From Escherichia coli (GTDB lineage: Bacteria > Pseudomonadota > Gammaproteobacteria > Enterobacterales > Enterobacteriaceae): DNA of 64,000 nucleotides. The position numbers were made by a program, and so were the translations under genes. Shown one piece after another: positions 1-64,000 of the stretch; positions within the stretch are counted from its first letter, which is position 1; each line of letters begins with the position of its first letter. Location: the NCBI RefSeq assembly GCF_044324785.1, contig NZ_CP172127.1. The stretch is one strand, 5' to 3'. The notes under the pieces were generated by a model. It saw nothing but the letters and a program-made list of their open reading frames with translations. It made no database searches and had not been told where the DNA came from.

Positions 1-481
1 CCCGGTTGATCAGCACATGGTTGAAGCCCAGCAACTGGATATGGCCGAGGGCATCCAGATGCTCATGCAGCAGTGCGACCAGCGCCGCCACAAACTCGTC
101 ATGGCGGTTGCGCTGTTTGACCTCAACAATCAGCCCCATGCTGTTTTCCACCGCCCAGCGCAGCACGTCCGCCAGCAAGGGGATGCGCGTTCCGGCAAAC
201 GACGGATGGTATTTCACGCCAAAGTCGCACGCCAGCAGCTGCGGGTACGTCATCTGCTCCACAAATCCGTGTCCGGTGGATACCCGGTCGATACGGTGAT
301 CGTGCGTGACCACCAGTTGGTTATCCGCCGTCAGGTGGATATCGATTTCAATACAGTGGGTTCCCGCCAGGCGGGCGGCTTCAAAGGCCGGGAATGTGTT
401 CTCCGGCGCGCAGCTGGAATAACCTCGGTGGCTGTTGGCCAGCACGATCCCCTCTGCCGCCCGGTGAAAGTTAAACGCCAT
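1..481 (-). CDS. Glycerophosphodiester phosphodiesterase family protein (GDPD/UgpQ-like); start at 481, runs off the window start
   Basis: Minus-strand translation from the ATG at 481-479 reads MAFNFHRAAEGIVLANSHRGYSSCAPENTFPAFEAA...HCIEIDIHLTADNQLVVTHDH, typical of the GDPD family; preceded by an RBS-like stretch and an AT-rich promoter region 482-680. The listed + ORF 17..511 is its antisense shadow. Confidence 0.7.
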   Translation of the reverse strand, partial: MAFNFHRAAEGIVLANSHRGYSSCAPENTFPAFEAARLAGTHCIEIDIHLTADNQLVVTHDHRIDRVSTGHGFVEQMTYPQLLACDFGVKYHPSFAGTRIPLLADVLRWAVENSMGLIVEVKQRNRHDEFVAALVALLHEHLDALGHIQLLGFNHVLINR

Positions 482-696
482 CTTCTTTTCCTCTCGAATG
501 TAAGATGGTAATTAACTTTACTACTTAAATTTAAATGTGAAAGATGTTTTTGTTATTTTATGGTTAACCCATTGTTTTATATGCTTTTAATTTGATATTT
601 AGATCATTTTTTAGCTTTAAGGATCTGTGTCACATAAATTTAATGTTTAGTATGTAAATTTAATAATCATCTTTTTAACCGATGGAAGAGAGACTC

Positions 697-1764
697 ATGT
701 CAAAACTGGTTCTGGAACAGGTGACCAAAACCTTCGGCGAATTCTATGCCGCCAGAGAAATCTCGTTCTGCGCCGAAGAGGGGGAGTTCGTGACCCTGCT
801 TGGGCCGAGCGGCTGCGGTAAAACCACCCTGCTGAAAATGATCGGCGGTTTTCACCAGCCGGACAGCGGACGCATTCTTATTGGCGATAAAACGGTCAAC
901 GCCCTGCCGCCAGAAAAGCGCAATACCGCCATGTGTTTCCAGTCCTATGCGCTGTTTCCGCACCTCAACGTGGCACACAACATCTGCTTCGGCCTGAAGC
1001 AGAAAAAAGTCGCTATCAGTGAACAGCAGGACCGGCTGACGGAGGCGCTGAAGCAGGTGGGGCTGGAGAGCCAGCGCCTGAAAATGCCCGCCCAGCTCTC
1101 CGGCGGCCAGCAGCAGCGCGTGGCGCTGGCGCGGGCGATGATCACCCGCCCGGACGTGATCCTGTTCGACGAACCTCTCTCCAACCTTGATGCCAAGCTG
1201 CGCGAAAGCGTGCGTTTTGAAATCAAGGAACTCCAGCGGCAGTATCAGCTCACCTCGATCTACGTCACACACGACCAGGCGGAAGCGCTGGCGATGTCGG
1301 ATAAAATTGTGGTGCTGAACGCCGGTAATGTTGAGCAAATAGGCAAACCGGAAGAGATTTACTACCGTCCGGCCAACCGCTTTGTGGCCGACTTTATCGG
1401 CGCGGCCAATATCGACACCGCGCAGGTCACGCCCTCAGAGCAGCCGGGCTATTACCGGGTACGCTGTGCCCTCGGCGAGTTTTATGTGCATTCCGTACAG
1501 CCGCCACGCACAGAGCACTGCTATATCTGCTGGCGACCGGAAGATGCGCAGTATGTCAGCCAGCCTCAGGCAGGCAACAACCACTTCTCCCTGACGCTCG
1601 ACAAAATGGCCTTTATGGGCAACCTCACCGAAGCCTGGGGCCACAACGACAGCGGGTTATCGGTCCGCTTACAGCTAATTAAAAAGCCGCCCGTCGCCCC
1701 CGGCGAGAGTGCCTGCTTCCGTCTGGCGGAAAACGCCATCCATTTTCTGGAGCCGGTATCATGA
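697..1764 (+). CDS. ABC transporter ATP-binding protein (PotA/FbpC-like, with C-terminal TOBE-like domain)
   Basis: Walker [13 protein letters not shown] signature [14 protein letters not shown], Walker [12 protein letters not shown]; GGAAGAGAG RBS precedes the ATG at 697; stop overlaps the next gene (ATGA at 1761). Confidence 0.85.
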
Positions 1765-2627
1765 AAAACTGGCGCAATGATGCGGTCGCCTGGCTGCTGA
1801 TGCTCAGCGGGCTGGGCACGATCCTACTACTGATGGGATCGACGTTTTATGTGGTGATCGTCCAGAGCCTGGGCTGGTTCAACATCGAAGGCGACAGCAA
1901 TTTCTCGCTGGAATACTGGCGCAATATGTTGCAGGACGAAGTGTTGCAAAGCGCCCTGTTCTACTCAGTGAAAGTGTCACTGCTGGGGGCGTTCGGCTCG
2001 GTGATTTTCGCCTATCCGCTGGCGCTGTGGCTGCGTAAACCGATGGCCTATAAAGAGGGCATTATCGCGGTGCTGCGTGCGCCGATGTTTATCCCCGGTC
2101 TGGTGGCGGCGTTTCTGTTCGTCAATATCGTCGCTTATCACGGCATTATCAACGAACTGCTGCTGGCGCTGGGGATTATCAGCGAGCCGCTGCGGATGCA
2201 GAACGATGACTTCGGCTGGGGCGTGGTTATCCTGCAAATCTGGAAAAACCTGCCCTTCGCCCTGATCCTCGTCGGCGGCGCAGTCAACGCCATCCGTAAC
2301 GACGTGCTGGACGCCGCCAGCAATCTCGGTGCCAGCCGCTGGCGCAGTTTTACCGGCGTGGTGGTGCCGCTGACGCTGCCCGCCGTGCAGGTGACGCTGA
2401 TTCTGGTATTTATCGGCGCGCTGGGCGACTTCGCCTTCTTCTCGGTGGCCGGGCCACGCAACACCTACTCGCTGGCGCGGCTGATGCAGGCCACCGCCAT
2501 GGAGTACGGCGAGTGGAATAACGCGGCGGTGATTGCGGTGATCATTATGGTCACGGCGGCCATCTGCACGTTGCTGATTGCCACACTGATTACCCCGTTC
2601 GCCACCCGCAAAGGAGAGGTCAAATGA
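1761..2627 (+). CDS. ABC transporter permease (PotB-like)
   Basis: 288-aa hydrophobic protein with multiple TM segments; translationally coupled to the flanking genes (overlaps at 1761 and 2624). Confidence 0.85.
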   Translation: MKNWRNDAVAWLLMLSGLGTILLLMGSTFYVVIVQSLGWFNIEGDSNFSLEYWRNMLQDEVLQSALFYSVKVSLLGAFGSVIFAYPLALWLRKPMAYKEGIIAVLRAPMFIPGLVAAFLFVNIVAYHGIINELLLALGIISEPLRMQNDDFGWGVVILQIWKNLPFALILVGGAVNAIRNDVLDAASNLGASRWRSFTGVVVPLTLPAVQVTLILVFIGALGDFAFFSVAGPRNTYSLARLMQATAMEYGEWNNAAVIAVIIMVTAAICTLLIATLITPFATRKGEVK

Positions 2628-3460
2628 GCCACACTGCCAACGGTCGCCGGGTGGTGACGATTTCGCTGATCTTCTTCGTGGTCGCTAATCTGATCTGGCT
2701 GGGTATGCCGTTCGGCATGGCGATCCTCTGGTCGCTGGTTGACCCGGCCCATCCGTGGAGCTACCCGGATATCTTCCCGCCGGTGCTGTCGTTCAGCCGC
2801 TGGCTGCTGGTATGGGAAAAGACTTCGCTTTCCGAGGCGCTGTTCAACAGCTACACCATTGCGCCTGCGGTAGCGGTCGCCAGCCTGCTGCTGTCGCTAC
2901 CCACCGCGTATGCCTTCGGGCGCATGACCTTTCGCGGTAAGGCGGTGGCGGAGATGCTGACGCTGATCCCGCTGGTGATGCCGGGGATGCTGATCGGGAT
3001 TTTTTTCAGCGCCATGCTGATCAACCTCAATATCGACAACGCGTTTATCAGCATTGTTATCGGCCATACGGTACTGACGCTACCCTATTCGATCCGCATT
3101 ATGTCTGCGGGGTTTAAGTCTGTGCCGCAGGATCTGATCGACGCCAGCCGCGACCTGGGCTCCGGCGCGTGGGACACCTTCTGCAATGCCTATCTGCCGC
3201 TGTTAAAACCGAGCTTCCTGGCGGCGCTGATTTTTTGTCTGGTGCGAAGCCTGGAAGAGTTCGGCATCTCATACGTGCTGGGCGCGCCGGACTTTATCAC
3301 CGTTCCGACCATTCTTTACTCTTTCCTTGGCTACTCCTTCGTCCGCCCGGATGCGGCGGTGGTGTCGATGATTCTGGTGATCCCCAATGTCATCCTGATG
3401 GTCATCATTGAGAAGTTGCTGAAGGGGAACTATCTGTCGCAATCCACGGGAAAAGCCTGA
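2624..3460 (+). CDS. ABC transporter permease (PotC-like)
   Basis: 278-aa polytopic membrane protein; operon context. Confidence 0.85.
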   Translation: MSHTANGRRVVTISLIFFVVANLIWLGMPFGMAILWSLVDPAHPWSYPDIFPPVLSFSRWLLVWEKTSLSEALFNSYTIAPAVAVASLLLSLPTAYAFGRMTFRGKAVAEMLTLIPLVMPGMLIGIFFSAMLINLNIDNAFISIVIGHTVLTLPYSIRIMSAGFKSVPQDLIDASRDLGSGAWDTFCNAYLPLLKPSFLAALIFCLVRSLEEFGISYVLGAPDFITVPTILYSFLGYSFVRPDAAVVSMILVIPNVILMVIIEKLLKGNYLSQSTGKA

Positions 3461-3478
3461 CCTTTTACAGGAGATAAT

Positions 3479-4558
3479 GTGATGAAAAAAACAGTGATGA
3501 TTCTGGCGGGCGGCCTGCTGTGCAGCTCGCTGGCAACGGCGGCGGATAGCCCCGACCTGATTGCCCAAGCGAAAAAAGAGGGCAGCGTGACCTTTAACGT
3601 CTGGTACTTACAGCCGCAGTGGCGCAGCTTTGTGAAGGATTTTGAGCAGCAGTACGGCGTTAAGGTGCGCATCCCGGAAGGGAATATCGACGGAAACGTG
3701 AACAAGTTGCTGGCAGAAGCGGGGAAAAAAAGGGGTAAAATAGATGTTATCGCCTTGTCTGTTGCGCAACTGCCAGTGGCAATGGGAGCGAAAGCGCTGG
3801 CGAAGGTGGACGATTTGCCGGGCTATGGCGACGCCATTCACCAGATTCAGAACGTTGACACCCAGGGTTATGCCGTGGCGTTCTGGGGCAACCAGACCGG
3901 ATTTGCTTACGACCCGCAGCAGATGGGTGACCGGGCGCTGCCACAAACGCTGGAGCAGTTGCAGAGCTTTATCGACGCCAACCCGAAAAAGTTCGGCTAT
4001 AACGACCCGAACAACGGCGGCGCGGGGGAAGCCTTTATCCAGCGCATCGTCACTACTCAGGGCGACACGTTTAACAGCGAAGCGGAGAGCGTTGACCCGG
4101 CAGTGGTGAAAAACTGGCAGAAAGGCTGGCAGTGGTTTGCTGCTAATAAGGACAAAATTACCCGCACGGCCTCCGGTGCTGATAGTCTGACACGCCTGAA
4201 TGACGGCGAGCTGATGCTGACACCATCCTGGGAAGACCATCTTGTCGGACTACAAAAAACCGGGGCTATCAATTCGCGGCTGAAATTTTACGTACCGGAG
4301 TTTGGCATGCCTGGCGGCGGTAACATCGCTGCCATTGCCGCCAACAGCCCACATCCGGCGGCATCACGCTTATTCCTCAACTGGCTGATTCAGCCTGAAA
4401 CGCAACATGCACTGAGTAAAGTCTTCGGCTCCACGCCGATGAACAAACAGCTCCGTCCGGATCTGAATGAGATCCCGGAGCCCACGGTGGAGTTTTATGG
4501 CAAAGCGTACAGTACACAGCTCAAAAAAGATTTCGTTCGTGAGGTCATGATGCAGTAA
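3479..4558 (+). CDS. Periplasmic substrate-binding protein of the ABC transporter (PotD/family 1 SBP-like)
   Basis: Signal peptide MMKKTVMILAGGLLCSSLATAADS; 359 aa; operon context. Confidence 0.8.
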   Translation: MMKKTVMILAGGLLCSSLATAADSPDLIAQAKKEGSVTFNVWYLQPQWRSFVKDFEQQYGVKVRIPEGNIDGNVNKLLAEAGKKRGKIDVIALSVAQLPVAMGAKALAKVDDLPGYGDAIHQIQNVDTQGYAVAFWGNQTGFAYDPQQMGDRALPQTLEQLQSFIDANPKKFGYNDPNNGGAGEAFIQRIVTTQGDTFNSEAESVDPAVVKNWQKGWQWFAANKDKITRTASGADSLTRLNDGELMLTPSWEDHLVGLQKTGAINSRLKFYVPEFGMPGGGNIAAIAANSPHPAASRLFLNWLIQPETQHALSKVFGSTPMNKQLRPDLNEIPEPTVEFYGKAYSTQLKKDFVREVMMQ

Positions 4559-4653
4559 GCTTCATTTCGCGCACAGCCATCCCCCTGAAATCTGGCTGAC
4601 TGTTATTTCGCAACAGTTATTGAGTAAATCTTTAACCTGTTAACAGAGGGTTT

Positions 4654-5178
4654 ATGAAACGTAAACTTATTGCCTTTGTGATTCTGGCTACATCATCCTG
4701 TGGATATGCAGCCACCAAAGATGTAACAATGAATCTTGTTGATAGTGACGGAAAAGAGCGAAATATTGGTAAAATAACCATCCAGAAGACACCCTACGGG
4801 CTGCTGTTCACCCCTGATCTTCACTCCTTACCCGCCGGCATTCATGGTTTTCATGTACATGAAAACGCAAGTTGTGCTCCTGCCCTGAAAGATGGAAAAA
4901 CTGTCGCTGCTTTATCTGCAGGTGGTCACTTTGACCCGGAAAAAACAGGGAAGCATCTCGGTCCATGGTCTCCTGATGGCCACCTGGGTGATCTCCCTGC
5001 GCTTTATGTCACTCATGACGGAAAAGCAACCTACCCGGTGCTTGCGCCAAGACTATCTGAATTAAAGGAGCTCGATGGCCGTTCGCTAATGCTCCACGCA
5101 GGAGGTGATAATCATGATGACCATCCTGAACCTCTAGGTGGCGGTGGTGCAAGAATTGCCTGTGGTATCATCCCATAA
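4654..5178 (+). CDS. sodC: Periplasmic Cu/Zn superoxide dismutase, accessory SodC paralogue
   Basis: Signal peptide plus Cu/Zn-SOD motifs [49 protein letters not shown]; clearly diverged from the chromosomal K-12 SodC as recalled. Confidence 0.85.
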
Positions 5179-5185
5179 TCAATCA

Positions 5186-5208
5186 GGTAAGGGATATCCT
5201 CCCTTACC
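5186..5208 (+). terminator. Hairpin downstream of sodC (possible intrinsic terminator)
   Basis: GGTAAGGGA-tatcc-TCCCTTACC perfect 9-bp stem just after the sodC stop; weak U-tract. Confidence 0.35.
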
Positions 5209-5306
5209 CTTAATCTTCCCTGGCTGCATGTGCATATCTTTCAGTTACTGTGAGATACCTGTATTACGGTGTCTTTTTAGCTCACAGAAATATCAGACAG
5301 CCCGTT

Positions 5307-5531
5307 TCAGTGTTTTATTACCTTAATCTTTTTACGGCATTCTTCAGCTCTTGCGCATGCTATTTTTTCACCTGTTTCATAACATTGCTGGCAGCCTAAT
5401 CCAAATTTCATCGCCATATCATAACCTTCCCGAAAACCTCGGAACCACGCGTTACGAAGGTATTCATCATATTCCCCGCAGTCAATAATAACCATTTTAT
5501 TTTCATGGGATTTTCCGGTATTCTCACTCAT
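5307..5531 (-). CDS. Hypothetical small cysteine-rich protein (about 74 aa from MSENTGKSHENK)
   Basis: ORF only; internal Met chosen as start; no recognisable family. Confidence 0.25.
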   Translation of the reverse strand: MSENTGKSHENKMVIIDCGEYDEYLRNAWFRGFREGYDMAMKFGLGCQQCYETGEKIACARAEECRKKIKVIKH

Positions 5532-6360
5532 TTTCGATACCTCAATGCTTACAACAGAAAAGTATACTTTTACGAAGTTCGCCTTTGCAGGACTATATAA
5601 AGTTATCACTGGATGCAAGAGCCGGAAATCCTGTATATCAGGATCAACTTTGTAATTCAATAACATATTATCCAGTGAAAAAGTAAGTATATTTAAGCTG
5701 GGGAAGGAGAAGGGGGACTTGATTTGATATTTTCATCAATAATATTATTTTTCCTCCTCCATTATTCATTCAGACCTGGTTCCGGGCGTAATTCCGATTT
5801 CTCTGTTGAAGCGATGCATTTATATTTAAATATTCACCTGTCATTGAATTTTATTTGAAATAGGAGAAAATCTCCTCCTGTACTACAGATAACCCGGAAT
5901 GTTCCTCGAAAGAAAATTCTGGCGCAGAATTCACGCCCGGTTCTGTTCAACATCATGCAGGATAACGATACCGAAACGTTAAACTCTGGCAATTCTCGTG
6001 TTATACACAGGCAGGAGTGATTACTACGGTAAGAATTGCTGAAAAGGGGAGAACACTGAAGGCCTTATTCGCGAAGAATAAAGGAGACATTTCATGTAAA
6101 TTATTATCAGAGATAACCTTCTCCAGGCGCTTTTGTTCGCTTCCTGAATTGCTACCTGATACATATTTACGGGATGCCAGCCTGGTGACTATAACTCCGA
6201 AAAGACCGATTATTGTATTGCGTGCATCCGGCATGTTTACAATGTACGCTGGTATCTAACGGAGTCTGACACAGATGCACGCAGGTGTATATTTTAACGT
6301 AATTATCCGGAAAGAACAGTATATTTTAATGCGGGAGTTGCATGAGCGGTGGATTTGCCC

Positions 6361-7266
6361 CTATATTTCCAGACACCTGTTATCACTTAACCCATTACTG
6401 GCCTGCTGCCGCAGATATTCCCGTGGCGAGCGATAACCCAGTGCACTATGCGGATGCCATTCGTTATAATGCTCGAACGCCTCTGCAAGGTTCTTTGCTG
6501 CCGTTAACCCGTCTGGTTTAGGCATGATACTGATGTAGTCACGCTTTATCGTTTTCACGAAGCTCTCTGCTATGCCGTTACTCTCCGGACTCCGCACCGC
6601 CGTGTTCTTCGGTTCAAGCCCCAACATCCGGGCAAACTGCCGTGTTTCATTAGCCCGGTAGCATGAACCATTATCCGTCAGCCACTCTACTGGAGACGCC
6701 GGAAGCTCGTTGCCGAAGCGGCGTTCCACCGCTCCCAGCATTACGTCCTGTACTGTTTCACTGTCGAAGCCGCCCGTAGTGACTGCCCAGTGCAGTGCCT
6801 CACGGTCACAGCAGTCCAGCGCGAACGTGACTCGCAGTTTTTCTCCGTTATCACAGCGGAACTCGAACCCGTCAGAGCACCATCGTTGATTGCTTTCTTT
6901 CACGGCCACTTTGCCAGTATGTGCCCGTTTCGATGGCGGTACAGCGGTTTTTCGCTCAAGCAACAGCGCATTCTGGCGCATGATCCGGTAAACACGTTTG
7001 GCATTGATCGCAGGCATACCATCAAGTTCGGCCTGTCTGCGAAGCAGCGCCCATACCCGACGATAACCATACGTGGGCAGCTCTCCGATAACATGGTGTA
7101 TACGGAGAAGCACATCCGTATCATCTGAGTGACGGCTGCGGCGACCATCTTTCCAGTCATCGGTTCGTCTGAGAATTACGTGCAACTGCGCACGCGACAC
7201 CCGGAGACAACGGCTGACTAAGCTTACTCCCCATCCCCGGGCAATAAGGGCGCGTGCGCTATCCAC
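6361..7266 (-). CDS. insD: IS2 transposase OrfB (InsD), DDE domain
   Basis: 301-aa ORF matching IS2 InsD; overlaps insC in the -1 frame, typical of IS3-family elements. Confidence 0.9.
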
Positions 7267-7589
7267 TTTTTTGCACGCCCGTATTCAACGGCTTCTTTAA
7301 GGAGTTCATTTTCCATCGTTTTTTTGCCGAGCAGGCGCTGGAGTTCTTTAATCTGCTTCATGGCAGCAGCAAGTTCAGAGGCAGGAACGACCTGCTCTCC
7401 TGCGGCCACAGCAGTAAGACTTCCCTCCTGGTATTGCTTGCGCCAGAGAAATAACTGGCTGGCTGCCACACCGTGTTGCCGGGCAACAAGGGAGACCGTC
7501 ATTCCCGGTTCAAAACTCTGCTGAACAATAGCGATCTTTTCCTGTGTAGTACGCCGTCTGCGTTTCTCCGGTCCTAAGACATCAATCAT
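7224..7589 (-). CDS. insC: IS2 transposase OrfA (InsC)
   Basis: [56 protein letters not shown]... matches IS2 InsC. Confidence 0.9.
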
Positions 7590-7681
7590 CTGCTCTCCAA
7601 TGACTAGTCTAAAAACTAGTATTAAGACTATCACTTATTTAAGTGATATTGGTTGTCTGGAGATTCAGGGGGCCAGTCTAA

Positions 7682-8499
<818 letters not shown>

Positions 8500-8745
8500 T
8501 AATTACACTGTGGGTTGACGCCGGAAGAATCAGAGAACAGATACCGTTCTTACTGTAAAACGTGGCTAATATTAATTGAGCACTGCAGTGTTCAGAGCAC
8601 AAAGAAGAAAAAAGATGTGTGCGAATGCCTGTAATGTGTTAAAAGAATGTTCCGCGTTTCCGGTACGCTTTTCGTAACTAACAATGCAGGGTGACGTAAC
8701 GCTGGTTGTGCCGGAAACGCGTCCCTCCCCCTATCTTTCCTGTTT

Positions 8746-8765
8746 GGATTTGCCCCTATATTTCT
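8746..8765 (+). repeat. Solo IS2 terminal-repeat fragment
   Basis: TGGATTTGCCCCTATATTTC is identical to the first 20 nt of the IS2 end at 6350; the sequence diverges afterwards. Confidence 0.5.
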
Positions 8766-9108
8766 GGATTATCCGACAAAACCGGCGTGAAGTATTACTC
8801 TCGTCGCCCAGCACCATAAGGATAACGCCCATAAAATCATGAAACTTTTCTTCCAGATTGGATACAATCAGGCCGAAACGGTGATGAATATTATCCAAAT
8901 CTGATGGTTCGTAGCGTTTTCAGCCCCCAGATTCTGAGTTGCCTGTAGGGATGATTTCAATTCCCGATTTGTCTATCGCATAGAGAAAAAGAATTTCATT
9001 TCTGTTCACCAGAACCCATGTAACCCACTCCAATTCGTTATTTATCTCACTGATTGCCCTTCATTTATCTCATTGATGCACCGAAAGGTAAAACTGCCAT
9101 CCGGTGCA

Positions 9109-10038
9109 TCACGCTCGATGCATCAAATCCTGATAAATCCCCGTCAGTATTCCTTGTAAGCTAAATTCTCTTTTTATCCACTGAGTGACTTGACCGCTTG
9201 CCGAATGCCTGGTTGCCAACAGCATTCGTGAATCCTGACGTGGGTTGCGGATCTGCCGTGTCACCAGCAATGACTTTTCCATCGCTTCACGCACCATATA
9301 GTCTGGCAGAAAACCGATTCCCTCCCCCAGGATCTGGCACTGAAGCTTAGTATTAAAGTCGGGAACCAGAATCGACTCTTGCCCGTGTAACAGCCAGCCG
9401 ACTTTTTTGTTTATAGTGTTTGCAGTGTCTTCCACCATGATGTTCGGGTACAGACGTAACTGACTCTCAGAAATGGGCTCAGGAATAAACGCCAGCGGAT
9501 GAGCCGGAGAAATCGCGAACAACCAACGAATCATGCCGATTTCAATGTAATCAATTCCACCACCGTCCAGTAACGTATCGGGCGCGCCAATGGCGATATC
9601 AGCCTGGTTATTAATGAGTGAATCCCAGACGCCATTATACACCTCTGTAGTAATAGCTATCTGGCAGGTTGGAAAGTGTTCCCTGAGCACTTGCAGAAGC
9701 CGAGCTGTATGCTGAGGGGTATACAACAGTTGATTAATACAAATGCGCACCCGGGATTTAATTCCCTGAGCGATGGCATCAACTCTACGTATGATGGAGT
9801 GGTAATCGTTGAGCAGGTCAGTTGCTTTGCAAAAAAGGTAGTGCCCGGGCTCGGTCAGCTCAATGCTACGGGTAGTTCGGGTAAAAAGCACCACGTCAAG
9901 CCCCATTTCCATACGCTTGATAGTGTAACTAATTGCCGATGTGGTTAAGCCCAGTTCCTTCGCCGCCTTGCTGAAACTTCTATAGCGGGCAGCCATAGTA
10001 AATGCCAGTAAGTTTTCTTCCGTAAATATTGAATTCAT
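9109..10038 (-). CDS. LysR-family transcriptional regulator (YahB-like), divergent from the downstream cluster
   Basis: N-terminal HTH MNSIFTEENLLAFTMAARYRSFSKAAKELGLTTSAISYTIKRME; start set at the Met that gives a LysR-type N-terminus (ORF track extends to 10167). Confidence 0.8.
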   Translation of the reverse strand: MNSIFTEENLLAFTMAARYRSFSKAAKELGLTTSAISYTIKRMEMGLDVVLFTRTTRSIELTEPGHYLFCKATDLLNDYHSIIRRVDAIAQGIKSRVRICINQLLYTPQHTARLLQVLREHFPTCQIAITTEVYNGVWDSLINNQADIAIGAPDTLLDGGGIDYIEIGMIRWLFAISPAHPLAFIPEPISESQLRLYPNIMVEDTANTINKKVGWLLHGQESILVPDFNTKLQCQILGEGIGFLPDYMVREAMEKSLLVTRQIRNPRQDSRMLLATRHSASGQVTQWIKREFSLQGILTGIYQDLMHRA

Positions 10039-10424
10039 CTTTCTTTCCTCTGGCGACAATACACATACACAACATGATGATTGTTGAATGTATTTGTAAT
10101 TCTTATAACCGGCAATCAGTTTTGAAAAAATTAACACCGTATTTACATTTAATTTGAAGGAAATCACACATCTGAATTTTAATTACAGGCAGCTATCCGT
10201 GCTGCAGACCACCTTTATTTATATGACTGCGGATTAATGGCTAAAATATCCCAGCTATAATAGAAATATTGCACTATATCACACTCTCTTATTATTGTTA
10301 ATTTTGTTTCAATAATTCATGGTCTAATGATGAGTAAATTTTAAATGGATGGTGCTCTATGCATTCTGTTGCTATTCTTGGCTTGTTATATTTGTAAAAT
10401 CTTAAAAAGAGCAGGAGATCGATT

Positions 10425-11030
10425 ATGTCCAATAAAGAACTCATTACAGAATTTCTGCTGGCGGCAGAACAAGGTAATGCCGATGGATTAAAATCATGCC
10501 TTGATAAAAAGGTTGATATTAATGCGACTAACCGCGAGGGGCGTACTGCAATTATTATTGCCAGTCTGAATAAACATTATGACTGCGTTTCTTTATTGAT
10601 TTCCGCAGGTGCTGATATTAATAAACAAGATCAAACTTGTTTTAATCCCTTCCTGATTGGCTGCCTGAATAATGATTTAACACTGTTGCGTACGGTATTA
10701 CCGGCTAACCCCGACCTTAATTGCCTAACCCGTTTTGGCGGTGTTGGTATTACACCTGCCTGCGAAAAAGGCCATGTCGAGATTGTACGTGAATTGCTGA
10801 TGCGTACTGATATCAATGTCAACCATACTAATTTTGTTGGCTGGACGCCGCTCCTAGAGGCCATCGTGCTGAATGACGGCGGTGAAAAGCAGCAGGAGAT
10901 CGTCAAACTGTTGCTTGAGCATGGCGCAAACCCGCACATGACGGATAAATACGGTAAAACCCCGCTGGAGCTGGCGCGAGAAAAAGGCTACCACAAAATT
11001 GCCGAGTTGCTGATTTCGGCTGGAGCCTGA
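10425..11030 (+). CDS. Ankyrin-repeat protein (YahD-like)
   Basis: Repeated ANK-type motifs (GRTAIIIASLNKHYDCVSLLISAGADIN; GWTPLLEAIVLN...LLLEHGANPH; GKTPLELAREKGYHKIAELLISAGA). Confidence 0.8.
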   Translation: MSNKELITEFLLAAEQGNADGLKSCLDKKVDINATNREGRTAIIIASLNKHYDCVSLLISAGADINKQDQTCFNPFLIGCLNNDLTLLRTVLPANPDLNCLTRFGGVGITPACEKGHVEIVRELLMRTDINVNHTNFVGWTPLLEAIVLNDGGEKQQEIVKLLLEHGANPHMTDKYGKTPLELAREKGYHKIAELLISAGA

Positions 11031-11115
11031 CAACAGGAGCACGATTATCGCTATATTATCACGGCAATCTTTTCGGGCACTAACCGCAGACTGCGCGTTT
11101 CTCACTTTTCGGGGA

Positions 11116-11964
11116 ATGGGCCAGGTTGAACAGGTTTTTTCCCATGCGGTAAATCTGTTAATACCTGAACAGCAGCGACTGCTGACGTTACTGAGTGAGG
11201 ATTGTGATAACGCACCTAACAGTTGTCGTTTAGCACTGACACATTATGAAGACCTTTTTCACCCCGGTGAACAGGTCAATTTTAGCGGGTCTGGAATAAC
11301 TGTTGGAAATGATAAATGGATAGAAATAACCGGTTGTCAGATGTGGCGAATACCACGGTGGACATCTGATTCAGCAAGCCTTGCCAAAGTCGGCTGGCAG
11401 CATTGGGAAGAGTTTATCCGCCAACAACTAAGAAGCAACGACACATTATTTCTGTACCAGGGTGACAATCCATTTTATCAGGAAATTTCTCGCCAATTAC
11501 TCAACCGCCGAAAAAATTTGCTGAAGGCGTTGTGTACAGGAGAAAACATCACTGCGGCAGTCAACCAGTTAATTGGTCTTGGAATAGGGCTGACGCCATC
11601 ATCGGATGATTATTTAGTAGGTTTAAGCACTATTTTATTTATTCAAGGACATCCACTAAGGAAGTATAGATACGATTTCTTAGCAGCATTACAACTTGCA
11701 GGAAATAACATAACGCTTCTCAGCAAAATAACGTTAGAGGAAGCATTTAATCAGCGTTATCGGGAAAGAGTCGGACGGCTACTGAACCAATTTATTACTG
11801 AGCCACAACCCATTTCTACGCAATATGTTACTGACATAAAAAATATAGGCTCAAGTTCTGGATGCGACATGCTGTATGGCATGGCGGATGCCTGCGCCCT
11901 GAGCCACAGGTCCGGAGGTAATTATGTCAATCAGGATAGTTGTAAAAAAAAACACGTATTTTGA
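11116..11964 (+). CDS. Conserved hypothetical protein (YahE-like, DUF2877-type)
   Basis: 282-aa ORF; position between the ankyrin and FdrA-like genes mirrors the K-12 yahD-yahE-yahF order as recalled. Confidence 0.55.
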   Translation: MGQVEQVFSHAVNLLIPEQQRLLTLLSEDCDNAPNSCRLALTHYEDLFHPGEQVNFSGSGITVGNDKWIEITGCQMWRIPRWTSDSASLAKVGWQHWEEFIRQQLRSNDTLFLYQGDNPFYQEISRQLLNRRKNLLKALCTGENITAAVNQLIGLGIGLTPSSDDYLVGLSTILFIQGHPLRKYRYDFLAALQLAGNNITLLSKITLEEAFNQRYRERVGRLLNQFITEPQPISTQYVTDIKNIGSSSGCDMLYGMADACALSHRSGGNYVNQDSCKKKHVF

Positions 11965-13471
11965 TTCTGTTTCACTGATGTCTATCTCCACGCGCGCAAA
12001 TAAGCTTGATGGAGTTGAGCAGGCATTTGTTGCTATGGCGACAGAGATGAATAAGGGGGTGCTGAAGAATCTCGGTCTGCTGACCCCTGAGCTGGAAGAG
12101 GCGAAAAGTGGCGATCTGATGATTGTCATTAAAGGTACCAGCGAGGAGGCGAACGAGCGGACGCTAATAGCGATTGATGAGCTGTTTGCGCATAAAGAAC
12201 AGGGAGGCCAGCACGAAGCACGCTATGCCACGATTGCCAGTGCGAAGAAGCATGCTCCAGAGAGTAATCTGGCGGTGATCTCTGTCAATGGCCTGTTTGC
12301 TGCTCGTGAAGCTCGTCAGGCACTACAAAATAACCTCAATGTTATGCTGTTTTCTGACAACGTCTCTCTTGAGGACGAGCTGGAACTCAAGCATCTGGCA
12401 CATGAAAAAGGGTTGTTGATGATGGGGCCTGATTGTGGAACCGCCATCATTAACGGCGCAGCGTTGTGTTTTGGCAATGCAGTGCGTCGCGGCAACATCG
12501 GAATCATTGGTGCCTCCGGTACGGGTAGCCAGGAGCTGAGCGTACGCATTCACGAATTTGGCGGCGGGATTTCCCAGCTGATTGGGACAGGTGGACGCGA
12601 TATGAGTGAAAAAATTGGCGGCCTGATGATGCTTGACGCGATTAGCATGCTGGAGGCCGATCCACAAACTGAGATCATTACGCTTATATCCAAACCTCCT
12701 GCACCAGCGGTAGCCCGTAAGGTGCTGGAACGTGCGCGCACCTGTCACAAGCCTGTGGTGGTGTGTTTCCTCGGACGTGAGTCCACCCCTGCGGATGAAG
12801 AAGGCCTACAGTTTGCCCGCGGTACTAAAGAGGCTGCCTTGAAAGCGGTACTGTTGACTGGTGTGAAAAAAGAGAGTCTGGATTTGCATCCGCTCAACTG
12901 GCAGCTGATTGAAGAGGTTCGCTCCCGTCTGACTCCACAACAAAAGTATATCCGTGGCCTGTTCTGTGGTGGCACGTTATGCGATGAAGCGATGTTTACT
13001 GCCATGGAAAAACTCTCGGATGTGTATAGCAATATTCACCCGAATCCGGCGTTCCGCCTTACAGATCTCAACCGTAGCGTGGCGCATACCTTCCTCGATT
13101 TCGGCGATGATTATTTTACCAACGGCAAACCACATCCGATGATCGATCCCACCAATCGCATTACCCGGCTCTTGCAGGAAGCACAGGATCCTGAAGTTGG
13201 CGTGATCGTGATGGACTTCATTCTTGGATTTGGATCACATGAAGATCCGGTTGGAGTGATGCTGGATACAATTGTTGAAGCCAAAGAAATTGCTGCCGCA
13301 GACGGTCGCCCGCTTGAGATCCTCGGCTATGTGCTGGGAACCGACCTTGATACACCGTCGCTGAAAAAACAGTGTCAGATGTTGACCGATGCCGGGGTTA
13401 TTTGGGCAAGCAGTAGCACCAACACCGGATTACTGGCACGTGAATTTATATTTAAAGGGGAGGAAGGCTGA
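11924..13471 (+). CDS. FdrA/YahF-like protein (CoA-binding, succinyl-CoA synthetase alpha-like fold)
   Basis: N-terminus MSIRIVVKKNTYFDSVSLMSIS resembles the FdrA family; 515 aa; glycine-rich loops GASGTGSQE. Confidence 0.75.
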   Translation: MSIRIVVKKNTYFDSVSLMSISTRANKLDGVEQAFVAMATEMNKGVLKNLGLLTPELEEAKSGDLMIVIKGTSEEANERTLIAIDELFAHKEQGGQHEARYATIASAKKHAPESNLAVISVNGLFAAREARQALQNNLNVMLFSDNVSLEDELELKHLAHEKGLLMMGPDCGTAIINGAALCFGNAVRRGNIGIIGASGTGSQELSVRIHEFGGGISQLIGTGGRDMSEKIGGLMMLDAISMLEADPQTEIITLISKPPAPAVARKVLERARTCHKPVVVCFLGRESTPADEEGLQFARGTKEAALKAVLLTGVKKESLDLHPLNWQLIEEVRSRLTPQQKYIRGLFCGGTLCDEAMFTAMEKLSDVYSNIHPNPAFRLTDLNRSVAHTFLDFGDDYFTNGKPHPMIDPTNRITRLLQEAQDPEVGVIVMDFILGFGSHEDPVGVMLDTIVEAKEIAAADGRPLEILGYVLGTDLDTPSLKKQCQMLTDAGVIWASSSTNTGLLAREFIFKGEEG

Positions 13472-14889
13472 TGAGCCAGACACTGTTTAATCAGCCGCTG
13501 AACGTTATTAATGTCGGTATCGAAATGTTCAGCGATGACATGAAAAAGCAGAATGTACCGGTAACCCAACTTGACTGGACACCGCCAGGCCAAGGAAACA
13601 TACAAGTGGTAACGGCACTGGACGACATTGCCGCTTCACCACTGGCAGACAAAATTGCAGCTGCTAATCAGCTGGCGCTGGAACGCATTATCCAGTCGCA
13701 TCCTGTGCTAATTGGCTATGATCAGGCGATCAACGTCGTGCCGGGTATGACCCGTAACACTATCCTTCACGCCGGGCCGCCAATCCACTGGGAAAAAATG
13801 TGCGGCGCAATGAAGGGCGCAGTAACCGGGGCTCTGGTATTTGAAGGACTGGCGAAAGATCTGGATGATGCCGCCGAACTAGCTGCTTCAGGTGAAATCA
13901 TCTTCTCTCCGTGCCACGAACATGACTGTGTCGGCTCAATGGCGGGTGTCACGTCTGCATCGATGTTTATGCACATCGTCGAGAACAAAACCTATGGAAA
14001 CCGCGCATATACCAATATGAGCGAGCAGATGGCAAAGATCCTGCGTATGGGCGCTAACGACCAGAGCGTTATAGAGCGTCTTAACTGGATGCGAGATGTA
14101 CTGGGACCTATGTTGCGCGATGCTATGAAGCTGGCGGGCGAAATCGATCTGCACTTGATGTTAGCGCAGGCGCTGCATATGGGCGATGAGTGCCATAACC
14201 GCAACAACGCCGGGACGGCGCTGCTGATTCAGACGCTGACGCCGTGGATTATTCAGACTGGCTACCCTGTTGAGCAGCAGCGTGAGGTGTTCGAGTTTGT
14301 CCTCAGTAGTGATTACTTCTCAGGACCAACATGGATGGCAATGTGTAAAGCCGCAATGGACGCTGCGCACGGCATTGAATACAGCACCGTGGTGACAACG
14401 ATGGCACGCAATGGTGTTGAGTTCGGTCTTCGTATTAGCGGTTTGCCGGGCAAGTGGTTTACCGGTCCGGCGCAGCAGGTGATTGGGCCGATGTTTGCGG
14501 GCTATAAGCTAGAGGATTCCGGACGTGATATCGGTGATAGTGCAATTACCGAAACCTACGGCGTTGGCGGTTTCGCTATGGCGACGGCACCAGCTATTGT
14601 GTCACTGGTGGGCGGAACAGTTGAGGAAGCTATTGATTTCTCACGTAAAATGAGAGAAATCACTCTCGGAGAAAACCCCAACGTCACCATTCCCCTGCTT
14701 GGTTTTATGGGCGTACCGACCGCTATCGATATTACGCGTGTAGGCAGTACAGGCATTCTGCCGGTAATTAACACAGCCATTGCGCACAAAGACGCAGGGA
14801 TCGGCATGATCGGCGCAGGAATTGTTCACCCGCCGTTCACTTGTTTTGAAAAGGCGATCCTCAACTGGCGTGACCACTACTGCCAATAA
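13471..14889 (+). CDS. DUF1116-type protein (YahG/YlbE-like)
   Basis: 472-aa ORF whose ATG overlaps the FdrA-like stop (ATGA); family assignment from operon context and recalled similarity. Confidence 0.65.
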   Translation: MSQTLFNQPLNVINVGIEMFSDDMKKQNVPVTQLDWTPPGQGNIQVVTALDDIAASPLADKIAAANQLALERIIQSHPVLIGYDQAINVVPGMTRNTILHAGPPIHWEKMCGAMKGAVTGALVFEGLAKDLDDAAELAASGEIIFSPCHEHDCVGSMAGVTSASMFMHIVENKTYGNRAYTNMSEQMAKILRMGANDQSVIERLNWMRDVLGPMLRDAMKLAGEIDLHLMLAQALHMGDECHNRNNAGTALLIQTLTPWIIQTGYPVEQQREVFEFVLSSDYFSGPTWMAMCKAAMDAAHGIEYSTVVTTMARNGVEFGLRISGLPGKWFTGPAQQVIGPMFAGYKLEDSGRDIGDSAITETYGVGGFAMATAPAIVSLVGGTVEEAIDFSRKMREITLGENPNVTIPLLGFMGVPTAIDITRVGSTGILPVINTAIAHKDAGIGMIGAGIVHPPFTCFEKAILNWRDHYCQ

Positions 14890-15001
14890 CAATAACCGGG
14901 GCTAACGCAGTTAGCCCCACAGTAGCGGAAAACGTTGTTTACCTTCAGGGCTGGGCGATCTCCATGATCGCAAACGATGCTTAACCTGTTAAGGAGATTC
15001 C

Positions 15002-16552
15002 ATGAACAGCATAAAACTAGAATGGAAACGTGGTGACTGGGCGGCTTACTTTGGACTGATGACCAACAATCTGACTAACCTGCTGACAATGATGGGTCTG
15101 CTAATTTTTGTCGTCGGAATCCCTACTGAAATTGTCTATGGACGCATTGCGCCTGCCTTTGGTCTTGCAGTGCTGGCGGCCAGTGTCTGCTACTCCTGGT
15201 TTGGTCTACAGATGGTGAAGAAAACCGGTCGTAGCGATGTAACGGCGCTGCCGTCTGGACCGAGCGCACCCTCAATCTTTACCGTGACATTCCTGGTGCT
15301 GATGCCGGTTTATCAGCAAACCAAAGATGCCAACTTTGCTATTCAGATAGGATTGGTGTGGTGCTTTGTCGAAGCGTTGATCCTGGTCGGTGGCTCCTTC
15401 CTGGGTGAGACTATCCGCAAGATGATCCCGCGTACAGTGCTGCTTTCTTGTCTGTCCGGACTGGGGTTATTACTGCTGGCAATGAACCCGATGCTGCAAG
15501 CGTTCGAAGCGCCGACAGTTTCTTTCATCGTCCTGTTATTGATCTTCATTAACTGGTTCGGTAAGAAGCCGATTTTTCCCCATATTCCTACCGGTTTGCT
15601 GTTGCTGATTGCTGGTACGTCCCTAGCGTGGATATCCGGTTTACAAAGCCCGGAAGACATTAAAGCGTCGATGTCTTCCTTCGGCTTCAACCCGCCGGAA
15701 ATTCATGTAAGGAGCTTCCTGCAAGGTTTGCCGCACGCTCTGCCATATCTGGCTTCTGCAGTTCCTTTGGGCCTGGCTAACTACATTTTTGACCTCGAGA
15801 ACATTGAAAGTGCGCACGCGGCTGGTGATGAATACAACACCCGTAAGGTCATGATGGCGAACGGCTTTGCCTCCATGCTCGGTTGCATGCTGGGTAATCC
15901 GTTCCCGGTAACCGTATATGTTGGGCATGCAGGCTGGAAAGCTATGGGCGCTAGTATCTGCTATACCCTCGCATCAGGCATCACTATGTTTCTGGTGCCA
16001 TTGTTTGGGTTGGGCGCGTTTATGCTCGCCATTATTCCCATGACTGCTATAGTGCCAATTCTGGTTTTTATCGGTGTGGTAACCGCCAATCAGGTGGTGC
16101 GAGAAACTCCTAAAGTCGAGGTTCCCGTCATTTTCATCTGTCTGTTCCCATGGGTCGCCAACTGGGCATTGACCATCGTTAACAGCGTGATGGGCGCAGC
16201 CGGAACATCCGCTGAGAAACTTGGTAGCGACCTGTTGCACAGCAAAGGCGTCTATTACGATGGACTGATGCATCTGGGAAGCGGTGCACCGCTGGCCAGC
16301 ATGCTGTGGGGATGCATTGCTATCTTTGCCATTATGAATAAGCCGCTGCGCGGGGCGATAGCTGCATCCTTTGGAGCACTGTTATCGCTGTTTGGCGTGA
16401 TTCACTCCCCAGCGGTTGGCTTTGCGGAAGGCAGCTCGATTGTGTTTGTTGTGGCCTACCTGATGATGCTTGCTATGTTTGCCCTCAAGCATGTTATTGA
16501 TAGCCGTGAAACAGTGGCTGCGTCTGAGCAGGAAGAGACTAAAACGACCTGA
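15002..16552 (+). CDS. Polytopic membrane transporter (putative nucleobase/ureide-type permease), not part of the K-12 yah cluster
   Basis: 516 aa, at least 10 hydrophobic segments; RBS AAGGAGA before the ATG; family unresolved without a search. Confidence 0.65.
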   Translation: MNSIKLEWKRGDWAAYFGLMTNNLTNLLTMMGLLIFVVGIPTEIVYGRIAPAFGLAVLAASVCYSWFGLQMVKKTGRSDVTALPSGPSAPSIFTVTFLVLMPVYQQTKDANFAIQIGLVWCFVEALILVGGSFLGETIRKMIPRTVLLSCLSGLGLLLLAMNPMLQAFEAPTVSFIVLLLIFINWFGKKPIFPHIPTGLLLLIAGTSLAWISGLQSPEDIKASMSSFGFNPPEIHVRSFLQGLPHALPYLASAVPLGLANYIFDLENIESAHAAGDEYNTRKVMMANGFASMLGCMLGNPFPVTVYVGHAGWKAMGASICYTLASGITMFLVPLFGLGAFMLAIIPMTAIVPILVFIGVVTANQVVRETPKVEVPVIFICLFPWVANWALTIVNSVMGAAGTSAEKLGSDLLHSKGVYYDGLMHLGSGAPLASMLWGCIAIFAIMNKPLRGAIAASFGALLSLFGVIHSPAVGFAEGSSIVFVVAYLMMLAMFALKHVIDSRETVAASEQEETKTT

Positions 16553-16578
16553 ATAGCCTGCAAACGGAAGATAATTCT

Positions 16579-17541
16579 ATGAAAGAACTTGTGGTCGTTG
16601 CCATTGGTGGCAACAGCATTATCAAAGATAACGCCAGCCAGTCGATTGAGCATCAGGCGGAGGCGGTGAAGGCCGTCGCCGATACGGTTCTGGAAATGCT
16701 GGCTTCCGATTACGACATTGTGCTGACCCACGGCAACGGGCCGCAGGTCGGTCTGGATTTACGCCGCGCGGAGATAGCCCACGAGCGCGAAGGGCTACCC
16801 TTAACGCCGCTGGCGAACTGTGTGGCGGATACGCAAGGCGGCATTGGCTATCTGATCCAGCAGGCGCTGAACAACCGGCTGGCGCCTCTCGGCGAGAAAA
16901 AAGCCGTCACCGTGGTGACTCAGGTGGAAGTGGATAAAAACGATCCGGGGTTTGTCCATCCCACCAAGCCCATCGGTGCATTCTTTAGTGAAAACCAGCG
17001 TGATGAACTACAAAAGGCAAACCCTGACTGGCGTTTTGTTGAAGATGCCGGACGGGGCTATCGCCGCGTGGTCGCCTCGCCGGAACCGAAACGTATTGTC
17101 GAAGCACCTGCCATTAAGACTCTGATCCAGCAAGGCTTTGTGGTGATTGGCGCGGGCGGCGGTGGCATTCCGGTGGTGCGTACTGACGCAGGGGATTACC
17201 AAAGCGTGGACGCGGTTATCGACAAAGATCTCTCTAGCGCGCTACTGGCTCGCGAAATTCACGCCGACATTCTGGTGATCACCACCGGCGTGGAAAAAGT
17301 GAGTATTCATTTTGGGAAACCCAACCAGCATGCACTGGATACAGTGGATGTCCTAACGATGGCCCGTTACATGCAGGAGGGTCACTTCCCGCCTGGGAGT
17401 ATGTTACCGAAGATTCTTGCCAGTCTGGAGTTCCTGGAACGTGGAGGTAAAAGAGTGATTATCACCACGCCTGAATGCCTGTCCGCGGCACTGCGTGGCG
17501 AAACAGGCACCCATATTATCCACTCCCAAGAGGAGACGTAA
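16579..17541 (+). CDS. Carbamate kinase-like protein (YahI/ArcC-like)
   Basis: MKELVVVAIGGNSI...VLTHGNGPQVG matches the carbamate kinase / amino-acid kinase family. Confidence 0.8.
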   Translation: MKELVVVAIGGNSIIKDNASQSIEHQAEAVKAVADTVLEMLASDYDIVLTHGNGPQVGLDLRRAEIAHEREGLPLTPLANCVADTQGGIGYLIQQALNNRLAPLGEKKAVTVVTQVEVDKNDPGFVHPTKPIGAFFSENQRDELQKANPDWRFVEDAGRGYRRVVASPEPKRIVEAPAIKTLIQQGFVVIGAGGGGIPVVRTDAGDYQSVDAVIDKDLSSALLAREIHADILVITTGVEKVSIHFGKPNQHALDTVDVLTMARYMQEGHFPPGSMLPKILASLEFLERGGKRVIITTPECLSAALRGETGTHIIHSQEET

Positions 17542-18639
17542 ATTAAGGAAAGCGACCGCCGCCGTGAATTTTTAATGTTCATTGCAGATTATCGTGGGCT
17601 GGAAATGATAACGGTTGGGGAGTTATTGTTTAGTTGCTAAAACAGAACGATAACCAACCCCAACCGTTCTCAATTTCGAATACTATCTTTTCCATTTATC
17701 TCTGGATAGGCTTTGACGTCGTCCCTACTGAGTAAAATCCCCCTCATCATCCACCTAAAACCGATTGAAAACGGTCATTACTCTTGTGGCAAACAGGCTA
17801 AAGCCGTTCACGATGCTTCACTTCGCACCTTATCGTAATGAACAATACTGGTATTTCCAGTTCAGTTACGCCTACCCGTCTACCGCATTCTTTGCCCTAA
17901 CTGCGGCATAGTTCGGGATTATATCAGCTGGCTAAAGCCTTATGCTCATCAGACCACATGACTCATTGAGCATGTTGAGGCGTTACTCAAAATCTTGCCG
18001 ATTAAACATATTTCGTAATTTCTTACCCTGCACTAACATATCATCAATACTATCGACAAACGTCAGTTGCAAATAGAGGTCACAGGGTCTGATTGATGTA
18101 CTGTCAAGGCCGGGTCATGAAAGAGTTTGCCCTGTTCAAAGCTCATCGTTACGCACCGTCGTAGCCGATGCGGATACTCATCAATCCTCTGGATAGGTGA
18201 GGTGCGTAGTAGAGAAGCTCGGTCGTTTTTCGTTAATCTGAATCAGTACTGTCAACATATTCAAGTCGTTAATATGGATATGAATACCTCCTTTGACCTA
18301 GAGGTACAGATGCACTACCCCCCAAGCTGTCAACGACGGATGAAAAGTGGCTCTTCCGCAACCTGGATGGAGATTTTCATGCCAGTGGACTCATGACCCT
18401 CTGCCTGAGTAGTTCAAATCCGGCTCGACCATACATCTGGCCTTTCAGCATTTTTAGCCAATTTACATGACTTTCGACCACCCCCCATTATTCCAGCGAC
18501 TGCTGATTGCCTCACATATAGCCGCAGCATCAGCTACCATCCTTGCAGCCACGCGCCGAAGTTACCACTTTCTCGTTGCTCTTTTAACCACTCCCTCCAT
18601 GGGTCCAGAAGTCCTCGCTCTGGAGGCCGGGTTGACATT

Positions 18640-19539
18640 TCAGGGAATGTTCCTGAACACACCCAGAGACTGACTGTCACACGTGATAAGCCTGTAATAC
18701 GGGATAAGCCTGTAATACGGGATAAGCCTGTAATACGGGATATTTCCCCTGAACCCACATCCCTTGTTATGTAGTGCCATAACCTCTGTCCAACGCTGAT
18801 GCCGTTTTTGGCGGGTTTGCTGTTTAAGGCGTTCCGGACGACGGAGCGATGCTACAGGCACAGACAGTACTGGCTTAGGTGATTTCTTTGGTGACAACCC
18901 ACTGGCAACAAGACGTATCAGAGGCATCTGTCTGTACATCATTCGTTCAGGCGCATCGCCAATATTTTTTAGCAGGTGCCATCGATCAGCTATCTGTCTG
19001 GCCTGAGGTGCACCTTCACGTGCTGCTGTCGCATAGACTCCGCCACGGTCACGTGAGACAACCTGTATTTCCGGATATTTTCTGAACCAGGTCGCCAGCG
19101 TACTCTGATCGCAACCGGGAAGCAGGACGAGGGGACGGTGAGTATCAAGATTGACAATTAACGTGCCGTAATGGTGGCCCCGATGCCACGCCCACTCATC
19201 AATACCGACATGAGGCGCGCCCGACTGTTTCGTCTCCGGGGTATTAATAACCCTGCGAAGAAGAGTATCAGCACTGCAACGGAGCCCCACTGCCGTTGCT
19301 GCCTGTTTCCCGGCCTCACCTCCGGCTATTAATCCCAGTTGATGTTGTAAATTTTGTAACACCTGTGAAGAATGCTGGGAGTGAACCGGCGAAGGGGGCA
19401 AGCGACCCGGCAAAAATTTTACGTGAACAAGCCGGGTTACGGCAGTACCAGTGGCGGACGGAAAATACAAGCCATAGCGTCTGCCCTGAGCAGGGTAGAT
19501 GCTGTATCCGGCGCCGACGATAACTATGAACAGAGTCAC
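18640..19539 (-). pseudogene. ISL3-family transposase fragment, 5'-truncated at the IS1 insertion, with repeat-containing C-terminus
   Basis: ...HVGIDEWAWHRGHHYGTLIVNLDTHRPLVLLPGCDQSTLATWFRKYPEIQVVSRDRGGVYATAAREGAPQARQIADRWHLLKNIGDA resembles the ISL3 transposase core; the N-terminal part is missing. Confidence 0.55.
18685..18738 (+). repeat. 18-bp perfect tandem repeat x3 (GATAAGCCTGTAATACGG)
   Basis: Three identical 18-bp units, read in the minus-strand ORF as (IPYYRL)x3. Confidence 0.9.
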
Positions 19540-19716
19540 TACGCTTAAAGCATTCAGGACTTGTGCTGTTTTGCGTTTTCCGTGGAGATGGAGGGTTATA
19601 CCGTCAGAGCTAATAATTTGTCGACTGCATCTCCATCCGCAAGGTAACTGTAGAAGTGTCTGGTGATGCTGCCAACTTACTGATTTAGTGTATGATGGTG
19701 TTTTTGAGGTGCTCCA

Positions 19717-19992
19717 GTGGCTTCTGTTTCTATCAGCTGTCCCTCCTGTTCAGCTACTGACGGGGTGGTGCGTAACGGCAAAAGCACCGCCGGACATCAG
19801 CGCTATCTCTGCTCTCACTGCCGTAAAACATGGCAACTGCAGTTCACTTACACCGCTTCTCAACCCGGTACGCACCAGAAAATCATTGATATGGCCATGA
19901 ATGGCGTTGGATGCCGGGCAACTGCCCGCATTATGGGCGTTGGCCTCAACACGATTTTACGTCACTTAAAAAACTCAGGCCGCAGTCGGTAA
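19717..19992 (+). CDS. insA: IS1 InsA
   Basis: [43 protein letters not shown]... matches IS1 InsA. Confidence 0.9.
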
Positions 19993-20414
19993 CCTCGCGC
20001 ATACAGCCGGGCAGTGACGTCATCGTCTGCGCGGAAATGGACGAACAGTGGGGCTATGTCGGGGCTAAATCGCGCCAGCGCTGGCTGTTTTACGCGTATG
20101 ACAGTCTCCGGAAGACGGTTGTTGCGCACGTATTCGGTGAACGCACTATGGCGACGCTGGGGCGTCTTATGAGCCTGCTGTCACCCTTTGACGTGGTGAT
20201 ATGGATGACGGATGGCTGGCCGCTGTATGAATCCCGCCTGAAGGGAAAGCTGCACGTAATCAGCAAGCGATATACGCAGCGAATTGAGCGGCATAACCTG
20301 AATCTGAGGCAGCACCTGGCACGGCTGGGACGGAAGTCGCTGTCGTTTTCAAAATCGGTGGAGCTGCATGACAAAGTCATCAGGCATTATCTGAACATAA
20401 AACACTATCAATAA
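19911..20414 (+). CDS. insB: IS1 InsB frame (expressed as InsAB' by -1 frameshifting)
   Basis: ORF carrying the IS1 InsB sequence ...[47 protein letters not shown]...; coordinates are the open frame, not a defined start. Confidence 0.8.
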
Positions 20415-20429
20415 GTTGGAGTCATTACC

Positions 20430-20578
20430 GTGTTCCCGACAGACGACTCGGTGAAAAAAGTGGTGTGGCTGGCAATCCAGTCTGCGTCCCAGAAATGGAC
20501 GATGCCGTTGAAGGACTGGCGAATGGCAATGAGCCGCTTTATTATCGAGTTCGGTGACCGCCTGGACGGTCACTTCTG
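20430..20578 (+). pseudogene. C-terminal fragment of an IS256/Mutator-family transposase, cut at the IS1 boundary
   Basis: VFPTDDSVKKVVWLAIQSASQKWTMPLKDWRMAMSRFIIEFGDRLDGHF followed by a stop; resembles IS256-family transposase C-termini as recalled; begins right at the IS1 end. Confidence 0.5.
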
Positions 20579-20848
20579 AGAAAAGGCATTTACACAGAAT
20601 CCTAAACAGGCTCATTCAGACAGCTTTTTATTTCACTATGGCTATCCCAGAACAATCAGTACAAATAATAAAAGACATATCACAGCAACACTCCACACTG
20701 ACAGCGCAAAAATAAATGCCGCCTTTGTTATCTTCATATACAAGCAACCTGTCCTGATAATCACCAGCTCATGTTTTATTCTTAACCATTCGTCACAAAT
20801 ACAACAAAAAATAACAGCAGCAGCACCGATATCACAATATAAGATACA

Positions 20849-21304
20849 TTATTCAACACCTGAATCCCCCGCCGCTTCTCTCCCCTTTATAAAACGCCCC
20901 TTCCGGAATCCAGACCGCTGCAGTGCACGACGAAGATGACCGTATACCGTCTTGTCATTCTGCCCCGTCTCTTCTGTAATCTCCGCAATACTTAAACCTC
21001 TGTAATACCGGTTCAGTAACGCTCTGCGCTCTTCCAGCGTCAACACACCTCCGGCCGCTCTCAGATTCAGCATCGACTTATTCAGAATACAGCAGGCCTC
21101 TCCGGTAAAAAGAATACGAACAATATCTGTATACTCATCATCACAGAATACAAAATAATATCTGAATGACCTGCCTGACTGCACCCTTCTTCTGTCTGAT
21201 ATGGCATCTTCTATATATCTGATTCGACTGCTTACGGTTCCAAATACCTCTCGCAGGGCTTTTTCAAAATAAATATCTCTCGTCGCCAGGATTATATCCA
21301 GCAT
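20849..21304 (-). CDS. Putative HTH transcriptional regulator (LuxR/sigma-70 region-4-like C-terminus)
   Basis: C-terminal LTLEERRALLNRYYRGLSIAEITEETGQNDKTVYGHLRRALQR resembles a GerE/region-4 HTH; lies immediately upstream of the adhesin gene on the same strand. Confidence 0.5.
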   Translation of the reverse strand: MLDIILATRDIYFEKALREVFGTVSSRIRYIEDAISDRRRVQSGRSFRYYFVFCDDEYTDIVRILFTGEACCILNKSMLNLRAAGGVLTLEERRALLNRYYRGLSIAEITEETGQNDKTVYGHLRRALQRSGFRKGRFIKGREAAGDSGVE

Positions 21305-21365
21305 CTCTGTACCTCATTATATCCCGGGGGACTCCCCCCGGGACAGATATCTAAATCCTGACCTG

Positions 21366-22631
21366 TCAGAACTCAAAATTCACACCAGCATTCCACGATG
21401 CGGATGACCCACCTGCAGCAACTGCAACTTTTCCTGCCACATTCTCTGTGAAACGGTAGCCCACGCCCACCGCAATGGCCTGCTCATCACGGTAACCACC
21501 AACGGCTGCTGTCGCGTTAAATTTTCCAACACTGTATGGCTGGAAAAGACCGGCCAGTGCCGCGCTCTGGGCTGCACTCTCCCTTAACTCCTTCCGGTTC
21601 TCTTTAATCTGCTCCTGCATATTATTCATTCTCTCTGTCGCCATCTTCTGCCAGGCTTCCGTCAAATCCAGACGATGACTGTTATTCCTTATCGCTGCTG
21701 TATTTGAGGCTATTGCTGCATCCGTCTGCGCCCTGTTCTTCACAAGCACATCGCTGAGATGTTCTGCCTGGCTTTTCGCTTCTTTACGGGCATCCCGTAC
21801 ACTTTTATCTGTATAAGCCCGGGAAACCTGAACTGTTTCATCCGCTTTTTCTTTTATTTCATCCTGAAGAGCAAGAGAAGATGCATCCGTATACGCCACC
21901 GCTGCCGATGTGCCTGCAATAATATCCCTGCTGAGTTCATCACGTACTGCTGTAACCTGACTGTCAGTATGAGCACGGGCATCTCTGTATACACCGCCTA
22001 TCTCACCGCGCAGGGCATCCCCCGACACCCGTACAGCATCTGCAATGGCGTTGTCCATCTGTCCTTTTGTGGCCGCATCACTATCCTTAACACCATCTGA
22101 AACATTTATAATCCGGCGGGTTTCCGGTGCTCCTTTGACACTCTCTCCATATCCCTCAGGCCCGGCACCAACAGATACCACGTTATTTTCTCCCGACACC
22201 TGTGAGCCATGGCCCAGAGCTACAGAACTGGTAGAATCCTGCACAGATGAAAACGCACCAATTGCCGAGCTCTGACGAGAAGAAATAAGTGACGCTTCTT
22301 TTCCTGCAACAGTCCCCCATTCAGAGTCAGCAATAAGTGCATCATGCCCCAGACTCACACTTCCCGGAGAGTTCACAACACCAGAATTATTCCCCAAAAG
22401 CACAGTCCTGTTTGAGTCTAATAAAAAAGAATCATCACCAATCAACCATACATTTCTTACTTTATCAATCGAACGGCCAGCTACTGATTCTCCAACAAGA
22501 AAGCTATTATCTTCGCCAGGTTCAATCGGTCCGATTAAAATATCCTGAGCCTGAGCCTGAGCCGAGAGCAGCAGGGCCACACTCACTGCCAGCGCGCTTT
22601 TCTTTAAAAAAGCATCACGTCTTTTAAGCAT
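21366..22631 (-). CDS. Trimeric autotransporter adhesin (YadA-like C-terminal anchor; Eib/Saa-like)
   Basis: Signal peptide [28 protein letters not shown]; repetitive head, long coiled-coil stalk; C-terminal anchor ...[35 protein letters not shown]; RBS AGGAGA before the ATG at 22631. Confidence 0.7.
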
Positions 22632-23118
22632 TCTGTTATTCTCCTGTATTATTACTTCACCAGCCAGAACGGTAGTGCGGAGCAAAAATACAGTGATAAG
22701 AATCCTCTTTTATTAATTTAATAATGCCAGGAATATTATTGTGTATAATATGCGCCCTCAATTTAAGCAGCAGAAAAGCAATGACGAGAAAATCATTAAA
22801 ATACATAAAGATAAAACATCATAACTATAATTATAATAAGCGCGCTTATTTTAGCATCTGAACATTTAAAGTACTGCTATCACAAAACAATAAAAATCCT
22901 GGGTAATATCTCTGATGATTGAATGAGAAATTCACGATGTCTGGTGAGAATTCTGTTCAAAACGAGGAATGCAGACATACATGTGGCAGGCATGGACTTC
23001 CACCGATTTAACTTTTTTCCTTCCTTGTATTTACACATCACACATTTTGCGCTACAAAAATTTCACGTGGCACGCACCACGTGATCCGTAGAAAAGCCTC
23101 TTGTTACGAATTTCGTAA

Positions 23119-23150
23119 ACCGCACGTCTGTCTGGTCGTGCGGATTTTTT
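23119..23150 (+). terminator. Orphan intrinsic-terminator-like hairpin with U-tract
   Basis: CCGCACG-tctgtctggt-CGTGCGG followed by ATTTTTTAT; no + strand CDS upstream. Confidence 0.4.
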
Positions 23151-23343
23151 ATCCGTCAACTTCACATGAAACCGCCAGATCACTGTTTCCGGATTCAGAC
23201 ATCAGGCATATTATCATCCACAATGTCGTGAACAAGATCACACTTTTGCAATTCCTTTATTGATCGAAAGCAGTTAATCACGGAAATTAATTACCGGAGT
23301 GAAAGCATTACTGCATCGTAAATATCTACCATTTTTGACTACA

Positions 23344-23373
23344 CCCTCTGACAGAATTTTCAGAGGGTTTTTT
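23344..23373 (+). terminator. Orphan intrinsic-terminator-like hairpin with U-tract
   Basis: CCCTCTGA-cagaattt-TCAGAGGG followed by TTTTTTAT. Confidence 0.45.
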
Positions 23374-23827
23374 ATCAGTTTCACCATCCAACCCTGTACG
23401 CCAGAATGGTTTCACTGTCACTCAGTTCTGCTATTGCCTTTTTCATCTCCCTTTACCTTACGTTCTGCCAGAGTCTGAGCCATTTGAACAGGAGGTTATC
23501 ATTGATATCGTGTTCCCGGGCAATACGGGCAACAGAGGCTCCTGGTTGCAAAACCAGTTTAACCATTTGAAGTTTAACTCATTTGAAAATGATCTGCGGG
23601 GTTCTGCGGATAATGTTTTTGCTCCATAACAGGCGCCCACCAGTTTGAAAAGGTGGGCACCTACGTTACCAATACTGGCTTAATGGATACATACGGCGGT
23701 CGGTTCTTACGGTAAAACGACACAACCAAACGCTTCTTATCCTGCAATGAACTGCTTTATTACCGAGTTTAGTGACCGCACAGACACTCACTTTTAAGAA
23801 AAACAGAATGGTAAACAAACTCCATGA

Positions 23828-24007
23828 ATTACAATAGCTCTCTGGCTGCCGCCACAATAGCTTGCGCGGTTAACCCGTACTCTCTCTGTAAAAAGTCCTG
23901 AGTTTCAACCTGGCCATACCGCTCTTTAACCCCCACCCGACGCATGGGCACAGGACAAGTTTCTACAAGCACTTCAGCAACTGCTGAACCTAATCCATTA
24001 TGAATAC
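23828..24007 (-). pseudogene. 3' remnant of a transketolase C-terminal-subunit gene, truncated by the IS1-like element
   Basis: Minus-strand translation ...IHNGLGSAVAEVLVETCPVPMRRVGVKERYGQVETQDFLQREYGLTAQAIVAAARELL* resembles transketolase C-terminal domains; the upstream coding sequence is replaced by the IS1-like element at 24008. Confidence 0.5.
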
Positions 24008-24770
24008 GGTAATGACTCCAATTAGTTGAATTAGGAGTATAATAGCCACTTTTAAGGTTCTTTCATGGTCACAGTTAACCTTCATTGCTCCTGTTGCCAG
24101 TCCGTTCAGGTTTACCGTCACGGGAAGAACCCAAAGGACATGATCGATTTCGCTGCCGTGACTGTCATCGAGTGCTTCAGCTCACTTACCGTTACGAGGC
24201 CCGTAAACCGGGAGTTAAAGAGCAAATCACTGAAATGGCTTTCAACGGTGCCGGAGTTCGCGATACTGCCCGTACGCTGAAAATCGGCATTAATACTGTC
24301 ATCCGGACTTTAAAAAACTCTCGCCACGAAGAATAACGTCATACCCGGTCGCTCATGCTGATATGGCACTCATCTGCGAACTTGATGAGCAATGGAGTTT
24401 TGTCGGCAGTAAAGCGCGACAGCACTGGCTCTGGTACACGTACAACACGAAAACTGGTGGCGTTCTGGCCTACACTTTTGGCCTACGGACTGATTAAACC
24501 TGTCGTGAATTGCTGGCGCTGCTTGCCCTTTTACCATCGGTATGTTGACCACTGACGAATGGGGTAGTTACACCAGAGAGTTACCGAAGGAGAAGCATCT
24601 GACTGGTAAGATTTTTACTCAGCGCATTGAGCGCAACATCTACCTCTGAGAACCCGAATCAAACGTCTGGCCCGCAGAACTATCTGTTTCACGCGCTCTG
24701 TAGAACTTCATGAAAAAGTCATCGGTGCCTTTATCGAAAAATATATGTTCTACTAATTGGAGTCACCACC
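24008..24770 (+). mobile_element. Degenerate IS1-family element (divergent from canonical IS1, disrupted reading frames)
   Basis: IS1-like termini GGTAATGACTCCAA ... TTGGAGTCACCACC; InsA-like ...RFRCRDCHRVLQLTYRYEARKPGVKEQITEMAFNGAGVRDTARTLKIGINTVIRTLKN and InsB-like fragments split across frames. Confidence 0.7.
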
Positions 24771-25321
24771 TTCGTTTGTTTAAAGAACCTGCTGGTCCTG
24801 CCATTAATATTACCTGCTGATTGCTTCACATCCGGATTCCTCGCACTGCGCGCGGGTTATTGTTTCGTTTTCGGCCACGGGGTCGCCAGGGCTCTGTTTG
24901 CAGGCCATGATGGCCTGACCTGTACTGTTTCTCAGGCACTGAGATGTCCGTTTACGCCATTTGTTCCCGGATATCCTTAACCTCTGACGTTTGTTCCCTG
25001 CCCCTCTGTCTGATAACGAATACGCTCACAACGCACAGTACTGAACAATACCGACAACAACATGTCTTACATGAAATTCGCTGTAACATCCACCGGAAAA
25101 CATTTTCAGATATCGGATGAGGTACTACTTCCATTGACAGCGCGAGGTAACAAAATTGATGGTAACTCTGACCATTAACCGTAAACCGCAGGGTATTTTC
25201 AGTAAATCACCGGCAACGCCGCTGCAGAATAAAACGGACACAGCATACAAAATGAAGGCCGGTGACCAGATACCACAGTTGAACGATAAACAGAAACCTG
25301 CTGATAAAACACCGTGGCGAC

Positions 25322-25667
25322 ATGACAAAACGCCAGAGCAAAAACCGTAAGCGCATTATTCGTCTTGTGGAACTCTGGCCTGAGTCATTCAACCGGGAAA
25401 AAAACAAAACCACTTAAAGTGGGGATACCTGACGACCTGATACAGGATATCGCCATCCGAGAACTGGCGTTTGGCGCTGGTACATTACATGCAGCAGTGG
25501 CGTCTTATGTGCAGTCTCCGCGCTATTACCGTGCGTTAATAGCAGGTGGCGCCCGTTACAACCTGAACGGTCAGCCGTGCGGGGAAGTGACACCACAGGA
25601 ACAGAAAGAGGCAGAGACCCGTTTAATGATGCTGAATGACCGACGAAAAGACAGAAAACCTCGTTGA
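25322..25667 (+). pseudogene. FinO/ProQ-family RNA-chaperone-like gene interrupted by a frameshift in an A7 tract
   Basis: Frame 1 MTKRQSKNRKRIIRLVELWPESFNREKNKTT* stops at 25415-25417; the +1 frame continues ...KPLKVGIPDDLIQDIAIRELAFGAGTLHAAVASYVQSPRYYRALIAGGARYNLNGQPCGEVTPQE (FinO-like); junction at GGGAAAAAAACAAAACC (25395-25411). Confidence 0.55.
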
Positions 25668-25684
25668 CTGCACAACAGCGCTGT

Positions 25685-26437
25685 TCACTGAGCTGTAATC
25701 AATGTACAGCGCTGTACCGGGCGATGGGTAATACCGGTCACAACCGGTAACCCCAGAGACAATGCAACTGTTTTTAACGCAATATACTGGCCGGATGTAT
25801 CACCCCGGGCAGCCTGAAAACACCTTTCCACCCGGCATTGTCCGTCAGCACTTATCACCCGCCATGTCTGTTGCAATAAATCCACCCGTTGCGAACATTC
25901 TTCATCAACCGTGGCACTGACCCGTGGATGGCAAATGCTCGTCTGGCTGAGCAGCAACAGGCATCGCATTGTTGCTCCTCCATGTTGTTCCCGCAACCAG
26001 CGTAATACCACCGGTGGTGCTGGACTGGCCGTGTGATTACGTTCAGTAATACGCTCGTGCACCTGTCGGTAAAAGGAAGTACAGAATGCATGAATCTGTT
26101 GTCCGTTGATGTTTCCTTCTGCCGAATGGAGTGTGAAGTGGACGGCCAGCAGACGCGGCCAGTGATCCACCGCCTGCTGAATAAAACGCCGGATTTCCAC
26201 CGGCTCTGAAAGTACGGTTTCGGTTATTTGCACGATTTGATCCCCTTGAATGTTGCTGAACCGGTGTCGGTACGCAGGAAAGCACGCCGAGACCGGTACG
26301 ATGCCTGTTACAGCGAAGAACGAGGAATGACAGACGGGGGCAGCAGGTCGCCAGCACCAGGGACAGGGCTGATTTCCACAATACCAACGCTGGTATTTTG
26401 CACATTGCCAGCGTACCGGCATTACAACACGTTTCAT
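25685..26437 (-). CDS. Hypothetical protein, start overlapping the alpA stop
   Basis: ORF with ATGA overlap to alpA; cysteine/tryptophan-rich N-terminus (MKRVVMPVRWQCAKYQRWYCGNQPCPWCW); no family recognised. Confidence 0.4.
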   Translation of the reverse strand: MKRVVMPVRWQCAKYQRWYCGNQPCPWCWRPAAPVCHSSFFAVTGIVPVSACFPAYRHRFSNIQGDQIVQITETVLSEPVEIRRFIQQAVDHWPRLLAVHFTLHSAEGNINGQQIHAFCTSFYRQVHERITERNHTASPAPPVVLRWLREQHGGATMRCLLLLSQTSICHPRVSATVDEECSQRVDLLQQTWRVISADGQCRVERCFQAARGDTSGQYIALKTVALSLGLPVVTGITHRPVQRCTLITAQ

Positions 26438-26670
26438 GCGGCGACTCCCCGTGATGCTTCGATGCGCTGCTGCATCCACTGCTCCACTTCGCTTCTGTAC
26501 CAGCGGCTGCTGCGGCCCAGTTTGATGGGTTTAGGGAAATGGCCTTCACTGATCAGCTTGTAAAACCATTTGTCGGTCATACCAGTGAAGCTGGTGATGT
26601 AGTTCATGTCGATCAGGGGATCGTCGGCACGCAGCAATACGCTGTCGTGACCTGTCATTGAGGTCAACAT
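26434..26670 (-). CDS. alpA: AlpA-family phage/island transcriptional regulator
   Basis: 78 aa; ...LIDMNYITSFTGMTDKWFYKLISEGHFPKPIKLGRSSRWYRSEVEQWM matches the AlpA HTH family. Confidence 0.8.
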   Translation of the reverse strand: MLTSMTGHDSVLLRADDPLIDMNYITSFTGMTDKWFYKLISEGHFPKPIKLGRSSRWYRSEVEQWMQQRIEASRGVAA

Positions 26671-26738
26671 GGTCAGAATGTCCTCTGTGAGATTTATGAA
26701 TGTTGGGCAAATGCGGGTGAATCTGCTGAGCTGAGCTT

Positions 26739-27311
26739 TCAGAGCTGGCCTGCTACGGGATACCAGGGATTACCGGCGAGGTAACGGGCTTCCGGATCGC
26801 GCACACCACGACGATCGCGGGCGAAATCACTGAACGCCCATATCAGCTCTTTGAGTCTCTCTTCGCAGTCCGGTGAACGGGGATCCAGCAGCACATCCCG
26901 GGTAATCTGCTTCTGGTACGGTGCCGCTTCACCCGGTGACGCGAAGCCCAGTACGTTGCTCCAGGCATCCAGAATCAGCCGATCCAGTTCAGGGCCGTCG
27001 AAATATTCCTCCCTGACGCACAGCACCACGTGGTATTCCGGTTTTTCAGGATGACGAGTCAGGAGCCAGCAGAGATCACGTCCGGGGGTTGCATTCATCA
27101 GCGCACTGACGGTTTCGATAAAGGCCATACCGAACCAGGTTTTTCTGTCGCTGAAGATGTTGCCATGTTCCCCCGGCAGACGAAGCAGGATCCGCCGTAT
27201 TCGGGAGCAGGGCTGCTCACGCAGCGCACGCTCAAGGACACCGATAACTTTGCTCTGATAAGATGGCCAGAAGGGCGCCATGCTATAGTCGAAATAAGGG
27301 ATAGCATTCAT
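26739..27311 (-). CDS. YagK/YfjJ-family protein (inovirus Gp2-type), apparently 5'-truncated relative to its paralogue
   Basis: Similar to the 27668..28399 paralogue (YHVVLCVREEYF vs YHVILLLNKDTW); the paralogue's conserved 5' leader motif lies about 160 bp upstream of this gene. Confidence 0.55.
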   Translation of the reverse strand: MNAIPYFDYSMAPFWPSYQSKVIGVLERALREQPCSRIRRILLRLPGEHGNIFSDRKTWFGMAFIETVSALMNATPGRDLCWLLTRHPEKPEYHVVLCVREEYFDGPELDRLILDAWSNVLGFASPGEAAPYQKQITRDVLLDPRSPDCEERLKELIWAFSDFARDRRGVRDPEARYLAGNPWYPVAGQL

Positions 27312-27667
27312 AAGATATGTTCCGTTATACGCAGCCCACAACGCGTCCTGCCCGTGGATGCGCTGACGTGTTATGGCTTGCGTATGGGGTTGATGGAATA
27401 AGTGAAAAACCGCGGCAGAACGGGAAGATCAGGTAACCGACAAGGGACAGAACACCGGATGCAGGTTCAGAATGAATGATCTCCGTTGACTTCGGTTCAC
27501 ATCATTAAGCAGGACAGTAAGGTTTTACCGACGGAGTGTTTCCAGGAGCGAAAGCAGAGAAAAATACCGTTGCATGACTTCAGGACGACTTTTTCAGAAA
27601 ACGAGCTAAGGGCGTCAGCCAACGTCCTGTAGCATAAGCTCAGGCACCGGATGTCGTTTTACAGGGC

Positions 27668-28399
27668 TCACCTGCCATCCAGTAGACGCCCCGGCCCACG
27701 ACTGCAACCATAATTACGTTGCCCGGAACCGTTATGCAACTTCGTTTCATATTTCACGAGATAACTGGCTCTGTTCCGGGCTTTCTGCATCGCTTCCACA
27801 TCACCACGCTTGACCCAGAGCACAGCGGATTCACCCGGCTTTTTGTCTGAAGCCTTCCTGGTATCAGAACATCCACCCGACAAAGGCGTATCATCGGAAG
27901 AAGGGCGAGCATCAGATGATGTCGGTTTACGGAAAGGCGTCCGCCTGGAAAAATGAACCAGTCCATTACCCTGCCAGGGCTCAAGATGCAGAGCACTACA
28001 CCATGCCAGCTTGATCAGTGTCGCCAGCGAAGAAGGAACGGTGAAATCCCCTGGCGAGCACCAGGTATCTTTGTTGAGCAGCAATATCACGTGATAATGT
28101 TTCCTGCCTTTTTCCTTGCCAAACTCCCGGCACCAGAAATAACGCAGAGTGGTTGCACGCACACGCTTGTTGGCACGTCGTTTTTTCCGCTGGTAAGCCT
28201 GAATTTTGGCTTTCAGGGATGCAAAAAAACGAGAAATCACCGCTGAATCCGGATCGGGATCCATGATGGTGACAGGCATATACTCAGGGAAACGTAAATC
28301 CACCCGGATTAACGAGACGGCACGGTGCTGCGCCAGGGCACTGTCGAGAAGGCTGTCAAAACGGGATAACCAGTAAGCATTATGTATTGGTTGATTCAT
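27668..28399 (-). CDS. YagK/YfjJ-family protein (inovirus Gp2-type)
   Basis: 243-aa ORF; RBS GGAG about 10 nt upstream of the ATG; family assignment from recalled CP4-type island proteins. Confidence 0.6.
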   Translation of the reverse strand: MNQPIHNAYWLSRFDSLLDSALAQHRAVSLIRVDLRFPEYMPVTIMDPDPDSAVISRFFASLKAKIQAYQRKKRRANKRVRATTLRYFWCREFGKEKGRKHYHVILLLNKDTWCSPGDFTVPSSLATLIKLAWCSALHLEPWQGNGLVHFSRRTPFRKPTSSDARPSSDDTPLSGGCSDTRKASDKKPGESAVLWVKRGDVEAMQKARNRASYLVKYETKLHNGSGQRNYGCSRGPGRLLDGR

Positions 28400-29319
28400 G
28401 ATGAGAGATCTCCGTTGATTTGGATTGACTTCACATCATTAATCACCGCAGTAAAACTTTACGGCGTCCTGTCATTAAGCAACACCAGTGGCTCCTGATT
28501 AGAACAGAATGAGTTTCCCACGAACAAAAAGACAAACCTACACGCAGGGTAAAAACACGCAACAACAGCATGAATGGATTTGAAAACAATATGGATGACG
28601 AAAAATGTCAAAAGTGAAACGGATCAACAGAACGTGCAAACAAAACGTCAGAAACGCAATCAGAGCACTTTCTGGCGCTGTGAATCAACAACAACACCAA
28701 AACCTACAGCTTAACCACATTACTCAATCACGAATGCGAATGACACGTTTAAAACCTGTTTACAGATAACGCCGTAACACGATCATCCCCATCACCATCA
28801 GAATCGATTTTCTCATCCCGAAAATGTTACGTTTCACTACGCACCATAAAAACGATTAACCATCGATAACGTAAATCTCATCTGAATCAAAAAACCAAAA
28901 CCAATCATCACACTTTCGCAATGCAAGAAGAAAAACCACATCATGACGAAAACAATGACCTTACATGAAAAAGCAAAACGTCAGGAATCGTTAATGCCTC
29001 AATCTGATTGTTATCAAAACATCCAGAAAGTCGTTTAACAGAATCGTCGTAAGCACATCGAAAAGAACGTCAGATCACCTCAGGAAAGTTCGGGTTGATT
29101 TAGCGTAAAGATACTTTTCTCAGCTTAACGTCGAAACACAAACCAAAAACCACAAACAACCAAAGCTCAGGAAAGGTTAAACGTCACATCAGTAAAATCG
29201 AATAGCAGATTGATTGCTTAAACAGAAAGGTTTTACAGCAGCTTTAAACTGATTTTAGCTAACGTAAAGATTTACTAAACTGGATGAGTTTCAGACAAAG
29301 CAATGTGTACAGCAATGCT

Positions 29320-29500
29320 TAATGAAAACACTTATAGGGCTGTTTATGAAAACACGTGTATGTCTGGTAAAACACTTAGTAGAAAATACGTGTATAACAC
29401 TTACTGAAATGCTTAGTAAAAATACTTAGTAAAATATGTGTAGAATTATCTATTTAAAAAGATATGTATATAACACTTAATAAAAACATGTGTATATAGT
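29320..29500 (+). repeat. Cluster of at least 7 degenerate 11-bp direct repeats (AAAA[CT]A[CT][GT]T[AG][TG]); iteron-like
   Basis: aaaacacttat, aaaacacgtgt, aaaacacttag, aaaatacgtgt, aaaatacttag, aaaatatgtgt, aaaacatgtgt within about 180 bp of an ORF-free AT-rich stretch. Confidence 0.6.
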
Positions 29501-30138
29501 ATCATACCGACATTCTCAACATCTTCAGACTTCCATACATACTGGGTGTTGATTTCTCACTTTTACAGCCAGCATGGAGTTTTCTGTCCTAAAAACAGAG
29601 CAGATTTACTCTGGAATTATTTTTCTGCCCCCGTATTTCAGGCCCCAGAAAAGACAATCCGAAGCAAACCGTTTGTCAGCCTCCATATCATCTTTTACCC
29701 CCGGAAAGTGATCGCGTTTTACAACCAGAATGACAGCCATACTGATTATGTCGTCTCCCGGCCCCCTTCACATATAACATGCATGTCTGTCATTGCTTAC
29801 TGCTCCACATGACCGGATTTCACATACAGGATGCACATTCAGTGTTTTTATCGCCACTATAACAGACAGATTACTGTCGTCTTTACTCTTCAGATTGTTA
29901 ATCTGACCACAAGAACAGCCGAACGGCAAAACGCCCTCCACAAGGGGCACATGAACCATAGTTGATAGCATGTTTTTCCTAATCAAGGAATAGTTCAGGA
30001 ATATTTTATTGCATTAATAACTGGCGAATAATCGTTCTGTGAACACAAAATGCTTTTATTTGTAAATTTTATTGCATTGCACTCGTTTTATTGATATGGG
30101 GTTTAATAACAGATAACCCGGAAAGAAGGAGAAAACAG

Positions 30139-30930
30139 ATGACATTACGGATTAACGATCAGGGGCGAGATAAACAGAATCAATTTTTATCGAAAAATGG
30201 AGAAAATCTGAATTCGTTAAAATCGCGTCATGTGCAGGATAGGCATTTACCTGAATGGCTTAAGGATAAAGTTGCAGCATTCTGGTTTTGTCTGGTGATA
30301 AAGGATATGAAAGTGTCAGGGAGCAGTTACTATGAACTTACCATGCAACTTCCCACTTCTGAAGAATCTGTTTGCATCAGTAAGCTGTCATCCTCAACCC
30401 ATGAGATTCGGCTGGAGATCATCAGGCGATGGATTGATAGTGTAGCACAGATAGAAACGGAAGCTTTTACTAAAAATCTCGTTGATGCCATCTATAAAAA
30501 CTGGAAGGAAATCGGGAACAAAAACCAGGCTACATGGCTTAAAAAAAATCCGGAACAACTCGAGTGGGCATGGAAATATATTAACATTCGTATTCCCGAG
30601 TCACATTTAACCTGGTTTTGCCCCGTCAATAACGAAGAGAAACGCATTGCCATCTTAGCATTGCTTAAAATACTGTATCCCGGAGATATACCATGCCAGT
30701 ACAACGACAAAGAGTTTCATGTCGGGATCTGCGCTGAAGAACATTTTTACAGAAGAATGCACGACGCTTTCAGAAAACAGTTTATCGACGGGAAAAAAGA
30801 TAAACGGGTACAAATTAACGTAAAGATATCACCGTCCGCAAAAAGCGCTCTGGACAGACTGACCAGAGCGAGGAAAACAACACAGCAGGCTATTCTGGAA
30901 CAACTGATTCTGAACGGTAGACTGGATTAA
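30139..30930 (+). CDS. Hypothetical protein (263 aa), possible ribbon-helix-helix-like C-terminus
   Basis: RBS AAGGAG 8 nt before the ATG at 30139; no recognisable catalytic motif; C-terminal ...KISPSAKSALDRLTRARKTTQQAILEQLI. Confidence 0.5.
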   Translation: MTLRINDQGRDKQNQFLSKNGENLNSLKSRHVQDRHLPEWLKDKVAAFWFCLVIKDMKVSGSSYYELTMQLPTSEESVCISKLSSSTHEIRLEIIRRWIDSVAQIETEAFTKNLVDAIYKNWKEIGNKNQATWLKKNPEQLEWAWKYINIRIPESHLTWFCPVNNEEKRIAILALLKILYPGDIPCQYNDKEFHVGICAEEHFYRRMHDAFRKQFIDGKKDKRVQINVKISPSAKSALDRLTRARKTTQQAILEQLILNGRLD

Positions 30931-31928
30931 CTTTCACTACTTCCACTCCTGGCAGTTTTCCTCTTTTTGTAGTGTCTCCCGGCTGCAGGCATCAGGTACT
31001 TTTCCGTCATTTCGTTGCAGAACTCTTCAATGTAGTTAATCAGCTTCTGGTGTGCTTTCACCTTTTCTTCCCCGGGGGACGCTTTCAGATAAATGTCCTC
31101 CTTTTCCACAAGTGTATTTATAAACTCTCCCGGACATCCCTGGTTATAAAGCAACGTGAAAAACAACACATTCCCCAGTCTCTCCAGTAACTGCGATTTA
31201 ACCCTGTATTGTTGTTTGCTGAGGATTGATTGTTTTATAAAGCTTAGTCTTGTTAAAAGTTGTTCAAATCCCGGTTCCAGTTTAAAAACAGATTTTAATA
31301 CCAGGGACTGATACTCCTGATAAAAAAGTTCAAACGTCGGGGATGCAGACTGACGAACAGATTTGGCTACAACCCATGGACTAAATCCCATGATTGGGAT
31401 TTCCTTCGCTCCCTCCAGCGCACTCAGAGGTAGTCCAGCAATCCATGCGTCCAGCTTAGCCGAATCAATATCCCCGCTCAAAACCTCATACAAACTGCCC
31501 GTGAACGGTTGAGTCGGTTTTTTTGTTGTTTTACCTTCTGATTGCCTGAATCCATCCACTTTTCTCCGGATATTACGCGGAATCAGCATAAAAGGCGGGA
31601 CATTAAGTGATAAACGTTTACCCGTCATACGATACCAGTGGCCCACCTCAACCTTAATCCGTGTATCTGGCCTTGTATCTGGCCTTGTATCTGGCCTTAG
31701 CTCAAGTGCTATTATGTTAAGCAGGTACAGATAACGCACCGTATAACAGTCAAAATGTTTCTCCGGATCAAACGGCTCTGATCGTTCTCTGCACACAAGT
31801 CCGCTGCGCTTCAGTATTCGCTGGGTATCTTTCCAGGCCTTACTCTGAAGAATGGTGGTAACTCTGGCTTTATTAGCAATCTCACGCAGCGCATCACTTT
31901 GTTGTGCCGTCATCTCTTCCCTCCACAC
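30927..31928 (-). CDS. Hypothetical protein (333 aa) with internal (TRPD)x3 repeat, divergent from the YfjP-like GTPase gene
   Basis: ORF convergent with the previous gene (stop codons overlap); in-frame 12-bp tandem repeat; no family recognised. Confidence 0.5.
   Translation of the reverse strand: MWREEMTAQQSDALREIANKARVTTILQSKAWKDTQRILKRSGLVCRERSEPFDPEKHFDCYTVRYLYLLNIIALELRPDTRPDTRPDTRIKVEVGHWYRMTGKRLSLNVPPFMLIPRNIRRKVDGFRQSEGKTTKKPTQPFTGSLYEVLSGDIDSAKLDAWIAGLPLSALEGAKEIPIMGFSPWVVAKSVRQSASPTFELFYQEYQSLVLKSVFKLEPGFEQLLTRLSFIKQSILSKQQYRVKSQLLERLGNVLFFTLLYNQGCPGEFINTLVEKEDIYLKASPGEEKVKAHQKLINYIEEFCNEMTEKYLMPAAGRHYKKRKTARSGSSES
31663..31698 (+). repeat. 12-bp perfect tandem repeat x3 (GTATCTGGCCTT), in-frame within the 333-aa gene
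   Basis: Three identical units encoding RPDTRPDTRPDTR on the minus strand. Confidence 0.9.
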
Positions 31929-32019
31929 TTTGTCACTCCAGATTTTTTCACGTCCATATTACCTGAATGATAAACCGGATTAGTGTGATCCGGTTCAGCG
32001 AAATCAACAGGATACCGGT

Positions 32020-32904
32020 ATGTCATTCAGCCATTCTTCCCTCTCTGCACAAGTGAAATCATATCTGACGTTTCTTCCTGAAGAAATTCGCCAGAAAATC
32101 CTTGAACATCTCCACGGTGTTATTCATTACGAGCCCGTGATTGGCATTATGGGTAAATCCGGCACAGGCAAAAGCAGCCTGTGTAATGCCATTTTTCAGT
32201 CCCATATCTGCGCCACGCATCCCCTGAACGGCTGCACCCGCCAGGCTCATCACCTCACCCTGCAGATCGGTGAACGCAGAATGACGCTGGTCGATCTGCC
32301 CGGCATTGGTGAGACACCGCAGCATGATCAGGAATACCGGGCACTTTATCATCAGTTGCTACCGGAACTGGATCTGATTATCTGGATCCTGCGGGCTGAT
32401 GAACGTGCGTATGCTGCCGATATTGCCATGCATCAGTTTTTACTGAATGAAGATGCCGATCCCTCGCGTTTTCTGTTTGTTCTCAGCCATGCCGATCGCG
32501 TGTTTCCTGCTGAAGAATGGAACGACACAGAAAAATGCCCGTCCCGTCAGCAGGAACTCTCACTGGCGACAGTAACAGCCCGGGTGGCCACCCTGTTCCC
32601 GTCATCATTTCCGGTACTCTCCGTTGCAGCGCCTGTCGGCTGGAATCTTCAGGCACTGGTGTCACTGATGATCCACGCACTGCCACCACAGGCAACCAGC
32701 GCGGTTTATTCGCATATCCGGAATGAAAAGCGCACTGCGCAGGATCAGCAACACGCACAGCAGGCTTTTGGTGACGCCATCGGCCAGAGTTTTGACGCTG
32801 CCATTGCCCGGTTCAGCTTTCCGGCCTGGATGCTGCAGCTTCTGCGCAAAGCCCGTGATCGCATTATCCGCCTGCTGATCACACTGTGGGATCGCCTGTT
32901 CTGA
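32020..32904 (+). CDS. YfjP/YeeP/YkfA-family GTPase (50S ribosome-binding GTPase domain)
   Basis: P-loop GIMGKSGTGKSSLCNAIF, then DLPGIGE (G3); conserved first gene of the CP4-type island terminal module. Confidence 0.8.
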   Translation: MSFSHSSLSAQVKSYLTFLPEEIRQKILEHLHGVIHYEPVIGIMGKSGTGKSSLCNAIFQSHICATHPLNGCTRQAHHLTLQIGERRMTLVDLPGIGETPQHDQEYRALYHQLLPELDLIIWILRADERAYAADIAMHQFLLNEDADPSRFLFVLSHADRVFPAEEWNDTEKCPSRQQELSLATVTARVATLFPSSFPVLSVAAPVGWNLQALVSLMIHALPPQATSAVYSHIRNEKRTAQDQQHAQQAFGDAIGQSFDAAIARFSFPAWMLQLLRKARDRIIRLLITLWDRLF

Positions 32905-33013
32905 ATGTCCCCGCTTTTTGACCGGCCCCGGCGATAACCAGGAAACGCATTTCCGGTTGCGTCACCACAATGCTGAAGGGCTTCGGTAAACCCTCATTCA
33001 TTTCATCCATCAG

Positions 33014-33044
33014 GCCGCGTCTTCTCCGTGAGACGCGGCTTTTT
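33014..33044 (+). terminator. Intrinsic terminator after the GTPase gene
   Basis: GCCGCGTCT-tctccgtg-AGACGCGGC followed by TTTTTC. Confidence 0.55.
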
Positions 33045-33089
33045 CATTGATTACGTCATTCAGTCTTAACCACTGATAAGGAGCAAAGT

Positions 33090-33908
33090 ATGCGATTAGC
33101 CAGTCGTTTTGGTTATGCGAACCAGATACGCCGTGACCGTCCGCTGACCCGTGAAGAGCTGATGCACCATGTGCCCGGGATTTTCGGGGAAGATAAACAC
33201 ACCTCCCGGAGCCGGAACTATACATACATCCCCACCATCACCGTGCTGGAAAGCCTGCAGCGGGAAGGCTTTCAGCCATTCTTCGCCTGCCAGACCCGCG
33301 TACGTGACCCGGGCCGCCGGGGGTATACCAAACACATGCTGCGTCTGCGCCGTGACGGGGAGATAAACGGACAACATGTCCCTGAAATCATCCTGCTGAA
33401 CTCCCATGACGGTACCTCCAGCTACCAGATGCTGCCGGGTTACTTCAGGTTCGTCTGCCAGAACGGATGCGTCTGCGGTCAGTCTCTGGGGGAAGTGCGT
33501 GTTCCGCACCGGGGAAATGTGGTGGACAGAGTCATTGAAGGGGCTTACGAGGTGGTGGGCGTGTTTGACCGGATAGAGGAGAAGCGTGATGCCATGCAGT
33601 CGCTGGTCCTGCCGCCACCGGCACGCCAGGCGCTGGCACAGGCGGCACTGACTTACCGTTATGGTGACGAACATCAGCCCGTCACCACCGCCGACATTCT
33701 GACACCACGACGCCGGGAGGATTACGGTAAGGACCTGTGGAGTGCTTATCAGACCATCCAGGAGAATATGCTGAAAGGCGGGATTTCCGGTCGCAGTGCA
33801 AAAGGAAAACGTATCCATACCCGGGCCATTCACAGCATTGATACCGATATAAAACTCAACCGCGCATTGTGGGTGATGGCAGAAACGCTGCTGGAGAGCA
33901 TGCGCTGA
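33090..33908 (+). CDS. DUF932-family protein (YfjQ-like)
   Basis: 272 aa; position and size match the YfjQ slot of CP4-type islands; recalled similarity only. Confidence 0.7.
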   Translation: MRLASRFGYANQIRRDRPLTREELMHHVPGIFGEDKHTSRSRNYTYIPTITVLESLQREGFQPFFACQTRVRDPGRRGYTKHMLRLRRDGEINGQHVPEIILLNSHDGTSSYQMLPGYFRFVCQNGCVCGQSLGEVRVPHRGNVVDRVIEGAYEVVGVFDRIEEKRDAMQSLVLPPPARQALAQAALTYRYGDEHQPVTTADILTPRRREDYGKDLWSAYQTIQENMLKGGISGRSAKGKRIHTRAIHSIDTDIKLNRALWVMAETLLESMR

Positions 33909-33999
33909 TGCTGTTTCCCTGAAAGTGCAGCCCTGACTCACGTCTGTACCAGTCCCCAGGCATTCTTCCATTCATTTACTTTTTATAAGGAATCATCTC

Positions 34000-34485
34000 A
34001 TGACAACCTTTTCGCATAGCTCCACCACACCTTCTGTTTCCGTAACTACTGCATCAGGGAATAACCAGTCTCAACTGGTTGCCACTCCCGTCCCTGATGA
34101 ACAGCGCATCAGCTTCTGGCCGCAGCATTTTGGCCTCATTCCACAGTGGGTGACCCTGGAGCCCCGTGTCTTCGGCTGGATGGACCGTCTGTGCGAAGAC
34201 TACTGCGGTGGTATCTGGAATCTGTACACCCTGAACAACGGCGGGGCATTTATGGCCCCCGAACCGGATGATGATGATGACGAAACATGGGTACTGTTCA
34301 ATGCCATGAACGGTAACCGCGCTGAAATGAGCCCGGAAGCCGCCGGCATTGCTGCCTGTCTGATGACGTACAGTCATCACGCCTGCCGTACGGAGTGTTA
34401 TGCCATGACGGTTCATTATTACCGTCTGCGGGATTACGCCCTGCAGCATCCGGAATGCAGCGCCATTATGCGCATCATTGACTGA
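34000..34485 (+). CDS. Antirestriction protein (ArdB/KlcA-like; YfjX/YafX family)
   Basis: 161 aa with acidic stretch PEPDDDDDETW and ...GGIWNLYTLNNGGAFMAPE, typical of KlcA/ArdB-like island proteins. Confidence 0.7.
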   Translation: MTTFSHSSTTPSVSVTTASGNNQSQLVATPVPDEQRISFWPQHFGLIPQWVTLEPRVFGWMDRLCEDYCGGIWNLYTLNNGGAFMAPEPDDDDDETWVLFNAMNGNRAEMSPEAAGIAACLMTYSHHACRTECYAMTVHYYRLRDYALQHPECSAIMRIID

Positions 34486-34500
34486 AAGGGGGCCGGAACA

Positions 34501-34977
34501 ATGCAACAGATTTCCTTTCTGCCCGGAGAAATGACAACCAGAGAGCGCAGCCTCATTCAGCGGGCCCTGAAAGCCCTGGACCGCCATCTTCATGAACCCG
34601 GCGTGGCCTTCACCTCCACCCGTGCGGCACGGGAATGGCTGATTCTGAACATGGCGGGACTGGAGCGTGAAGAATTCCGGGTGCTGTATCTGAACAACCA
34701 GAATCAGCTGATTGCCGGTGAAACCCTCTTCACCGGCACCATCAACCGCACGGAAGTCCATCCCCGGGAAGTGATTAAACGCGCCCTGTACCACAATGCC
34801 GCTGCCGTGGTGCTGGCACACAATCACCCGTCCGGTGAAGTCACACCCAGTAAGGCAGACCGCCTTATTACGGAACGTCTGGTACAGGCACTGGCCCTGG
34901 TGGATATCCGGGTGCCGGACCATCTGATAGTCGGTGGCAGCCAGGTTTTCTCCTTTGCCGAACATGGTCTGCTTTAA
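34501..34977 (+). CDS. RadC-like JAB/MPN-domain protein (YeeS/YfjY/YkfG family)
   Basis: JAMM motif HNHPSGEVTPSKADRLITERL; 158 aa. Confidence 0.85.
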   Translation: MQQISFLPGEMTTRERSLIQRALKALDRHLHEPGVAFTSTRAAREWLILNMAGLEREEFRVLYLNNQNQLIAGETLFTGTINRTEVHPREVIKRALYHNAAAVVLAHNHPSGEVTPSKADRLITERLVQALALVDIRVPDHLIVGGSQVFSFAEHGLL

Positions 34978-35039
34978 CCCGTCACAACCACATCACACCT
35001 GTTTTCACTTTTATCTTCTGTCTTCAGAGGTATCCCATT

Positions 35040-35261
35040 ATGAAAATCATCACCCGTGGTGAAGCCATGCGTATTCACCAACAGCATCCTGCATCCCGTC
35101 TTTTTCCGTTCTGTACCGGCAAATACCGCTGGCACGGTGGCACTGAAGCGTATACCGGTCGTGAAGTGCAGGATATTCCCGGTGTGCTGGCCGTGTTTGC
35201 AGAACGCCGTAAGGACAGTTTTGGTCCGTATGTCCGGCTGATGAGCGTCACCCTGAACTGA
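35040..35261 (+). CDS. DUF987-family small protein (YeeT/YkfH/YpjJ-like)
   Basis: 73 aa; conserved slot between the radC-like gene and the TA pair. Confidence 0.6.
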   Translation: MKIITRGEAMRIHQQHPASRLFPFCTGKYRWHGGTEAYTGREVQDIPGVLAVFAERRKDSFGPYVRLMSVTLN

Positions 35262-35275
35262 GTCAGGGCATTCTG

Positions 35276-35920
35276 ATGAGCAGAATTATCACCATCACAG
35301 TGTATACGCTGGATGAACTTTCCTGCCCGGCACGGGAAAAAGCCCGCGACGGGTACCGTCAGCATCATGCTGACAGCAGCTGGTATGAAAACGTGTATGA
35401 GGACTTCAGGGCGGTCTGTGACATTGTCGGGATTGCCCTCCGCCAGCGAGTTATCCGGCTCAGCAGCGGCAGGTTTATGGAAGAGCCGTGCATCTGGTTC
35501 AGCGGCTTCAGCAGCCAGGGGGACGGAGCCTGTTTTGACGGGCGCTGGCACTGGCAGCCGGCAACAGCCAGGAAAATCCGGGAATATGCCCCGCAGGACC
35601 GTGAGCTTCATCGTATCGCGGATGCCCTGCAGGCGGTGCAGAAGCGTAACTTCCGGCAGCTTCAGGCTGAAATCCGCCACCGGGGACGCTACTGCCATCC
35701 GTACAGCATGGATATCACCGTCACCCGGGACAGTCCGACTGGTCAGGCTATGACAGCCGATGCGGAAGCCGCTGTCAGCGAAGCCCTGCGCGACCTGGCC
35801 TTCTGGCTGTACCGTCAACTGGAAAACGAGTACGACCAGATGACCTCAGACGCCGCTGTGGATGAGGCCATTCTCATCAATGCATACATCTTCACCGAAA
35901 CCGGTCAGCGCACCGGCTGA
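35276..35920 (+). CDS. Hypothetical protein (214 aa) in the variable slot between the DUF987 gene and cbeA
   Basis: ORF with consistent coding composition; no motif recognised; the overlapping antisense ORF 35075..35818 is rejected. Confidence 0.5.
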   Translation: MSRIITITVYTLDELSCPAREKARDGYRQHHADSSWYENVYEDFRAVCDIVGIALRQRVIRLSSGRFMEEPCIWFSGFSSQGDGACFDGRWHWQPATARKIREYAPQDRELHRIADALQAVQKRNFRQLQAEIRHRGRYCHPYSMDITVTRDSPTGQAMTADAEAAVSEALRDLAFWLYRQLENEYDQMTSDAAVDEAILINAYIFTETGQRTG

Positions 35921-35969
35921 CCTGTCATCGTTAAACCATTCTTAACCACTTTTCAGAGAGGATTTTATC

Positions 35970-36338
35970 GTGTCAGACACACTCTCCGGGATAACTCATC
36001 CCGACGACAATCACGACCGCCCCTGGTGGGGGCTTCCCTGCACAGTGAGGCCCTGTTTTGGCGCCCGTCTGGTGCAGGAGGGTAACCGGTTGCATTACCT
36101 TGCCGACCGCGCCGGCATCAGAGGCCGGTTCAGCGATGCGGATGCATACCATCTGGACCAGGCCTTTCCGCTGCTGATGAAACAACTGGAACTCATGCTC
36201 ACCAGCGGTGAACTGAATCCCCGCCATCAGCATACCGTCACGCTGTATGCAAAAGGGCTGACCTGCGAAGCCGACACCCTCGGCAGTTGTGGTTACGTTT
36301 ATCTGGCTGTTTATCCGACGCCCGAAACGAAAAAGTAA
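35970..36338 (+). CDS. cbeA: CbeA/YeeU/YfjZ-family type IV antitoxin
   Basis: MSDTLSGITHPDDNHDRPWWGLPCTVRPCFGARLVQEGNRLHYLADRAGIRGRF...YVYLAVYPTPE matches the family. Confidence 0.8.
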   Translation: MSDTLSGITHPDDNHDRPWWGLPCTVRPCFGARLVQEGNRLHYLADRAGIRGRFSDADAYHLDQAFPLLMKQLELMLTSGELNPRHQHTVTLYAKGLTCEADTLGSCGYVYLAVYPTPETKK

Positions 36339-36428
36339 ACCACCGGAATAACCTTCTGCTCCGGCCAGGTGTTTTCACCACGCCACTCTCCCCATAATTT
36401 AATCTCTCATATCAGGAAAATCTTCAGT

Positions 36429-36839
36429 ATGAAATTATTACCCGACACACATGTACGGGAGGCATCGTGCTGCCCGTCTCCCGTCACCATCTGGCAGACA
36501 CTGCTCATCCGTCTGCTGGACCAGCACTATGGCCTCACACTGAATGACACACCGTTCGCTGATGAACGTGTGATTGAGCAGCATATTGAGGCCGGCATTT
36601 CACTGTGCGATGCGGTGAACTTTCTCGTTGAAAAATACGCACTGGTACGTACCGACCAGCCGGGATTCAGCGCAGGAGCCCCGTCGCAGTTAATCAACAG
36701 CATCGATATTCTCCGGGCCCGCCGGGCAACAGGCCTGATGACACGTAATAACTACAGAATGGTAAATAACATTACCCTGGGTAGCATCCGGGGGCGAAAC
36801 GATGAAACTTTCCCTGACGCTGGAAGCCGACAGCGTTAA
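36429..36839 (+). CDS. cbtA: CbtA/YeeV/YpjF-family toxin (cytoskeleton-binding toxin)
   Basis: ...[67 protein letters not shown]...[16 protein letters not shown] matches the CbtA family; start set at MKLLPDTH. Confidence 0.75.
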
Positions 36840-37227
36840 CGTACAGGCGCTGAACATGGGGCGAATTGTCGTTGACATTGATGGTGTTGAGCTCACTGAA
36901 CTGATTAACAAGGTCGCTGAAAACGGTTATTCACTCCGCGTGGTGGATGAACGTGACGCTACCGAAACACCGGCGACTTCTGCCAGCTCTCATCAGTTGC
37001 CGGAAGACAATACAGTGATACAGAGCGTGATGCCATTAACCACTGAAACAGCGCTGGATATCCTCATTGCGTGGCTGCAGGACAATATCGACTGCGGGTC
37101 CGGAATTATTTTCGACAACGATGAGGATAAAACGGATTCGGCAGCACTGCTGCCCTGTATCGAACAGGCCAGAGCAGATATCCGCACCCTGCGCCAGCTG
37201 CAGCAGCTTCTGCAACAGAACCGGTGA
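36802..37227 (+). CDS. YeeW-like hypothetical protein
   Basis: 141-aa ORF in the slot occupied by yeeW downstream of cbtA in CP4-44 (recalled); overlaps the cbtA 3' end. Confidence 0.45.
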
Positions 37228-37323
37228 GTCTTACTCATCATCTCACTCACCAGACTTCATTCCACTGACACCAGCCTGAACAGGGCTGGCGTTTTCATTT
37301 ATCTGCAAAAAGGAATATCGATT

Positions 37324-38190
37324 ATGTCTAAAATCACAGTCTCCCGTCCGGAAGTGGTCAACGGGCATACGGACGTTATCTGTTCCACCTCAATCTGCCA
37401 CATTCTGGCTGTACGAAAGAATACACTGCTGCAAATCGACACACTTATCCGGCAACTGGCTGAAATCTCGGTGCTGACGGAAAGCATCGGAGGTAAAACT
37501 GCCCCGGACTGGGCCATGAAACAGGATTTTCGCTGCGGATGCTGGCTCATGGAGAAACCTGAAACGGCAATGAAAGCCATTACCCGGAATCTTGACCGCG
37601 AAATCTGGCGTGACCTGATGCAACGTTCAGGGATGCTTTCCTTAATGGATGCACAGGCCCGTGATACATGGTACCGATCACTGGAATACGATAATTTTCC
37701 GGAAATCAGTGAAGCGAACATTCTGAGCACATTTGAACAACTGCACCAGAATAAGGATGAGGTGTTTGAGCGAGGGGTGATCAACGTCTTCAGGGGACTG
37801 AGCTGGAATTACAAAACCAATTGCCCCTGCAAATTTGGCAGTAAAATTATCGTCAACAACCTGGTGAGGTGGGACCGGTGGGGGTTTCATCTGAACAACG
37901 GCCCACAGGCCGATCGACTTGCCGATCTGGAAAGAATGCTGCACCTGTTCAGCGGCAAACCGATCCCCGACAACCGGGAAAACATCACCATTCATCTGGA
38001 TGATCACATCCAGTCTGTTCAGGGTAAAGAGGACTATGAAGATGAGATGTTCAGCATCAGATACTTTAAGAAGGGCTCCGCGCACATCACGTTCAGGAAA
38101 CCAGAGCTGGTTGACAGGCTTAATGATATTATTGCCAGACACTACCCGGAAGCCCTGGCAAGCACAGTGAACAAAAGCCGCAAGGCATAA
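37324..38190 (+). CDS. Hypothetical protein (288 aa), conserved-looking island protein of unknown function
   Basis: Long ORF with the GGAATATCGATTATG start context; no catalytic motif recognised. Confidence 0.5.
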   Translation: MSKITVSRPEVVNGHTDVICSTSICHILAVRKNTLLQIDTLIRQLAEISVLTESIGGKTAPDWAMKQDFRCGCWLMEKPETAMKAITRNLDREIWRDLMQRSGMLSLMDAQARDTWYRSLEYDNFPEISEANILSTFEQLHQNKDEVFERGVINVFRGLSWNYKTNCPCKFGSKIIVNNLVRWDRWGFHLNNGPQADRLADLERMLHLFSGKPIPDNRENITIHLDDHIQSVQGKEDYEDEMFSIRYFKKGSAHITFRKPELVDRLNDIIARHYPEALASTVNKSRKA

Positions 38191-38261
38191 AAGAGGTATT
38201 TTACAATTCGCGAATATTAACTATTATTAATTGATAGTAATCAATCGGCGAGAAAATAACC

Positions 38262-38525
38262 ATGCCTACCAGTGTATCCCTCAGTCCTTACTTTGAAACG
38301 TTTATCCGCGAACAAATAGAAAGTGGTCGGTACAACAATACAAGTGAAGTCATTCGTGCCGGACTTCGTGCGCTGGAAGAACGGGAACAGCAGATAAAGC
38401 TTGAATCACTCCAGAGCGCCGTGACCGCAGGCATCAACAGCGGTGAAAGTAAAAGTGCTGAAGAGGTATTCGGGCGACTGACGCACAAATACAAAAAGAT
38501 GGCAGAAGGTGAACAGCCAATATGA
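38262..38525 (+). CDS. parD: ParD-family type II antitoxin (ribbon-helix-helix)
   Basis: 87 aa; ...SEVIRAGLRALEEREQQIKLESLQSAVTAGINSGES... typical of ParD; stop overlaps the toxin start (ATGA at 38522). Confidence 0.75.
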   Translation: MPTSVSLSPYFETFIREQIESGRYNNTSEVIRAGLRALEEREQQIKLESLQSAVTAGINSGESKSAEEVFGRLTHKYKKMAEGEQPI

Positions 38526-38848
38526 AACTGACTGTTTCACCATTAGCAGAACACGATCTTGAAGCTATAGGTGACTGGATCGCTCAGGATAATCCTGTCC
38601 GTGCAATCAGTTTTACCGAAGAGCTTTACCAACAATGTCTGTTGATAGCCGAATCGCCAGTACTCTACAGAGAAAGACCCGAGTTAGGGGCTGGGATCAG
38701 AGGTTGTTCGTATGGTCGTTACCTTCTGCTGTTCAGGGTACTGGATACTGAAGTTCGTATCGAACGTATCGTTCATGGTTCCCGGGATATCAACAGGGTA
38801 CTTGCAGAGCCAGACGACAAACCATCAGATCATTTCTGGCAGCCATAA
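38522..38848 (+). CDS. parE: ParE/RelE-family type II toxin
   Basis: 108 aa, ...LLLFRVLDTEVRIERIVHGSRD... ParE-like; translationally coupled to parD. Confidence 0.75.
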   Translation: MKLTVSPLAEHDLEAIGDWIAQDNPVRAISFTEELYQQCLLIAESPVLYRERPELGAGIRGCSYGRYLLLFRVLDTEVRIERIVHGSRDINRVLAEPDDKPSDHFWQP

Positions 38849-39095
38849 ACAAAATCTGTGCGTTAACGCTCCCTAACACAGGTAGCCAGGTATTTTATAA
38901 ATCTCTGTATTTTGTTGTCACTTCGATTCCGCGATTCAGCATATCGAACCAGATAAAATGATTACAACAAACCACAAGAAAGAGGGATTATAGCGTCAAA
39001 AGAATTCGAATTGCACATGGGGGCCTCATTGGTGGCCTCAAAAATAACAAACACAAAACAATCAATATAAAACAACTTGTTATACAACCAGTTTC

Positions 39096-39114
39096 ATTCC
39101 GAGTCCGGGCACCA
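39096..39114 (+). repeat. 19-nt direct repeat of the tRNA-Phe 3' end (attR-like island boundary)
   Basis: ATTCCGAGTCCGGGCACCA equals the 3' terminal 19 nt of E. coli tRNA-Phe (pheU/pheV) as recalled; upstream sequence does not fold as a tRNA; followed by the tRNA-type terminator. Confidence 0.7.
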
Positions 39115-39126
39115 AATTCATATAAA

Positions 39127-39151
39127 CGGACCTCCACGGAGGTCCGTTTTT
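39127..39151 (+). terminator. Intrinsic terminator (native pheU-downstream type)
   Basis: CGGACCTCC-ac-GGAGGTCCG followed by TTTTT. Confidence 0.6.
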
Positions 39152-39730
39152 CGTTTCAGGACGCCACAATTTAAGCGTTCTGCCTAAAAATCATTTCTAC
39201 CGAACTCAACCAGATTCTCCCCACATCACCAGCAATTTGCGGGCATATCCCAATTCGGGGAAATGTGTTCCTGAGCTATAGCACTGACTGACGTGAAATG
39301 TCGTGCGGCCCCGTGATGCTGTTGAACGTCAAATGACGTCATCAGGAGCGTAACGCATCCATAAAGCACAACATCGGGCAGAACGCCGACTGATAAGATT
39401 TTCTGAATGAGAACAAAGAGAAATGTATCAGTCCGCTTGCTCATGCAAAGACTAACAATCCATTAAAATAGTAAGCGCTCCGGGCAATTTTCCATGGATT
39501 ATTTTCTGAACATTTTTCTTTGGCAAAGATGATGAATTTTGATGGTAAGGAATATTACTTCTGGTTCTCAGTAAAATCCTTTCGTAATACTATGTGATCA
39601 AGAAGTTTATGGCTGGTAAAAATAACGTCTTGCATTCACCAATAATATGTAAATAAACCCATCTATAGATGGTAAAAATAGGTTGTGGCAATTATCATTG
39701 CATCATTCCCTTTTCGAATGAGTTTCTATT

Positions 39731-41269
39731 ATGCAACAACCTGTAGTTCGCGTTGGCGAATGGCTTGTTACTCCGTCCATAAACCAAATTAGCCGCAATG
39801 GGCGTCAACTTACCCTTGAGCCGAGATTAATCGATCTTCTGGTTTTCTTTGCTCAACACAGTGGCGAAGTACTTAGCAGGGATGAACTTATCGATAATGT
39901 CTGGAAGAGAAGTATTGTCACCAATCACGTTGTGACGCAGAGTATCTCAGAACTACGTAAGTCATTAAAAGATAATGATGAAGATAGTCCTGTCTATATC
40001 GCTACTGTACCAAAGCGCGGCTATAAATTAATGGTGCCGGTTATCTGGTACAGCGAAGAAGAGGGAGAGGAAATAATGCTATCTTCGCCTCCCCCTATAC
40101 CAGAGGCGGTTCCTGACACAGCTTCTCCCTCCCACAGTCTTAACATTCAAAACACCGCAACACCACCTGAACAATCCCCTGTTAAAAGCAAACGATTCAC
40201 TACCTTTTGGGTATGGTTTTTTTTCCTGTTGTCGTTAGGTATCTGTGTAGCACTGGTAGCGTTTTCAAGTCTTGATACACGTCTTCCTATGAGCAAATCG
40301 CGTATTTTGCTCAATCCACGCGATATTGACATTAATATGGTTAATAAGAGTTGTAACAGCTGGAGTTCTCCGTATCAGCTCTCTTACGCGATAGGCGTGG
40401 GTGATTTGGTGGCGACATCACTTAACACCTTCTCCACCTTTATGGTGCATGACAAAATCAACTACAACATTGATGAACCGAGCAGTTCCGGTAAAACATT
40501 ATCTATTGCGTTTGTTAATCAGCGCCAATACCGTGCTCAACAATGCTTTATGTCGGTAAAATTGGTAGACAATGCAGATGGTTCAACCATGCTGGATAAA
40601 CGTTATGTCATCACTAACGGTAATCAGCTGGCGATTCAAAATGATTTACTCCAGAGTTTATCAAAAGCGTTAAACCAACCATGGCCACAACGAATGCAGG
40701 AGATGCTCCAGCAAATTTTGCCGCATCGTGGTGCGTTATTAACTAATTTTTATCAGGCACATGATTATTTACTGCATGGTGATGATAAATCATTGGATCG
40801 TGCCAGTGAATTATTAGGTGAGATTGTTCAATCATCCCCAGAATTTACCTACGCGAGAGCAGAAAAAGCATTAGTTGATATCGTGCGCCATTCTCAACAT
40901 CCTTTAGCCGAAAAACAATTAGCAGCACTGAACACAGAAATAGATAACATTGTTACACTGCCGGAATTGAACAACCTGTCCATTATATATCAAATAAAAG
41001 CGGTCAGTGCCCTGGTAAAAGGTAAAACAGATGAGTCTTATCAGGCGATAAATACTGGCATTGATCTTGAAATGTCCTGGCTAAATTATGTGTTGCTTGG
41101 CAAGGTTTATGAAATGAAGGGGATGAACCGGGAAGCAGCTGATGCATATCTCACCGCCTTTAATTTACGCCCAGGGGCAAACACCCTTTACTGGATTGAA
41201 AATGGTATATTCCAGACTTCTGTTCCTTATGTTGTACCTTATCTCGACAAATTTCTCGCTTCAGAATAA
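39731..41269 (+). CDS. cadC: CadC, membrane-integrated ToxR-like activator of cadBA
   Basis: 512 aa, MQQPVVRVGEWLVTPSINQISRNGRQLTLEPRLIDLLVFF...; single TM segment (FTTFWVWFFFLLSLGICVALVAF); matches K-12 CadC. Confidence 0.95.
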   Translation: MQQPVVRVGEWLVTPSINQISRNGRQLTLEPRLIDLLVFFAQHSGEVLSRDELIDNVWKRSIVTNHVVTQSISELRKSLKDNDEDSPVYIATVPKRGYKLMVPVIWYSEEEGEEIMLSSPPPIPEAVPDTASPSHSLNIQNTATPPEQSPVKSKRFTTFWVWFFFLLSLGICVALVAFSSLDTRLPMSKSRILLNPRDIDINMVNKSCNSWSSPYQLSYAIGVGDLVATSLNTFSTFMVHDKINYNIDEPSSSGKTLSIAFVNQRQYRAQQCFMSVKLVDNADGSTMLDKRYVITNGNQLAIQNDLLQSLSKALNQPWPQRMQEMLQQILPHRGALLTNFYQAHDYLLHGDDKSLDRASELLGEIVQSSPEFTYARAEKALVDIVRHSQHPLAEKQLAALNTEIDNIVTLPELNNLSIIYQIKAVSALVKGKTDESYQAINTGIDLEMSWLNYVLLGKVYEMKGMNREAADAYLTAFNLRPGANTLYWIENGIFQTSVPYVVPYLDKFLASE

Positions 41270-41634
41270 GTAACTCCCGGGTTGATTCATACTCGGGAAT
41301 ATTTGTTGTTGAGCTTTTGTATGTTTCTGTTGGTATAATATGTTGCGGCAATTTATTTGCCGCATAATTTTCATTACATAAATTTAACCAAAGAATGTTC
41401 CGCAATCCATTGTAAACATTGAATGTTTATCTTTTCATGATATCAACTTGCGATCCTGATGTGTTAATAAAAAACCTCAAGTTCTCACTTACAGAAACTT
41501 TTGTGTTATTTCACCTAATCTTTAGGATTAATCCTTTTTTCGTGAGTATTCTTAGCGCCAGTTTGGTCTGGTCAGGAAATAGTTATACATCATGACCCGG
41601 ACTCCAAATTCAAAAATGAAATTAGGAGAAGAGC
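41270..41634 (+). promoter_or_regulatory. cadC-cadB intergenic region containing the Pcad promoter and CadC binding region
   Basis: AT-rich 365-bp region upstream of cadB; Pcad and CadC sites are described for this interval in K-12 (established knowledge); exact sites not mapped here. Confidence 0.55.
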
Positions 41635-42969
41635 ATGAGTTCTGCCAAGAAGATCGGGCTATTTGCCTGTACCGGTGTTGTTGCCGGTAATATGATGGGG
41701 AGCGGTATTGCATTATTACCTGCGAACCTAGCAAGTATCGGTGGTATTGCTATCTGGGGTTGGATTATCTCTATTATTGGTGCAATGTCGCTGGCATATG
41801 TATATGCCCGACTGGCAACAAAAAACCCGCAACAAGGTGGCCCAATTGCTTATGCCGGAGAAATTTCCCCTGCATTTGGTTTTCAGACAGGTGTTCTTTA
41901 TTACCATGCTAACTGGATTGGTAACCTGGCGATTGGTATTACCGCTGTATCTTATCTTTCCACCTTCTTCCCAGTATTAAATGATCCTGTTCCGGCGGGT
42001 ATCGCCTGTATTGCTATCGTCTGGGTATTTACCTTTGTAAATATGCTCGGCGGTACCTGGGTAAGCCGTTTAACCACTATTGGTCTGGTGCTGGTTCTTA
42101 TTCCTGTGGTTATGACTGCTATTGTTGGCTGGCATTGGTTTGATGCTGCGACTTATGCCGCTAACTGGAATACTGCGGATACCACCGATGGTCATGCGAT
42201 CATTAAAAGTATTCTGCTCTGCCTGTGGGCCTTCGTGGGTGTTGAATCCGCAGCTGTAAGTACTGGTATGGTTAAAAACCCGAAACGTACCGTTCCGCTG
42301 GCAACCATGCTGGGTACTGGTTTAGCAGGTATTGTTTATATCGCTGCGACTCAGGTGCTTTCCGGTATGTATCCGTCTTCTGTAATGGCAGCTTCCGGTG
42401 CTCCGTTTGCAATCAGTGCTTCAACTATCCTCGGTAACTGGGCTGCGCCGCTGGTTTCTGCATTCACCGCCTTTGCGTGCCTGACTTCTCTGGGCTCCTG
42501 GATGATGTTGGTAGGCCAGGCAGGTGTACGTGCCGCTAACGACGGTAACTTCCCGAAAGTTTATGGTGAAGTCGACAGCAACGGTATTCCGAAAAAAGGT
42601 CTGCTGCTGGCTGCAGTGAAAATGACTGCCCTGATGATCCTCATCACTCTGATGAACTCTGCCGGTGGTAAAGCATCTGACCTGTTCGGTGAACTGACCG
42701 GTATCGCAGTACTGCTGACTATGCTGCCGTACTTCTACTCTTGCGTTGACCTGATTCGTTTTGAAGGCGTTAACATCCGCAACTTTGTCAGCCTGATCTG
42801 CTCTGTACTGGGTTGCGTGTTCTGCTTCATCGCGCTGATGGGCGCAAGCTCCTTCGAGCTGGCAGGTACCTTCATCGTCAGCCTGATTATCCTGATGTTC
42901 TACGCTCGCAAAATGCACGAGCGCCAGAGCCACTCAATGGATAACCACACAGCGTCTAACGCACATTAA
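41635..42969 (+). CDS. cadB: CadB lysine:cadaverine antiporter
   Basis: 444 aa APC-family transporter, [43 protein letters not shown]... Confidence 0.95.
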   Translation: MSSAKKIGLFACTGVVAGNMMGSGIALLPANLASIGGIAIWGWIISIIGAMSLAYVYARLATKNPQQGGPIAYAGEISPAFGFQTGVLYYHANWIGNLAIGITAVSYLSTFFPVLNDPVPAGIACIAIVWVFTFVNMLGGTWVSRLTTIGLVLVLIPVVMTAIVGWHWFDAATYAANWNTADTTDGHAIIKSILLCLWAFVGVESAAVSTGMVKNPKRTVPLATMLGTGLAGIVYIAATQVLSGMYPSSVMAASGAPFAISASTILGNWAAPLVSAFTAFACLTSLGSWMMLVGQAGVRAANDGNFPKVYGEVDSNGIPKKGLLLAAVKMTALMILITLMNSAGGKASDLFGELTGIAVLLTMLPYFYSCVDLIRFEGVNIRNFVSLICSVLGCVFCFIALMGASSFELAGTFIVSLIILMFYARKMHERQSHSMDNHTASNAH

Positions 42970-43048
42970 TTAAAAGTATTTTCCGAGGCTCCTCCTTTCA
43001 TTTTGTCCCATGTGTTGGGAGGGGCCTTTTTTACCTGGAGATATGACT

Positions 43049-45196
43049 ATGAACGTTATTGCAATATTGAATCACATGGGGGTTTATTTTAAAGAAGAAC
43101 CCATCCGTGAACTTCATCGCGCGCTTGAACGTCTGAACTTCCAGATTGTTTACCCGAACGACCGTGACGACTTATTAAAACTGATCGAAAACAATGCGCG
43201 TCTGTGCGGCGTTATTTTTGACTGGGATAAATATAATCTCGAGCTGTGCGAAGAAATTAGCAAAATGAACGAGAACCTGCCGTTGTACGCGTTCGCTAAT
43301 ACGTATTCCACTCTCGATGTAAGCCTGAACGATCTGCGTTTACAGATTAGCTTCTTTGAATATGCGCTGGGTGCTGCTGAAGATATTGCTAATAAGATCA
43401 AGCAGACCACTGACGAATATATCAACACTATTCTGCCTCCGCTGACCAAAGCACTGTTTAAATATGTTCGTGAAGGTAAATATACTTTCTGTACTCCTGG
43501 TCACATGGGCGGTACTGCATTCCAGAAAAGCCCGGTAGGTAGCCTGTTCTATGATTTCTTTGGTCCGAACACCATGAAATCTGATATTTCCATTTCAGTA
43601 TCTGAACTGGGTTCTCTGCTGGATCACAGTGGTCCACACAAAGAAGCAGAACAGTATATCGCTCGCGTCTTTAACGCAGACCGCAGCTACATGGTGACCA
43701 ACGGTACTTCCACTGCGAACAAAATTGTTGGTATGTACTCTGCTCCGGCAGGCAGCACCATTCTGATTGACCGTAACTGCCACAAATCGCTGACCCACCT
43801 GATGATGATGAGCGATGTTACGCCAATCTATTTCCGCCCGACCCGTAACGCTTACGGTATTCTTGGTGGTATCCCACAGAGTGAATTCCAGCACGCTACC
43901 ATTGCTAAGCGCGTGAAAGAAACACCAAACGCAACCTGGCCGGTACATGCTGTAATTACCAACTCTACCTATGATGGTCTGCTGTACAACACCGACTTCA
44001 TCAAGAAAACACTGGATGTGAAATCCATCCACTTTGACTCCGCGTGGGTGCCTTACACCAACTTCTCACCGATTTACGAAGGTAAATGCGGTATGAGCGG
44101 TGGCCGTGTAGAAGGGAAAGTGATTTACGAAACCCAGTCTACTCACAAACTGCTGGCGGCGTTCTCTCAGGCTTCCATGATCCACGTTAAAGGTGACGTA
44201 AACGAAGAAACCTTTAACGAAGCCTACATGATGCACACCACCACTTCTCCGCACTACGGTATCGTGGCGTCCACTGAAACCGCTGCGGCGATGATGAAAG
44301 GCAATGCAGGTAAGCGTCTGATCAACGGTTCCATTGAACGTGCGATCAAATTCCGTAAAGAGATCAAACGTCTGAGAACGGAATCTGATGGCTGGTTCTT
44401 TGATGTATGGCAGCCGGATCATATCGATACGACTGAATGCTGGCCGCTGCGTTCTGACAGCACCTGGCACGGCTTCAAAAACATCGATAACGAGCACATG
44501 TATCTTGACCCGATCAAAGTCACCCTGCTGACTCCGGGGATGGAAAAAGACGGCACCATGAGCGACTTCGGTATTCCGGCCAGCATCGTGGCGAAATACC
44601 TCGACGAACATGGCATCGTTGTTGAGAAAACCGGTCCGTATAACCTGCTGTTCCTGTTCAGCATCGGTATCGATAAGACCAAAGCACTGAGCCTGCTGCG
44701 TGCTCTGACAGACTTCAAACGTGCGTTCGATCTGAACCTGCGTGTGAAAAACATGCTGCCGTCTCTGTATCGTGAAGATCCTGAATTCTATGAAAACATG
44801 CGTATTCAGGAACTGGCTCAGAATATCCACAAACTGATTGTTCACCACAATCTGCCGGATCTGATGTATCGCGCATTTGAAGTTCTGCCGACCATGGTAA
44901 TGACTCCGTATGCTGCGTTCCAGAAAGAGCTGCACGGTATGACCGAAGAAGTTTACCTCGACGAAATGGTAGGTCGTATTAACGCCAATATGATCCTTCC
45001 GTATCCGCCGGGAGTTCCTCTGGTAATGCCGGGTGAAATGATCACCGAAGAAAGCCGTCCGGTTCTGGAGTTCCTGCAGATGCTGTGTGAAATCGGCGCT
45101 CACTATCCGGGCTTTGAAACCGATATTCACGGTGCATACCGTCAGGCTGATGGCCGCTATACCGTTAAGGTATTGAAAGAAGAAAGCAAAAAATAA
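43049..45196 (+). CDS. cadA: CadA inducible lysine decarboxylase
   Basis: 715 aa from MNVIAILNHMGVYFKEEPIREL...; PLP-dependent fold-III decarboxylase motifs (STHKLL); intact reading frame. Confidence 0.95.
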   Translation: MNVIAILNHMGVYFKEEPIRELHRALERLNFQIVYPNDRDDLLKLIENNARLCGVIFDWDKYNLELCEEISKMNENLPLYAFANTYSTLDVSLNDLRLQISFFEYALGAAEDIANKIKQTTDEYINTILPPLTKALFKYVREGKYTFCTPGHMGGTAFQKSPVGSLFYDFFGPNTMKSDISISVSELGSLLDHSGPHKEAEQYIARVFNADRSYMVTNGTSTANKIVGMYSAPAGSTILIDRNCHKSLTHLMMMSDVTPIYFRPTRNAYGILGGIPQSEFQHATIAKRVKETPNATWPVHAVITNSTYDGLLYNTDFIKKTLDVKSIHFDSAWVPYTNFSPIYEGKCGMSGGRVEGKVIYETQSTHKLLAAFSQASMIHVKGDVNEETFNEAYMMHTTTSPHYGIVASTETAAAMMKGNAGKRLINGSIERAIKFRKEIKRLRTESDGWFFDVWQPDHIDTTECWPLRSDSTWHGFKNIDNEHMYLDPIKVTLLTPGMEKDGTMSDFGIPASIVAKYLDEHGIVVEKTGPYNLLFLFSIGIDKTKALSLLRALTDFKRAFDLNLRVKNMLPSLYREDPEFYENMRIQELAQNIHKLIVHHNLPDLMYRAFEVLPTMVMTPYAAFQKELHGMTEEVYLDEMVGRINANMILPYPPGVPLVMPGEMITEESRPVLEFLQMLCEIGAHYPGFETDIHGAYRQADGRYTVKVLKEESKK

Positions 45197-45209
45197 TTAG
45201 CTCGTACAA

Positions 45210-45238
45210 GGGAAGTGGCTTGCCACTTCCCTTTTTTG
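45210..45238 (+). terminator. cadA intrinsic terminator
   Basis: GGGAAGTGG-cttg-CCACTTCCC followed by TTTTTTG. Confidence 0.8.
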
Positions 45239-45254
45239 CTCATAAGGAGAACAC

Positions 45255-46712
45255 ATGAAAACACCCTCACAGCCGCGCGCGATATACTATATCGTGGCGA
45301 TCCAAATCTGGGAGTACTTCAGTTTTTACGGCATGCGTGCCTTACTCATTCTCTATCTCACCCATCAGCTTGGTTTTGATGATAACCATGCCATCAGCCT
45401 GTTCAGCGCATATGCTTCTCTGGTTTACGTTACCCCTATTCTCGGCGGCTGGCTTGCCGACCGCCTGCTCGGCAACCGCACTGCAGTGATTGCCGGCGCG
45501 CTGTTAATGACCCTTGGCCATGTGGTGCTGGGCATTGATACAAATTCAACTTTTAGCCTGTATCTGGCGCTGGCTATCATTATTTGTGGCTACGGTTTAT
45601 TCAAATCAAACATCAGCTGTTTACTTGGCGAGCTCTACGACGAGAACGATCATCGACGTGATGGCGGTTTTTCGCTGCTGTATGCTGCAGGCAATATCGG
45701 TTCTATCGCCGCCCCCATCGCCTGCGGCCTGGCTGCTCAGTGGTATGGATGGCATGTTGGCTTTGCCCTTGCGGGTGGCGGCATGTTTATCGGTTTGTTG
45801 ATTTTCTTAAGCGGTCATCGTCATTTCCAGTCCACGCGTAGTATGGATAAGAAAGCGCTCACTAGCGTCAAATTTGCCTTACCAGTATGGAGCTGGTTAG
45901 TGGTGATGCTCTGTTTAGCCCCAGTATTTTTTACCCTGCTGCTGGAGAACGACTGGTCCGGATATTTGCTGGCGATCGTTTGCCTCATTGCAGCACAAAT
46001 CATTGCCCGCATGATGATCAAATTCCCCGAACACCGCCGTGCTCTTTGGCAAATTGTATTGTTGATGTTTGTCGGGACGTTGTTCTGGGTACTGGCACAA
46101 CAGGGCGGCAGTACCATCAGCTTGTTTATCGATCGCTTTGTGAATCGTCAGGCATTCAATATTGAAGTACCTACAGCACTATTCCAGTCGGTGAATGCCA
46201 TTGCGGTGATGCTCGCTGGGGTTGTTCTGGCCTGGCTGGCGTCGCCAGAAAGCCGCGGCAATTCAGCATTGCGCGTCTGGCTGAAGTTTGCCTTTGGCTT
46301 ACTGCTGATGGCTTGTGGCTTTATGTTGCTGGCATTTGATGCCCGACATGCAGCGGCTGGCGGTCAAGCGTCAATGGGCGTGATGGTATCCGGGCTGGCG
46401 CTAATGGGCTTTGCTGAACTCTTTATTGACCCGGTGGCGATTGCGCAAATCACGCGTCTGAAAATGTCTGGCGTATTAACCGGTATTTATATGCTGGCAA
46501 CAGGCGCGGTCGCCAACTGGCTGGCAGGCGTCGTGGCACAGCAGACGACAGAGTCGCAAATTAGCGGTATGGCAATTGCCGCTTACCAGCGATTCTTTTC
46601 TCAGATGGGAGAGTGGACGTTGGCTTGTGTCGCGATCATCGTGGTATTGGCCTTTGCTACCCGTTTTCTGTTTAGCACGCCGACGAATATGATACAGGAG
46701 AGCAACGATTAA
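45255..46712 (+). CDS. dtpC: DtpC (YjdL) di/tripeptide permease, POT family
   Basis: 485 aa, [36 protein letters not shown]...; POT/PTR2 signature region. Confidence 0.9.
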
Positions 46713-46948
46713 CTGTCGTAAAAACAATTGGTTATGAATAAATTAACTTTCAGTTTATCACACTAGCAAATCGAGATTAATAAGTCATTTAAACCATTTT
46801 TATGGTTATTTATTAGTGATATCAACTTGAGGTAAGCGTTAGTTTCGATAAGATAAACTGAGTTATTAATAGTCGAGGCAGATAATACAGTGTACCGATC
46901 TGTCTCTTTATCTACGCTAAATTGAAAGCTGGATTTAGAGGAACCAAA

Positions 46949-48466
46949 ATGTCTGAACGAGAAACACGGGGAGCCAATGAGGCTATTGATTTTAACGATG
47001 AACTGAGAAATCGCCGCGAAAAACTGGCGGCACTACGTCAGCAAGGTGTGGCGTTTCCCAATGATTTTCGCCGCGACCATACCTCTGACAAGTTGCACGA
47101 AGAGTTTGATGCGAAGGATAACCAGGAACTGGAATCCTTAAACATTGAAGTCTCGGTTGCTGGCCGAATGATGACCCGTCGTATCATGGGGAAAGCCTCC
47201 TTTGTAACGTTGCAGGATGTCGGTGGCCGTATTCAACTGTACGTTGCAAGAGATAGCCTGCCAGAAGGTGTTTATAACGATCAGTTTAAAAAATGGGATC
47301 TGGGTGACATTATCGGTGCCCGCGGTACGCTGTTTAAGACGCAAACGGGTGAGCTTTCCATTCACTGTACTGAGCTGCGCCTGCTGACTAAAGCACTACG
47401 TCCTTTACCAGATAAATTCCATGGTCTGCAGGATCAGGAAGTCCGTTATCGTCAACGTTATCTGGACCTCATCGCTAACGATAAATCCCGTCAAACGTTT
47501 GTTGTCCGTTCAAAAATTCTGGCCGCTATCCGTCAGTTCATGGTCGCGCGCGGCTTTATGGAAGTAGAAACCCCGATGATGCAGGTAATTCCAGGTGGGG
47601 CATCTGCTCGCCCGTTTATTACCCATCATAACGCTCTGGATTTAGATATGTACCTGCGTATCGCGCCGGAGCTGTATCTGAAACGTCTGGTTGTAGGCGG
47701 TTTTGAACGGGTATTCGAAATCAACCGTAACTTCCGTAATGAAGGTATTTCTGTTCGCCATAATCCTGAGTTCACAATGATGGAACTCTACATGGCGTAT
47801 GCGGATTACCACGATTTGATTGAACTGACGGAGTCACTGTTCCGCACCCTGGCACAAGAGGTTCTGGGTACCACTAAAGTCACTTATGGCGAGCATGTGT
47901 TTGATTTCGGCAAACCGTTTGAAAAACTCACCATGCGCGAAGCAATCAAAAAATATCGTCCAGAAACCGATATGGCCGACCTGGATAATTTTGATGCTGC
48001 TAAAGCATTAGCTGAATCTATCGGAATTACGGTAGAGAAAAGCTGGGGTCTGGGACGTATTGTTACGGAGATCTTTGATGAAGTGGCAGAAGCACATCTG
48101 ATTCAGCCAACCTTTATTACGGAATATCCGGCAGAAGTGTCCCCGCTGGCGCGCCGTAATGATGTTAACCCGGAAATCACCGACCGTTTTGAATTCTTCA
48201 TCGGTGGTCGTGAAATCGGTAATGGTTTTAGCGAATTAAACGATGCAGAAGATCAGGCTGAACGTTTCCAGGAACAGGTTAACGCTAAAGCTGCAGGTGA
48301 CGACGAAGCCATGTTCTATGACGAAGATTACGTGACTGCGCTGGAATATGGTCTGCCGCCAACCGCTGGTCTGGGTATTGGTATCGACCGAATGATTATG
48401 CTGTTTACAAACAGTCATACTATTCGCGACGTTATTCTCTTCCCGGCGATGCGCCCACAGAAATAA
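46949..48466 (+). CDS. lysU: LysU lysine--tRNA ligase (heat-inducible)
   Basis: 505 aa from [40 protein letters not shown]...; class II aaRS motifs; the track ORF starts 27 nt upstream at an in-frame Met. Confidence 0.95.
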
Positions 48467-48479
48467 ATTTCACTTTAAT

Positions 48480-48509
48480 GAACGAAGCAGTCAGGCGACT
48501 GCTTCGTTC
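48480..48509. terminator. Hairpin between convergent lysU and ghoT (probable bidirectional terminator)
   Basis: GAACGAAGCAGTC-aggc-GACTGCTTCGTTC, a perfect 13-bp stem; A/T-rich flank on the ghoT side. Confidence 0.55.
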
Positions 48510-48584
48510 GTCGTTCCGCAAATCCAGTTTTGAGGAGAGACGCTTCGTTTCACGATAACCAGCGGGTCCACTCAACTACAGCTC

Positions 48585-48758
48585 CTAAAAGAGAGAAAAA
48601 AGTAATGCCACAGGCAGACTCATTGGCCAGGTTATTCCTACCAGGAATGCACTAAGTAAACGAATATGTGTTTTCTCATGTGAGATAAACCAGATAATGA
48701 CAAAGGATATGTTCACACCAATCACATAAAAAATTAATATTTTAGAGAATAGTGCCAT
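48585..48758 (-). CDS. ghoT: GhoT type V toxin (small membrane-lytic peptide), 57 aa, below the ORF-track size cut-off
   Basis: Minus-strand translation MALFSKILIFYVIGVNISFVIIWFISHEKTHIRLLSAFLVGITWPMSLPVALLFSLF*; two hydrophobic helices; immediately downstream of ghoS. Confidence 0.8.
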   Translation of the reverse strand: MALFSKILIFYVIGVNISFVIIWFISHEKTHIRLLSAFLVGITWPMSLPVALLFSLF

Positions 48759-48785
48759 TTTTTATGTTCTTCTTATCCTTCCTGG

Positions 48786-49082
48786 CTACTTGTAAAACTG
48801 ACGGAAATAGTCATCAACTGTCATAATGTTGAGGTCAAAGTCAATATCCGGTAAGTCTAAGCATTTAAGCCTGATTAAATCTTCGATTTCACTTGCGGCT
48901 AATGATGTCGTTATTGCGAAGGAATTTTCATTCAATTGTCGTGGTATCCCATATTCATCAGCCACGATAGAGGAGAAATTCATATCATGCATCAATGATC
49001 TTAACCTTAAGAACACTGAGGAATAAGATGATGGATAATCAAAAGAAACAACATAAGTATTGAACTTGTTTTTACCTTCCAT
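48786..49082 (-). CDS. ghoS: GhoS type V antitoxin (sequence-specific endoribonuclease; YjdK)
   Basis: 98 aa MEGKNKFNTYVVSFDYPSSYSSVFLRLRSLMHDMNFSSIVADEYGIPRQLNENSFAITTSL... matches GhoS as recalled. Confidence 0.85.
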   Translation of the reverse strand: MEGKNKFNTYVVSFDYPSSYSSVFLRLRSLMHDMNFSSIVADEYGIPRQLNENSFAITTSLAASEIEDLIRLKCLDLPDIDFDLNIMTVDDYFRQFYK

Positions 49083-49310
49083 AATATGACTCCTATCAAT
49101 TTTAAACGCTCTGGGGACGCAAAACTTATTAACCCCGAATGATGATTCTCATATAGGAGATATTCTTTTTTTTTTGCTCAGTAAAGGGGATGACTTGGGA
49201 CAAAAAAACGCTCTCTCTGACCATTCTTTGTGCATCCCCCTACCCTTCAGATGCTCACCTGCATCACACCGCGGAGAGCATGAAAAATATCGTGACTCTG
49301 TACTCTCCCA

Positions 49311-49583
49311 TCAACTGCGAATATCATCATACTCCCGTGTTTTATCAAATTCGTGTTTCGCAAATGGGCATAGTGGGATAATTTTTCGTTTTTCCCGACG
49401 CATTTTTTCCACGACTTTCGCAACCAGCTGTTTACCAATCCCCTGCCCTTTCAGGCTTTCATCGACATCGGTATGTTCGATAATCGCTAAATTCTCTCCG
49501 GTCGGCACAAAGACAATTTCAGCGATTTGCTTGCCCTGTTCGTCATTAATGTAAAATTTATTGTGGCCTTCGCGTATTTCCAT
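49311..49583 (-). CDS. yjdJ: YjdJ GNAT-family N-acetyltransferase
   Basis: 90 aa with acetyl-CoA binding motif [14 protein letters not shown]. Confidence 0.8.
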
Positions 49584-49594
49584 TTTACCCTCGC

Positions 49595-49825
49595 TTATTT
49601 ATGACGGTATTTCAGCGCGCCGCTCGGGCACGTATCAATCACTTTAACCACAGTGGCAACGTCGACTTCATCCGGCATGATCCACGGCTTTCGTTTGAGA
49701 TTAAATAACTTGCCGTTGCCACGTACGCAATTGCCAGAATGCTGACATATCGCAGTATTGAAATAGACATCGATCTTTTCGCCGGTATAACAGCGATAAC
49801 CCCCGTCCAGTAGCGCCCGATCCAT
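49595..49825 (-). CDS. yjdI: YjdI small cysteine-containing protein
   Basis: 76 aa with CxxxxCxxxC...C spacing ([12 protein letters not shown]...CPSGAL). Confidence 0.75.
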
Positions 49826-50005
49826 GACCTTCCCTCTCTCATCAGTATGATTATCGCTATAAGCATAGCCCCGGAATCTTCATACAGCACTGGCAGTTTC
49901 CGTTGCCAGAGTCTCTTCCCCTATATAGCCAATCATTCTTACTCCCTTTGAATTACCCGCCTCATCAGAGATAATGCTTAAGAAATTTGTCACACAAGGA
50001 AGCTG

Positions 50006-51637
50006 ATGAGACATTCATTGCCCTACCGCATGTTACGCAAACGTCCGATGAAATTGAGTACCACAGTGATCTTAATGGTCAGCGCGGTACTGTTCTCGGT
50101 GCTATTGGTGGTGCATCTGATTTACTTCTCGCAAATCAGTGATATGACGCGAGACGGGCTAGCCAACAAGGCACTGGCAGTAGCGCGTACCCTCGCCGAC
50201 TCGCCGGAAATCCGTCAGGGCTTGCAGAAAAAACCGCAGGAGAGTGGAATCCAGGCCATCGCGGAAGCCGTGCGCAAACGCAACGATCTGCTATTTATTG
50301 TCGTTACCGATATGCAAAGTCTTCGCTACTCGCATCCTGAAGCCCAGCGTATTGGTCAGCCATTTAAAGGTGATGACATCCTTAAAGCGCTGAATGGCGA
50401 AGAAAATGTCGCTATCAATCGCGGTTTTCTGGCGCAGGCTTTACGCGTATTTACCCCCATCTACGATGAAAATCATAAACAAATTGGCGTGGTGGCGATC
50501 GGCCTTGAGTTAAGTCGCGTGACCCAACAGATCAATGACAGTCGCTGGAGCATTATCTGGTCGGTACTATTTGGCATGCTGGTCGGACTGATTGGCACTT
50601 GCATTCTGGTTAAGGTACTGAAAAAAATCCTTTTCGGCCTGGAACCCTACGAAATCTCCACGCTGTTTGAGCAACGCCAGGCCATGTTGCAGTCTATCAA
50701 AGAAGGCGTCGTTGCCGTGGACGATCGCGGCGAGGTCACGCTAATCAACGATGCCGCACAAGAATTGCTGAATTACCGTAAGTCGCAGGACGATGAGAAA
50801 CTGTCGACGCTAAGCCACTCGTGGTCACAGGTGGTAGATGTCTCGGAAGTGTTACGCGACGGTACCCCGCGCCGCGACGAAGAGATTACGATTAAAGATC
50901 GGCTATTACTGATCAACACCGTTCCGGTGCGCAGTAATGGCGTTATCATCGGTGCCATTTCAACCTTCAGGGACAAAACTGAAGTACGTAAACTGATGCA
51001 GCGACTCGACGGTCTGGTCAACTATGCTGACGCACTTCGTGAACGATCCCACGAATTTATGAATAAATTGCATGTGATTCTCGGATTATTGCATCTGAAG
51101 AGTTATAAGCAGTTGGAAGATTACATTCTCAAAACAGCCAATAACTATCAGGAAGAGATTGGCTCTCTGCTGGGTAAGATCAAATCTCCGGTTATCGCTG
51201 GTTTTTTAATCAGCAAGATTAACCGCGCGACCGATTTAGGCCATACGCTGATTTTAAACAGTGAAAGCCAGCTGCCAGACAGCGGCAGTGAGGACCAGGT
51301 CGCGACGCTGATTACCACATTGGGAAATCTGATAGAAAACGCGCTGGAAGCATTAGGGCCGGAACCCGGTGGCGAAATTAGCGTAACATTGCACTACCGT
51401 CACGGCTGGCTGCACTGTGAAGTTAACGATGATGGACCGGGGATCGCACCCGATAAAATCGATCACATTTTTGACAAAGGTGTCTCGACAAAAGGAAGCG
51501 AGCGAGGCGTCGGTTTAGCACTTGTCAAACAACAGGTAGAAAATCTCGGCGGCAGCATCGCCGTGGAATCGGAACCCGGGATTTTCACACAATTTTTTGT
51601 CCAGATACCCTGGGACGGGGAGAGGTCGAACAGATGA
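50006..51637 (+). CDS. dcuS: DcuS C4-dicarboxylate sensor histidine kinase
   Basis: 543 aa; two TM segments flanking a periplasmic domain, PAS, HisKA/HATPase (GVGLALVKQQVENLGGSIAV). Confidence 0.95.
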   Translation: MRHSLPYRMLRKRPMKLSTTVILMVSAVLFSVLLVVHLIYFSQISDMTRDGLANKALAVARTLADSPEIRQGLQKKPQESGIQAIAEAVRKRNDLLFIVVTDMQSLRYSHPEAQRIGQPFKGDDILKALNGEENVAINRGFLAQALRVFTPIYDENHKQIGVVAIGLELSRVTQQINDSRWSIIWSVLFGMLVGLIGTCILVKVLKKILFGLEPYEISTLFEQRQAMLQSIKEGVVAVDDRGEVTLINDAAQELLNYRKSQDDEKLSTLSHSWSQVVDVSEVLRDGTPRRDEEITIKDRLLLINTVPVRSNGVIIGAISTFRDKTEVRKLMQRLDGLVNYADALRERSHEFMNKLHVILGLLHLKSYKQLEDYILKTANNYQEEIGSLLGKIKSPVIAGFLISKINRATDLGHTLILNSESQLPDSGSEDQVATLITTLGNLIENALEALGPEPGGEISVTLHYRHGWLHCEVNDDGPGIAPDKIDHIFDKGVSTKGSERGVGLALVKQQVENLGGSIAVESEPGIFTQFFVQIPWDGERSNR

Positions 51638-52353
51638 TCAATGTATTAATTATCGATGACGACGCAATGGTCGCGGAGCTGAATCGCCGATACGTAGCAC
51701 AAATCCCAGGCTTTCAATGCTGTGGAACAGCCTCGACGCTGGAGAAAGCCAAAGAGATTATCTTCAATAGCGATACGCCTATCGACCTGATATTGCTCGA
51801 TATCTATATGCAAAAAGAGAACGGGCTCGATTTACTGCCTGTCCTGCATAACGCGCGTTGCAAAAGTGATGTGATTGTCATCTCCTCCGCAGCCGATGCG
51901 GCAACCATTAAAGATTCGCTGCATTACGGTGTCGTGGATTACCTGATCAAACCCTTCCAGGCTTCCCGCTTTGAAGAGGCGCTCACCGGCTGGCGGCAAA
52001 AGAAAATTGCGCTGGAAAAACATCAGTATTATGACCAGGCCGAGCTTGATCAGCTAATCCACGGCAGCAGCTCCAACGAGCAGGATCCTCGTCGCTTGCC
52101 AAAAGGCTTAACGCCGCAGACGTTACGCACGCTGTGCCAGTGGATTGACGCGCATCAGGACTATGAGTTTTCAACCGACGAGCTGGCCAACGAGGTTAAC
52201 ATATCGCGTGTTTCCTGCCGTAAATACCTCATCTGGCTGGTCAACTGCCACATCTTGTTCACCAGTATCCATTATGGCGTTACGGGGCGTCCGGTTTACC
52301 GTTACCGTATTCAGGCAGAACACTACTCACTGCTGAAACAATATTGCCAATAA
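51634..52353 (+). CDS. dcuR: DcuR response regulator
   Basis: 239 aa, receiver domain (LIIDDD...D) plus C-terminal HTH; overlaps the dcuS stop. Confidence 0.95.
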   Translation: MINVLIIDDDAMVAELNRRYVAQIPGFQCCGTASTLEKAKEIIFNSDTPIDLILLDIYMQKENGLDLLPVLHNARCKSDVIVISSAADAATIKDSLHYGVVDYLIKPFQASRFEEALTGWRQKKIALEKHQYYDQAELDQLIHGSSSNEQDPRRLPKGLTPQTLRTLCQWIDAHQDYEFSTDELANEVNISRVSCRKYLIWLVNCHILFTSIHYGVTGRPVYRYRIQAEHYSLLKQYCQ

Positions 52354-52923
52354 CGGATCGCTGGTTATCTGTAAGTAATAATTATTACTGTAATGCAAAA
52401 TATTCCTGGCACAAGTTACATTCTTCATCAGTAAAACTTGTGCCAGATCAAATATAATTATCCCTCCATCATCGTTAAAAATTAATATCTCTTCAGATGA
52501 ACGGTGTTTTTAATTTCAAAACGCTAACAAAAGTTAATTAACTATTATGTCACCCGCATTATGTGTATTTTTACCCACAAATGGGTAGATCAGATTAATC
52601 TATAAACCTAATGACATCTGCCCTGAGAACAAAAAATAGACCAATAAATATCAATAAGATAGAAGCAAACAAAACATTAACATCTGCGCAGTACAAACTA
52701 TAAACCCATCGCCAGAGAGTCATTCTCTCTGAAAAAGCCGCTTATCACAGTGCATAAATTTGCCGCTGCTTTAATCAGCCAATATTCACTGTGAGGTATT
52801 TGCTAAAGCCGGTAACGACCAAACGGATATTTAGTCAGGCTCTGAAAACAGTTCATACAAAACAGAACGTGACTGTGATCTATTCAGCAAAAATTTAAAT
52901 AGGATTATCGCGAGGGTTCACAC
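52354..52923 (+). promoter_or_regulatory. dcuB upstream regulatory region (DcuR/FNR/CRP-controlled promoter in K-12)
   Basis: 570-bp AT-rich intergenic region; includes the inverted repeat CTGGCACAAGTT...AACTTGTGCCAG (52406-52446); sites not individually mapped. Confidence 0.5.
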
Positions 52924-54264
52924 ATGTTATTTACTATCCAACTTATCATAATACTGATATGTCTGTTTTATGGTGCCAGAAAGGGTGGTATCGCGCTGGG
53001 TTTATTAGGCGGTATCGGTCTGGTCATTCTGGTCTTCGTCTTCCACCTTCAGCCAGGTAAACCACCGGTTGATGTCATGCTGGTTATCATTGCGGTGGTG
53101 GCGGCATCGGCGACCTTGCAAGCTTCGGGCGGTCTTGATGTCATGCTGCAAATTGCCGAGAAGCTGCTGCGCCGCAACCCGAAATATGTCTCAATTGTCG
53201 CGCCGTTTGTGACCTGTACGCTGACCATTCTTTGCGGTACGGGTCATGTGGTTTACACCATTCTGCCGATCATCTACGACGTTGCTATTAAGAACAACAT
53301 CCGTCCGGAACGTCCAATGGCGGCAAGTTCTATTGGTGCACAGATGGGGATTATCGCCAGTCCGGTGTCGGTTGCGGTCGTATCTCTGGTTGCGATGCTG
53401 GGTAATGTCACCTTTGATGGTCGCCATCTTGAGTTCCTCGACCTGCTGGCAATCACCATTCCATCGACGTTAATCGGTATCCTGGCGATCGGTATCTTCA
53501 GCTGGTTCCGCGGTAAAGATCTGGATAAAGACGAAGAGTTCCAGAAATTCATCTCCGTACCGGAAAACCGTGAGTATGTTTACGGTGATACCGCGACGCT
53601 GCTGGATAAAAAACTGCCGAAAAGCAACTGGCTGGCAATGTGGATCTTCCTCGGGGCAATCGCTGTAGTCGCCCTTCTTGGTGCTGATTCGGACCTGCGT
53701 CCATCCTTCGGCGGCAAACCGCTGTCGATGGTACTGGTTATTCAGATGTTTATGCTGCTGACCGGGGCGCTGATTATTATCCTGACCAAAACCAATCCCG
53801 CGTCTATCTCAAAAAACGAAGTCTTCCGTTCCGGTATGATCGCCATCGTGGCGGTGTACGGTATCGCATGGATGGCAGAAACCATGTTCGGTGCGCATAT
53901 GTCTGAAATTCAGGGCGTACTGGGCGAAATGGTGAAAGAGTATCCGTGGGCCTATGCCATTGTTCTGCTGCTGGTTTCCAAGTTTGTAAACTCTCAGGCT
54001 GCGGCGCTGGCGGCGATTGTTCCGGTCGCGCTGGCGATCGGCGTTGATCCGGCATACATCGTGGCTTCAGCACCGGCTTGCTACGGTTATTACATCCTGC
54101 CGACTTATCCGAGCGATCTGGCAGCGATTCAGTTTGACCGTTCCGGCACCACCCACATCGGTCGCTTCGTCATCAACCACAGCTTTATTCTGCCGGGGTT
54201 GATTGGTGTGAGCGTATCGTGCGTCTTCGGCTGGATCTTCGCCGCGATGTACGGGTTCTTATAA
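52924..54264 (+). CDS. dcuB: DcuB anaerobic C4-dicarboxylate antiporter
   Basis: 446-aa polytopic membrane protein, [30 protein letters not shown]... Confidence 0.95.
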
Positions 54265-54341
54265 ATGCACTTTGCGTGCCGCCCGTGACTACGCGGCACG
54301 CCATTTTCGAATAACAAATACAGAGTTACAGGCTGGAAGCT

Positions 54342-55988
54342 ATGTCAAACAAACCCTTTATCTACCAGGCACCTTTCCCGATGGGGAAAGACAATACCGA
54401 ATACTATCTACTCACTTCCGATTACGTTAGCGTTTCCGACTTCGACGGCGAAACCATTCTGAAAGTGGAACCAGAAGCCCTGACCCTGCTGGCGCAGCAA
54501 GCCTTTCACGACGCTTCTTTCATGCTCCGCCCGGCCCACCAGAAACAGGTCGCGGCTATTCTTCACGATCCAGAAGCCAGCGAAAACGACAAGTACGTGG
54601 CGCTGCAATTCTTAAGAAACTCCGAAATCGCCGCCAAAGGCGTACTGCCGACCTGCCAGGACACCGGCACCGCGATCATCGTCGGTAAAAAAGGCCAGCG
54701 CGTGTGGACCGGTGGCGGTGATGAAGAAGCGCTGTCGAAAGGCGTCTATAACACCTATATCGAGGATAACCTGCGCTATTCACAGAACGCGCCGCTGGAC
54801 ATGTATAAAGAGGTCAACACCGGCACGAACCTGCCTGCGCAAATCGACCTGTACGCGGTAGATGGCGATGAGTACAAATTCCTTTGCGTTGCGAAAGGCG
54901 GCGGCTCTGCCAACAAAACCTATCTCTACCAGGAAACCAAAGCCCTGCTGACTCCCGGCAAACTGAAAAACTTCCTCGTTGAGAAAATGCGTACCCTCGG
55001 TACTGCAGCCTGCCCGCCGTACCATATCGCGTTTGTGATTGGCGGTACGTCTGCGGAAACCAACCTGAAAACCGTCAAGTTAGCAAGCGCTCACTATTAC
55101 GATGAACTGCCGACGGAAGGGAACGAACATGGTCAGGCGTTCCGCGATGTCCAGCTGGAACAGGAACTGCTGGAAGAGGCCCAGAAACTCGGTCTTGGCG
55201 CGCAGTTTGGCGGTAAATACTTCGCGCACGACATTCGCGTTATCCGTCTGCCACGTCACGGCGCATCCTGCCCGGTAGGCATGGGCGTCTCCTGCTCCGC
55301 TGACCGTAACATTAAAGCGAAAATCAACCGCGAAGGTATCTGGATCGAAAAACTGGAACACAATCCAGGCCAGTACATTCCACAAGAACTGCGTCAGGCC
55401 GGTGAAGGCGAAGCGGTGAAAGTCGACCTTAACCGCCCGATGAAAGAGATCCTCGCCCAGCTTTCGCAATACCCGGTATCCACCCGCTTGTCGCTCACCG
55501 GCACCATTATCGTGGGTCGAGATATTGCACACGCCAAGCTGAAAGAGCTGATTGACGCCGGTAAAGAACTGCCGCAGTACATCAAAGATCACCCGATCTA
55601 CTACGCGGGTCCGGCGAAAACGCCTGCCGGTTATCCATCAGGTTCACTTGGCCCAACCACCGCAGGTCGTATGGACTCCTACGTGGATCTGCTGCAATCC
55701 CACGGCGGCAGCATGATCATGCTGGCGAAAGGCAACCGCAGCCAGCAGGTTACCGACGCGTGCCATAAACACGGCGGCTTTTACCTCGGTAGCATCGGCG
55801 GTCCAGCGGCGGTACTGGCGCAGCAGAGCATCAAGCATCTGGAATGCGTCGCTTATCCGGAGCTGGGTATGGAAGCTATCTGGAAAATCGAAGTAGAAGA
55901 TTTCCCGGCGTTTATCCTGGTCGATGACAAAGGTAACGACTTCTTCCAGCAAATCGTCAACAAACAGTGCGCGAACTGCACTAAGTAA
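54342..55988 (+). CDS. fumB: FumB class I fumarate hydratase (anaerobic)
   Basis: 548 aa, [31 protein letters not shown]...; Fe-S class I fumarase family. Confidence 0.95.
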
Positions 55989-56110
55989 CCTCTTCGGCCC
56001 AGCGCCTGGCAGCATGCTGCCAGGTGATCCCCCTGGGCCACCTCTTTTGCGATTGTAATTTCACGCTTGCTGGTGAATAGTCAGTATTTTCCCTGACTTG
56101 CGAACTCACC

Positions 56111-56761
56111 ATGACCCGCACACTCAAGCCGTTAATTCTTAACACCGGCGCACTGGCGCTAACGTTAATCCTGATTTATACCGGCATTTCGGCCCATGAC
56201 AAACTCACCTGGCTGATGGAAGTGACACCGGTGATTATTGTCGTGCCGCTACTGCTTGCCACCGCCAGACGTTATCCGTTAACGCCGCTGCTCTATACGC
56301 TCATTTTCTTTCACGCCATCATCCTGATGGTCGGCGGACAATACACCTACGCGAAAGTCCCCGTTGGTTTTGAGGTGCAGGAATGGCTGGGGTTGAGTCG
56401 TAATCCGTATGACAAGCTGGGGCACTTTTTCCAGGGGCTGGTGCCTGCACTGGTGGCACGAGAAATTCTCGTTCGCGGGATGTACGTGCGCGGACGTAAA
56501 ATGGTGGCGTTCCTGGTCTGCTGCGTGGCGCTGGCGATAAGCGCGATGTATGAATTAATCGAGTGGTGGGCGGCGCTGGCAATGGGCCAGGGAGCGGATG
56601 ATTTTCTCGGCACCCAGGGCGACCAGTGGGACACGCAATCCGATATGTTCTGCGCGCTGCTTGGCGCATTAACGACGGTGATATTCCTCGCTCGCTTTCA
56701 TTGCCGCCAGCTACGGCGCTTTGGCTTAATCACCAGAGCGCCGGAAGCGATTACCCCTTAA
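56111..56761 (+). CDS. yjdF: YjdF inner-membrane protein (DUF2238)
   Basis: 216-aa hydrophobic ORF, MTRTLKPLILNTGALALTLILIYTGISAHDK...; the true start may lie upstream; the stop overlaps the melA stop. Confidence 0.8.
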   Translation: MTRTLKPLILNTGALALTLILIYTGISAHDKLTWLMEVTPVIIVVPLLLATARRYPLTPLLYTLIFFHAIILMVGGQYTYAKVPVGFEVQEWLGLSRNPYDKLGHFFQGLVPALVAREILVRGMYVRGRKMVAFLVCCVALAISAMYELIEWWAALAMGQGADDFLGTQGDQWDTQSDMFCALLGALTTVIFLARFHCRQLRRFGLITRAPEAITP

Positions 56762-58113
56762 CGGTGCAACCAGCCAGGCAGCCAGTCGCCGTGGGCAGCA
56801 ATCAAGTCGTCAACAAGAGCATATATTTCGTCAATGCCCAGCACGGCGGCAGTATGCGGGTCCATCATCGCGGCGTGGTAAACACGGTCGCGATTTTCCG
56901 TAAGAATGGCTTCGGTCAGCAGCGTCTGTACGTTGATGTTGGTTTGCATCAGAGCGGCCAGATGCGAAGGTAGCGTACCGACTTTGGTCGGCTGAATGCC
57001 ATTAGCATCAACCAGACAGGCTACTTCCACGCAACATCCTTGTGGCAGGTTATCAATCAAACCATCGTTACGGACGTTGCCGTAAATCACACTCGGCTCG
57101 CCAGTCCAGATAGCGTTCATGATTGTGCTGGCATATTCCCGTGACGGTTTAATATCAATCCGGGAGGCGTTTTTATACTCCTCCAGCTCTTTATGCCAGT
57201 TCGCCAGCTGCTCGACGCAGCGTTTCGGGTACTCATCCAGCGGTACTTTATAACGCTCAATCAAATCCTCACGACCTGGCTTAATAAACCACGGTGTGTA
57301 CTCAGCAAAATGTTCTGACGATTCCGTGACGAAGTAGCCCAGCTTTTTGAACATTTCGTAGCGCACAATATTCTGGCAGCGAGTATTGCCATGAATATTC
57401 GGCTTCGGTGCCTGCCCTGCTTCATAAGCCGCCAGCAGTTCCGGGTAGAGATTCACGTAACTGCCGTCGGCGGTTTTGCGCTCCAGTTCCAGGTAAAACG
57501 CCATATGGTTGATACCTGCGCAACGGTAACGTAGCGTAGCCGGGTCGATATTGAGGTCACGCGCCAGCTCTTCCGCCGTTCCCTGCACCGAATGGCACAA
57601 CCCTACCTGTTTGATATGCGGATAGTGGGCATACATCGCCCAGGTATTCATCGCCATTGGGTTAACGTAGTTGAGCATGGTGGCATCGGGGCAGACTTCC
57701 GTCATGTCCTCGCAAATTTGCCACAGATGCGGAATGGTACGTAGCGCGCGCATAATACCGCCCGGCCCCAACGTATCGGCAATGGTTTGTTCCAGACCAT
57801 GCCGCTTACAGACCTCGAAATCAGTCACCGTGCAAGGTTCATAACCGCCAATCTGAAATGCCACCACCACAAAATCGGCATCCTGTAAGGCTTCTTTCTG
57901 TTGGGTGTGGCAGGTGATTTTGCCGCTGGCCCCTGCTGAATCCATCAGCTTACGCACCACAATGTGCGACTCTTCCAGGCGGGTGGGATCAATGTCCATC
58001 AGGGCAATATGCGCCGTTTTCAGCGCCTCGCGATGGAACACATCACCAAGAATATTTTTAACGAAAATCGTCGAACCAGCGCCGATAAATGTAATTTTGG
58101 GTGCAGACATCAT
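56758..58113 (-). CDS. melA: MelA alpha-galactosidase (NAD/Mn-dependent, GH4)
   Basis: 451 aa, MMSAPKITFIGAGSTIFVKNILGDVFHREAL... ...AAHGDWLPGWLHR; intact. Confidence 0.95.
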   Translation of the reverse strand: MMSAPKITFIGAGSTIFVKNILGDVFHREALKTAHIALMDIDPTRLEESHIVVRKLMDSAGASGKITCHTQQKEALQDADFVVVAFQIGGYEPCTVTDFEVCKRHGLEQTIADTLGPGGIMRALRTIPHLWQICEDMTEVCPDATMLNYVNPMAMNTWAMYAHYPHIKQVGLCHSVQGTAEELARDLNIDPATLRYRCAGINHMAFYLELERKTADGSYVNLYPELLAAYEAGQAPKPNIHGNTRCQNIVRYEMFKKLGYFVTESSEHFAEYTPWFIKPGREDLIERYKVPLDEYPKRCVEQLANWHKELEEYKNASRIDIKPSREYASTIMNAIWTGEPSVIYGNVRNDGLIDNLPQGCCVEVACLVDANGIQPTKVGTLPSHLAALMQTNINVQTLLTEAILTENRDRVYHAAMMDPHTAAVLGIDEIYALVDDLIAAHGDWLPGWLHR

Positions 58114-58395
58114 GCAGATCTCCTGGCTTGCTTGAATAACTTCATCATGGCAGGCGAATCTGCAGAAAACCTCCGGCTTCCAGGTTGAGCATTCCCATAA
58201 ACTCAGATCCTGCGTGAAGCGGCAGTAAATCTAAGTTTATGGGAATAATTTACCTGAAAAGCAGAGTTTTCGGCCTCATGATGCTCGGACAGTCCCCTCG
58301 CCGCTGTGGGAAGAGGGTGAAAACCGTGCTCCCACTCGCAGTCATCCTCCCTCACTCCTGCCATAATTCTGATATTCCAGGAAAGAGAGCCATCC
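58114..58395. promoter_or_regulatory. melA-melR divergent control region (MelR and CRP sites in K-12)
   Basis: 282-bp intergenic region between divergent melA and melR; binding sites known from K-12 were not mapped individually. Confidence 0.55.
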
Positions 58396-59304
58396 ATGAA
58401 TACAGATACGTTTATGTGCAGCAGCGACGAAAAACAGACCCGCAGCCCGCTGTCGCTGTATTCGGAATACCAGCGGATGGAGATTGAGTTTCGCGCACCG
58501 CATATCATGCCCACCAGCCACTGGCATGGTCAGGTCGAAGTGAATGTGCCTTTCGATGGCGATGTGGAATACCTGATCAACAATGAAAAAGTGAATATCA
58601 ATCAGGGTCATATCACGCTGTTCTGGGCCTGTACACCGCACCAACTAACAGATACCGGAACCTGTCAGAGCATGGCGATTTTTAATCTGCCGATGCATCT
58701 GTTTCTCTCCTGGCCGCTGGATAAAGACCTGATTAACCACGTCACTCACGGCATGGTGATCAAATCACTGGCCACACAGCAACTTAGCCCGTTTGAAGTG
58801 CGCCGCTGGCAGCAGGAATTGAACAGTCCGAACGAGCAAATTCGCCAGCTCGCCATTGATGAAATTGGCCTGATGCTCAAGCGATTTAGCCTCTCTGGCT
58901 GGGAACCGATTCTGGTCAATAAAACCTCGCGCACACACAAAAACAGCGTCTCGCGCCATGCGCAATTTTATGTCAGCCAGATGCTGGGCTTTATTGCCGA
59001 AAACTATGATCAGGCGCTGACCATCAACGATGTGGCTGAGCACGTCAAACTTAACGCCAACTATGCAATGGGGATATTCCAGCGGGTCATGCAATTGACG
59101 ATGAAACAGTACATAACCGCGATGCGCATCAACCACGTTCGCGCGTTACTGAGCGATACCGATAAAAATATTCTCGATATTGCCCTGACGGCAGGCTTTC
59201 GTTCAAGTAGTCGTTTTTACAGCACGTTCGGCAAATATGTCGGCATGTCGCCGCAACAATACCGCAAACTTAGCCAACAGCGCCGCCAGACGTTTCCCGG
59301 CTAA
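58396..59304 (+). CDS. melR: MelR AraC-family melibiose operon activator
   Basis: 302 aa; C-terminal AraC-type HTH (...DILDIALTAGFRSSSRFYSTFGKYVGMSPQQYR). Confidence 0.95.
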   Translation: MNTDTFMCSSDEKQTRSPLSLYSEYQRMEIEFRAPHIMPTSHWHGQVEVNVPFDGDVEYLINNEKVNINQGHITLFWACTPHQLTDTGTCQSMAIFNLPMHLFLSWPLDKDLINHVTHGMVIKSLATQQLSPFEVRRWQQELNSPNEQIRQLAIDEIGLMLKRFSLSGWEPILVNKTSRTHKNSVSRHAQFYVSQMLGFIAENYDQALTINDVAEHVKLNANYAMGIFQRVMQLTMKQYITAMRINHVRALLSDTDKNILDIALTAGFRSSSRFYSTFGKYVGMSPQQYRKLSQQRRQTFPG

Positions 59305-59502
59305 AGACGATATCAGTATCAGCCAAAAAAATAGTTTAGCCGTCGATAATAAGCAGTGAAAATAATTTAAAATAATCACATAACATATTGTTTATAAAAA
59401 CAAATATTTCAAAAATGTTTGTTTTTCACGCGCTTTACAGCCCGAAAAGGCCGGAAGATACTTGCCCGCAACGAAGATTCCTTCATAACCGGGTAAGCAA
59501 TG

Positions 59503-61770
59503 ATGAAAGTATTAATTGTTGAAAGCGAGTTTCTCCATCAAGACACCTGGGTCGGTAACGCCGTTGAGCGTCTGGCAGATGCTTTAAGCCAGCAAAATGT
59601 TACCGTGATTAAATCCACCTCCTTTGATGATGGTTTTGCCATTCTCTCTTCAAACGAAGCCATTGACTGCCTGATGTTCAGCTATCAAATGGAACATCCG
59701 GACGAACATCAAAACGTCAGACAATTGATCGGTAAGCTTCATGAGCGTCAACAAAACGTGCCGGTCTTCCTGTTGGGCGATCGGGAAAAAGCCCTCGCCG
59801 CAATGGACCGGGATCTGCTGGAGCTTGTCGATGAATTCGCCTGGATTCTGGAAGATACCGCCGACTTTATCGCCGGACGCGCCGTTGCCGCGATGACCCG
59901 CTACCGCCAGCAACTGTTGCCGCCACTGTTCAGCGCGCTGATGAAATATAGCGACATCCATGAATATTCCTGGGCAGCGCCAGGCCACCAGGGTGGCGTT
60001 GGTTTTACCAAAACACCCGCCGGACGTTTCTACCATGACTACTATGGTGAAAATCTGTTCCGCACCGACATGGGCATCGAACGAACTTCCCTCGGTTCTT
60101 TGCTTGACCATACTGGCGCATTTGGCGAAAGCGAAAAATATGCCGCACGCGTATTTGGTGCCGATCGCTCCTGGTCGGTAGTCGTCGGTACTTCCGGCTC
60201 TAACCGCACCATCATGCAGGCTTGCATGACCGATAACGATGTCGTGGTCGTTGACCGTAACTGCCATAAATCCATCGAACAAGGCTTGATGCTGACAGGC
60301 GCGAAACCGGTCTACATGGTGCCAAGCCGCAACCGCTACGGCATTATCGGGCCAATCTATCCGCAGGAAATGCAACCTGAAACCTTGCAGAAGAAAATCA
60401 GTGAAAGCCCGCTGACTAAAGACAAAGCCGGGCAAAAACCGTCTTACTGCGTAGTGACCAACTGTACCTATGACGGCGTGTGTTATAACGCTAAAGAAGC
60501 GCAGGATCTGCTGGAAAAAACCTCCGATCGTCTGCACTTTGACGAAGCCTGGTACGGCTATGCACGTTTCAACCCGATCTATGCCGATCACTATGCCATG
60601 CGCGGCGAACCTGGCGATCACAACGGTCCTACCGTTTTCGCCACCCACTCCACCCACAAACTACTGAATGCACTGTCACAGGCCTCTTATATTCATGTAC
60701 GTGAAGGTCGTGGGGCGATTAACTTCTCCCGCTTCAACCAGGCCTACATGATGCATGCCACCACCTCCCCGCTGTATGCCATCTGTGCATCCAACGACGT
60801 GGCAGTGTCGATGATGGACGGCAACAGCGGCCTGTCACTGACCCAGGAAGTGATCGACGAAGCGGTTGATTTCCGTCAGGCGATGGCGCGGCTGTATAAA
60901 GAGTTCACCGCTGACGGTAGCTGGTTCTTCAAACCGTGGAACAAAGAAGTCGTCACCGACCCACAAACCGGCAAAACCTATGACTTTGCTGACGCACCAA
61001 CCAAACTGCTGACCACCGTTCAGGACTGCTGGGTCATGCATCCGGGCGAAAGCTGGCACGGCTTCAAAGATATTCCGGATAACTGGAGTATGCTCGACCC
61101 GATTAAAGTCAGCATCCTTGCTCCGGGAATGGGTGAAGATGGTGAACTGGAAGAAACCGGTGTTCCGGCGGCGCTGGTCACTGCCTGGCTTGGTCGCCAC
61201 GGCATTGTGCCTACCCGCACCACTGACTTCCAAATCATGTTCCTGTTCTCTATGGGCATAACCCGTGGGAAATGGGGGACTCTGGTTAACACCCTTTGCT
61301 CCTTCAAACGCCACTATGACGCCAACACACCGCTGGCGCAGGTGATGCCGGAACTTGTTGAACAATATCCTGACACTTACGCGAACATGGGGATTCACGA
61401 TCTGGGTGACACCATGTTTGCCTGGCTGAAAGAAAACAACCCTGGCGCACGGTTGAACGAAGCCTATTCCGGCCTGCCGGTGGCGGAAATCACCCCGCGT
61501 GAAGCGTACAACGCGATTGTCGACAACAATGTCGAACTGGTATCCATTGAAAATCTGCCAGGACGCATCGCGGCAAACTCAGTTATCCCGTATCCGCCAG
61601 GAATCCCGATGCTGCTGTCTGGTGAAAACTTCGGCGATAAAAACAGTCCGCAAGTAAGTTATTTACGCTCGCTGCAATCCTGGGACCATCATTTCCCTGG
61701 ATTTGAACACGAAACAGAAGGGACAGAAATTATTGACGGTATTTACCACGTTATGTGTGTGAAAGCGTAA
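59503..61770 (+). CDS. adiA: AdiA biodegradative arginine decarboxylase
   Basis: 755 aa from MKVLIVESEFLHQDTWVGNAVERLADAL...; PLP fold-III decarboxylase paralogous to CadA. Confidence 0.95.
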   Translation: MKVLIVESEFLHQDTWVGNAVERLADALSQQNVTVIKSTSFDDGFAILSSNEAIDCLMFSYQMEHPDEHQNVRQLIGKLHERQQNVPVFLLGDREKALAAMDRDLLELVDEFAWILEDTADFIAGRAVAAMTRYRQQLLPPLFSALMKYSDIHEYSWAAPGHQGGVGFTKTPAGRFYHDYYGENLFRTDMGIERTSLGSLLDHTGAFGESEKYAARVFGADRSWSVVVGTSGSNRTIMQACMTDNDVVVVDRNCHKSIEQGLMLTGAKPVYMVPSRNRYGIIGPIYPQEMQPETLQKKISESPLTKDKAGQKPSYCVVTNCTYDGVCYNAKEAQDLLEKTSDRLHFDEAWYGYARFNPIYADHYAMRGEPGDHNGPTVFATHSTHKLLNALSQASYIHVREGRGAINFSRFNQAYMMHATTSPLYAICASNDVAVSMMDGNSGLSLTQEVIDEAVDFRQAMARLYKEFTADGSWFFKPWNKEVVTDPQTGKTYDFADAPTKLLTTVQDCWVMHPGESWHGFKDIPDNWSMLDPIKVSILAPGMGEDGELEETGVPAALVTAWLGRHGIVPTRTTDFQIMFLFSMGITRGKWGTLVNTLCSFKRHYDANTPLAQVMPELVEQYPDTYANMGIHDLGDTMFAWLKENNPGARLNEAYSGLPVAEITPREAYNAIVDNNVELVSIENLPGRIAANSVIPYPPGIPMLLSGENFGDKNSPQVSYLRSLQSWDHHFPGFEHETEGTEIIDGIYHVMCVKA

Positions 61771-61877
61771 CCACTATTCCGCTGAAGGCGTAATTGTTAA
61801 ATAACATTACGCCGCCTGGCTTGAGGCCTTTTAAGTATGGCAACGTTTTCATAAAAATTGCTGCAAACAAAAAATGT

Positions 61878-61904
61878 CATGCTTTTTGCGCGGTCCCACC
61901 CCGC
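61878..61904 (+). terminator. Intrinsic terminator downstream of adiA
   Basis: GCGCGG-tcccac-CCGCGC followed by TTTTTTTT. Confidence 0.7.
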
Positions 61905-62105
61905 GCTTTTTTTTGCCTGTTATTTATCCTTTTTTTAGCCTGTAAAAAAATATGTACATGAGAAATTACTATAAAAATTTGTAATATTAGTAAAACTCGT
62001 TATTTTTATGCATGTTTATATTCATCATACAATTATATAACCATTTCCCGGTATCGCTTCGCTTTAGCGAGAACTGGTCTTTTATTCGCACTCAGGAGTA
62101 CATGT

Positions 62106-62867
62106 ATGAGGATTTGCAGCGACCAACCTTGTATTGTTTTATTGACTGAAAAAGATGTCTGGATAAGGGTGAATGGGAAAGAACCTATTAGCCTTAAAGC
62201 TAACCATATGGCGTTATTAAATTGTGAAAATAATATTATCGACGTCTCCTCTCTTAATAACACTTTGGTTGCTCATATTAGTCACGACATCATCAAAGAT
62301 TACCTCCGGTTTCTGAATAAAGATCTCTCGCAAATACCAGTATGGCAACGTAGCGCTACGCCCATCCTCACCCTTCCATGCCTGACGCCAGACGTCTTTC
62401 GCGTTGCCGCGCAACATAGCATGATGCCCGCTGAAACTGAGTCAGAAAAGGAACGAACACGTGCATTATTATTCACTGTGCTATCCCGTTTTCTCGACAG
62501 TAAAAAATTCCTTTCGCTAATGATGTATATGTTACGTAATTGTGTAAGTGACAGCGTTTATCAAATTATTGAAAGCGATATCCACAAAGACTGGAATCTT
62601 AGTATGGTAGCCAGTTGTTTATGTCTTAGCCCAAGTCTGTTAAAGAAAAAGCTGAAAAGCGAAAACACCAGCTATAGCCAAATAATCACCACCTGCCGCA
62701 TGCGTTATGCCGTAAATGAATTAATGATGGACGGTAAAAATATCTCTCAGGTATCACAGTCCTGCGGCTACAACAGTACGTCTTACTTTATTTCTGTCTT
62801 TAAAGACTTCTACGGTATGACGCCGCTGCATTATGTTAGTCAGCACAGAGAACGCACTGTCGCCTGA
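62106..62867 (+). CDS. adiY: AdiY AraC-family regulator of the arginine decarboxylase system
   Basis: 253 aa, MRICSDQPCIVLLTEKDVWIRVNGKEPISL...; C-terminal AraC HTH. Confidence 0.9.
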   Translation: MRICSDQPCIVLLTEKDVWIRVNGKEPISLKANHMALLNCENNIIDVSSLNNTLVAHISHDIIKDYLRFLNKDLSQIPVWQRSATPILTLPCLTPDVFRVAAQHSMMPAETESEKERTRALLFTVLSRFLDSKKFLSLMMYMLRNCVSDSVYQIIESDIHKDWNLSMVASCLCLSPSLLKKKLKSENTSYSQIITTCRMRYAVNELMMDGKNISQVSQSCGYNSTSYFISVFKDFYGMTPLHYVSQHRERTVA

Positions 62868-63003
62868 TTTTTAACCTTAACGAAGAGCTATATTAATAAC
62901 GGCATCAGCGATAACCCGGTCGATAATAATTCAACTATCGAATGCAGGCGTATGATATGACGTAATTTATTGTCACGAAGCTCGCCTTCGCAGGAGTTTA
63001 ATT

Positions 63004-64000
63004 ATGTCTTCGGATGCTGATGCTCACAAAGTGGGCTTAATCCCCGTCACCCTGATGGTGTCGGGGAATATTATGGGGTCAGGTGTTTTTCTGTTACCTG
63101 CAAACCTGGCCTCCACTGGCGGGATTGCCATTTATGGATGGTTGGTGACGATTATCGGTGCGCTGGGGCTCTCGATGGTATACGCCAAAATGTCGTTCCT
63201 CGACCCAAGTCCTGGTGGTTCTTACGCTTACGCCCGCCGCTGCTTTGGGCCGTTTCTCGGTTATCAAACCAACGTCCTCTACTGGCTGGCCTGCTGGATC
63301 GGCAATATCGCCATGGTGGTCATTGGCGTAGGATATTTAAGTTACTTCTTCCCGATTCTGAAAGATCCACTGGTATTAACCATCACCTGCGTCGTGGTGC
63401 TGTGGATCTTCGTCCTGCTGAACATTGTCGGTCCGAAAATGATCACCCGCGTGCAGGCCGTTGCCACTGTGCTGGCGCTGATCCCCATCGTCGGGATTGC
63501 CGTATTTGGCTGGTTCTGGTTCCGTGGTGAAACCTATATGGCGGCATGGAACGTCAGCGGCCTGGGCACCTTCGGCGCGATTCAAAGTACCCTTAACGTT
63601 ACGCTGTGGTCGTTCATCGGTGTGGAAAGTGCCTCCGTTGCCGCAGGTGTGGTGAAAAACCCGAAACGCAACGTCCCTATCGCCACCATTGGTGGGGTAT
63701 TGATTGCCGCCGTTTGCTATGTGCTCTCCACCACCGCGATTATGGGGATGATCCCTAATGCCGCACTGCGCGTTTCTGCCTCGCCATTCGGTGATGCCGC
63801 ACGGATGGCGTTGGGTGACACCGCCGGGGCCATTGTTTCCTTCTGCGCAGCTGCGGGTTGCTTAGGTTCACTGGGCGGCTGGACGTTGCTGGCGGGTCAA
63901 ACGGCGAAAGCCGCTGCCGATGACGGACTGTTCCCACCGATTTTTGCCCGTGTAAATAAAGCGGGTACGCCAGTGGCAGGGCTGATTATCGTCGGTATTT
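63004..64000 (+). CDS. adiC: AdiC arginine:agmatine antiporter, 5' part (runs off the window end)
   Basis: [64 protein letters not shown]...; APC family; open to the window end. Confidence 0.9.

Follow-up and report, generated by a model that had tools for sequence, protein, structure and literature searches.

A directional repeat array and a conserved core beside a YagK/YfjJ-family gene in an Escherichia coli genomic island: a candidate recognition site for an HUH-like protein

HUH initiators typically recognise short direct repeats that lie next to a conserved nick sequence. Examples of such repeat recognition are the RBE of AAV Rep, the ACCA repeats of MVM NS1, the iterons of geminiviruses and the 11-bp direct repeats of RepB. 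In the dso of pMV158, 11-bp direct repeats are located 84 bp away from the conserved nic locus. Geminivirus and CRESS-DNA origins have a divergently oriented Rep gene, and their iterons lie between the TATA box of the Rep promoter and a conserved nonanucleotide. Binding at the geminivirus iterons and at the pMV158 bind locus likewise regulates transcription. The origins used by parvovirus NS1 and AAV Rep contain a binding element of tetranucleotide repeats beside the nick, and the origin of the Ff phages (f1/M13) is intergenic, lies upstream of gene II and is accompanied by an AT-rich enhancer. A hairpin at the nick site is not universal in HUH systems, as phiX174 and AAV do without one. Among integrative elements, the PICMI satellites, which have a related int-alpA-DUF3987 backbone, excise and replicate as concatemers.

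The locus described here lies in a 64-kb stretch of E. coli DNA that was analysed as a whole and is referred to as the window; its gene annotation was taken from a near-identical E. coli strain. The following features are relevant:

26434-26670, minus strand: AlpA-family gene (excisionase/regulator, PF05930), 78 aa
27668-28399, minus strand: YagK/YfjJ gene ("inovirus Gp2 family"), 243 aa, analysed by Pfam, motifs and predicted fold
28400-30090: ORF-free spacer of 1.7 kb that holds the array
28877-29637, plus strand: conserved spacer block, 73% identical to strain cq9, defined by sequence comparison and strand skew
29303-29494, plus strand: repeat array of 13 degenerate direct units, defined by a 7-mer scan with shuffle control and by two repeat finders
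29436-29487, plus strand: extra 52-bp stretch, defined by alignment A1 of homologous spacers
29494-29512, plus strand: core, consisting of A-TATAGT (29495-29500), ATCATAC and CGACA (29508-29512)
29609-29619, plus strand: box 2, CTCTGGAATTA, 96 nt after the core

A sequence-only reading of this DNA had pointed to at least seven 11-bp direct repeats between 29320 and 29500, set in non-coding, AT-rich DNA. We confirm short direct repeats in such a setting: the array has a GC content of 0.27, no ORF of at least 40 aa overlaps the interval 28770-29545, and a scan with the degenerate 7-mer AYR(CT/TG)TA yields 13 matches on the plus strand and none on the minus strand between 29303 and 29494. The units start at 29303, 29315, 29328, 29354, 29372, 29388, 29397, 29409, 29422, 29436, 29462, 29473 and 29488, so the array is larger than had been proposed and begins about 17 bp further left. 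The units measure 7-13 bp. The conserved part of a unit comprises 7 bp and reaches 11-13 bp if the A-run that precedes most units is counted. Start-to-start distances range from 9 to 26 bp and are mostly 12-14 bp, so the units follow neither an 11-bp nor a 22-bp period. Two unit types alternate roughly: type A is AYRCTTA, in its longer form (A)AAAYRCTTAG/C, and type B is AYRTGTA, in its longer form AAAAYAYGTGTAT.

Across the whole window the 7-mer matches 36 times on the plus and 17 times on the minus strand, and outside the array no more than 2-3 matches fall into any 200-bp stretch. When the interval 29300-29500 was shuffled 2000 times with its dinucleotide composition preserved, the mean was 0.87 matches and the maximum 5, compared to the 13 observed; this test is post hoc, as the 7-mer was taken from the same sequence, and its margin is very large. 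An independent repeat search detected families of 19-27 nt within the array, and Tandem Repeats Finder reported 5.2 copies with a period of 13 at 29369-29434. A-tract phasing or curvature was considered as a property of the array and rejected, because the spacing of the A-runs, as read from the unit coordinates, is irregular; a distance of about 12-14 bp between units does not match the helical phase.

The segment 29150-29650 is found in 1,864 of 5,426 complete E. coli genomes with 72-100% identity and is nearly always chromosomal. All 13 E. coli variants examined retain the array on the same strand with 3-13 units, and the array is conserved in homologous islands. The distance from a left anchor to the TATAGT hexamer of the core varies between 106 and 211 bp among these variants, and in every one of them the last B unit abuts TATAGT, just as the right end of the window's array at 29494 does. 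The window and near-identical strains have the longest version of the array owing to the extra 52 bp at 29436-29487, which are missing from most homologous spacers; this stretch contributes 3-4 units and a short palindrome, TATCTATTTAAAAAGATA, and its borders are ambiguous inside a repeated ATGTGTA. According to alignment A1 the flanks of the array, TATAGTATCATACCGACATTCTCAACATCTTCAGAC especially, are conserved no less than the array itself. Divergent E. coli islands have the block 28877-29637 in common, with its A/C-rich stretch, array, core and box 2, and the adjoining part of the spacer (about 28577-28876) is replaced by other sequence in other islands. The K-12 elements CP4-57 and CP4-6 contain no homologue of the window's spacer or array. 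Weak selection is suggested by the fluid number of units and by the frameshifts or stops that break many copies of the Gp2-like gene.

The core that follows the array reads TATAGTATCATACC in the window, where it is present as a single copy. Its family consensus is TATAWT-N6-9-C(G/A)ACA, with the intervening 6-9 nt commonly being A(A/C)(C/T)(A/T)A(T/A/C)C. At 46 of 84 loci with YagK/YfjJ-family genes, a divergently oriented core is present no more than 1.3 kb upstream of the gene; in the control, it was found in gene orientation at just 5 of the 84. This deep and orientation-specific linkage ties the core to YagK/YfjJ genes. It extends across the Gammaproteobacteria, with cores in Tatumella, Rosenbergiella, Limnobaculum, Budvicia, Dickeya, Pectobacterium and Providencia and also in Proteus, Morganella, Yokenella, Aeromonas, Rheinheimera, Marinomonas and Aliivibrio. 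In K-12 the core of yagK is located in the yagK-yagL spacer, and that of yfjJ has decayed. A search of viral contigs with one 18-mer variant of the core gave three matches, two of which adjoin Gp2-like, YfjI-like and AlpA-sized genes; the third may be due to chance. Beyond the core, the Dickeya type has the 3' end of yfjI, K-12 has yagL in convergent orientation and the window has cargo genes. As the core keeps its place whatever follows it, it belongs to the gene for the HUH-like protein rather than to an operon downstream. Conservation is as strong in the 12 bp behind the hexamer as in the hexamer itself, and as there is neither a conserved -35 nor a conserved RNA fold, it is the primary DNA sequence that is conserved. 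The papers that we searched gave no description of the element.

Box 2, with the family consensus (A)CTCTNNARTTA, was placed in about 40 loci at a distance of 52-115 nt past the core. The window's copy makes up the 3' half of a weak terminator-like hairpin (29596-29613). A second box-2-like match at 17423 was dismissed as a chance occurrence, as it lies within a coding region and has no core nearby.

The family of the neighbouring gene had been proposed to be related to phage replication initiators, and domain, motif and fold analyses bear this out. The 243-aa protein matches Pfam YagK_YfjJ_C (E 1e-35) and, above the gathering threshold, REP_ORF2-G2P (PF23343, "replication-associated protein ORF2/G2P"; E 5e-10). 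It contains the motifs RVDLRxP, HYH (H101/H103) and R..YL.K..TK (Y213). H101, H103, Y213 and K216 are invariant in 14 diverse relatives. In alignments with relatives from Brenneria, Providencia and Limnobaculum and with YfjJ and YagK of K-12 (34-51% identity), the motifs RVDLxxP, H-x-H and R..YL.K..TK are invariant. These would correspond to the three motifs of rolling-circle Rep proteins. A PDB sequence search with the family profile returned no matches. The predicted fold, which includes an insertion of about 45 aa of low confidence, matches HUH origin-binding nickases, with NS1, Rep, RepB and RAYT nucleases among the matches. On the strength of its motifs and its modelled fold, the 243-aa neighbour is HUH-like. 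YagK and YfjJ themselves count among the y-ome genes of CP4-6 and CP4-57, two cryptic prophages of E. coli K-12, and many pathogenicity islands contain members of the family.

The Gp2-like gene has on its left a 200-aa hypothetical gene, the AlpA-family gene, a second gene with a YagK/YfjJ domain, a broken ProQ/FinO gene and IS elements. The AlpA gene shares the leftward gene group with the Gp2-like gene, and in relatives, too, it comes after the Gp2-like gene. To the right of the spacer there are two hypothetical genes, for which PADLOC gave no match, then a YeeP-like GTPase, DUF932, an antirestriction protein and RadC, and after RadC come DUF987, CbeA/CbtA and DUF4942, up to frlR. A conjugative oriT would have its nick region between a nuclease/relaxase gene and a leading region rich in anti-defence genes. 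The core is placed between the leftward HUH-like gene and the rightward genes for GTPase, DUF932, antirestriction, RadC and toxin-antitoxin functions; these, however, point away from it. Gene order is constant in E. coli islands (Gp2-family gene, spacer, variable genes, GTPase). In CP4-57 of K-12 the defence genes abpAB and rnlAB occupy the corresponding interval, which marks the interval next to the spacer as a cargo hotspot. The genes downstream of the Brenneria spacer showed no homology to those downstream of the window's spacer. No integrase is annotated in these 25 kb, going by the annotation of the near-identical strain, so the island copy in the window looks truncated and its array/core site may therefore be vestigial in this strain. 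The ends of such islands are int-alpA-(yfjI)-yfjJ on one side and YeeP, DUF932, antirestriction, RadC and CbtA/CbeA on the other. About one in three complete E. coli genomes has islands of the window's type, which carry virulence, defence and toxin-antitoxin genes.

In other lineages, repeats beside the core were surveyed by comparing a 9-mer repeat score upstream of the core with shuffles. Significant repeats were found only in E. coli, Providencia heimbachae, Hafnia alvei, Yokenella and Budvicia, and in most lineages the core is present with no significant repeat array detected. As most relatives carry the core without an array, the repeats appear to be accessory and dispensable for whatever the core does. 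The P. heimbachae protein is 39% identical to that of the window and its array occupies the same position in a spacer that is otherwise unalignable; its units are of the AAACACATAGA type, the AAAACAC half of which resembles the window's units. H. alvei has four copies of the 19-mer TTTAAGTAACTCATCATTA at a distance of about 30 bp from each other, and Budvicia has an 8-bp microsatellite at the position of the array. In the Dickeya type, an inverted repeat of 11-13 bp, CAGTCATCGCA, lies on either side of the core; inverted repeats flanking the core were significant in this group only. Because the repeats differ in sequence by lineage and are mostly missing, they are best described as lineage-specific additions at a fixed place. 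Such a pattern is expected for the binding sites of a fast-diverging protein encoded by the element, and a host factor would hardly account for it.

Several other identities of the site were pursued. An Rfam search of 24000-36000 in E-value mode revealed no relevant RNA family. A structured small RNA or leader after the core was rejected, since the RNA fold (z -0.56) is no better than that of shuffles; the alifold consensus of nine sequences amounted to -1.4 kcal/mol with one compensatory pair and no covariation. A small conserved ORF over box 2 (29574-29711) was rejected because its frame is lost between E. coli variants in alignment A1. As single-stranded DNA, neither 29470-29640 (z -1.1) nor the array (z -0.13) folds better than shuffles, which argues against a hairpin-type nick site at this locus. 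None of 72,556 plasmid and 50,697 phage records was found to use the module as its replicon, and the plasmid matches that we inspected are island fragments or misassigned contigs. This applies to a small "plasmid" record with the gene, which is a linear contig with an integrase and chromosomal-type genes and was set aside as apparently misassigned; a 4.5-kb "phage" record with the gene was discarded as an unverified contig of low coverage. No link to the window's island type was found in the "iOriT" preprint. The antiterminator binding element of AlpA from P. aeruginosa was rejected as a model for the core because the proteins differ: the contact residues of P. aeruginosa AlpA are numbered to 142 and it has a 21Q-like fold, compared to the 78 aa of the window's AlpA-family protein.

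Our preferred explanation, held tentatively and with somewhat less than even confidence, is that the array consists of lineage-specific binding repeats of a putative HUH recognition/nick (origin-like) site that overlaps a promoter. The identity of the binder, the nick and the ensuing replication or transfer are what we infer here. The HUH-like protein encoded by the island would bind the double-stranded repeats that end at the core; the AlpA-family protein is a less likely alternative candidate for this role. Binding to the repeats would load the HUH-like protein onto the easily melted TATAGT-ATCATAC-CGACA core, where its HUH/Tyr active site would nick one strand (putative target TATAGTATCATACCGACA). 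From this nick, the excised island could then start to replicate by a rolling-circle-type mechanism or to undergo strand transfer. Such binding would regulate transcription as well, because the core is also -10-like and part of the divergent promoter region.

Somewhat less probable is that the site controls transcription and nothing else, though a role in transcription as such suits the observations equally well. In this case TATAWT would be the -10 of a promoter that lacks a -35 and serves the YagK/YfjJ-alpA group or a divergent transcript, and the repeats would be operator or activator sites, for example of the AlpA/Xis type, or an H-NS nucleation tract that silences the island. AlpA/Xis-type proteins typically bind head-to-tail repeats, and AlpA genes are always adjacent. 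The -10 hexamer of the core is perfect or near-perfect in about 40 loci (5-6/6 in all), and being AT-rich and nearly palindromic it reads as a -10 on both strands and could serve as one toward the gene; the 27% GC of the array and the terminator-like hairpin at box 2 would suit this explanation as well. The K-12 yagK/yagL spacer has been reported as a genomic SELEX site of RpoD holoenzyme and flagged for H-NS, and a promoter TTTAGA-16-TATAAT has been predicted in it (Shimada et al., PMC3946193). By our reading of the sequence, this predicted promoter sits on the yagK strand and overlaps the core. Against this stands the lack of a conserved -35, which scores a mean of 2.6/6 in core orientation and 2.9/6 in gene orientation, and of a TGn extended -10; a consensus promoter scan of the window's site yielded only TTAATA-17-TATCAT with 9/12. 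For a plain promoter it is unusual that the 12 bp after the hexamer should be conserved to the same degree. Moreover, the sequence downstream in the direction of the core is unconserved and sometimes contains a convergent gene, there is no conserved RNA structure, and the ORF over box 2 shifts frame between variants. Repeat sequences that are specific to a lineage are also not accounted for by H-NS or a similar host factor.

Less probable still is that the array is a functionless by-product whose units arose by local duplication or slippage beside the core in a decaying, silenced island and persist by descent. The range of 3-13 units among close relatives, the lineage-specific gain of 52 bp in the window, the plain 8-bp microsatellite of Budvicia, the many broken gene copies and the absence of a visible integrase from the window's island would all agree with decay, and the B-type units resemble ATGTGTATATAGT, which overlaps the hexamer, as expected from a duplicated edge of the core. 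However, the units are of two alternating types and interspersed with non-repeated spacers instead of being identical head-to-tail copies, and both their strand polarity and their 7-mer consensus are kept across variants whose spacers are 72-94% identical. Duplication also does not readily account for the similar AAAACAC-type array of P. heimbachae, whose spacer cannot otherwise be aligned, or for the 19-mers of Hafnia, whose spacing of about 30 bp resembles that of binding sites. A classical theta-type origin, with iterons bound by a plasmid-type Rep together with DnaA, seems highly improbable, even if the setting is AT-rich and four B-type units within 100 bp match 8/9 positions of the DnaA box TTWTNCACA on the minus strand. 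An exact DnaA box, an IHF consensus and a GATC cluster are all missing from the array, and its short irregular units differ from the several 17-22-bp iterons at a regular spacing of about 22 bp that such origins have. A winged-helix Rep_3, RepA or pi gene was found neither by Pfam in eight neighbouring proteins nor in the annotation, and autonomous plasmids were not found to carry the module. The earlier term "iteron-like" therefore fits in the HUH/rolling-circle sense and not in the sense of plasmid theta replication.

Returning to the HUH explanation, its most far-reaching form, in which the YagK/YfjJ proteins are active HUH nickases and the element TATAWT-N7-CGACA...CTCTNNARTTA with its lineage-specific repeats is their origin, is possible but doubtful. 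If true, it would define a new family of rolling-circle replication or transfer origins and explain how P4-integrase-type genomic islands are amplified or move after excision. The HUH fold, the conserved cis-element and the directional array turn a vague "cryptic prophage" annotation into a testable hypothesis that names a protein, an 18-bp target and the strands. Even if the HUH hypothesis is wrong, the element would still be a deeply conserved promoter/operator module of these islands. We consider the conserved core and its linkage to YagK/YfjJ genes a more valuable result than the array, as it makes the function of the family testable.

Among the described systems, the PIME oriV and the SaPI and PICI origins resemble the locus in that they combine direct repeats, AT-rich non-coding DNA and replication-type genes in an integrative element that encodes AlpA. 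However, the window has no RepA/Pri-Rep gene and no DnaA box, and its unit length and spacing are atypical; an assignment to the PIME integrative mobilizable elements (repA, traJ, trbJ/L, iteron oriV) was rejected, as the gene content differs. The likeness to the Ff phages lies in the naming of the YagK/YfjJ family after inovirus Gp2 by Pfam and NCBI and in the Ff origin, which is likewise intergenic and upstream of its gene and has an AT-rich enhancer. The Ff gene II protein has 410 aa, whereas the family has about 200-243 aa, the origin sequences are not alignable, and no match to inovirus genomes was obtained within the phage collection. Unlike parvovirus NS1 and AAV Rep, with which it shares 9-16% sequence identity, the window's protein has no fused SF3 helicase. 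Many islands encode a DUF3987 "primase" alongside the family in a gene of its own, though this is not visible here. The pMV158 dso differs from the window in its hairpin, as none surrounds the putative nick site here, and the window's repeats are more numerous, degenerate and irregularly spaced. In addition, RepB belongs to a Pfam family other than those of the window's protein (PF11726/PF23343), and pMV158 is an autonomous plasmid, whereas the window's element is chromosomal and integrated and its nick site putative. The geminivirus origin differs by its GC-rich stem-loop, which the window lacks, and by its host, as the window's element resides in a bacterium and in the context of an island. 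Many variants of the core have the form TAT(A/T)TTAC(C), which may recall NANTATTAC; the core of the window itself, TATAGTATCATACC, does not match the nonanucleotide. In both systems the Rep or Rep-like gene is divergent from the conserved sequence, and lineage-specific iterons or repeats lie in between and overlap a promoter, which is putative in the window. HUH Rep folds are among the predicted-fold matches of the window's protein.

A non-coding element, TATAWT-N7-CGACA (the core) followed 52-115 nt further on by CTCTNNARTTA (box 2), is deeply conserved in the Gammaproteobacteria. In E. coli it was located at the following positions:

29494-29512 of the window (+ strand): core
29609-29619 of the window: box 2
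5130-5210 of L008, the K-12 yagK-yagL spacer locus (NC_000913, about 293129): the same element

Besides the window and the K-12 spacer, about 45 other loci carry the element and, across the Gammaproteobacteria, it lies, where present, upstream of YagK/YfjJ-family genes in divergent orientation. None of the papers searched describes it. In Budvicia aquatica (L032 3550-3690, - strand), the 8-mer TACAGTAT is repeated in tandem nine or more times, right up to the TATATT hexamer of the core. Four AAAATGTGTY repeats of Brenneria corticis (L009 5290-5390, - strand) resemble the AYRTGTA-type B units of the window array; they lie on the far side of the core, about 450 bp beyond it, and immediately precede an unrelated gene of 323 aa.

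The HUH protein of E. coli (243 aa; gene 27668-28399, - strand) contains a Ser/Pro/Lys-rich insertion of roughly 45 aa at residues about 150-190 that is missing from all other family members. Its pLDDT is below 50 in the predicted structure, and many database copies of the gene have frameshifts within this segment. Upstream of the gene lies a further feature:

28556-28572 (- strand, that of the HUH gene): terminator-like hairpin, about 160 nt upstream of the gene start

Transcription of the HUH gene, if begun at the core, would need to read through this hairpin. On the + strand, the stretch 28500-29300 left of the array is strongly skewed, with A far exceeding T (AT skew up to +0.51), C exceeding G (GC skew down to -0.45) and CA-rich low-complexity runs such as AAAACCAAAACCAATCATCACAC. 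Part of it is swapped for a 176-aa ORF in other islands (L004 2075-2605), and candidate explanations for the stretch are a Rho-utilisation-like tract and a gene that has decayed.

The alpA homologue (26434-26670, - strand) is flanked by two genes whose longest-ORF translations gave no Pfam match at E 0.01:

25685-26479 (- strand): second gene annotated 'YagK/YfjJ domain-containing'
26739-27341 (- strand): 200-aa hypothetical gene

To the right of the spacer, two hypothetical genes are convergent with overlapping ends:

30139-30930 (+ strand): hypothetical gene 1
30927-31928 (- strand): hypothetical gene 2, product with a PDTR tandem peptide repeat

Neither matched Pfam, NCBIfam or PADLOC. Beyond them, the C-terminal part of a YeeP-like GTPase (32020-32904, + strand) weakly matches LeoBC in PADLOC (E 4e-7). 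The two hypothetical genes, which may form a new cargo or defence pair, occupy the variable interval that holds abpAB and rnlAB in the cryptic prophage CP4-57 of K-12.

Follow-up and report, generated by a model that had tools for sequence, protein, structure and literature searches.

Two convergent genes lie between the arms of an E. coli island of the CP4-57/SRL type, and comparison of loci indicates that they are a conserved backbone module and not incidental filler beside a GTPase gene. The reading which we prefer, though only tentatively, is that the pair may be a regulatory cassette of the island, made up of a ribbon-helix-helix (RHH) repressor and a co-inherited partner. At present the products are hypothetical proteins with a plausible regulatory role. 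One of the island arms is AlpA/YfjJ-like (Gp2/Rep-like), the other carries the YfjP-like GTPase, DUF932, antirestriction, RadC and CbtA genes. In the window, i.e., the whole stretch of 64,000 nucleotides that was analysed, the pair and its right-hand neighbour are placed as follows.

30139-30930, + strand: ORF of 263 aa; ATG at 30139, TAA at 30928-30930, AAGGAG Shine-Dalgarno sequence 7 nt upstream.
30927-31913, - strand: ORF of 328 aa; stop at 30927-30929, RefSeq ATG start at 31913-31911, GGAGG 6 nt upstream.
32020-32904: YfjP-like GTPase gene, the right-hand neighbour of the pair.

The two genes run tail to tail, with a 4-nt overlap (TTAA) at their stop codons. The original prediction had described such a convergent pair with overlapping stops, situated between an A-rich ORF-free stretch and the YfjP-like GTPase gene, and both points hold; the stretch to the left is ORF-poor from 28400 to 30138. 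The length of 333 aa given for the - strand protein has to be corrected: it counts from an in-frame GTG at 31928, and the likely start is the ATG at 31913, which gives 328 aa. RefSeq labels both products as hypothetical protein (WP_000175256.1, 263 aa; WP_029396404.1, 328 aa). Both ORFs have many full-length homologues and are therefore not chance ORFs; they are genuine but uncharacterised genes. Disrupted frames in relatives had been named as a sign against the prediction, and the frames of the relatives are intact. A terminator scan gave no terminator-like site between the genes, promoter and terminator scans of the region gave nothing exceeding the shuffle expectation, and Rfam returned zero RNA families over 26000-34000.

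The loci examined were L002-L009 from E. coli and the metagenomic loci L010-L013 and L016-L019. The convergent pairing is retained in every one of them, at identities from 100% down to 22-30%; each of the 8 independent locus types has this orientation, and the partner genes across loci are homologous (hmmsearch). That homologues at 22-30% identity keep both the pairing and the island position argues that the pair belongs to the backbone and is not cargo. The exact 263-aa sequence is present on at least 1000 contigs, and the family of the 328-aa gene in 740 of 5426 complete E. coli genomes. A profile scan of genome contigs gave one extra locus, in Hafnia alvei. The homologues of the 328-aa protein form 67 clusters; a search of 1.84e9 representatives returned 50 matches, including about 17 full-length relatives at 22-32% identity, a plasmid search matched 2 plasmids only, and tblastn against a phage collection gave no match. 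An HMM search found neither family in the CP4-57 region of K-12, so the pair is not indispensable to such islands. The genome of AR_0085 contains two identical cassettes; in one of them the RHH gene is 5'-truncated by ISCro1 and the 328-aa gene is intact, and the second RHH gene is intact.

The 263-aa protein is basic (pI 9.25) and soluble, and consists of a Trp-rich helical N-domain (aa 1 to about 215) followed by a probable C-terminal RHH segment. Its family was studied in two alignments, A2 and A5.

30802-30915 (aa 222-259), + strand: RHH-like predicted DNA-binding segment, from weak Pfam and NCBIfam matches.

The segment reads as a strand, K-R-V-Q-I-N-V-K-I-S, followed by the helices PSAKSALDRLTRA and TTQQAILEQLIL. 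The pattern KRVQINVKIS-PSAKSALDRLTRA-RKTT-QQAILEQLIL is conserved across alignment A5 and fits the alternating hydrophobic and polar strand and the two helices of about 12 residues expected of an RHH fold; AF2 places helices at 232-245 and 249-258. The matches to known families are all below the family thresholds. Pfam RHH_1 (PF01402) gave E=0.065 with the full 263-aa protein and E=0.0096 with its last 90 aa, and RepB-RCR_reg (PF10723) gave E=0.037 with the latter. NCBIfam PRK13702 (RepA/CopB regulatory protein) scored 13.4 bits (E=0.057) on the 263-aa protein and 18.5 bits (E=0.0016) on the L016 homologue, against a cut-off of 87. Among 12 diverged homologues RHH_1 matched 5 at E<=0.1 and none at <=0.001, and precomputed PF10723 matches on several relatives are flagged weak or faint. 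An hhalign comparison put the segment in register with the Arc sequence at a probability of 0.45%, which carries no statistical support. The Q-x-N-x-K pattern of the strand is retained in L010, L016 and L018; L002 has Q-S-L in place of Q-N-K. The suggestion that the + strand protein ends in a possible RHH-like segment thus gains from these weak but recurrent matches, and on such sequence evidence the 263-aa protein is a probable RHH DNA-binding protein.

The 328-aa protein is likewise basic (pI 9.55) and soluble, and it is cytoplasmic. Its N-terminal half is conserved, with the motifs S.AW.NTQ..LKRSG, HLY.L, IVP..IRRKAD.F.Q and GSLY, its C-terminal half is mosaic, and the residues W27, Q31, K118, L141, Y142, E200 and F252 are invariant. 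In an hhalign comparison (A3 against A5) the two families showed no relation to each other, and the same method showed no relation of the 328-aa family to YfjH, a 318-aa CP4-57 protein of K-12.

Neither protein had been thought to carry a recognisable catalytic motif. This was borne out when both, and up to 10 distant relatives of each, were searched against Pfam, NCBIfam, PHROGs, PADLOC and PDB: there was no catalytic or named domain, no family beyond the weak RHH-type matches, and no clear homology to characterised families, which the prediction had said would count against it if present. PDB searches by sequence and profile (A1, A2, A3, A5) gave nothing credible, and for the 328-aa family Pfam, NCBIfam, PADLOC and PDB gave no toxin family and no relative of known function. 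A literature search by accessions, neighbouring gene names and topic found no study of either gene; SEN1998 of ROD21 is a recombination directionality factor and unrelated. The AF2 models were made from the initial alignments, which were shallow and still lacked the distant relatives. The one of the 263-aa protein is all-helical and mediocre (pLDDT 63), the one of the 328-aa protein unusable (pLDDT 45.8). Foldseek against AFDB50 gave uncharacterised relatives only, in Salmonella, Yersinia, Psychrobacter, Acinetobacter and Vibrio for the 263-aa model and in E. coli for the 328-aa model. As the models are poor (pLDDT 63 and 46), the regulatory reading draws no structural support from them.

The pair diverges much faster than its surroundings. 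Between E. coli islands with backbone genes 86-97% identical, identity drops to 21-42% over the N-domain of the RHH protein, and in the 328-aa protein the C-terminal half reaches 40-93%. The pattern is like that of mobile elements which are otherwise alike but differ in their regulatory or 'immunity' regions. Rapid diversification in a conserved backbone is also compatible with an arms race, and a toxin-antitoxin, abortive-infection or other anti-phage module has to be considered, with the 328-aa protein as its effector and the RHH protein as antitoxin or sensor. Antitoxins often contain an RHH domain, the known anti-phage systems AbpAB and RnlAB occupy the yfjJ-yfjP slot of CP4-57 in K-12, and in L016/L017 the pair adjoins a HerA/VirB4-like ATPase cluster. 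We nevertheless hold such a module to be quite unlikely. The genes are convergent in all loci and do not form a co-transcribed operon, so the layout is not that of a type II toxin-antitoxin system, and even at 22-30% identity the pair is still part of the backbone, which swappable defence cargo would not be. The searches gave no toxin-like domain, and PADLOC-DB 2.0 has 0 families for the two proteins; among 10 distant relatives the sole match was Cas11 at E=0.026, which is chance level. The AR_0085 cassette with the truncated RHH gene and intact 328-aa gene also speaks against such a module, but that genome has the second intact RHH gene. A broader and rather improbable reading takes the pair to be a previously unrecognised control or conflict module of mobile elements, i.e., a convergent switch of two new families, or else a new two-gene anti-phage system. 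Specificity would then lie in two surfaces, the fast-diversifying N-domain of the RHH protein and, in the 328-aa protein, the C-terminal half.

The non-coding DNA on both sides of the pair contains the following elements.

29319-29500: AT-rich iteron-like array of repeats of about 12-13 bp, 640-820 bp upstream of the 263-aa gene.
30003-30015 and 30066-30078, + strand: two exact 13-nt direct repeats ATTTTATTGCATT (repeat search, family D13).
31914-32019, no strand: divergent spacer of 106 bp from the 328-aa gene to the GTPase gene (alignment of loci).
31948-31963: deeply conserved box TCACGTCCATATTACC, invariant in the spacer alignment.
31973-31995: hairpin or palindrome AACCGGAT-N7-ATCCGGTT within the spacer.

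The length of the spacer is fixed at 100-106 bp in L002, L006, L010 and L013, and the arms of the hairpin are kept in L010 and L013 despite changed sequence. The spacer probably holds putative back-to-back promoters and a 5'-UTR structure. On the other side the ATTTTATTGCATT repeats lie 61-136 nt upstream of the 263-aa gene and are candidate operator or promoter elements; TTATTGCATT is found also upstream of the partner gene in L002. The hexamer GCATGT occurs 8 times in eight 300-nt regions upstream of RHH genes, where 0.9 occurrences are expected; since the GCATGT/TTGCAT enrichment was picked post hoc among about 2000 hexamers, it is a lead only. The ORF-poor stretch is A-rich and G-poor over about 28400-29400, with an AT skew of up to 0.42 and a GC skew down to -0.40. 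In strain GF60 an IS3 lies inside it.

This region invites another explanation, which proposes that the pair is an accessory module of an origin. The RHH protein would be a copy-control repressor like CopG/CopB, or a relaxosome accessory protein in a position like that of TraY/MobC, its target an ori or oriT in the 1.7-kb ORF-poor region before the divergent YfjJ-like Gp2/Rep-like gene, and the 328-aa protein a further replisome or relaxosome factor. The best of the weak matches are indeed to replication-regulatory RHH families, the 263-aa gene is divergent from the Rep_ORF2-G2P/YagK_YfjJ_C gene across a conserved ORF-poor region, and the iteron-like array is conserved in L006 and L002. We also take the right arm (DUF932, KlcA-type antirestriction, DUF905) to resemble plasmid leading-region genes. 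Yet the sequence of the array is unchanged in L002 although the RHH strand differs there, L013 and L016 showed no such array, neither a relaxase nor a nick site was found, and the ORF-poor region accommodates the IS3 of GF60. An origin module is thus unlikely in our judgement.

Under the cassette hypothesis the 263-aa protein would bind DNA and be built of two domains, a fast-evolving Trp-rich helical N-domain and, joined to it, an RHH domain of the Arc/CopG type. It would bind repeats in the flanking non-coding DNA and repress promoters of the island: its own, those of the backbone arms, or both. Its partner would be the 328-aa protein, an orphan of basic and mostly helical character that serves as a co-regulator or an antagonist, and the gene of this partner would share the fixed bidirectional control region of about 100 bp with the GTPase operon. 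The tail-to-tail layout without a terminator would couple the expression of both genes via convergent read-through.

Several observations favour this cassette: the strict co-occurrence and convergent orientation in every locus examined, the fixed backbone position together with the 100-106-bp spacer to the GTPase gene and its conserved box and hairpin, and the recurrent RHH signal, which is weak and matches replicon copy-control repressors best (RepB-RCR_reg, IncFII RepA2/CopB). Basic character and solubility are common to the two proteins, an exact 13-nt direct repeat precedes the RHH gene along with the (post hoc) GCATGT excess, no terminator-like site separates the genes, and the pair has diverged far beyond the backbone around it. 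Against the cassette stand the RHH matches, all below family thresholds, a 328-aa family without a relative of known function, the lack of the pair in K-12 CP4-57, and the coexistence of identical cassettes in AR_0085. It should be noted that even very divergent relatives retain the Q-x-N-x-K strand as the N-domain diversifies; the DNA-reading residues thus give no sign of a specificity particular to each island.

The 328-aa gene contains one further element.

31662-31698, - strand: perfect tandem repeat, 12 bp x 3.1 (TRF: period 12, 100% matches, score 74).

Its coding strand has AGG CCA GAT ACA three times and then CGG, i.e., RPDT-RPDT-RPDT-R in frame, and it sits in a poorly conserved stretch of the protein after the conserved YLYLLN motif. 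This perfect in-frame 12-bp repeat, present three times, had been proposed as a possible length-variable site, to be checked across relatives for an invariant copy number. It is such a site: most relatives have 1 copy, others 2 or 3, and in distant relatives the repeat is missing from this place. Outside the repeat, the window allele (3 copies), P0156 (2) and P0162 (1) show 0 protein mismatches, which makes the repeat the fastest-changing site of the gene. One might suppose that it is a contingency switch of the phase or antigenic type, rapidly toggling the function of the 328-aa protein, since the proteins of the 1-, 2- and 3-copy alleles do not differ elsewhere. Such copy changes are what a contingency locus should show, but switching of expression by frame or promoter spacing is not seen: the unit is 12 bp, all alleles stay in frame and the range is only 1-3 copies. 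Being always in frame and in a poorly conserved stretch, the repeat is not an on/off switch. Furthermore, 50 complete genomes with identical flanks, from varied hosts, have exactly 3 copies against 4 genomes with 2, which suggests mostly clonal inheritance; the single copy in most of the family, its absence in distant relatives, and a protein that is cytoplasmic and basic and no surface antigen likewise stand against a switch. We regard a contingency switch as very improbable. The repeat would be a slippage-prone insertion whose length shifts in frame and which would at most tune the 328-aa protein.

A large share of the genomes of E. coli and Shigella have islands of this type, with adhesins, resistance genes, toxin-antitoxin and anti-phage systems among their genes. 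For the control of their backbone genes the pair, conserved and quickly diversifying, with a probable DNA-binding domain and a place exactly between both arms, is a concrete candidate; the pair also adds two protein families currently without family assignment. If the pair were a control module, the switch would time the activation of the Rep-like/AlpA arm and of the GTPase/antirestriction/toxin-antitoxin arm in these very common islands.

Among known systems the closest are CopG, RepB-RCR_reg (PF10723), IncFII CopB (RepA2, PRK13702) and the Arc/MetJ superfamily, which resemble the C-terminal 40 aa or so of the 263-aa protein in their strand-helix-helix order. The alternating hydrophobic and polar strand (V-Q-I-N-V-K-I-S in the 263-aa protein) and polar residues before helix 2 are shared, and the 263-aa gene is next to a Rep-like gene. 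The copy-control RHH repressors have 45-86 aa, whereas the 263-aa protein has two domains, with an N-terminal one of about 215 aa and no assigned fold. The family scores of 13-18 bits are far under the PRK13702 cut-off, and the 263-aa gene forms no operon with the rep-like gene, from which it diverges across 1.7 kb, and converges with an orphan gene. ParG/ParR-type centromere-binding RHH proteins act on arrays of short direct repeats. The array of about 12-13 bp upstream of the 263-aa gene and the adjacent NTPase (GTPase) gene recall them, a likeness which is positional only; the pair has no partner of the ParA/ParM/TubZ type, and the array does not co-vary with the RHH strand. HicB-type antitoxins have a large N-domain followed by a C-terminal RHH, the same domain order as in the 263-aa protein. 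The pair differs from HicB systems in having no HicB/HicA homology, a neighbour which is convergent and not co-transcribed, and no toxin family. Finally, orf42-orf45 of the Shigella SRL pathogenicity island are hypothetical genes given as having 'no similarity', with no function reported, and they occupy the same position, from YfjJ-like and Vis(AlpA)-like genes to a YfjP/YeeP-like GTPase gene (PMC6980539); judged by this position, not by sequence, they are probably the same cassette.

The convergent genes coding for a 263-aa and a 328-aa protein are best read, tentatively and from sequence comparison, as a regulatory cassette of the backbone of a chromosomal island. The window belongs to a CP4-57/SRL-type island of E. 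coli, in which the following features are relevant:

27668-28399, leftward: YfjJ-like "inovirus Gp2 family" gene, forming the left arm with AlpA and a 200-aa ORF, all transcribed leftward
28400-30138: ORF-poor stretch of 1.74 kb between the YfjJ-like and 263-aa genes, no annotated gene
30139-30930, + strand: 263-aa ORF, ATG at 30139, TAA at 30928-30930, AAGGAG 7 nt 5' of the ATG
30927-31913, - strand: 328-aa ORF, likeliest start ATG 31913-31911 preceded by GGAGG, stop at 30927-30929
31662-31698, - strand coding: perfect 12-bp tandem repeat, TRF 3.1 copies, score 74
32020-32904, rightward: YfjP-like GTPase gene, followed in the right arm by DUF932, antirestriction, RadC, DUF987 and the YeeU/CbtA toxin-antitoxin

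The original prediction of a convergent pair with overlapping stop codons at 30139-31928 agrees with these ORFs, which overlap by four bases (TTAA), and with the RefSeq annotation of a strain 100% identical to the window across 30000-32000, where both CDS match exactly (WP_000175256.1 and WP_029396404.1, both "hypothetical protein"). The - strand gene stands, but its predicted length of 333 aa, counted from an in-frame GTG at 31928, is replaced by the 328 aa given by the ATG with GGAGG. When 30139-31913 is compared with 32020-33908 the pair is markedly AT-richer (GC 0.41 and 0.45, GC3 0.44-0.45) than the adjoining backbone genes (GTPase gene, GC 0.54 and GC3 0.56; DUF932, GC3 0.66).

Every 328-aa homologue with a readable neighbourhood has a 263-aa homologue directly downstream on the opposite strand, and HMMs confirmed the homology of the partner genes in syntenic loci. 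The convergent pairing persists at 22-30% identity, and in the loci examined the 3' ends either share 4 bp or sit within ~120 bp of each other. On one flank, in most loci, a spacer with a constant length of 100-106 bp separates the 328-aa gene from a divergently oriented YfjP-like GTPase gene; AlpA and YfjJ-like genes lie on the opposite flank. With its constant pairing and flanks, the pair belongs to the island backbone and is not cargo. A toxin-antitoxin or defence role is quite unlikely, since the orientation is invariably convergent, the conservation is backbone-like and there was no PADLOC match. An HMM search found neither family in CP4-57 of K-12 (NC_000913.3 2753000-2777000), where abpB/abpA, yfjM and rnlA/rnlB lie between yfjJ and yfjP. 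AbpAB and RnlAB are known anti-phage systems, so this site of the backbone can accommodate the cassette or, alternatively, defence cargo.

Some loci depart from this arrangement. In a metagenomic lineage (L016/L017, 1-6341) five genes replace the GTPase side of the cassette: a 1011-aa HerA/VirB4/"P-loop_TraG"-like ATPase and four proteins of 209, 285, 199 and 860 aa without any NCBIfam match; the cluster could be a conjugation remnant or an uncharacterised defence cluster. The backbone has a second variable slot, located between the genes for the GTPase and for DUF932: in the E. coli island loci L002-L009 it holds one or two extra ~225-aa proteins without Pfam family, plus DUF905, and in the metagenomic locus L010 also WYL; these extra genes are absent from the window. 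Strain AR_0085 carries the same cassette on two islands (NZ_CP029741.1 2908763-2915086 and 1324769-1338918). In one copy IS1414 sits precisely where the two genes meet; in the second copy the IS66-family element ISCro1 truncates the 263-aa gene at its 5' end and leaves the 328-aa gene whole.

In a collection of 5.8 billion proteins, homologues of the 328-aa protein form 67 clusters, nearly all from Escherichia. When 1.84 billion cluster representatives were searched with an HMM and no filters, only 50 matches came up, among them ~17 full-length relatives at 22-32% identity. The exact 263-aa sequence occurs on at least 1000 contigs, its family reaches down to 21-29% identity in the loci examined, and Foldseek found further uncharacterised relatives in Salmonella, Yersinia, Psychrobacter, Acinetobacter and Vibrio. 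By megablast, 742 of 5426 complete E. coli genomes carry the 328-aa gene and 347 the 263-aa gene; 62 have the exact pair, counted as at least 80% coverage of the 2-kb query. From these counts and this spread, both genes code for conserved proteins that are under selection.

The only family signal of the 263-aa protein lies at its C-terminus, where a ribbon-helix-helix (RHH)-like segment had been predicted. RHH_1 gave E=0.065 with the full protein and 0.0096 with the last 90 aa, RepB-RCR_reg 0.037, and the NCBIfam model PRK13702 (IncFII RepA2/CopB-type regulator) 0.057, improving to 0.0016 in a distant relative; RHH_1 appears at E<=0.1 in 5 of 12 diverged relatives. These matches lie below the family thresholds and establish no specific RHH family. 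The segment KRVQINVKIS-PSAKSALDRLTRA-RKTT-QQAILEQLIL shows the layout of an RHH, an alternating strand and two helices, and its Q-x-N-x-K strand pattern is retained in relatives only 22-24% identical overall. The C-terminus is thus probably an RHH, as predicted. The remaining ~215 residues are a Trp-rich helical domain without an assigned fold; the AlphaFold2 models of both proteins, made from first shallow alignments, were too low in quality for use. The 328-aa protein, in which no recognisable catalytic motif had been noted, matched nothing in Pfam, NCBIfam, PHROG, PADLOC or PDB, and neither did its distant relatives. Its N-terminal half is conserved, with invariant W27, Q31, K118, L141, Y142, E200 and F252 in the family and motifs including IVPxxIRRKADxFxQ and GSLY. 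Both proteins are soluble and basic (pI 9.3 for the 263-aa, 9.6 for the 328-aa protein), which is compatible with nucleic-acid binding and no proof of it.

Between E. coli islands the YfjJ-like, GTPase and DUF932 proteins are 86-97% identical. In the same islands identity is 21-42% in the N-domain of the RHH protein and 42-75% in its RHH segment; it is 83-92% in the N-terminal half of the 328-aa protein and 40-93% in its C-terminal half. The variable block thus consists of the partner gene and the adjoining C-terminal half of the 328-aa gene. The pattern fits two readings, interaction surfaces that co-evolve or one contiguous stretch of DNA replaced between alleles, which are inseparable here because the genes are physically linked.

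The perfect in-frame 12-bp x3 repeat reads AGG CCA GAT ACA three times on the coding strand (RPDT-RPDT-RPDT), and the length variation expected of it exists when copy number is compared across related genomes. The window protein (three copies) does not otherwise differ from the alleles P0156 (two copies, 411 contigs) and P0162 (one copy, 3 contigs), and slippage is therefore recent and recurrent. Most E. coli alleles have one unit (REDTR, KPDTR, KSDTR, RPDTR) and two sub-lineages have two (RPDTRPDTR, RSDTRPDTR). Complete genomes with identical flanks have three copies in 50 cases and two in 4, thus inheritance is mostly stable. The site is a poorly conserved stretch right after the conserved YLYLLN motif; in distant relatives it varies in length and sequence and the repeat is absent. 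That the repeat acts as a contingency switch is very improbable: a 12-bp unit keeps every allele in frame. It is a length-polymorphic insertion and not a phase-variation switch.

Composition in the ORF-poor stretch is strongly skewed at ~28400-29400 (AT skew up to 0.42, GC skew down to -0.40, GC 0.30-0.41). An ORF-poor gap of 1-1.9 kb lies at the same place in the islands L002, L006 and L016, and strain GF60 has an IS3-family element inside the stretch. At 29319-29500 there is an iteron- or centromere-like array of ~ten AT-rich 12-13-bp units (GC ~0.30) in which AAAACACTTAGTA-like and AAAATACGTGTAT-like motifs alternate (TRF: 29369-29434, period 13, 5.2 copies). A TACTTAGTAAAA-type array is also found in the E. 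coli islands L006 (8443-8490) and L002 (8782-8820) and was not detected in the distant loci L013 and L016. This conserved iteron-like array, the copy-control flavour of the RHH matches and the divergent Rep-like gene would favour an accessory role of the pair tied to an origin or oriT, which we consider rather doubtful.

In the regulatory cassette an RHH repressor would work on the non-coding DNA at its flanks, alongside the co-inherited 328-aa partner. The partner's gene and the GTPase operon would be controlled from one shared bidirectional region. The spacer between the 328-aa and GTPase genes contains a box TCACGYCYATATTACC (= TCACGTCCATATTACC) at 31948-31963, invariant across aligned loci, and upstream of the GTPase gene a hairpin or palindrome AACCGGAT-N7-ATCCGGTT at 31973-31995, whose arms are preserved with altered, compensatory sequence in the most distant loci. 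Both are retained where the proteins share only ~25-55% identity, and probably represent divergent promoters that overlap, together with a 5'-UTR structure for the GTPase operon. The regulatory reading is supported by an exact 13-nt direct repeat 5' of the RHH gene (30003-30015 and 30066-30078), an enrichment of GCATGT/TTGCAT, a motif chosen post hoc, in front of the RHH genes of divergent loci, and the absence of any terminator-like site between the convergent genes.

Literature searches gave no study of either gene, and for the Shigella SRL island PMC6980539 lists the ORFs at the corresponding position as "no similarity". The pair is common and conserved and stands at an informative place in the island. 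The RHH end of the 263-aa protein would work like CopG/CopB/Arc-type repressors, but the protein falls below their membership thresholds and departs from them in size and operon structure. As a unit, the pair has no described counterpart; it is a probable RHH regulator whose N-domain is new, together with an orphan partner.

Follow-up and report, generated by a model that had tools for sequence, protein, structure and literature searches.

Our analysis of the window, by which we mean the whole 64,000-nt stretch of Escherichia coli DNA studied here, indicates that the 214-aa gene between the DUF987 gene and cbeA, which we call X, is very probably a catalogued and long-standing member of the DUF932/antirestriction/RadC/DUF987/CbeA-CbtA module, lost from it by deletion where it is missing. 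X reads from the sequence as an ATG-to-TGA open reading frame on the + strand (35276-35920), just the position and size given in the preliminary description of this DNA, and its protein is identical to WP_072648643.1 of E. coli GF60. RefSeq annotation of the identical GF60 locus gives the same array order as in the window, namely GTPase, DUF932, antirestriction, RadC, DUF987, X, YeeU-family antitoxin and CbtA-family toxin, and thereby bears out the flanking genes as they had earlier been named.

In the window the annotated array runs co-directionally on the + strand from 33090 to 34977 through the DUF932 gene (33090-33908), an ArdB/KlcA-type antirestriction gene (34000-34485) and a RadC-like JAB gene (34501-34977), followed by the yeeT-like DUF987 gene (35040-35261, +, named from the RefSeq annotation of the identical locus). 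Only 14 nt (35262-35275, +) separate the DUF987 stop from the start of X, and they include a Shine-Dalgarno-like AGGG (35265-35268), 7 nt ahead of the ATG; the two features together suggest that X is expressed operon-style with the genes upstream. As weaker evidence, no sigma-70-like promoter was found on the + strand in 31900-38199, the sole one found beginning at 38200, and terminator-like hairpins lie at 33012-33041 and 37271-37289. An antisense open reading frame of 247 codons (35075-35818, -) overlaps X.

The end of X is separated by 49 nt from the GTG start of cbeA, a yeeU-family type IV antitoxin gene (35970-36338, +), which is intact. The cbtA toxin gene (36429-36839, +) is frameshifted, as judged from the annotation of the identical GF60 locus and an alignment to intact cbtA: a 1-nt deletion near 36780 swaps the last 8 residues and lengthens the reading frame by about 12 codons. 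Further on, at 36802-37227, the DUF5983 and DUF957 genes form one 141-codon open reading frame, some 356 nt present in the intact island L020 having been deleted; homology to L020 ends at 36957 and restarts at 37034. A ParD/ParE-type toxin-antitoxin (TA) pair closes the island just before cadC (regions 38262-38848 and 39731-41269). No tRNA gene was detected within the window; in the closely matching locus of strain B1 an integrase gene fragment lies between ParE and cadC. At the other end, window positions 1-24000 are 94% covered by strain TUM9803 at 99.7% identity, which shows there an ABC transporter, sodC, an fdrA/ylbE/carbamate-kinase cluster with a xanthine permease, a YadA-like adhesin and several IS fragments.

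X is a real coding gene under purifying selection. Its homologues form 3482 clusters at 90% identity in a large protein collection, and an exhaustive HMMER search yields a family of 3345 representatives at 50% identity. When five E. coli alleles of X are compared in pairs, dN/dS lies between 0.18 and 0.50 (mean 0.31), and the window allele stands furthest from the rest (0.35-0.50). The corresponding values for other genes of these loci are 0.10 (RadC), 0.08 (DUF987), 0.23 (antirestriction gene) and 0.20 (cbeA). The homologues and these ratios, together with the retention of all conserved family residues and the confident AlphaFold2 model described below, establish that the reading frame is no product of chance.

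How common is X in E. coli, and what lies in the slot where it is missing? Megablast finds sequence of X in 2827 of 5426 complete genomes, and 1942 of the 5426 have a copy with 80% or more of its length. Complete or as a remnant, X occupies 4190 places, while the DUF987 gene occupies 12918 places in 4801 genomes. Some of the E. coli copies are pseudogenes, with an internal stop or a truncation. When "empty" DUF987-cbeA spacers are aligned against the window, they turn out to retain pieces of the gene. The CP4-44 spacer of K-12 and the spacer of strain B1, whose island lies next to cadC as here, both keep the ATG of X and its first 6-7 codons (window 35276-35294/7) and resume at 35935/7, 15-17 nt past the X stop. 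In O157:H7 the DUF987 stop runs straight into the final 113 nt of X (35808-35920), and isolate F1053 keeps the last 94 nt (35827-35920). The remnants, 19-22 nt from the beginning of X or 94-113 nt from its end, are unannotated (L003 3540-3612, the K-12 CP4-44 yeeT-cbeA spacer; L004 15968-16046; L024 1501-1613; L025 1501-1594).

Because 5' or 3' pieces of X persist in these slots, we conclude that the slots arose by deletion. They represent at least three distinct deletion scars, and the arrangement in K-12 CP4-44 and O157:H7 is, on this comparison, derived by loss. In K-12 CP4-57 and CP4-6, where the antitoxin is of a different type, no X remnant was found, so that the deletion account applies to modules of the cbeA/yeeU type. 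The preliminary description had seen X as an extra insertion into a conserved module and had proposed comparing the slot across other E. coli islands; that comparison brings out deletion scars and not insertion, and the view of X as an extra gene gives way before these remnants and before the fixed place of X in alphaproteobacterial arrays, to which we return below.

The description of X as unrecognised fares no better, since the gene belongs to a catalogued family, matches a known profile over its full length and is present at 80% coverage or more in the 1942 E. coli genomes just counted. Residues 2-213 align with positions 2-198 of the 201 in phrog_5162, a profile of unknown function, at E=1.2e-35. 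One truncated copy is named "DUF8835 domain-containing" in RefSeq, other copies being called "hypothetical protein"; the DUF8835 label as we use it for the family comes from this RefSeq annotation of a homologous truncated copy and not from a Pfam-model match of our own. With the same length and the same conserved motifs, X is a full-length member of DUF8835/phrog_5162 that differs from it in no respect. What did hold of the earlier account is that the protein has no recognisable characterised motif: Pfam-A has no family for X even at E<=10 and none for 91 family members at E<=0.001, NCBIfam gives no match for X, and no family among the PADLOC-DB defence-system models matches it at E<=1. A Foldseek search, one of the checks proposed at the outset, was run against AFDB50, and the 50 matches listed are essentially members of the X family itself, nearly all carrying the same propagated names. 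X is a widespread and already annotated member of the module, an outcome that the preliminary description had itself set down as telling against its proposal.

The names under which X circulates are a separate matter. Some UniProt entries name it after CbeA, and its antitoxin-type database name is one that the literature applies to RelB-type proteins. The likeness to Phd/RelB antitoxins goes as far as this name and, in Enterobacteriaceae, frequent nearness to a TA pair. Phd/RelB-type antitoxins are roughly 70-100 aa long, whereas X has 214 aa, lacks a nearby cognate toxin in most lineages, and has a fold unmatched among solved antitoxin structures. We rejected X as a Phd/YefM- or RelB-type antitoxin, the PhdYeFM_antitox and RelB profiles giving no match; as a homologue of CbeA/YeeU (PF06154), with an hhalign probability of 0.2% for the family alignment against the window CbeA and no PF06154 match; and as a relative of its ArdB-type neighbour, again with an hhalign probability of 0.2%. 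We found no paper on DUF8835, phrog_5162, the WP accessions of X or the yeeT-yeeU slot. Given that neither a Phd/RelB nor a CbeA relationship could be seen and that no paper on the family was found, the antitoxin name that RefSeq gives to X is unsupported by its sequence and is probably wrong.

Conservation within the family is concentrated in a few motifs. In a 91-sequence family alignment the window copy keeps all 26 conserved columns, 2 of them invariant and 24 near-invariant. The most conserved motif lies at codons 75-89 (FSGFSSQGDGACFDG, 35499-35543, +; consensus FSGFxSQGDGAcFeG), and within it Q81, G82, D83, G84 and A85 are invariant or nearly so in alignments that include phage homologues. 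A second motif, HxGxYxH, lies at codons 135-141 (HRGRYCH, 35678-35698, +), with H141 invariant. The C-terminal part, codons 172-210 (35789-35905, +), forms helices and a hairpin in the AlphaFold2 model, and in the alignments R172, L182, F206 and G210 are invariant and W177 and N202 near-invariant. The window copy thus has every family motif (FSGFxSQGDGA, HxGxYxH, RDLAxWxYxxL and N..F...G) as well as the family length of about 214 aa. Even in phage homologues that share only about 30% identity, a few polar residues are kept, namely Q81, D83, H141, R172 and N202, and glycines and hydrophobic residues are likewise conserved. Such a pattern points to a defined site for binding or catalysis more than to DNA mimicry.

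The AlphaFold2 model, built with the 91-sequence alignment, has a mean pLDDT of 96.5 and a pTM of 0.89, and X is predicted to be a soluble alpha/beta protein of constant length (214 aa) in a family that is mostly acidic. The family has a median net charge of -16 and a median pI of 4.8; the window copy is only mildly acidic, with a net charge of -5. No solved structure resembling the predicted fold was found, and a PDB sequence search with the single X sequence and with the profile returned chance matches only (E>0.1). Nor was a nucleic-acid-binding or nuclease fold detected for X. On one 2.5-kb contig we came across a variant of 283 aa (P0001) with an internal N-terminal tandem duplication of about 69 residues, a single occurrence that may be an assembly artefact.

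Outside E. coli, we scanned one genome per species and found 546 stretches that encode a relative of X, the context being taken from the best 80. Almost all of these best 80 of 546 loci are from Alphaproteobacteria of many orders, where the protein is 57-62% identical to the window copy and exactly 214 aa long. The alphaproteobacterial order is ArdC, a ParB-like protein, a 138-aa gene, X, a methyltransferase/helicase and a Toprim protein. Upstream of X, a large ParB_N protein is present in 58 loci, 64 loci extending more than 3 kb in that direction, and of the 80 loci 40 have ArdC, 30 DUF2958 and 14 RadC. Downstream, a 1440-aa methyltransferase/helicase (Pfam AAA_34, Helicase_C_4), which recalls DarB of phage P1, is found in every one of the 62 loci with more than 3 kb of downstream sequence, and the Toprim protein in 50 of the 80. 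X is a fixed backbone member of these alphaproteobacterial conjugative-element arrays.

A gene of about 138 aa lies directly upstream of X in 70 of the 80 loci and overlaps it by 8 nt in 66 of 73, which suggests that the two are translationally coupled and form a two-gene unit. The window lacks this partner, which is unannotated in the loci concerned (L005 7592-8008; L009 9589-10008; L015 4823-5233; 70 of L115-L194) and for which Pfam, NCBIfam and PHROG give no significant match. We considered DUF987 as its E. coli counterpart and rejected the idea: the BLASTP score is marginal (E=0.034), the hhalign probability is 0.1%, and the partner family has no match in the window. The RadC of the window is 36-41% identical to the RadC of alphaproteobacterial arrays that also carry X, and the ParB, methyltransferase/helicase and Toprim proteins of the Alphaproteobacteria have no homologue in the window segment.

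Conjugative plasmids provide a closer parallel. Those of the MOBP/MPF_T type from Rhodobacterales and Hyphomicrobiales carry, in this order, ssb, DUF932, RadC, RadC, DUF6878, further genes, X and a ParS/Xre-RES pair, an arrangement that parallels the E. coli order of DUF932, antirestriction, RadC, DUF987, X and CbeA/CbtA. On a Sphingomonas plasmid the genes preceding X are those for ParB, an ArdC-like protein and a PAPS-reductase-like protein. We do not assert a placement of X in the leading region, the relaxase gene lying about 25 kb from X in the one plasmid checked.

X is also found in 46 GenBank phages, among them Caulobacter jumbo phages and others of Pseudomonas, Acinetobacter, Escherichia and Klebsiella, and on 255 IMG/VR contigs. 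In the Caulobacter jumbo phages (MH588545, MH588546, MZ574429-32 and others) X lies inside the annotated terminal repeats, so that there are two copies per genome. In the two lytic phages inspected it sits among long runs of small hypothetical genes. The viral contigs show no conserved neighbour, the commonest neighbour family occurring in 10 of 80 loci; recurrent neighbours, judged by reading their sequences, include a primase-helicase, an SNF2-type helicase and a DNA polymerase.

What might such a protein do? The presence of X in virulent phages suggests that it serves incoming DNA and not the host, and its genomic surroundings are in keeping with a part in anti-defence or establishment and speak against defence. 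Judging from this company, we favour the view that X promotes establishment or counter-defence by binding or inactivating one specific host component, a reading that we hold tentatively and regard as plausible, if somewhat short of probable. On such a scheme X would act soon after the DNA of an element enters a new cell and help it to become established; it would bind or inactivate a host factor that attacks or senses incoming DNA, as anti-restriction proteins do, with its conserved polar residues as the presumed site of binding or catalysis. The timing, the target and the mechanism are all our conjecture.

The comparison with known anti-restriction proteins (ArdA, ArdB/KlcA, ArdC, Ocr) cuts both ways. 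X resembles them in genomic company, that is, in its association with ArdC, an ArdB-type gene, RadC, ParB-like genes and a methyltransferase/helicase, in its spread over plasmids, integrative and conjugative elements (ICEs) and lytic phages, and in being small, soluble and mostly acidic. It differs in having a few invariant polar residues rather than an acidic surface, and it shows no sequence, profile or fold likeness to them. X is by these measures no member of ArdA, ArdB/KlcA or ArdC, having neither a sequence or profile match to them nor a shared fold, and more generally we found no known anti-restriction or anti-defence protein similar to it by sequence or fold. Among the points against the establishment role are the net charge of only -5 of the window copy and the invariant polar residues, which suggest a specific pocket and not DNA mimicry. 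Moreover, the frequent loss of X and the occasional pseudogenes show that resident E. coli islands can do without it.

A bolder form of this proposal, which we consider possible and yet doubtful, is that X represents a new counter-defence/establishment class, with a fold so far unseen in solved structures and a Q-D-H-R-N pocket that would act on a host immune component or signal. Under the same proposal the class would be common to alphaproteobacterial ICEs and conjugative plasmids, enterobacterial islands and lytic phages.

Alternatively, X could assist the incoming element in processing or replicating its DNA, through single-strand handling, priming or recombination, and have nothing to do with counter-defence. 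The alphaproteobacterial loci, with X fixed between the ParB-like protein and the methyltransferase/helicase and Toprim proteins, lend themselves to such an explanation, as do the helicase and polymerase genes beside X in viral contigs, and its invariant D, H, R and N residues would be fitting in a nucleic-acid enzyme. However, no nucleic-acid-binding or nuclease fold is detected in X, an acidic family would be unusual for a DNA-binding protein, and even the commonest phage neighbour accompanies X in just 10 of 80 loci. X also persists in E. coli islands, where the window segment has no homologue of the ParB, methyltransferase/helicase or Toprim proteins. We judge a helper role of this kind to be unlikely.

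The family might instead be functional in transferable elements and X in the CP4-type islands of E. coli a decaying relic. Several of the observations above are what such decay would produce: the repeated independent deletions, the copies with an internal stop or truncation, the higher dN/dS of X (0.31, compared with 0.10 for RadC and 0.08 for DUF987) with the window allele the most divergent of all, and the damage to the adjoining cbtA and DUF5983 genes in the window. Set against this, dN/dS for X is well below 1 and similar to that of the antirestriction gene (0.23) and cbeA (0.20), and the window copy has its frame intact at exactly 214 codons with all 26 conserved residues kept, so that we think decay a distinctly unlikely description of X in these islands.

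Could X nevertheless belong with toxin-antitoxin loci, as the names given to it in databases would have it, and be a third component, regulator or second antitoxin of CbeA/CbtA and other such pairs? In Enterobacteriaceae it always lies at or inside the CbeA/CbtA locus, in varying order. E. coli and one Salmonella lineage have DUF987, X, CbeA and CbtA, with X directly upstream of cbeA; Klebsiella michiganensis (L110 8610-9996) has DUF987, CbeA, X and CbtA with gaps of 13 and 33 nt; and Salmonella diarizonae (L112 5293-7084) has DUF987, CbeA, CbeA, X and CbtA with a 4-nt overlap. The splitting of the CbeA antitoxin from the CbtA toxin by X in the last two species is an unusual arrangement. In two alphaproteobacterial plasmids a ParS/Xre-RES pair lies directly downstream of X. 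Furthermore, 454 of 5426 E. coli genomes, ST131 included, share a 34-nt deletion in the X-cbeA spacer that puts the X stop in frame with cbeA, and in the roughly 29 closest genomes (at least 99% identical to the fusion junction) a TGA-to-TTA change would fuse the two proteins; the fusion of 343 aa is seen on E. coli chromosome CP138416.1 (L196 3001-4032, junction L196 3651/3652).

Still, this fusion takes a single stop-codon change in an allele already in frame, and it may be an accident. Within the representative set a TA pair stands beside X in only 2 of 80 loci, one ParS/Xre-RES and one CbeA/CbtA (Salmonella), and the phage copies inspected have no TA neighbour; over these 80 loci and the phage loci, X is not obligately paired with an adjacent cognate toxin gene. 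It shows no sequence or profile similarity to Phd/YefM, RelB or CbeA. CbeA/YeeU adjoins X in the same operon-like array and is fused to it in frame in a minority allele, but the two are without homology, X is widespread without CbeA/CbtA, and CbeA/CbtA is widespread without X. K-12 itself has three CbtA-family systems without X, which are described as functional TA pairs (PMC5371832). A part for X in toxin-antitoxin function is on this evidence improbable. As to the array as a whole, the antirestriction-type and RadC-type neighbours in K-12 CP4-57 (L108 1420-2369) are now named lfgA and lfgB ('CP4-57 prophage protease'), and LfgB has been reported to cleave the antitoxin MqsA (2024, PMC10846083), a report that may bear on the role of the whole array.

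That X is defence cargo, an anti-phage or anti-plasmid gene of the island, is very improbable: such islands often carry defence genes, but no tool result favours this here, no PADLOC model matches, a single small gene without a recognisable effector or sensor domain is involved, and its occurrence in virulent phages and conjugative backbones is typical of genes that serve the invader.

As a discovery the gene is ordinary, since X and its family are already in the databases and the gene is common. More generally, the textbook module of K-12 and O157 emerges as a deletion derivative, and the fuller array with X mirrors those of alphaproteobacterial conjugative plasmids. The family is large, strongly conserved and confidently folded, has no solved relative, and keeps company with genes of the anti-restriction type and with the small-gene runs of phages. 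These properties and contexts make X a reasonable and cheap candidate for anti-defence and DNA-establishment screens. If X does prove to represent a new counter-defence/establishment class, thousands of genomes would then carry a mistaken antitoxin annotation for it.

Follow-up and report, generated by a model that had tools for sequence, protein, structure and literature searches.

Two toxin-antitoxin gene pairs at the attR end of a pheU-type, P4-like island of Escherichia coli, one with a widespread frameshifted cbtA allele

The genomic island end described here carries two toxin-antitoxin (TA) pairs, one of which has a toxin longer than most of its relatives. This raises the question of whether both pairs are likely to work, and whether they could hold the island in its host. 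The window (the whole stretch of 64,000 nt of E. coli contig NZ_CP172127.1 that was analysed) supplies all coordinates, and features lie on its plus strand unless stated. Taken as one whole, the account preferred below, with two TA pairs on the arm of a pheU-type, P4-like island and cbtA as an active allele, is very likely to be right. The locus itself is an ordinary one, representing known biology; it does not alter the current understanding of TA systems, and its value is chiefly one of annotation.

The region is best explained as the standard right arm of a P4-like (CP4-type) island that has integrated at the tRNA-Phe gene pheU. The order of the arm is yeeS/radC, yeeT/DUF987, an ORF of 214 aa, cbeA, cbtA, DUF5983/DUF957 and DUF4942, followed by an optional cassette carrying parDE and then by attR. 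The attR site (39096–39114) repeats the 3' end of pheU without mismatch over 19 nt, ATTCCGAGTCCGGGCACCA; extended to 39091, it matches at 22 of 24 nt. By alignment, near-identity to the K-12 pheU-cadC spacer starts at attR and continues to cadC, and this core DNA includes the intrinsic terminator of pheU (39124–39149), located by K-12 alignment and a consensus scan. No intact tRNA gene is found anywhere in the window. The left end of the island is beyond window position 1, and the window does not reach its integrase and attL.

A first-pass annotation of this DNA had proposed a type IV CbeA/CbtA and a type II ParD/ParE module beside attR. Both assignments hold up, as the four genes match their Pfam families in a profile search, all far above the cut-offs and far beyond chance, and both pairs are at the attR end, with 247 nt between the parE stop and attR. 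Such a setting has precedents. Homologues of CbtA in K-12 are found “near the prophage attachment sites” of P4-like prophages (PMC5371832), and an arm with yeeU/yeeV has been reported for islands at pheU, pheV and selC (PMC6174562). These STEC islands share with the window the pheU site and an arm of yeeP-yeeS-yeeT-yeeU-yeeV, DUF957 and Z1226, whereas neither ParD nor ParE has any occurrence in that paper; in the window, the parDE cassette is added before attR.

The antitoxin gene cbeA (yeeU family, 35970–36338) has a GTG start, encodes 122 aa, and lies directly upstream of the toxin gene, with 90 nt between its end and cbtA. CbeA matches CbeA_antitoxin (PF06154) with E=7.8e-55 (184.1 bits, cut-off 27), and its residues 1–121, essentially the whole length, match the solved YeeU structure 2H28 (E=6.6e-77). 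The exact protein is present on 997 contigs. The toxin gene cbtA (yeeV family, 36429–36839) is a frameshifted allele of 136 aa. Its product matches CbtA_toxin (PF06755) over model positions 1–112 of 112 (E=1.6e-59, 199.2 bits, cut-off 25), and this domain, residues 1–112 of the protein, is intact. A structure search by sequence returned no solved relative of CbtA. Residue F65, which contacts FtsZ (PMC5624674), is invariant in alignments of 6 and of 32 sequences, the window protein included.

The closest well-studied counterpart is CbeA/CbtA (YeeU/YeeV) of the K-12 element CP4-44, which has the same order of radC-like gene, DUF987, antitoxin, toxin and yeeW/DUF5983, and likewise adjoins the attachment site of its element. 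The two CbtA proteins are 83% identical and F65 is conserved, but residue 15 is Arg in K-12 and Cys in the window, as it is in YpjF and YkfI. The latter belong to the paralogous pairs of K-12, YafW/YkfI (CP4-6) and YfjZ/YpjF (CP4-57). Relative to CP4-44, the window has the extra 214-aa ORF between DUF987 and cbeA, and downstream of its toxin gene a shortened DUF5983 is fused to DUF957. If the mechanism worked out in K-12 carries over, CbtA would bind FtsZ and MreB, and CbeA would counteract it not through contact with CbtA but by bundling the FtsZ and MreB polymers.

CbtA had been described in the first-pass annotation as about 12 aa longer at its C-terminus than the family norm and as overlapping the next ORF. 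The length difference is real: read from the ATG at 36429, the protein has 136 aa, whereas that of K-12 has 124 aa and most relatives have 125 aa. The overlap is real too and comes to 38 nt (cbtA stop at 36837–36839, next start at 36802). The protein is not, however, a naturally longer variant. The alignment with DNA of strain SFE8 has a one-column gap at window position 36783, where one A is missing and codon 119 changes from AAG to AG, indicating that the apparent extension is a one-base (-1) frameshift and not a new domain. The canonical last seven residues (KHPGAKR) are replaced by 18 out-of-frame residues (119–136, encoded at 36783–36839), a tail that comes from the DUF5983 gene downstream, read in the alternative frame. 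Adding one base in silico yields a CbtA of 125 aa that ends in the canonical ATGA overlap, while the same deletion simulated in SFE8 yields 136 aa and the same kind of tail. The window gene thus departs from the canonical frame, which runs to a normal stop at 124–126 aa with an ATGA overlap. Technically, the last seven codons show the disruption on alignment that the earlier reading had named as evidence against it, but the departure is confined to residues beyond the Pfam domain and the conserved part is untouched. An identical allele in strain GF60 is labelled a “frameshifted” pseudogene in the NCBI/RefSeq (PGAP) annotation.

The 136-aa CbtA is a known, common and widespread allele. The exact protein is found on at least 999 contigs (1586 index blocks) and in several island contexts, with loci beside gsp, kps or cadC and two copies in one genome, and 7 of the 8 loci displayed retain a CbeA gene call of the full 122 aa. 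The alternative frame is reached through at least four junctions in all: LG/SIRGRN (the window, P0078 and P0081; the slash marks the shift), ITR/VNIRGRN (P0094), LGKHPG/RNNE (P0095, E. fergusonii) and GKYSGG/PDET (P0175, Salmonella). Programmed frameshifting was set aside, given that the site has no slippery heptamer and the alleles shift at different positions. An error of sequencing or assembly in this genome might be suspected from a length difference of a single base in a short run of AA. Nevertheless, the change from AA to A does not involve a long homopolymer, and the exact product recurs in many independent assemblies, complete genomes among them. Because the allele is so prevalent, sequencing error is rejected; an artefact has next to no probability and is effectively refuted.

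Whether the allele is alive is a different matter, and here the sequence evidence suggests that the 136-aa CbtA is probably still an active toxin. Activity is the most likely state, since the frame changes only after the conserved domain, and the K-12 paralogues YkfI (113 aa) and YpjF (109 aa), both of which are toxic (PMC5624674, PMC5371832), stop before residue 118 in the alignment, that is, ahead of the shift. In addition, a His6-CbtA-GFP protein, fused at the C-terminus, is toxic (PMC5624674). In an AlphaFold2 model, residues 119–136 lack secondary structure and have pLDDT values under 50, which is weak evidence for a disordered tail because the confidence of the model, built from the 32-sequence alignment, is low overall (mean pLDDT 62.7, pTM 0.42). 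The opposite reading, in which the tail destabilises or inactivates the toxin, cbeA is an orphan and ParDE is the only working pair of the island, can draw on the PGAP call, on the degraded state of the neighbouring DUF5983 gene, which would suit a decaying arm, and on some loci with the allele in which the 214-aa ORF is disrupted or DUF4942 is truncated. It is nonetheless improbable: the replacement affects no more than the final 7 of 125 residues, F65 and the complete Pfam domain are preserved, natural paralogues are toxic without this segment, a C-terminal GFP fusion stays toxic, and the allele persists without further disruption on all those contigs. The RefSeq pseudogene flag probably understates the function of the allele, given that the replaced part is just a tail that is not conserved.

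A bolder view would make the 136-aa products selected, functional variants and the stop-start junction of cbtA and DUF5983 a recurrent frameshift hotspot, such that the tail, or the lost ATGA coupling, tunes toxin dosage, stability or activity, or expression of the operon, or uncouples the translation of the gene downstream. The repeated entry into the same alternative frame, the occurrence of the LG/SIRGRN type of junction on backgrounds that are 87–100% identical, and the replacement of ATGA coupling by the 38-nt overlap all point in that direction. If it were true, a pseudogene call would be hiding a functional toxin isoform carried by considerably more than a thousand assemblies of E. coli. 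Recurrence is, however, also expected under neutrality, with an unconstrained tail and a median of 3 (up to 13) copies of the region per E. coli genome. The alternative frame is open for 38 nt simply since it overlaps the conserved N-terminus of DUF5983, gene conversion among paralogues would account for shared junctions, and a slippery heptamer is lacking. Moreover, the representatives inspected comprise 58 with the canonical tail pattern and 8 with the alternative-frame tail (the other 55 mostly have near-canonical tails or are truncated or partial sequences). Selection on the tail is accordingly a very doubtful proposition, and the preferred reading remains that of a probably active toxin with a shifted, non-conserved end.

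Between cbtA and parDE there are two further genes. A fusion ORF of 141 aa (36802–37227) joins the N-terminal domain of DUF5983 in frame to DUF957; residues 4–57 match PF25638 with E=7.8e-30. A deletion of about 281 nt has removed the C-terminal part of DUF5983; the alignment with 1517k shows it as two gaps, one of 197 nt and one of 84 nt, near 36957–36978, and the equivalent region is annotated by PGAP as a partial DUF5983 plus DUF957. A terminator-like hairpin (37271–37289, from a consensus scan only) is present in the gap that follows. The last backbone gene of the arm encodes a DUF4942 protein of 288 aa (37324–38190; PF13708, E=4.8e-69), which also matches phrog_6263, a DNA methyltransferase family, with E=5.5e-20. 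It appears in the literature under the name “Z1226 methyltransferase”. Other searches add little: PHROGs gives just families of unknown function or generic antitoxin and methyltransferase labels, NCBIfam has no matching model for CbeA, CbtA, DUF5983 or DUF4942, and an Rfam scan of 32–41 kb at E up to 0.1 has no match, and so offers no evidence for an RNA antitoxin or small RNA there.

The type II pair is intact and translationally coupled, with parD (38262–38525, 87 aa) upstream of parE (38522–38848, 108 aa) and a 4-nt ATGA overlap. ParD, a ribbon-helix-helix (RHH) antitoxin, matches ParD_antitoxin PF03693 (E=3.9e-17, 62.9 bits, cut-off 21), TIGR02606 (96.9 bits, cut-off 46.2) and the PDB ParD entries 7B22 and 3KXE (E about 1e-10); at least 1000 contigs encode exactly this protein. 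ParE matches ParE_toxin PF05016 (E=7.9e-18, 65.3 bits, cut-off 23) and the PDB ParE entries 6X0A (E=2.8e-13) and 3KXE (E=4e-4). The RelE/StbE mRNA interferase model TIGR02385 was considered and rejected, its score of 24.3 bits being below the cut-off of 27.9, and all six PDB matches of ParE are ParE or “plasmid stabilization” proteins, not RelE. The same arrangement, an RHH ParD upstream and a 4-nt overlap, is seen in Caulobacter ParDE1 (3KXE), Mesorhizobium (6X0A), Vibrio ParD2 (7B22/7R5A) and RK2. Both Pfam families are shared with the solved proteins and the whole domain is aligned, although the relation is distant (best E=1e-13). Upstream of parD there is a sigma-70-like promoter (TTTACA, 16-nt spacer, TATTAT; 38200–38227) that rests on 10 of 12 consensus matches only, and a palindrome from a consensus scan (38201–38220) overlaps it. 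Together these are a putative promoter/operator autoregulated by ParD, the operator role being suggested by the RHH family of the protein. The presumed roles are poisoning of gyrase for ParE and, for ParD, neutralisation of ParE and repression of the operon. Gyrase is not a certain target, because ParE2 of E. coli O157 is reported not to inhibit it, according to the passage of PMC8706911 that cites that work.

The parDE genes are part of a variable end cassette of 0.94 kb (38152–39092), which some island ends lack although they are homologous in other respects. Homology to the ends lacking ParDE stops at 38137–38151 and resumes at 39093, so that the cassette takes in the final 13 codons of DUF4942, the parDE genes and a spacer of 244 nt. 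At a coverage of at least 80%, 471 of the 5426 complete E. coli genomes (about 9%) carry it, and 1179 of its 1181 places are chromosomal. A recent plasmid source was not upheld; the nearest plasmid copies, in Salmonella and Pantoea, are just 73–76% identical in DNA, and parDE of the window represents a lineage specific to E. coli islands. As a discrete, optional unit between DUF4942 and attR, the cassette is a clean target for island-stability experiments.

The position of both pairs next to attR had been read in the first-pass annotation as consistent with stabilisation (addiction) of the island. For ParDE this is plausible by analogy, as the position of these genes, last before attR, would suit them to act against cells that lose the island once excised. 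A good precedent is ParESO/CopASO, which maintains the excised circular form of CP4So, a P4-like prophage of Shewanella oneidensis (PMC8706911). It is likewise a ParE-family toxin module on a P4-like integrative element, but its antitoxin is of the CopA type, whereas that of the window is a ParD/RHH protein of the CC2985 family. The case for addiction by CbeA/CbtA is weak. In K-12 homologues of this pair, the antitoxins can be deleted, autoregulation is lacking and expression is low (PMC5371832), and for these reasons it fits classical addiction poorly. It may even be that neither pair stabilises the island, and that they serve phage defence, stress tolerance or persistence, or are selfish cargo. 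The deletable antitoxins would suit this, as would the effect of a triple-toxin deletion on the oxidative-stress response of K-12 (PMC5371832) and the optional nature of the parDE cassette among otherwise similar islands. We regard it as rather unlikely, since PADLOC defence models have no match among the seven proteins searched, while the place of parDE last before attR and the Shewanella precedent both fit maintenance of the element; stabilising and other roles are also not mutually exclusive.

With the core ghoS/ghoT locus the window has three TA systems of three types, as had been noted earlier. This type V pair lies on the minus strand, with ghoS (98 aa) at 49082–48786 and ghoT (57 aa) at 48758–48585, in a conserved core context; the DNA of the locus is 98.1% identical to K-12. 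Neither ORF is disrupted, and compared with K-12 the GhoT protein is unchanged, while GhoS differs by one substitution, Y32H.

The genes at the right end of the island, called by ORF listing and assigned to families by Pfam and NCBIfam profile searches, all lie on the plus strand. They are cbeA (35970–36338, 122 aa; PF06154, E=7.8e-55), cbtA (36429–36839, 136 aa; PF06755, E=1.6e-59, whole model 1–112), an ORF containing DUF5983_N (36802–37227, 141 aa; PF25638), a DUF4942 gene (37324–38190, 288 aa; PF13708), parD (38262–38525, 87 aa; PF03693, and TIGR02606 with 96.9 bits against a cut-off of 46.2) and parE (38522–38848, 108 aa; PF05016, E=7.9e-18). These ORFs and profile matches bear out the two toxin-antitoxin (TA) modules, cbeA/cbtA and parD/parE, that the first-pass annotation had placed here. 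The solved YeeU structure 2H28 aligns with CbeA from end to end (E=6.6e-77). On the 5' side of cbeA are a DUF932 gene, an antirestriction gene, radC/yeeS-like and DUF987/yeeT-like genes and a 214-aa ORF without a Pfam domain, a set that is a conserved arm of P4-like (CP4-type) islands. The yeeS-yeeV/DUF957/Z1226 arm has already been described for pheU, pheV and selC islands (PMC6174562), and CbeA/CbtA homologues are known to lie “near the prophage attachment sites” in this island family (PMC5371832); the island-end TA locus is known biology.

The 214-aa ORF (35276–35920), between DUF987 and cbeA, has no match in Pfam, NCBIfam or PADLOC, its sole match being phrog_5162, where no function is assigned. 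PGAP names it ‘antitoxin of toxin-antitoxin stability system’ in E. coli strain GF60 and ‘hypothetical protein’ in strain SFE8; the antitoxin name finds no support in the Pfam, NCBIfam, PADLOC or PHROGs searches. It is broken into 86-aa and 56-aa pieces in several loci with the 136-aa CbtA allele. The ORF at 36802–37227 is a DUF5983 N-terminal domain fused in frame to DUF957, with the breakpoint at about 36957–36978. It arose by a deletion of ~281 nt relative to E. coli 1517k, where DUF5983 (162 aa) and DUF957 (65 aa) are separate genes. SFE8 and GF60 share the fusion, as do several loci with the 136-aa allele. PADLOC defence models gave zero matches, an Rfam scan of 32–41 kb matched zero families, and the PHROGs search added nothing specific.

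CbtA had been noted as longer than its family norm and overlapping the next ORF, and this holds: 136 aa against a norm of 125 (124 in K-12), with a 38-nt overlap. Alignment confirms a C-terminus that differs from its relatives, and shows the longer form to be a one-base frameshift allele. The window protein is canonical through G118 and continues with 18 different residues, while relatives end in KHP(E/G)AK(R/Q), their stop codon overlapping the DUF5983 start codon as ATGA. Compared with SFE8, the nearest relative that spans the whole 5-kb region, the window lacks one base (GGT-AGC vs GGTAAGC). Adding one base in silico gives a 125-aa protein; with this A deleted, the SFE8 allele likewise encodes 136 aa and ends in a similar tail. 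The longer C-terminus is thus due to a -1 frameshift in codon 119: 18 residues stand in place of 7, and translation ends 38 nt inside the following ORF.

The exact 136-aa protein occurs in at least 999 contigs of the protein collection (1586 index blocks) and at varied loci, which rules out an artefact; it is an established allele. Among eight loci listed, its neighbours include gsp and kps genes as well as integrases and cadC; one genome carries it twice, and a 122-aa CbeA is called 5' of it in seven of the loci. The inspected family representatives comprise 58 with the canonical tail pattern, 8 with an alternative-frame tail and 55 others, most of these near-canonical, truncated or partial. 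The eight show at least four distinct junctions, among them LG|SIRGRN (the window allele, P0078 and P0081), ITR|VNIRGRN (P0094), LGKHPG|RNNE (P0095, E. fergusonii) and GKYSGG|PDET (P0175, Salmonella), so independent -1 shifts recur. We read this as neutral tolerance, since nothing constrains the tail, E. coli has multiple copies of the cbtA region (median 3, maximum 13), and the alternative frame owes its 38-nt open stretch solely to overlap with the conserved N-terminus of DUF5983. Rare CbtA proteins of 162–166 aa (P0133 and P0165) are joined in frame to DUF5983_N, so the ATGA junction gives read-through fusions in the other frame too.

Judged from its sequence, the window CbtA is probably still an active toxin. 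The Pfam domain stops at residue 112, before the shift, and in alignment K-12 YkfI (113 aa) and YpjF (109 aa) end short of the shift position; the two are FtsZ-binding toxins (PMC5624674, PMC5371832). His6-CbtA-GFP, with GFP at the C-terminus, is also toxic (PMC5624674). F65, required for the FtsZ interaction, is kept, and residue 15 is Cys, a feature shared with YpjF and YkfI. Overall confidence in the AF2 model is low (mean pLDDT 62.7), and residues 119–136 are below 50 and have no secondary structure. RefSeq labels the identical allele in GF60, whose cbeA-cbtA region matches the window at 99.8% identity over 1261 nt, “TA system toxin CbtA family protein, frameshifted”; that the window cbtA is a true pseudogene nevertheless appears unlikely. 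The oddity is thus a widespread frameshift allele that public annotation already flags.

ParE and ParD align with solved homologues (6X0A, 3KXE, 7B22). ParE scores under the RelE/StbE cut-off of the NCBIfam profile, which places it in the ParE branch. The two genes overlap by ATGA, and consensus matches give a sigma-70-like promoter, overlapped by a palindrome, just 5' of parD. Island ends lacking parDE are homologous to the window up to 38137–38151 (DUF4942 3' end) and again from 39093, which delimits a 0.94-kb cassette. Of 5426 complete E. coli genomes, 471 have it at ≥80% coverage, with a median of one copy per genome; 1179 of the 1181 places lie on chromosomes. The closest plasmid copies (Salmonella, Pantoea) have 73–76% identity.

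Against the K-12 pheU-cadC region, near-identity starts exactly at ATTCCGAGTCCGGGCACCA (39096–39114), the last 19 nt of pheU, after which come the pheU terminator and the integrase remnant yjdQ. Because this copies the pheU 3' end and the 64-kb window has no intact tRNA, it is attR, and the left island end lies beyond position 1; no integrase or attL lies within the 64-kb window. attR lies 247 nt beyond the parE stop. The yjdQ remnant occupies the pheU-cadC spacer at about 39300–39470, as in K-12. In 1517k and the compared locus L016, the parDE-attR end is followed directly, at this position, by a second island together with a full-length tyrosine integrase (positions in relatives: L003 8013–9275; L016 7869–9134), an arrangement of tandem islands at pheU.

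The island end (35000–40000) is a recombinational mosaic. The segment cbeA-cbtA-DUF957 has 99.8% identity to GF60, where it is at another chromosomal site and adjoins glnP instead of cadC; DUF4942-parDE-attR has 99.7% identity to 1517k (the parDE cassette alone, 100%). The best identity for the whole 5 kb among complete E. coli genomes is 94.1%; the core DNA (cadCBA) has 99.3% identity to E. coli genomes. The rest of the island (1–33000) is rich in IS elements. Its cargo, read from the 99.8%-identical GF60 counterpart, comprises an ABC transporter, sodC, a fdrA/DUF1116/carbamate-kinase cluster, a YadA-like adhesin, AlpA and a YeeP-like GTPase.

In K-12, CbtA blocks the function of FtsZ and MreB polymers, and CbeA gives protection by bundling them. 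By analogy, CbtA here would act on FtsZ and MreB, and CbeA would counter it by polymer bundling. ParE is presumably a gyrase poison, and ParD may bind it and repress the putative promoter at 38200–38227. Stabilisation of the excised island by ParDE is plausible by analogy with CP4So, whose maintenance after excision requires ParESO/CopASO (PMC8706911). An addiction role fits the K-12 data on CbeA/CbtA homologues poorly, because these show no autoregulation, low expression and deletable antitoxins (PMC5371832). The original observation is confirmed and its interpretation mostly right.

The count of three TA systems of three types (II, IV and V) was also correct, with ghoS and ghoT intact at 48585–49082 on the minus strand. 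GhoT is identical to K-12, and Y32H is the only change in GhoS (48786–49082, minus strand). Also relative to K-12, melB is missing at 56734–56758: ~1.67 kb from the melA stop to yjdF (L008, a compared locus, 7268–8935) is replaced by 23 nt, and the flanking melA and yjdF have ~98.5% alignment identity to K-12.

Follow-up and report, generated by a model that had tools for sequence, protein, structure and literature searches.

The window, that is, the whole 64-kb stretch of Escherichia coli DNA that was analysed, carries on its plus strand, at 39096-39114, the 19 nucleotides ATTCCGAGTCCGGGCACCA. To the left of this 19-mer lies the end of a genomic island with a toxin-antitoxin pair; to the right lie a terminator-like hairpin, a degenerate integrase gene, and the genes cadC and cadB. 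The features of this region are the following.

37324-38190, plus strand: DUF4942-family gene, last of a conserved CP4-type island-end module (named as by PGAP in MS1685)
38262-38525, plus strand: ParD-family antitoxin, island cargo (NCBIfam TIGR02606, 96.9 bits, cut-off 46.2; PGAP in MS1685 and 1517k)
38522-38848, plus strand: RelE/ParE-family toxin, last island gene (PGAP WP_000779483.1 at the homologous position in MS1685, 1517k, and EC17CM2)
38849-39095, plus strand: non-coding right arm, on the island side of attR (100% identical in 1517k)
39096-39114, plus strand: very probable attR core of 19 nt, equal to the tRNA-Phe 3' end up to CCA; the far (left) end of the island is expected to carry the other direct copy, in an intact pheU
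39115-39277, plus strand: pheU trailer with the terminator inside; by homology to IntB spacers, probably also the left arm of an island of a second type ("IntB", intP4-like)
39124-39149, plus strand: intrinsic-terminator-like hairpin, by folding; trails pheU in K-12 and E1
39278-39471, plus strand: internally deleted, frameshifted remnant of a P4-type integrase gene, counterpart of the K-12 pseudogene yjdQ (tblastn and start-region alignment)
39472-39588, plus strand: DNA homologous to that downstream of intact IntB-type integrase genes (blastn against TUM1886)
39731-41269, plus strand: cadC, the first core gene to the right (NCBIfam NF007540, 753 bits, cut-off 400)
41635-42969, plus strand: cadB (NCBIfam NF007754, 920 bits, cut-off 585)

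Neither the DUF4942-family gene nor the RelE/ParE-family toxin gene has an NCBIfam match. The 19-mer is identical at 19 of 19 positions to the last 19 nt of both pheU and pheV of K-12, and it is matched only once in the 64 kb when up to three mismatches are allowed, with a chance expectation of 0.01. No alignment to the body of tRNA-Phe is obtained for the DNA on its left, which is also unrelated to that of empty-site strains; ARAGORN calls no tRNA gene in the whole window, and an Rfam scan of 38500-39800 returned a single chance match (bxd_5, E = 0.31). The statements of the preliminary description that the 19 nt equal the tRNA-Phe 3' end and that the preceding sequence is unable to complete a tRNA are thus borne out. 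Its further statement that the window contains neither a tRNA gene nor an integrase holds for the tRNA gene, but an integrase remnant is present on the right side of the 19-mer, at 39278-39471. Over the 56 nt at 39096-39151, the window agrees at every position (100% identity) with the pheU 3' end and trailer of K-12-type strains. This 56-mer is found at one to four sites per genome, either under a tRNA-Phe gene or at island junctions, so that the scattering over unrelated positions that would speak against an attachment site is not seen.

The hairpin behind the 19-mer, AAACGGACCTCC-AC-GGAGGTCCGTTT followed by TTCGTTT, comprises 11 base pairs (6 of them G-C) and a loop of 4 nt, with TTTTTCGTTT next to it as a T5 tail. 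Its fold has a free energy of -21.7 kcal/mol (z = -3.4), and none of 200 shuffled sequences folded as well. Such a G+C-rich hairpin running into T residues has the form of an intrinsic terminator, and the hairpin would be predicted to terminate transcription. The expectation that it is the normal trailer of the tRNA gene proved right for pheU, behind which it lies in K-12 and E1, but not for pheV of K-12, which is trailed by a different hairpin; in K-12 the terminator is specific to pheU.

In E1 and K-12 MG1655, the empty site reads dsbD, dicD (yjdC), pheU, approximately 617 bp, and cadC. When the proposed alignment to the pheU-cadC region of K-12 was made, the order dicD-pheU-terminator-cadC was obtained, and the identity of the window to E1 and K-12 was found to set in at the first base of the 19-mer and to extend past the terminator to cadC. 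The empty site therefore resumes exactly at the repeat. The GC content is about 0.41-0.47 on both sides of position 39114, without a step in the GC or skew profile, a comparison that is uninformative because cadC itself is low in GC. Over 39001-42000, cadC and its upstream region have approximately 41% G+C, which is as low as at the island end.

Occupied sites were found in related genomes. EC17CM2 is colinear with window positions 2020-41000 and has the same right arm, 19-mer, terminator, integrase remnant, and cadC; at 81.6 kb to the left of the junction, dicD and an intact tRNA-Phe are followed directly by a tyrosine integrase of the P4 type that is likewise intact (WP_001218742.1). MS1685 shares the junction at 99.4% identity over 38000-41000 and has, 83.8 kb to the left, an intact pheU with a frameshifted P4-type integrase directly behind it. 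In both genomes the intact pheU precedes island DNA and not the terminator, which has been displaced to the far end along with the 19-nt repeat. TUM1886 is colinear with approximately 1-41000. From this colinearity and from the occupied sites it follows that the 39 kb to the left of the 19-mer are island DNA, as had been proposed. An intact copy of the 19-nt core is present at the far end in EC17CM2, MS1685, and SMS-3-5, together with an intact tRNA and a tyrosine integrase gene; the window ends before the left end of its island, so that the origin of attR by integrase-mediated insertion into pheU is supported by way of the related genomes EC17CM2 and MS1685. Of the 5,426 complete E. coli genomes, 160 contain the full junction region (38000-41000) and 1,113 the window-type arm, while the pheU-trailer/cadC-side region is matched in 5,421. 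In EC17CM2, the closest cadC-linked relative, an ISEcp1/blaCTX-M-14 unit is located inside the pheU island (locus 19816-23541); this unit is absent from the window.

The right arm adjoins the 19-mer in all junctions examined, which are those at pheU of MS1685 and EC17CM2, that of 1517k, and that at pheV of SMS-3-5. It contains two 11-nt direct repeats, TGGGGGCCTCA at 39018-39028 and TGGTGGCCTCA at 39030-39040, which are putative arm-type binding sites of the integrase. In the cases seen, repeats of the GGGGGCC type accompany an integrase of the SMS-3-5 type and those of the GGGTA type accompany the other integrase type. This hints that a repeat type might be assignable to one integrase type, an assignment that is kept weak because a similar 19-bp attR has been placed with intP4.1 as well (PMC11537424).

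The junction also occurs at pheV, in SMS-3-5. This strain shares its integrase accession with EC17CM2, and its left end, although identical to that of MS1685, adjoins yqgA-pheV. Its right end consists of ParD, ParE, the window-type arm, and the 19-mer, behind which come the native pheV hairpin and the kps genes. Since the same junction of arm and core recurs at an independent locus, the arm and the 19-mer belong to the element, whereas the DNA that follows is the trailer of the respective target tRNA gene.

Junctions of this kind have been described. In a study of GI-pheV from 2024, two main classes of attR were distinguished, a 23-bp repeat with a 1-nt deletion and a 19-bp repeat, TTTCATTCCGATTCCGGGCACCA, and it was noted for SMS-3-5 that the 19-bp repeat is perfect and that the integrase diverges most (PMC11537424). 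The attR of the window reads TTTCATTCCGAGTCCGGGCACCA, with the same TTTC as left context as in the published 19-bp class, while the right end of TUM1886 corresponds to the 23-bp-repeat form with the 1-nt deletion. The window shares with the 19-bp class of GI-pheV and GI-pheU islands (PMC11537424) the integration at the tRNA-Phe 3' end, with an attR reading TTTCATTCCGA.TCCGGGCACCA. It also shares a CP4-like island-end module (DUF932, antirestriction, RadC, YeeU/CbtA, DUF4942) and, as seen in its relatives, a P4-type integrase (intP4) beside the intact tRNA at the other end; the right arm, the ParDE pair, and the 19-mer are the same as in GI-pheV of SMS-3-5. Unlike the GI-pheV class, the junction of the window is located at pheU, the cognate integrase of the relatives is of the divergent SMS-3-5 type, and the cargo is a mosaic that is fully matched by no complete genome searched. 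The common intP4.1 class has a T substitution where the 19 nt of the window match perfectly. The integrase behind the junction of the window is probably of the SMS-3-5/EC17CM2 type, which has 42% protein identity to the intact type of 420 or 421 amino acids found at Phe-tRNA junctions; the latter is probably the common intP4. The junction is a textbook attR of a known Phe-tRNA island class and is already known in kind.

The cargo of the window is colinear with that of TUM9803 over 1-37000. It includes a glycerophosphodiester phosphodiesterase, an ABC transporter, sodC, and a YadA-like adhesin; a cluster of allH, fdrA, ylbE, a xanthine permease, and a carbamate kinase; several IS fragments; and the CP4-type module (GTPase, DUF932, antirestriction, RadC, YeeU/CbtA). 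The closest relative switches at approximately 38093, inside the DUF4942 gene, from the GF60/TUM9803 type on the left (17000-38093, 97-99% identity) to MS1685 and 1517k, which are the best matches to the right of approximately 38000 (99.4-100%). Because of this switch the island is regarded as a recombinant, with a likely recombination breakpoint between related islands near 38093. No genome in the collection of 5,426 matches the whole window. Nearly the same cargo ends at ygfF in TUM9803 (locus 36331-36718) and at glnP in GF60 (locus 4249-4557). The end at ygfF is without a tRNA-Phe core, its arm containing GGGGGCTA-type repeats, and these cargo ends point to another attachment site or to rearrangement.

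The DNA at 39115-39588, between the 19-mer and cadC, itself resembles parts of an element. Positions 39115-39277 are 90-91% identical to the spacer between tRNA and integrase in intact IntB-type islands (1517k and TUM1886), and the same left arm is found behind pheV in UMNK88. Strain 1517k shares the island end, the 19-mer, and the terminator, and approximately 170 bp further on it has an intact integrase of 421 amino acids starting with MALTDAKIR. In the window, about 12 N-terminal codons of such a gene are fused to its last 62 or so codons, with approximately 1 kb deleted and a TAG stop at 39469-39471. The start codon is changed from ATG to ATA at 39278, giving IALTDVKCRAAP. With the 1517k integrase as query, tblastn aligned residues 359-420 with 39312-39395 and 39397-39468 (E = 9e-8) and detected no further integrase homology in the window. 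A full-length P4-type integrase reading frame with its catalytic domain is thus lacking; frameshifts and stops mark the gene as a pseudogene, as in K-12. In most E. coli genomes, the PGAP annotation shows a short piece of an integrase gene in the interval from the terminator to cadC; in the K-12 annotation this is the pseudogene yjdQ. The homology runs approximately 117 nt past the stop of the remnant, to 39588 (39304-39588 against TUM1886, 71% identity, E = 8e-44 by blastn), and ends 143 bp before cadC. The window at 39115-39730 represents the same locus as yjdQ of K-12, being about 98% identical to K-12-type strains, except that in K-12 it lies directly behind the intact pheU, while in the window the large island intervenes. 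In the library of papers searched, none discusses yjdQ.

Taken together, the homologies of the spacer, the start region, the integrase C-terminus, and the downstream DNA argue that 39115-39588 is the gutted left end of an island of the second type. The terminator, the arm, yjdQ, and the roughly 120 bp that reach to position -143 of cadC would then stem from the left end of an early-acquired intP4-like island and not from the ancestral chromosome, a reading that is favoured with some reserve. The 19-mer would accordingly mark the junction of a large island with a vestigial one that is present in nearly all E. coli.

The distribution of the terminator fits into this scenario. The same terminator and arm are found between a tRNA-Phe core and an intact integrase at pheU in S1, at pheV in UMNK88, and at the junctions of tandem islands in 1517k and TUM1886. 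As the trailer of K-12 pheV is different, the pheU-type terminator must have come to pheV with an element. For a chimeric query composed of the pheV flank and the pheU trailer, the count at 80% coverage was non-discriminating, since the regions upstream of pheU and pheV are homologous from query position 60, and only individual matches with yqgA under them were used. By these comparisons the pheU terminator seems to travel with one integrase type (IntB), and it is probably derived from an element. In a scan of species-representative genomes, the exact junction of core and terminator was found in 18 DNA stretches from 17 genomes of Enterobacterales, among them Escherichia albertii and members of Citrobacter, Enterobacter, Klebsiella, Hafnia, Serratia, Rahnella, Yersinia, and Edwardsiella. 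At 16 of the 18 loci the junction belongs to an intact tRNA-Phe gene, as called by ARAGORN. A degenerate search placed the start motif of the integrase about 200 nt behind the tRNA at 11 loci, and one further locus contains an integrase remnant. Two loci at tRNA-Phe, in Edwardsiella ictaluri and Enterobacter quasihormaechei, have no integrase within 2 kb of the trailer; the terminator could therefore be native in some lineage and have been captured by an element later. In Rahnella sp. AA, one of the 18, an intact tRNA-Phe has its own, different terminator and is followed about 130 nt on by a 17-nt partial Phe core. Behind this core lie the E. coli pheU-type terminator and an arm with GGGTA repeats, disrupted by an insertion (locus 1400-1700, minus strand).

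Stacking of elements at pheU is evident in TUM1886. There, dicD and the intact pheU are followed by a 79-kb SPI-7-type ICE and a 52-nt tRNA-Phe repeat, and then by the terminator with an intact integrase, the window-type island, the core repeat with terminator and remnant, and finally cadC. This order indicates that each insertion takes place at the intact tRNA and moves the earlier elements to the right, the remnant beside cadC being the oldest layer. Elements stacked in this way, each ending in a partial tRNA-Phe repeat, are a likeness to the window; the ICE differs in its 52-nt repeat, which starts from the anticodon stem, and in its integrase, whereas in the window the repeat is limited to the 19-nt core and ICE genes are absent. 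The 78-nt "tRNA-Ser" annotated by PGAP in TUM1886 (locus 20613-20690) is really the 52-nt 3' fragment of tRNA-Phe that forms the right-end repeat of the ICE, and no tRNA is called at this repeat by ARAGORN.

The most convincing explanation, and one held with considerable confidence, is that 39096-39114 is the attR core of a large island that was inserted site-specifically at the 3' end of pheU, next to an older, gutted island. The satellite phage P4 and the CP4-type cryptic prophages are the model for this process: their P4-family tyrosine integrase targets the 3' end of a tRNA gene, of which the element carries a copy, so that the tRNA gene is rebuilt upon insertion; P4 itself uses leuX. The island of the window resembles them in its target and in the element-borne tRNA 3' end; it differs from P4 in not using leuX and in that no phage genes were seen near its end. 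By a mechanism of this kind, the final 19 nt of tRNA-Phe are also present on the island in its circular form. The island, of approximately 65-84 kb in the relatives, would have entered the 3' end of pheU by means of its P4-type tyrosine integrase. A crossover inside the 19-nt identity would rebuild an intact pheU at the integrase end (attL) and leave the old 19 nt, with everything that formerly lay behind pheU, at the far end (attR). The recombination chemistry at attR is hereby modelled on the known systems. The displaced DNA would comprise the pheU terminator, the 160-bp arm, and the dead integrase gene yjdQ. Together these parts would represent the left end of an older island, of the second integrase type, from which a later deletion removed almost everything. 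Two elements stacked at one tRNA gene would thus meet at the 19-mer, with cadC 143 bp past the last trace of the older one.

It is also conceivable, albeit unlikely, that the site is a genuine attR whose left end is no longer at pheU, be it because of recombination or inversion between pheV and pheU islands or because a further element, for instance an ICE of the SPI-7 type, sits in tandem with it. In that case, the 39 kb to the left would be more than a single island inserted into pheU. Such events do occur among the relatives. In TUM1886 the 79-kb ICE separates pheU from the window-type island, and in 2022E04-002 (NZ_CM132301.1, 1155658-1162025) yqgA-pheV is joined directly to the pheU-type terminator, an integrase remnant, and cadC, which implies a large chromosomal inversion between the two Phe-tRNA loci. 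The breakpoint near 38093 and the ends of the same cargo at ygfF and glnP point in the same direction. Against this stand EC17CM2, with its long colinearity, and MS1685, with the same junction and a mosaic cargo, both of which have a simple far end composed of pheU and integrase; moreover, no second Phe core with three or fewer mismatches was found in the 39 kb to the left of the 19-mer. In this particular genome, pheU is one possible place for the left end of the island; the others are behind a further tandem element or, after rearrangement, somewhere else.

It is highly improbable that a deletion or an IS event destroyed pheU and left the 19-mer behind as a tRNA-Phe pseudogene truncated at random. 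The many IS fragments in the island and the absence of a tRNA gene from the window would be in keeping with such an event, but no IS end abuts the 19-mer, the relatives have an intact pheU at the other end, and the junction fits a published attR class (PMC11537424). The break occurs at exactly the same nucleotide, next to the same 247-bp arm, in independent genomes and at pheV of SMS-3-5; this sharing of arm and 19-mer with a second tRNA locus speaks for site-specific integration, and random truncation was rejected on these grounds.

With attR of a pheU-inserted island as the preferred reading, the boundary between island and core is set to the nucleotide, with island DNA extending to 39095 and the core repeat occupying 39096-39114, which is useful for annotating the accessory genome of what are apparently avian or extraintestinal-type E. 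coli. The current understanding of tRNA-linked islands is left unchanged. Judged from the perfect 19-nt repeat, the island could still excise if its integrase were intact, as it is in EC17CM2. If the trailer of pheU indeed derives from a vestigial island, the pheU terminator and part of the region upstream of cadC would have been donated by an element, later islands would stack to the left of the vestigial one, and each incoming island of the IntB integrase type would bring a fresh copy of the terminator. For annotators, the spacer between pheU and cadC would then not be taken as virgin chromosome.
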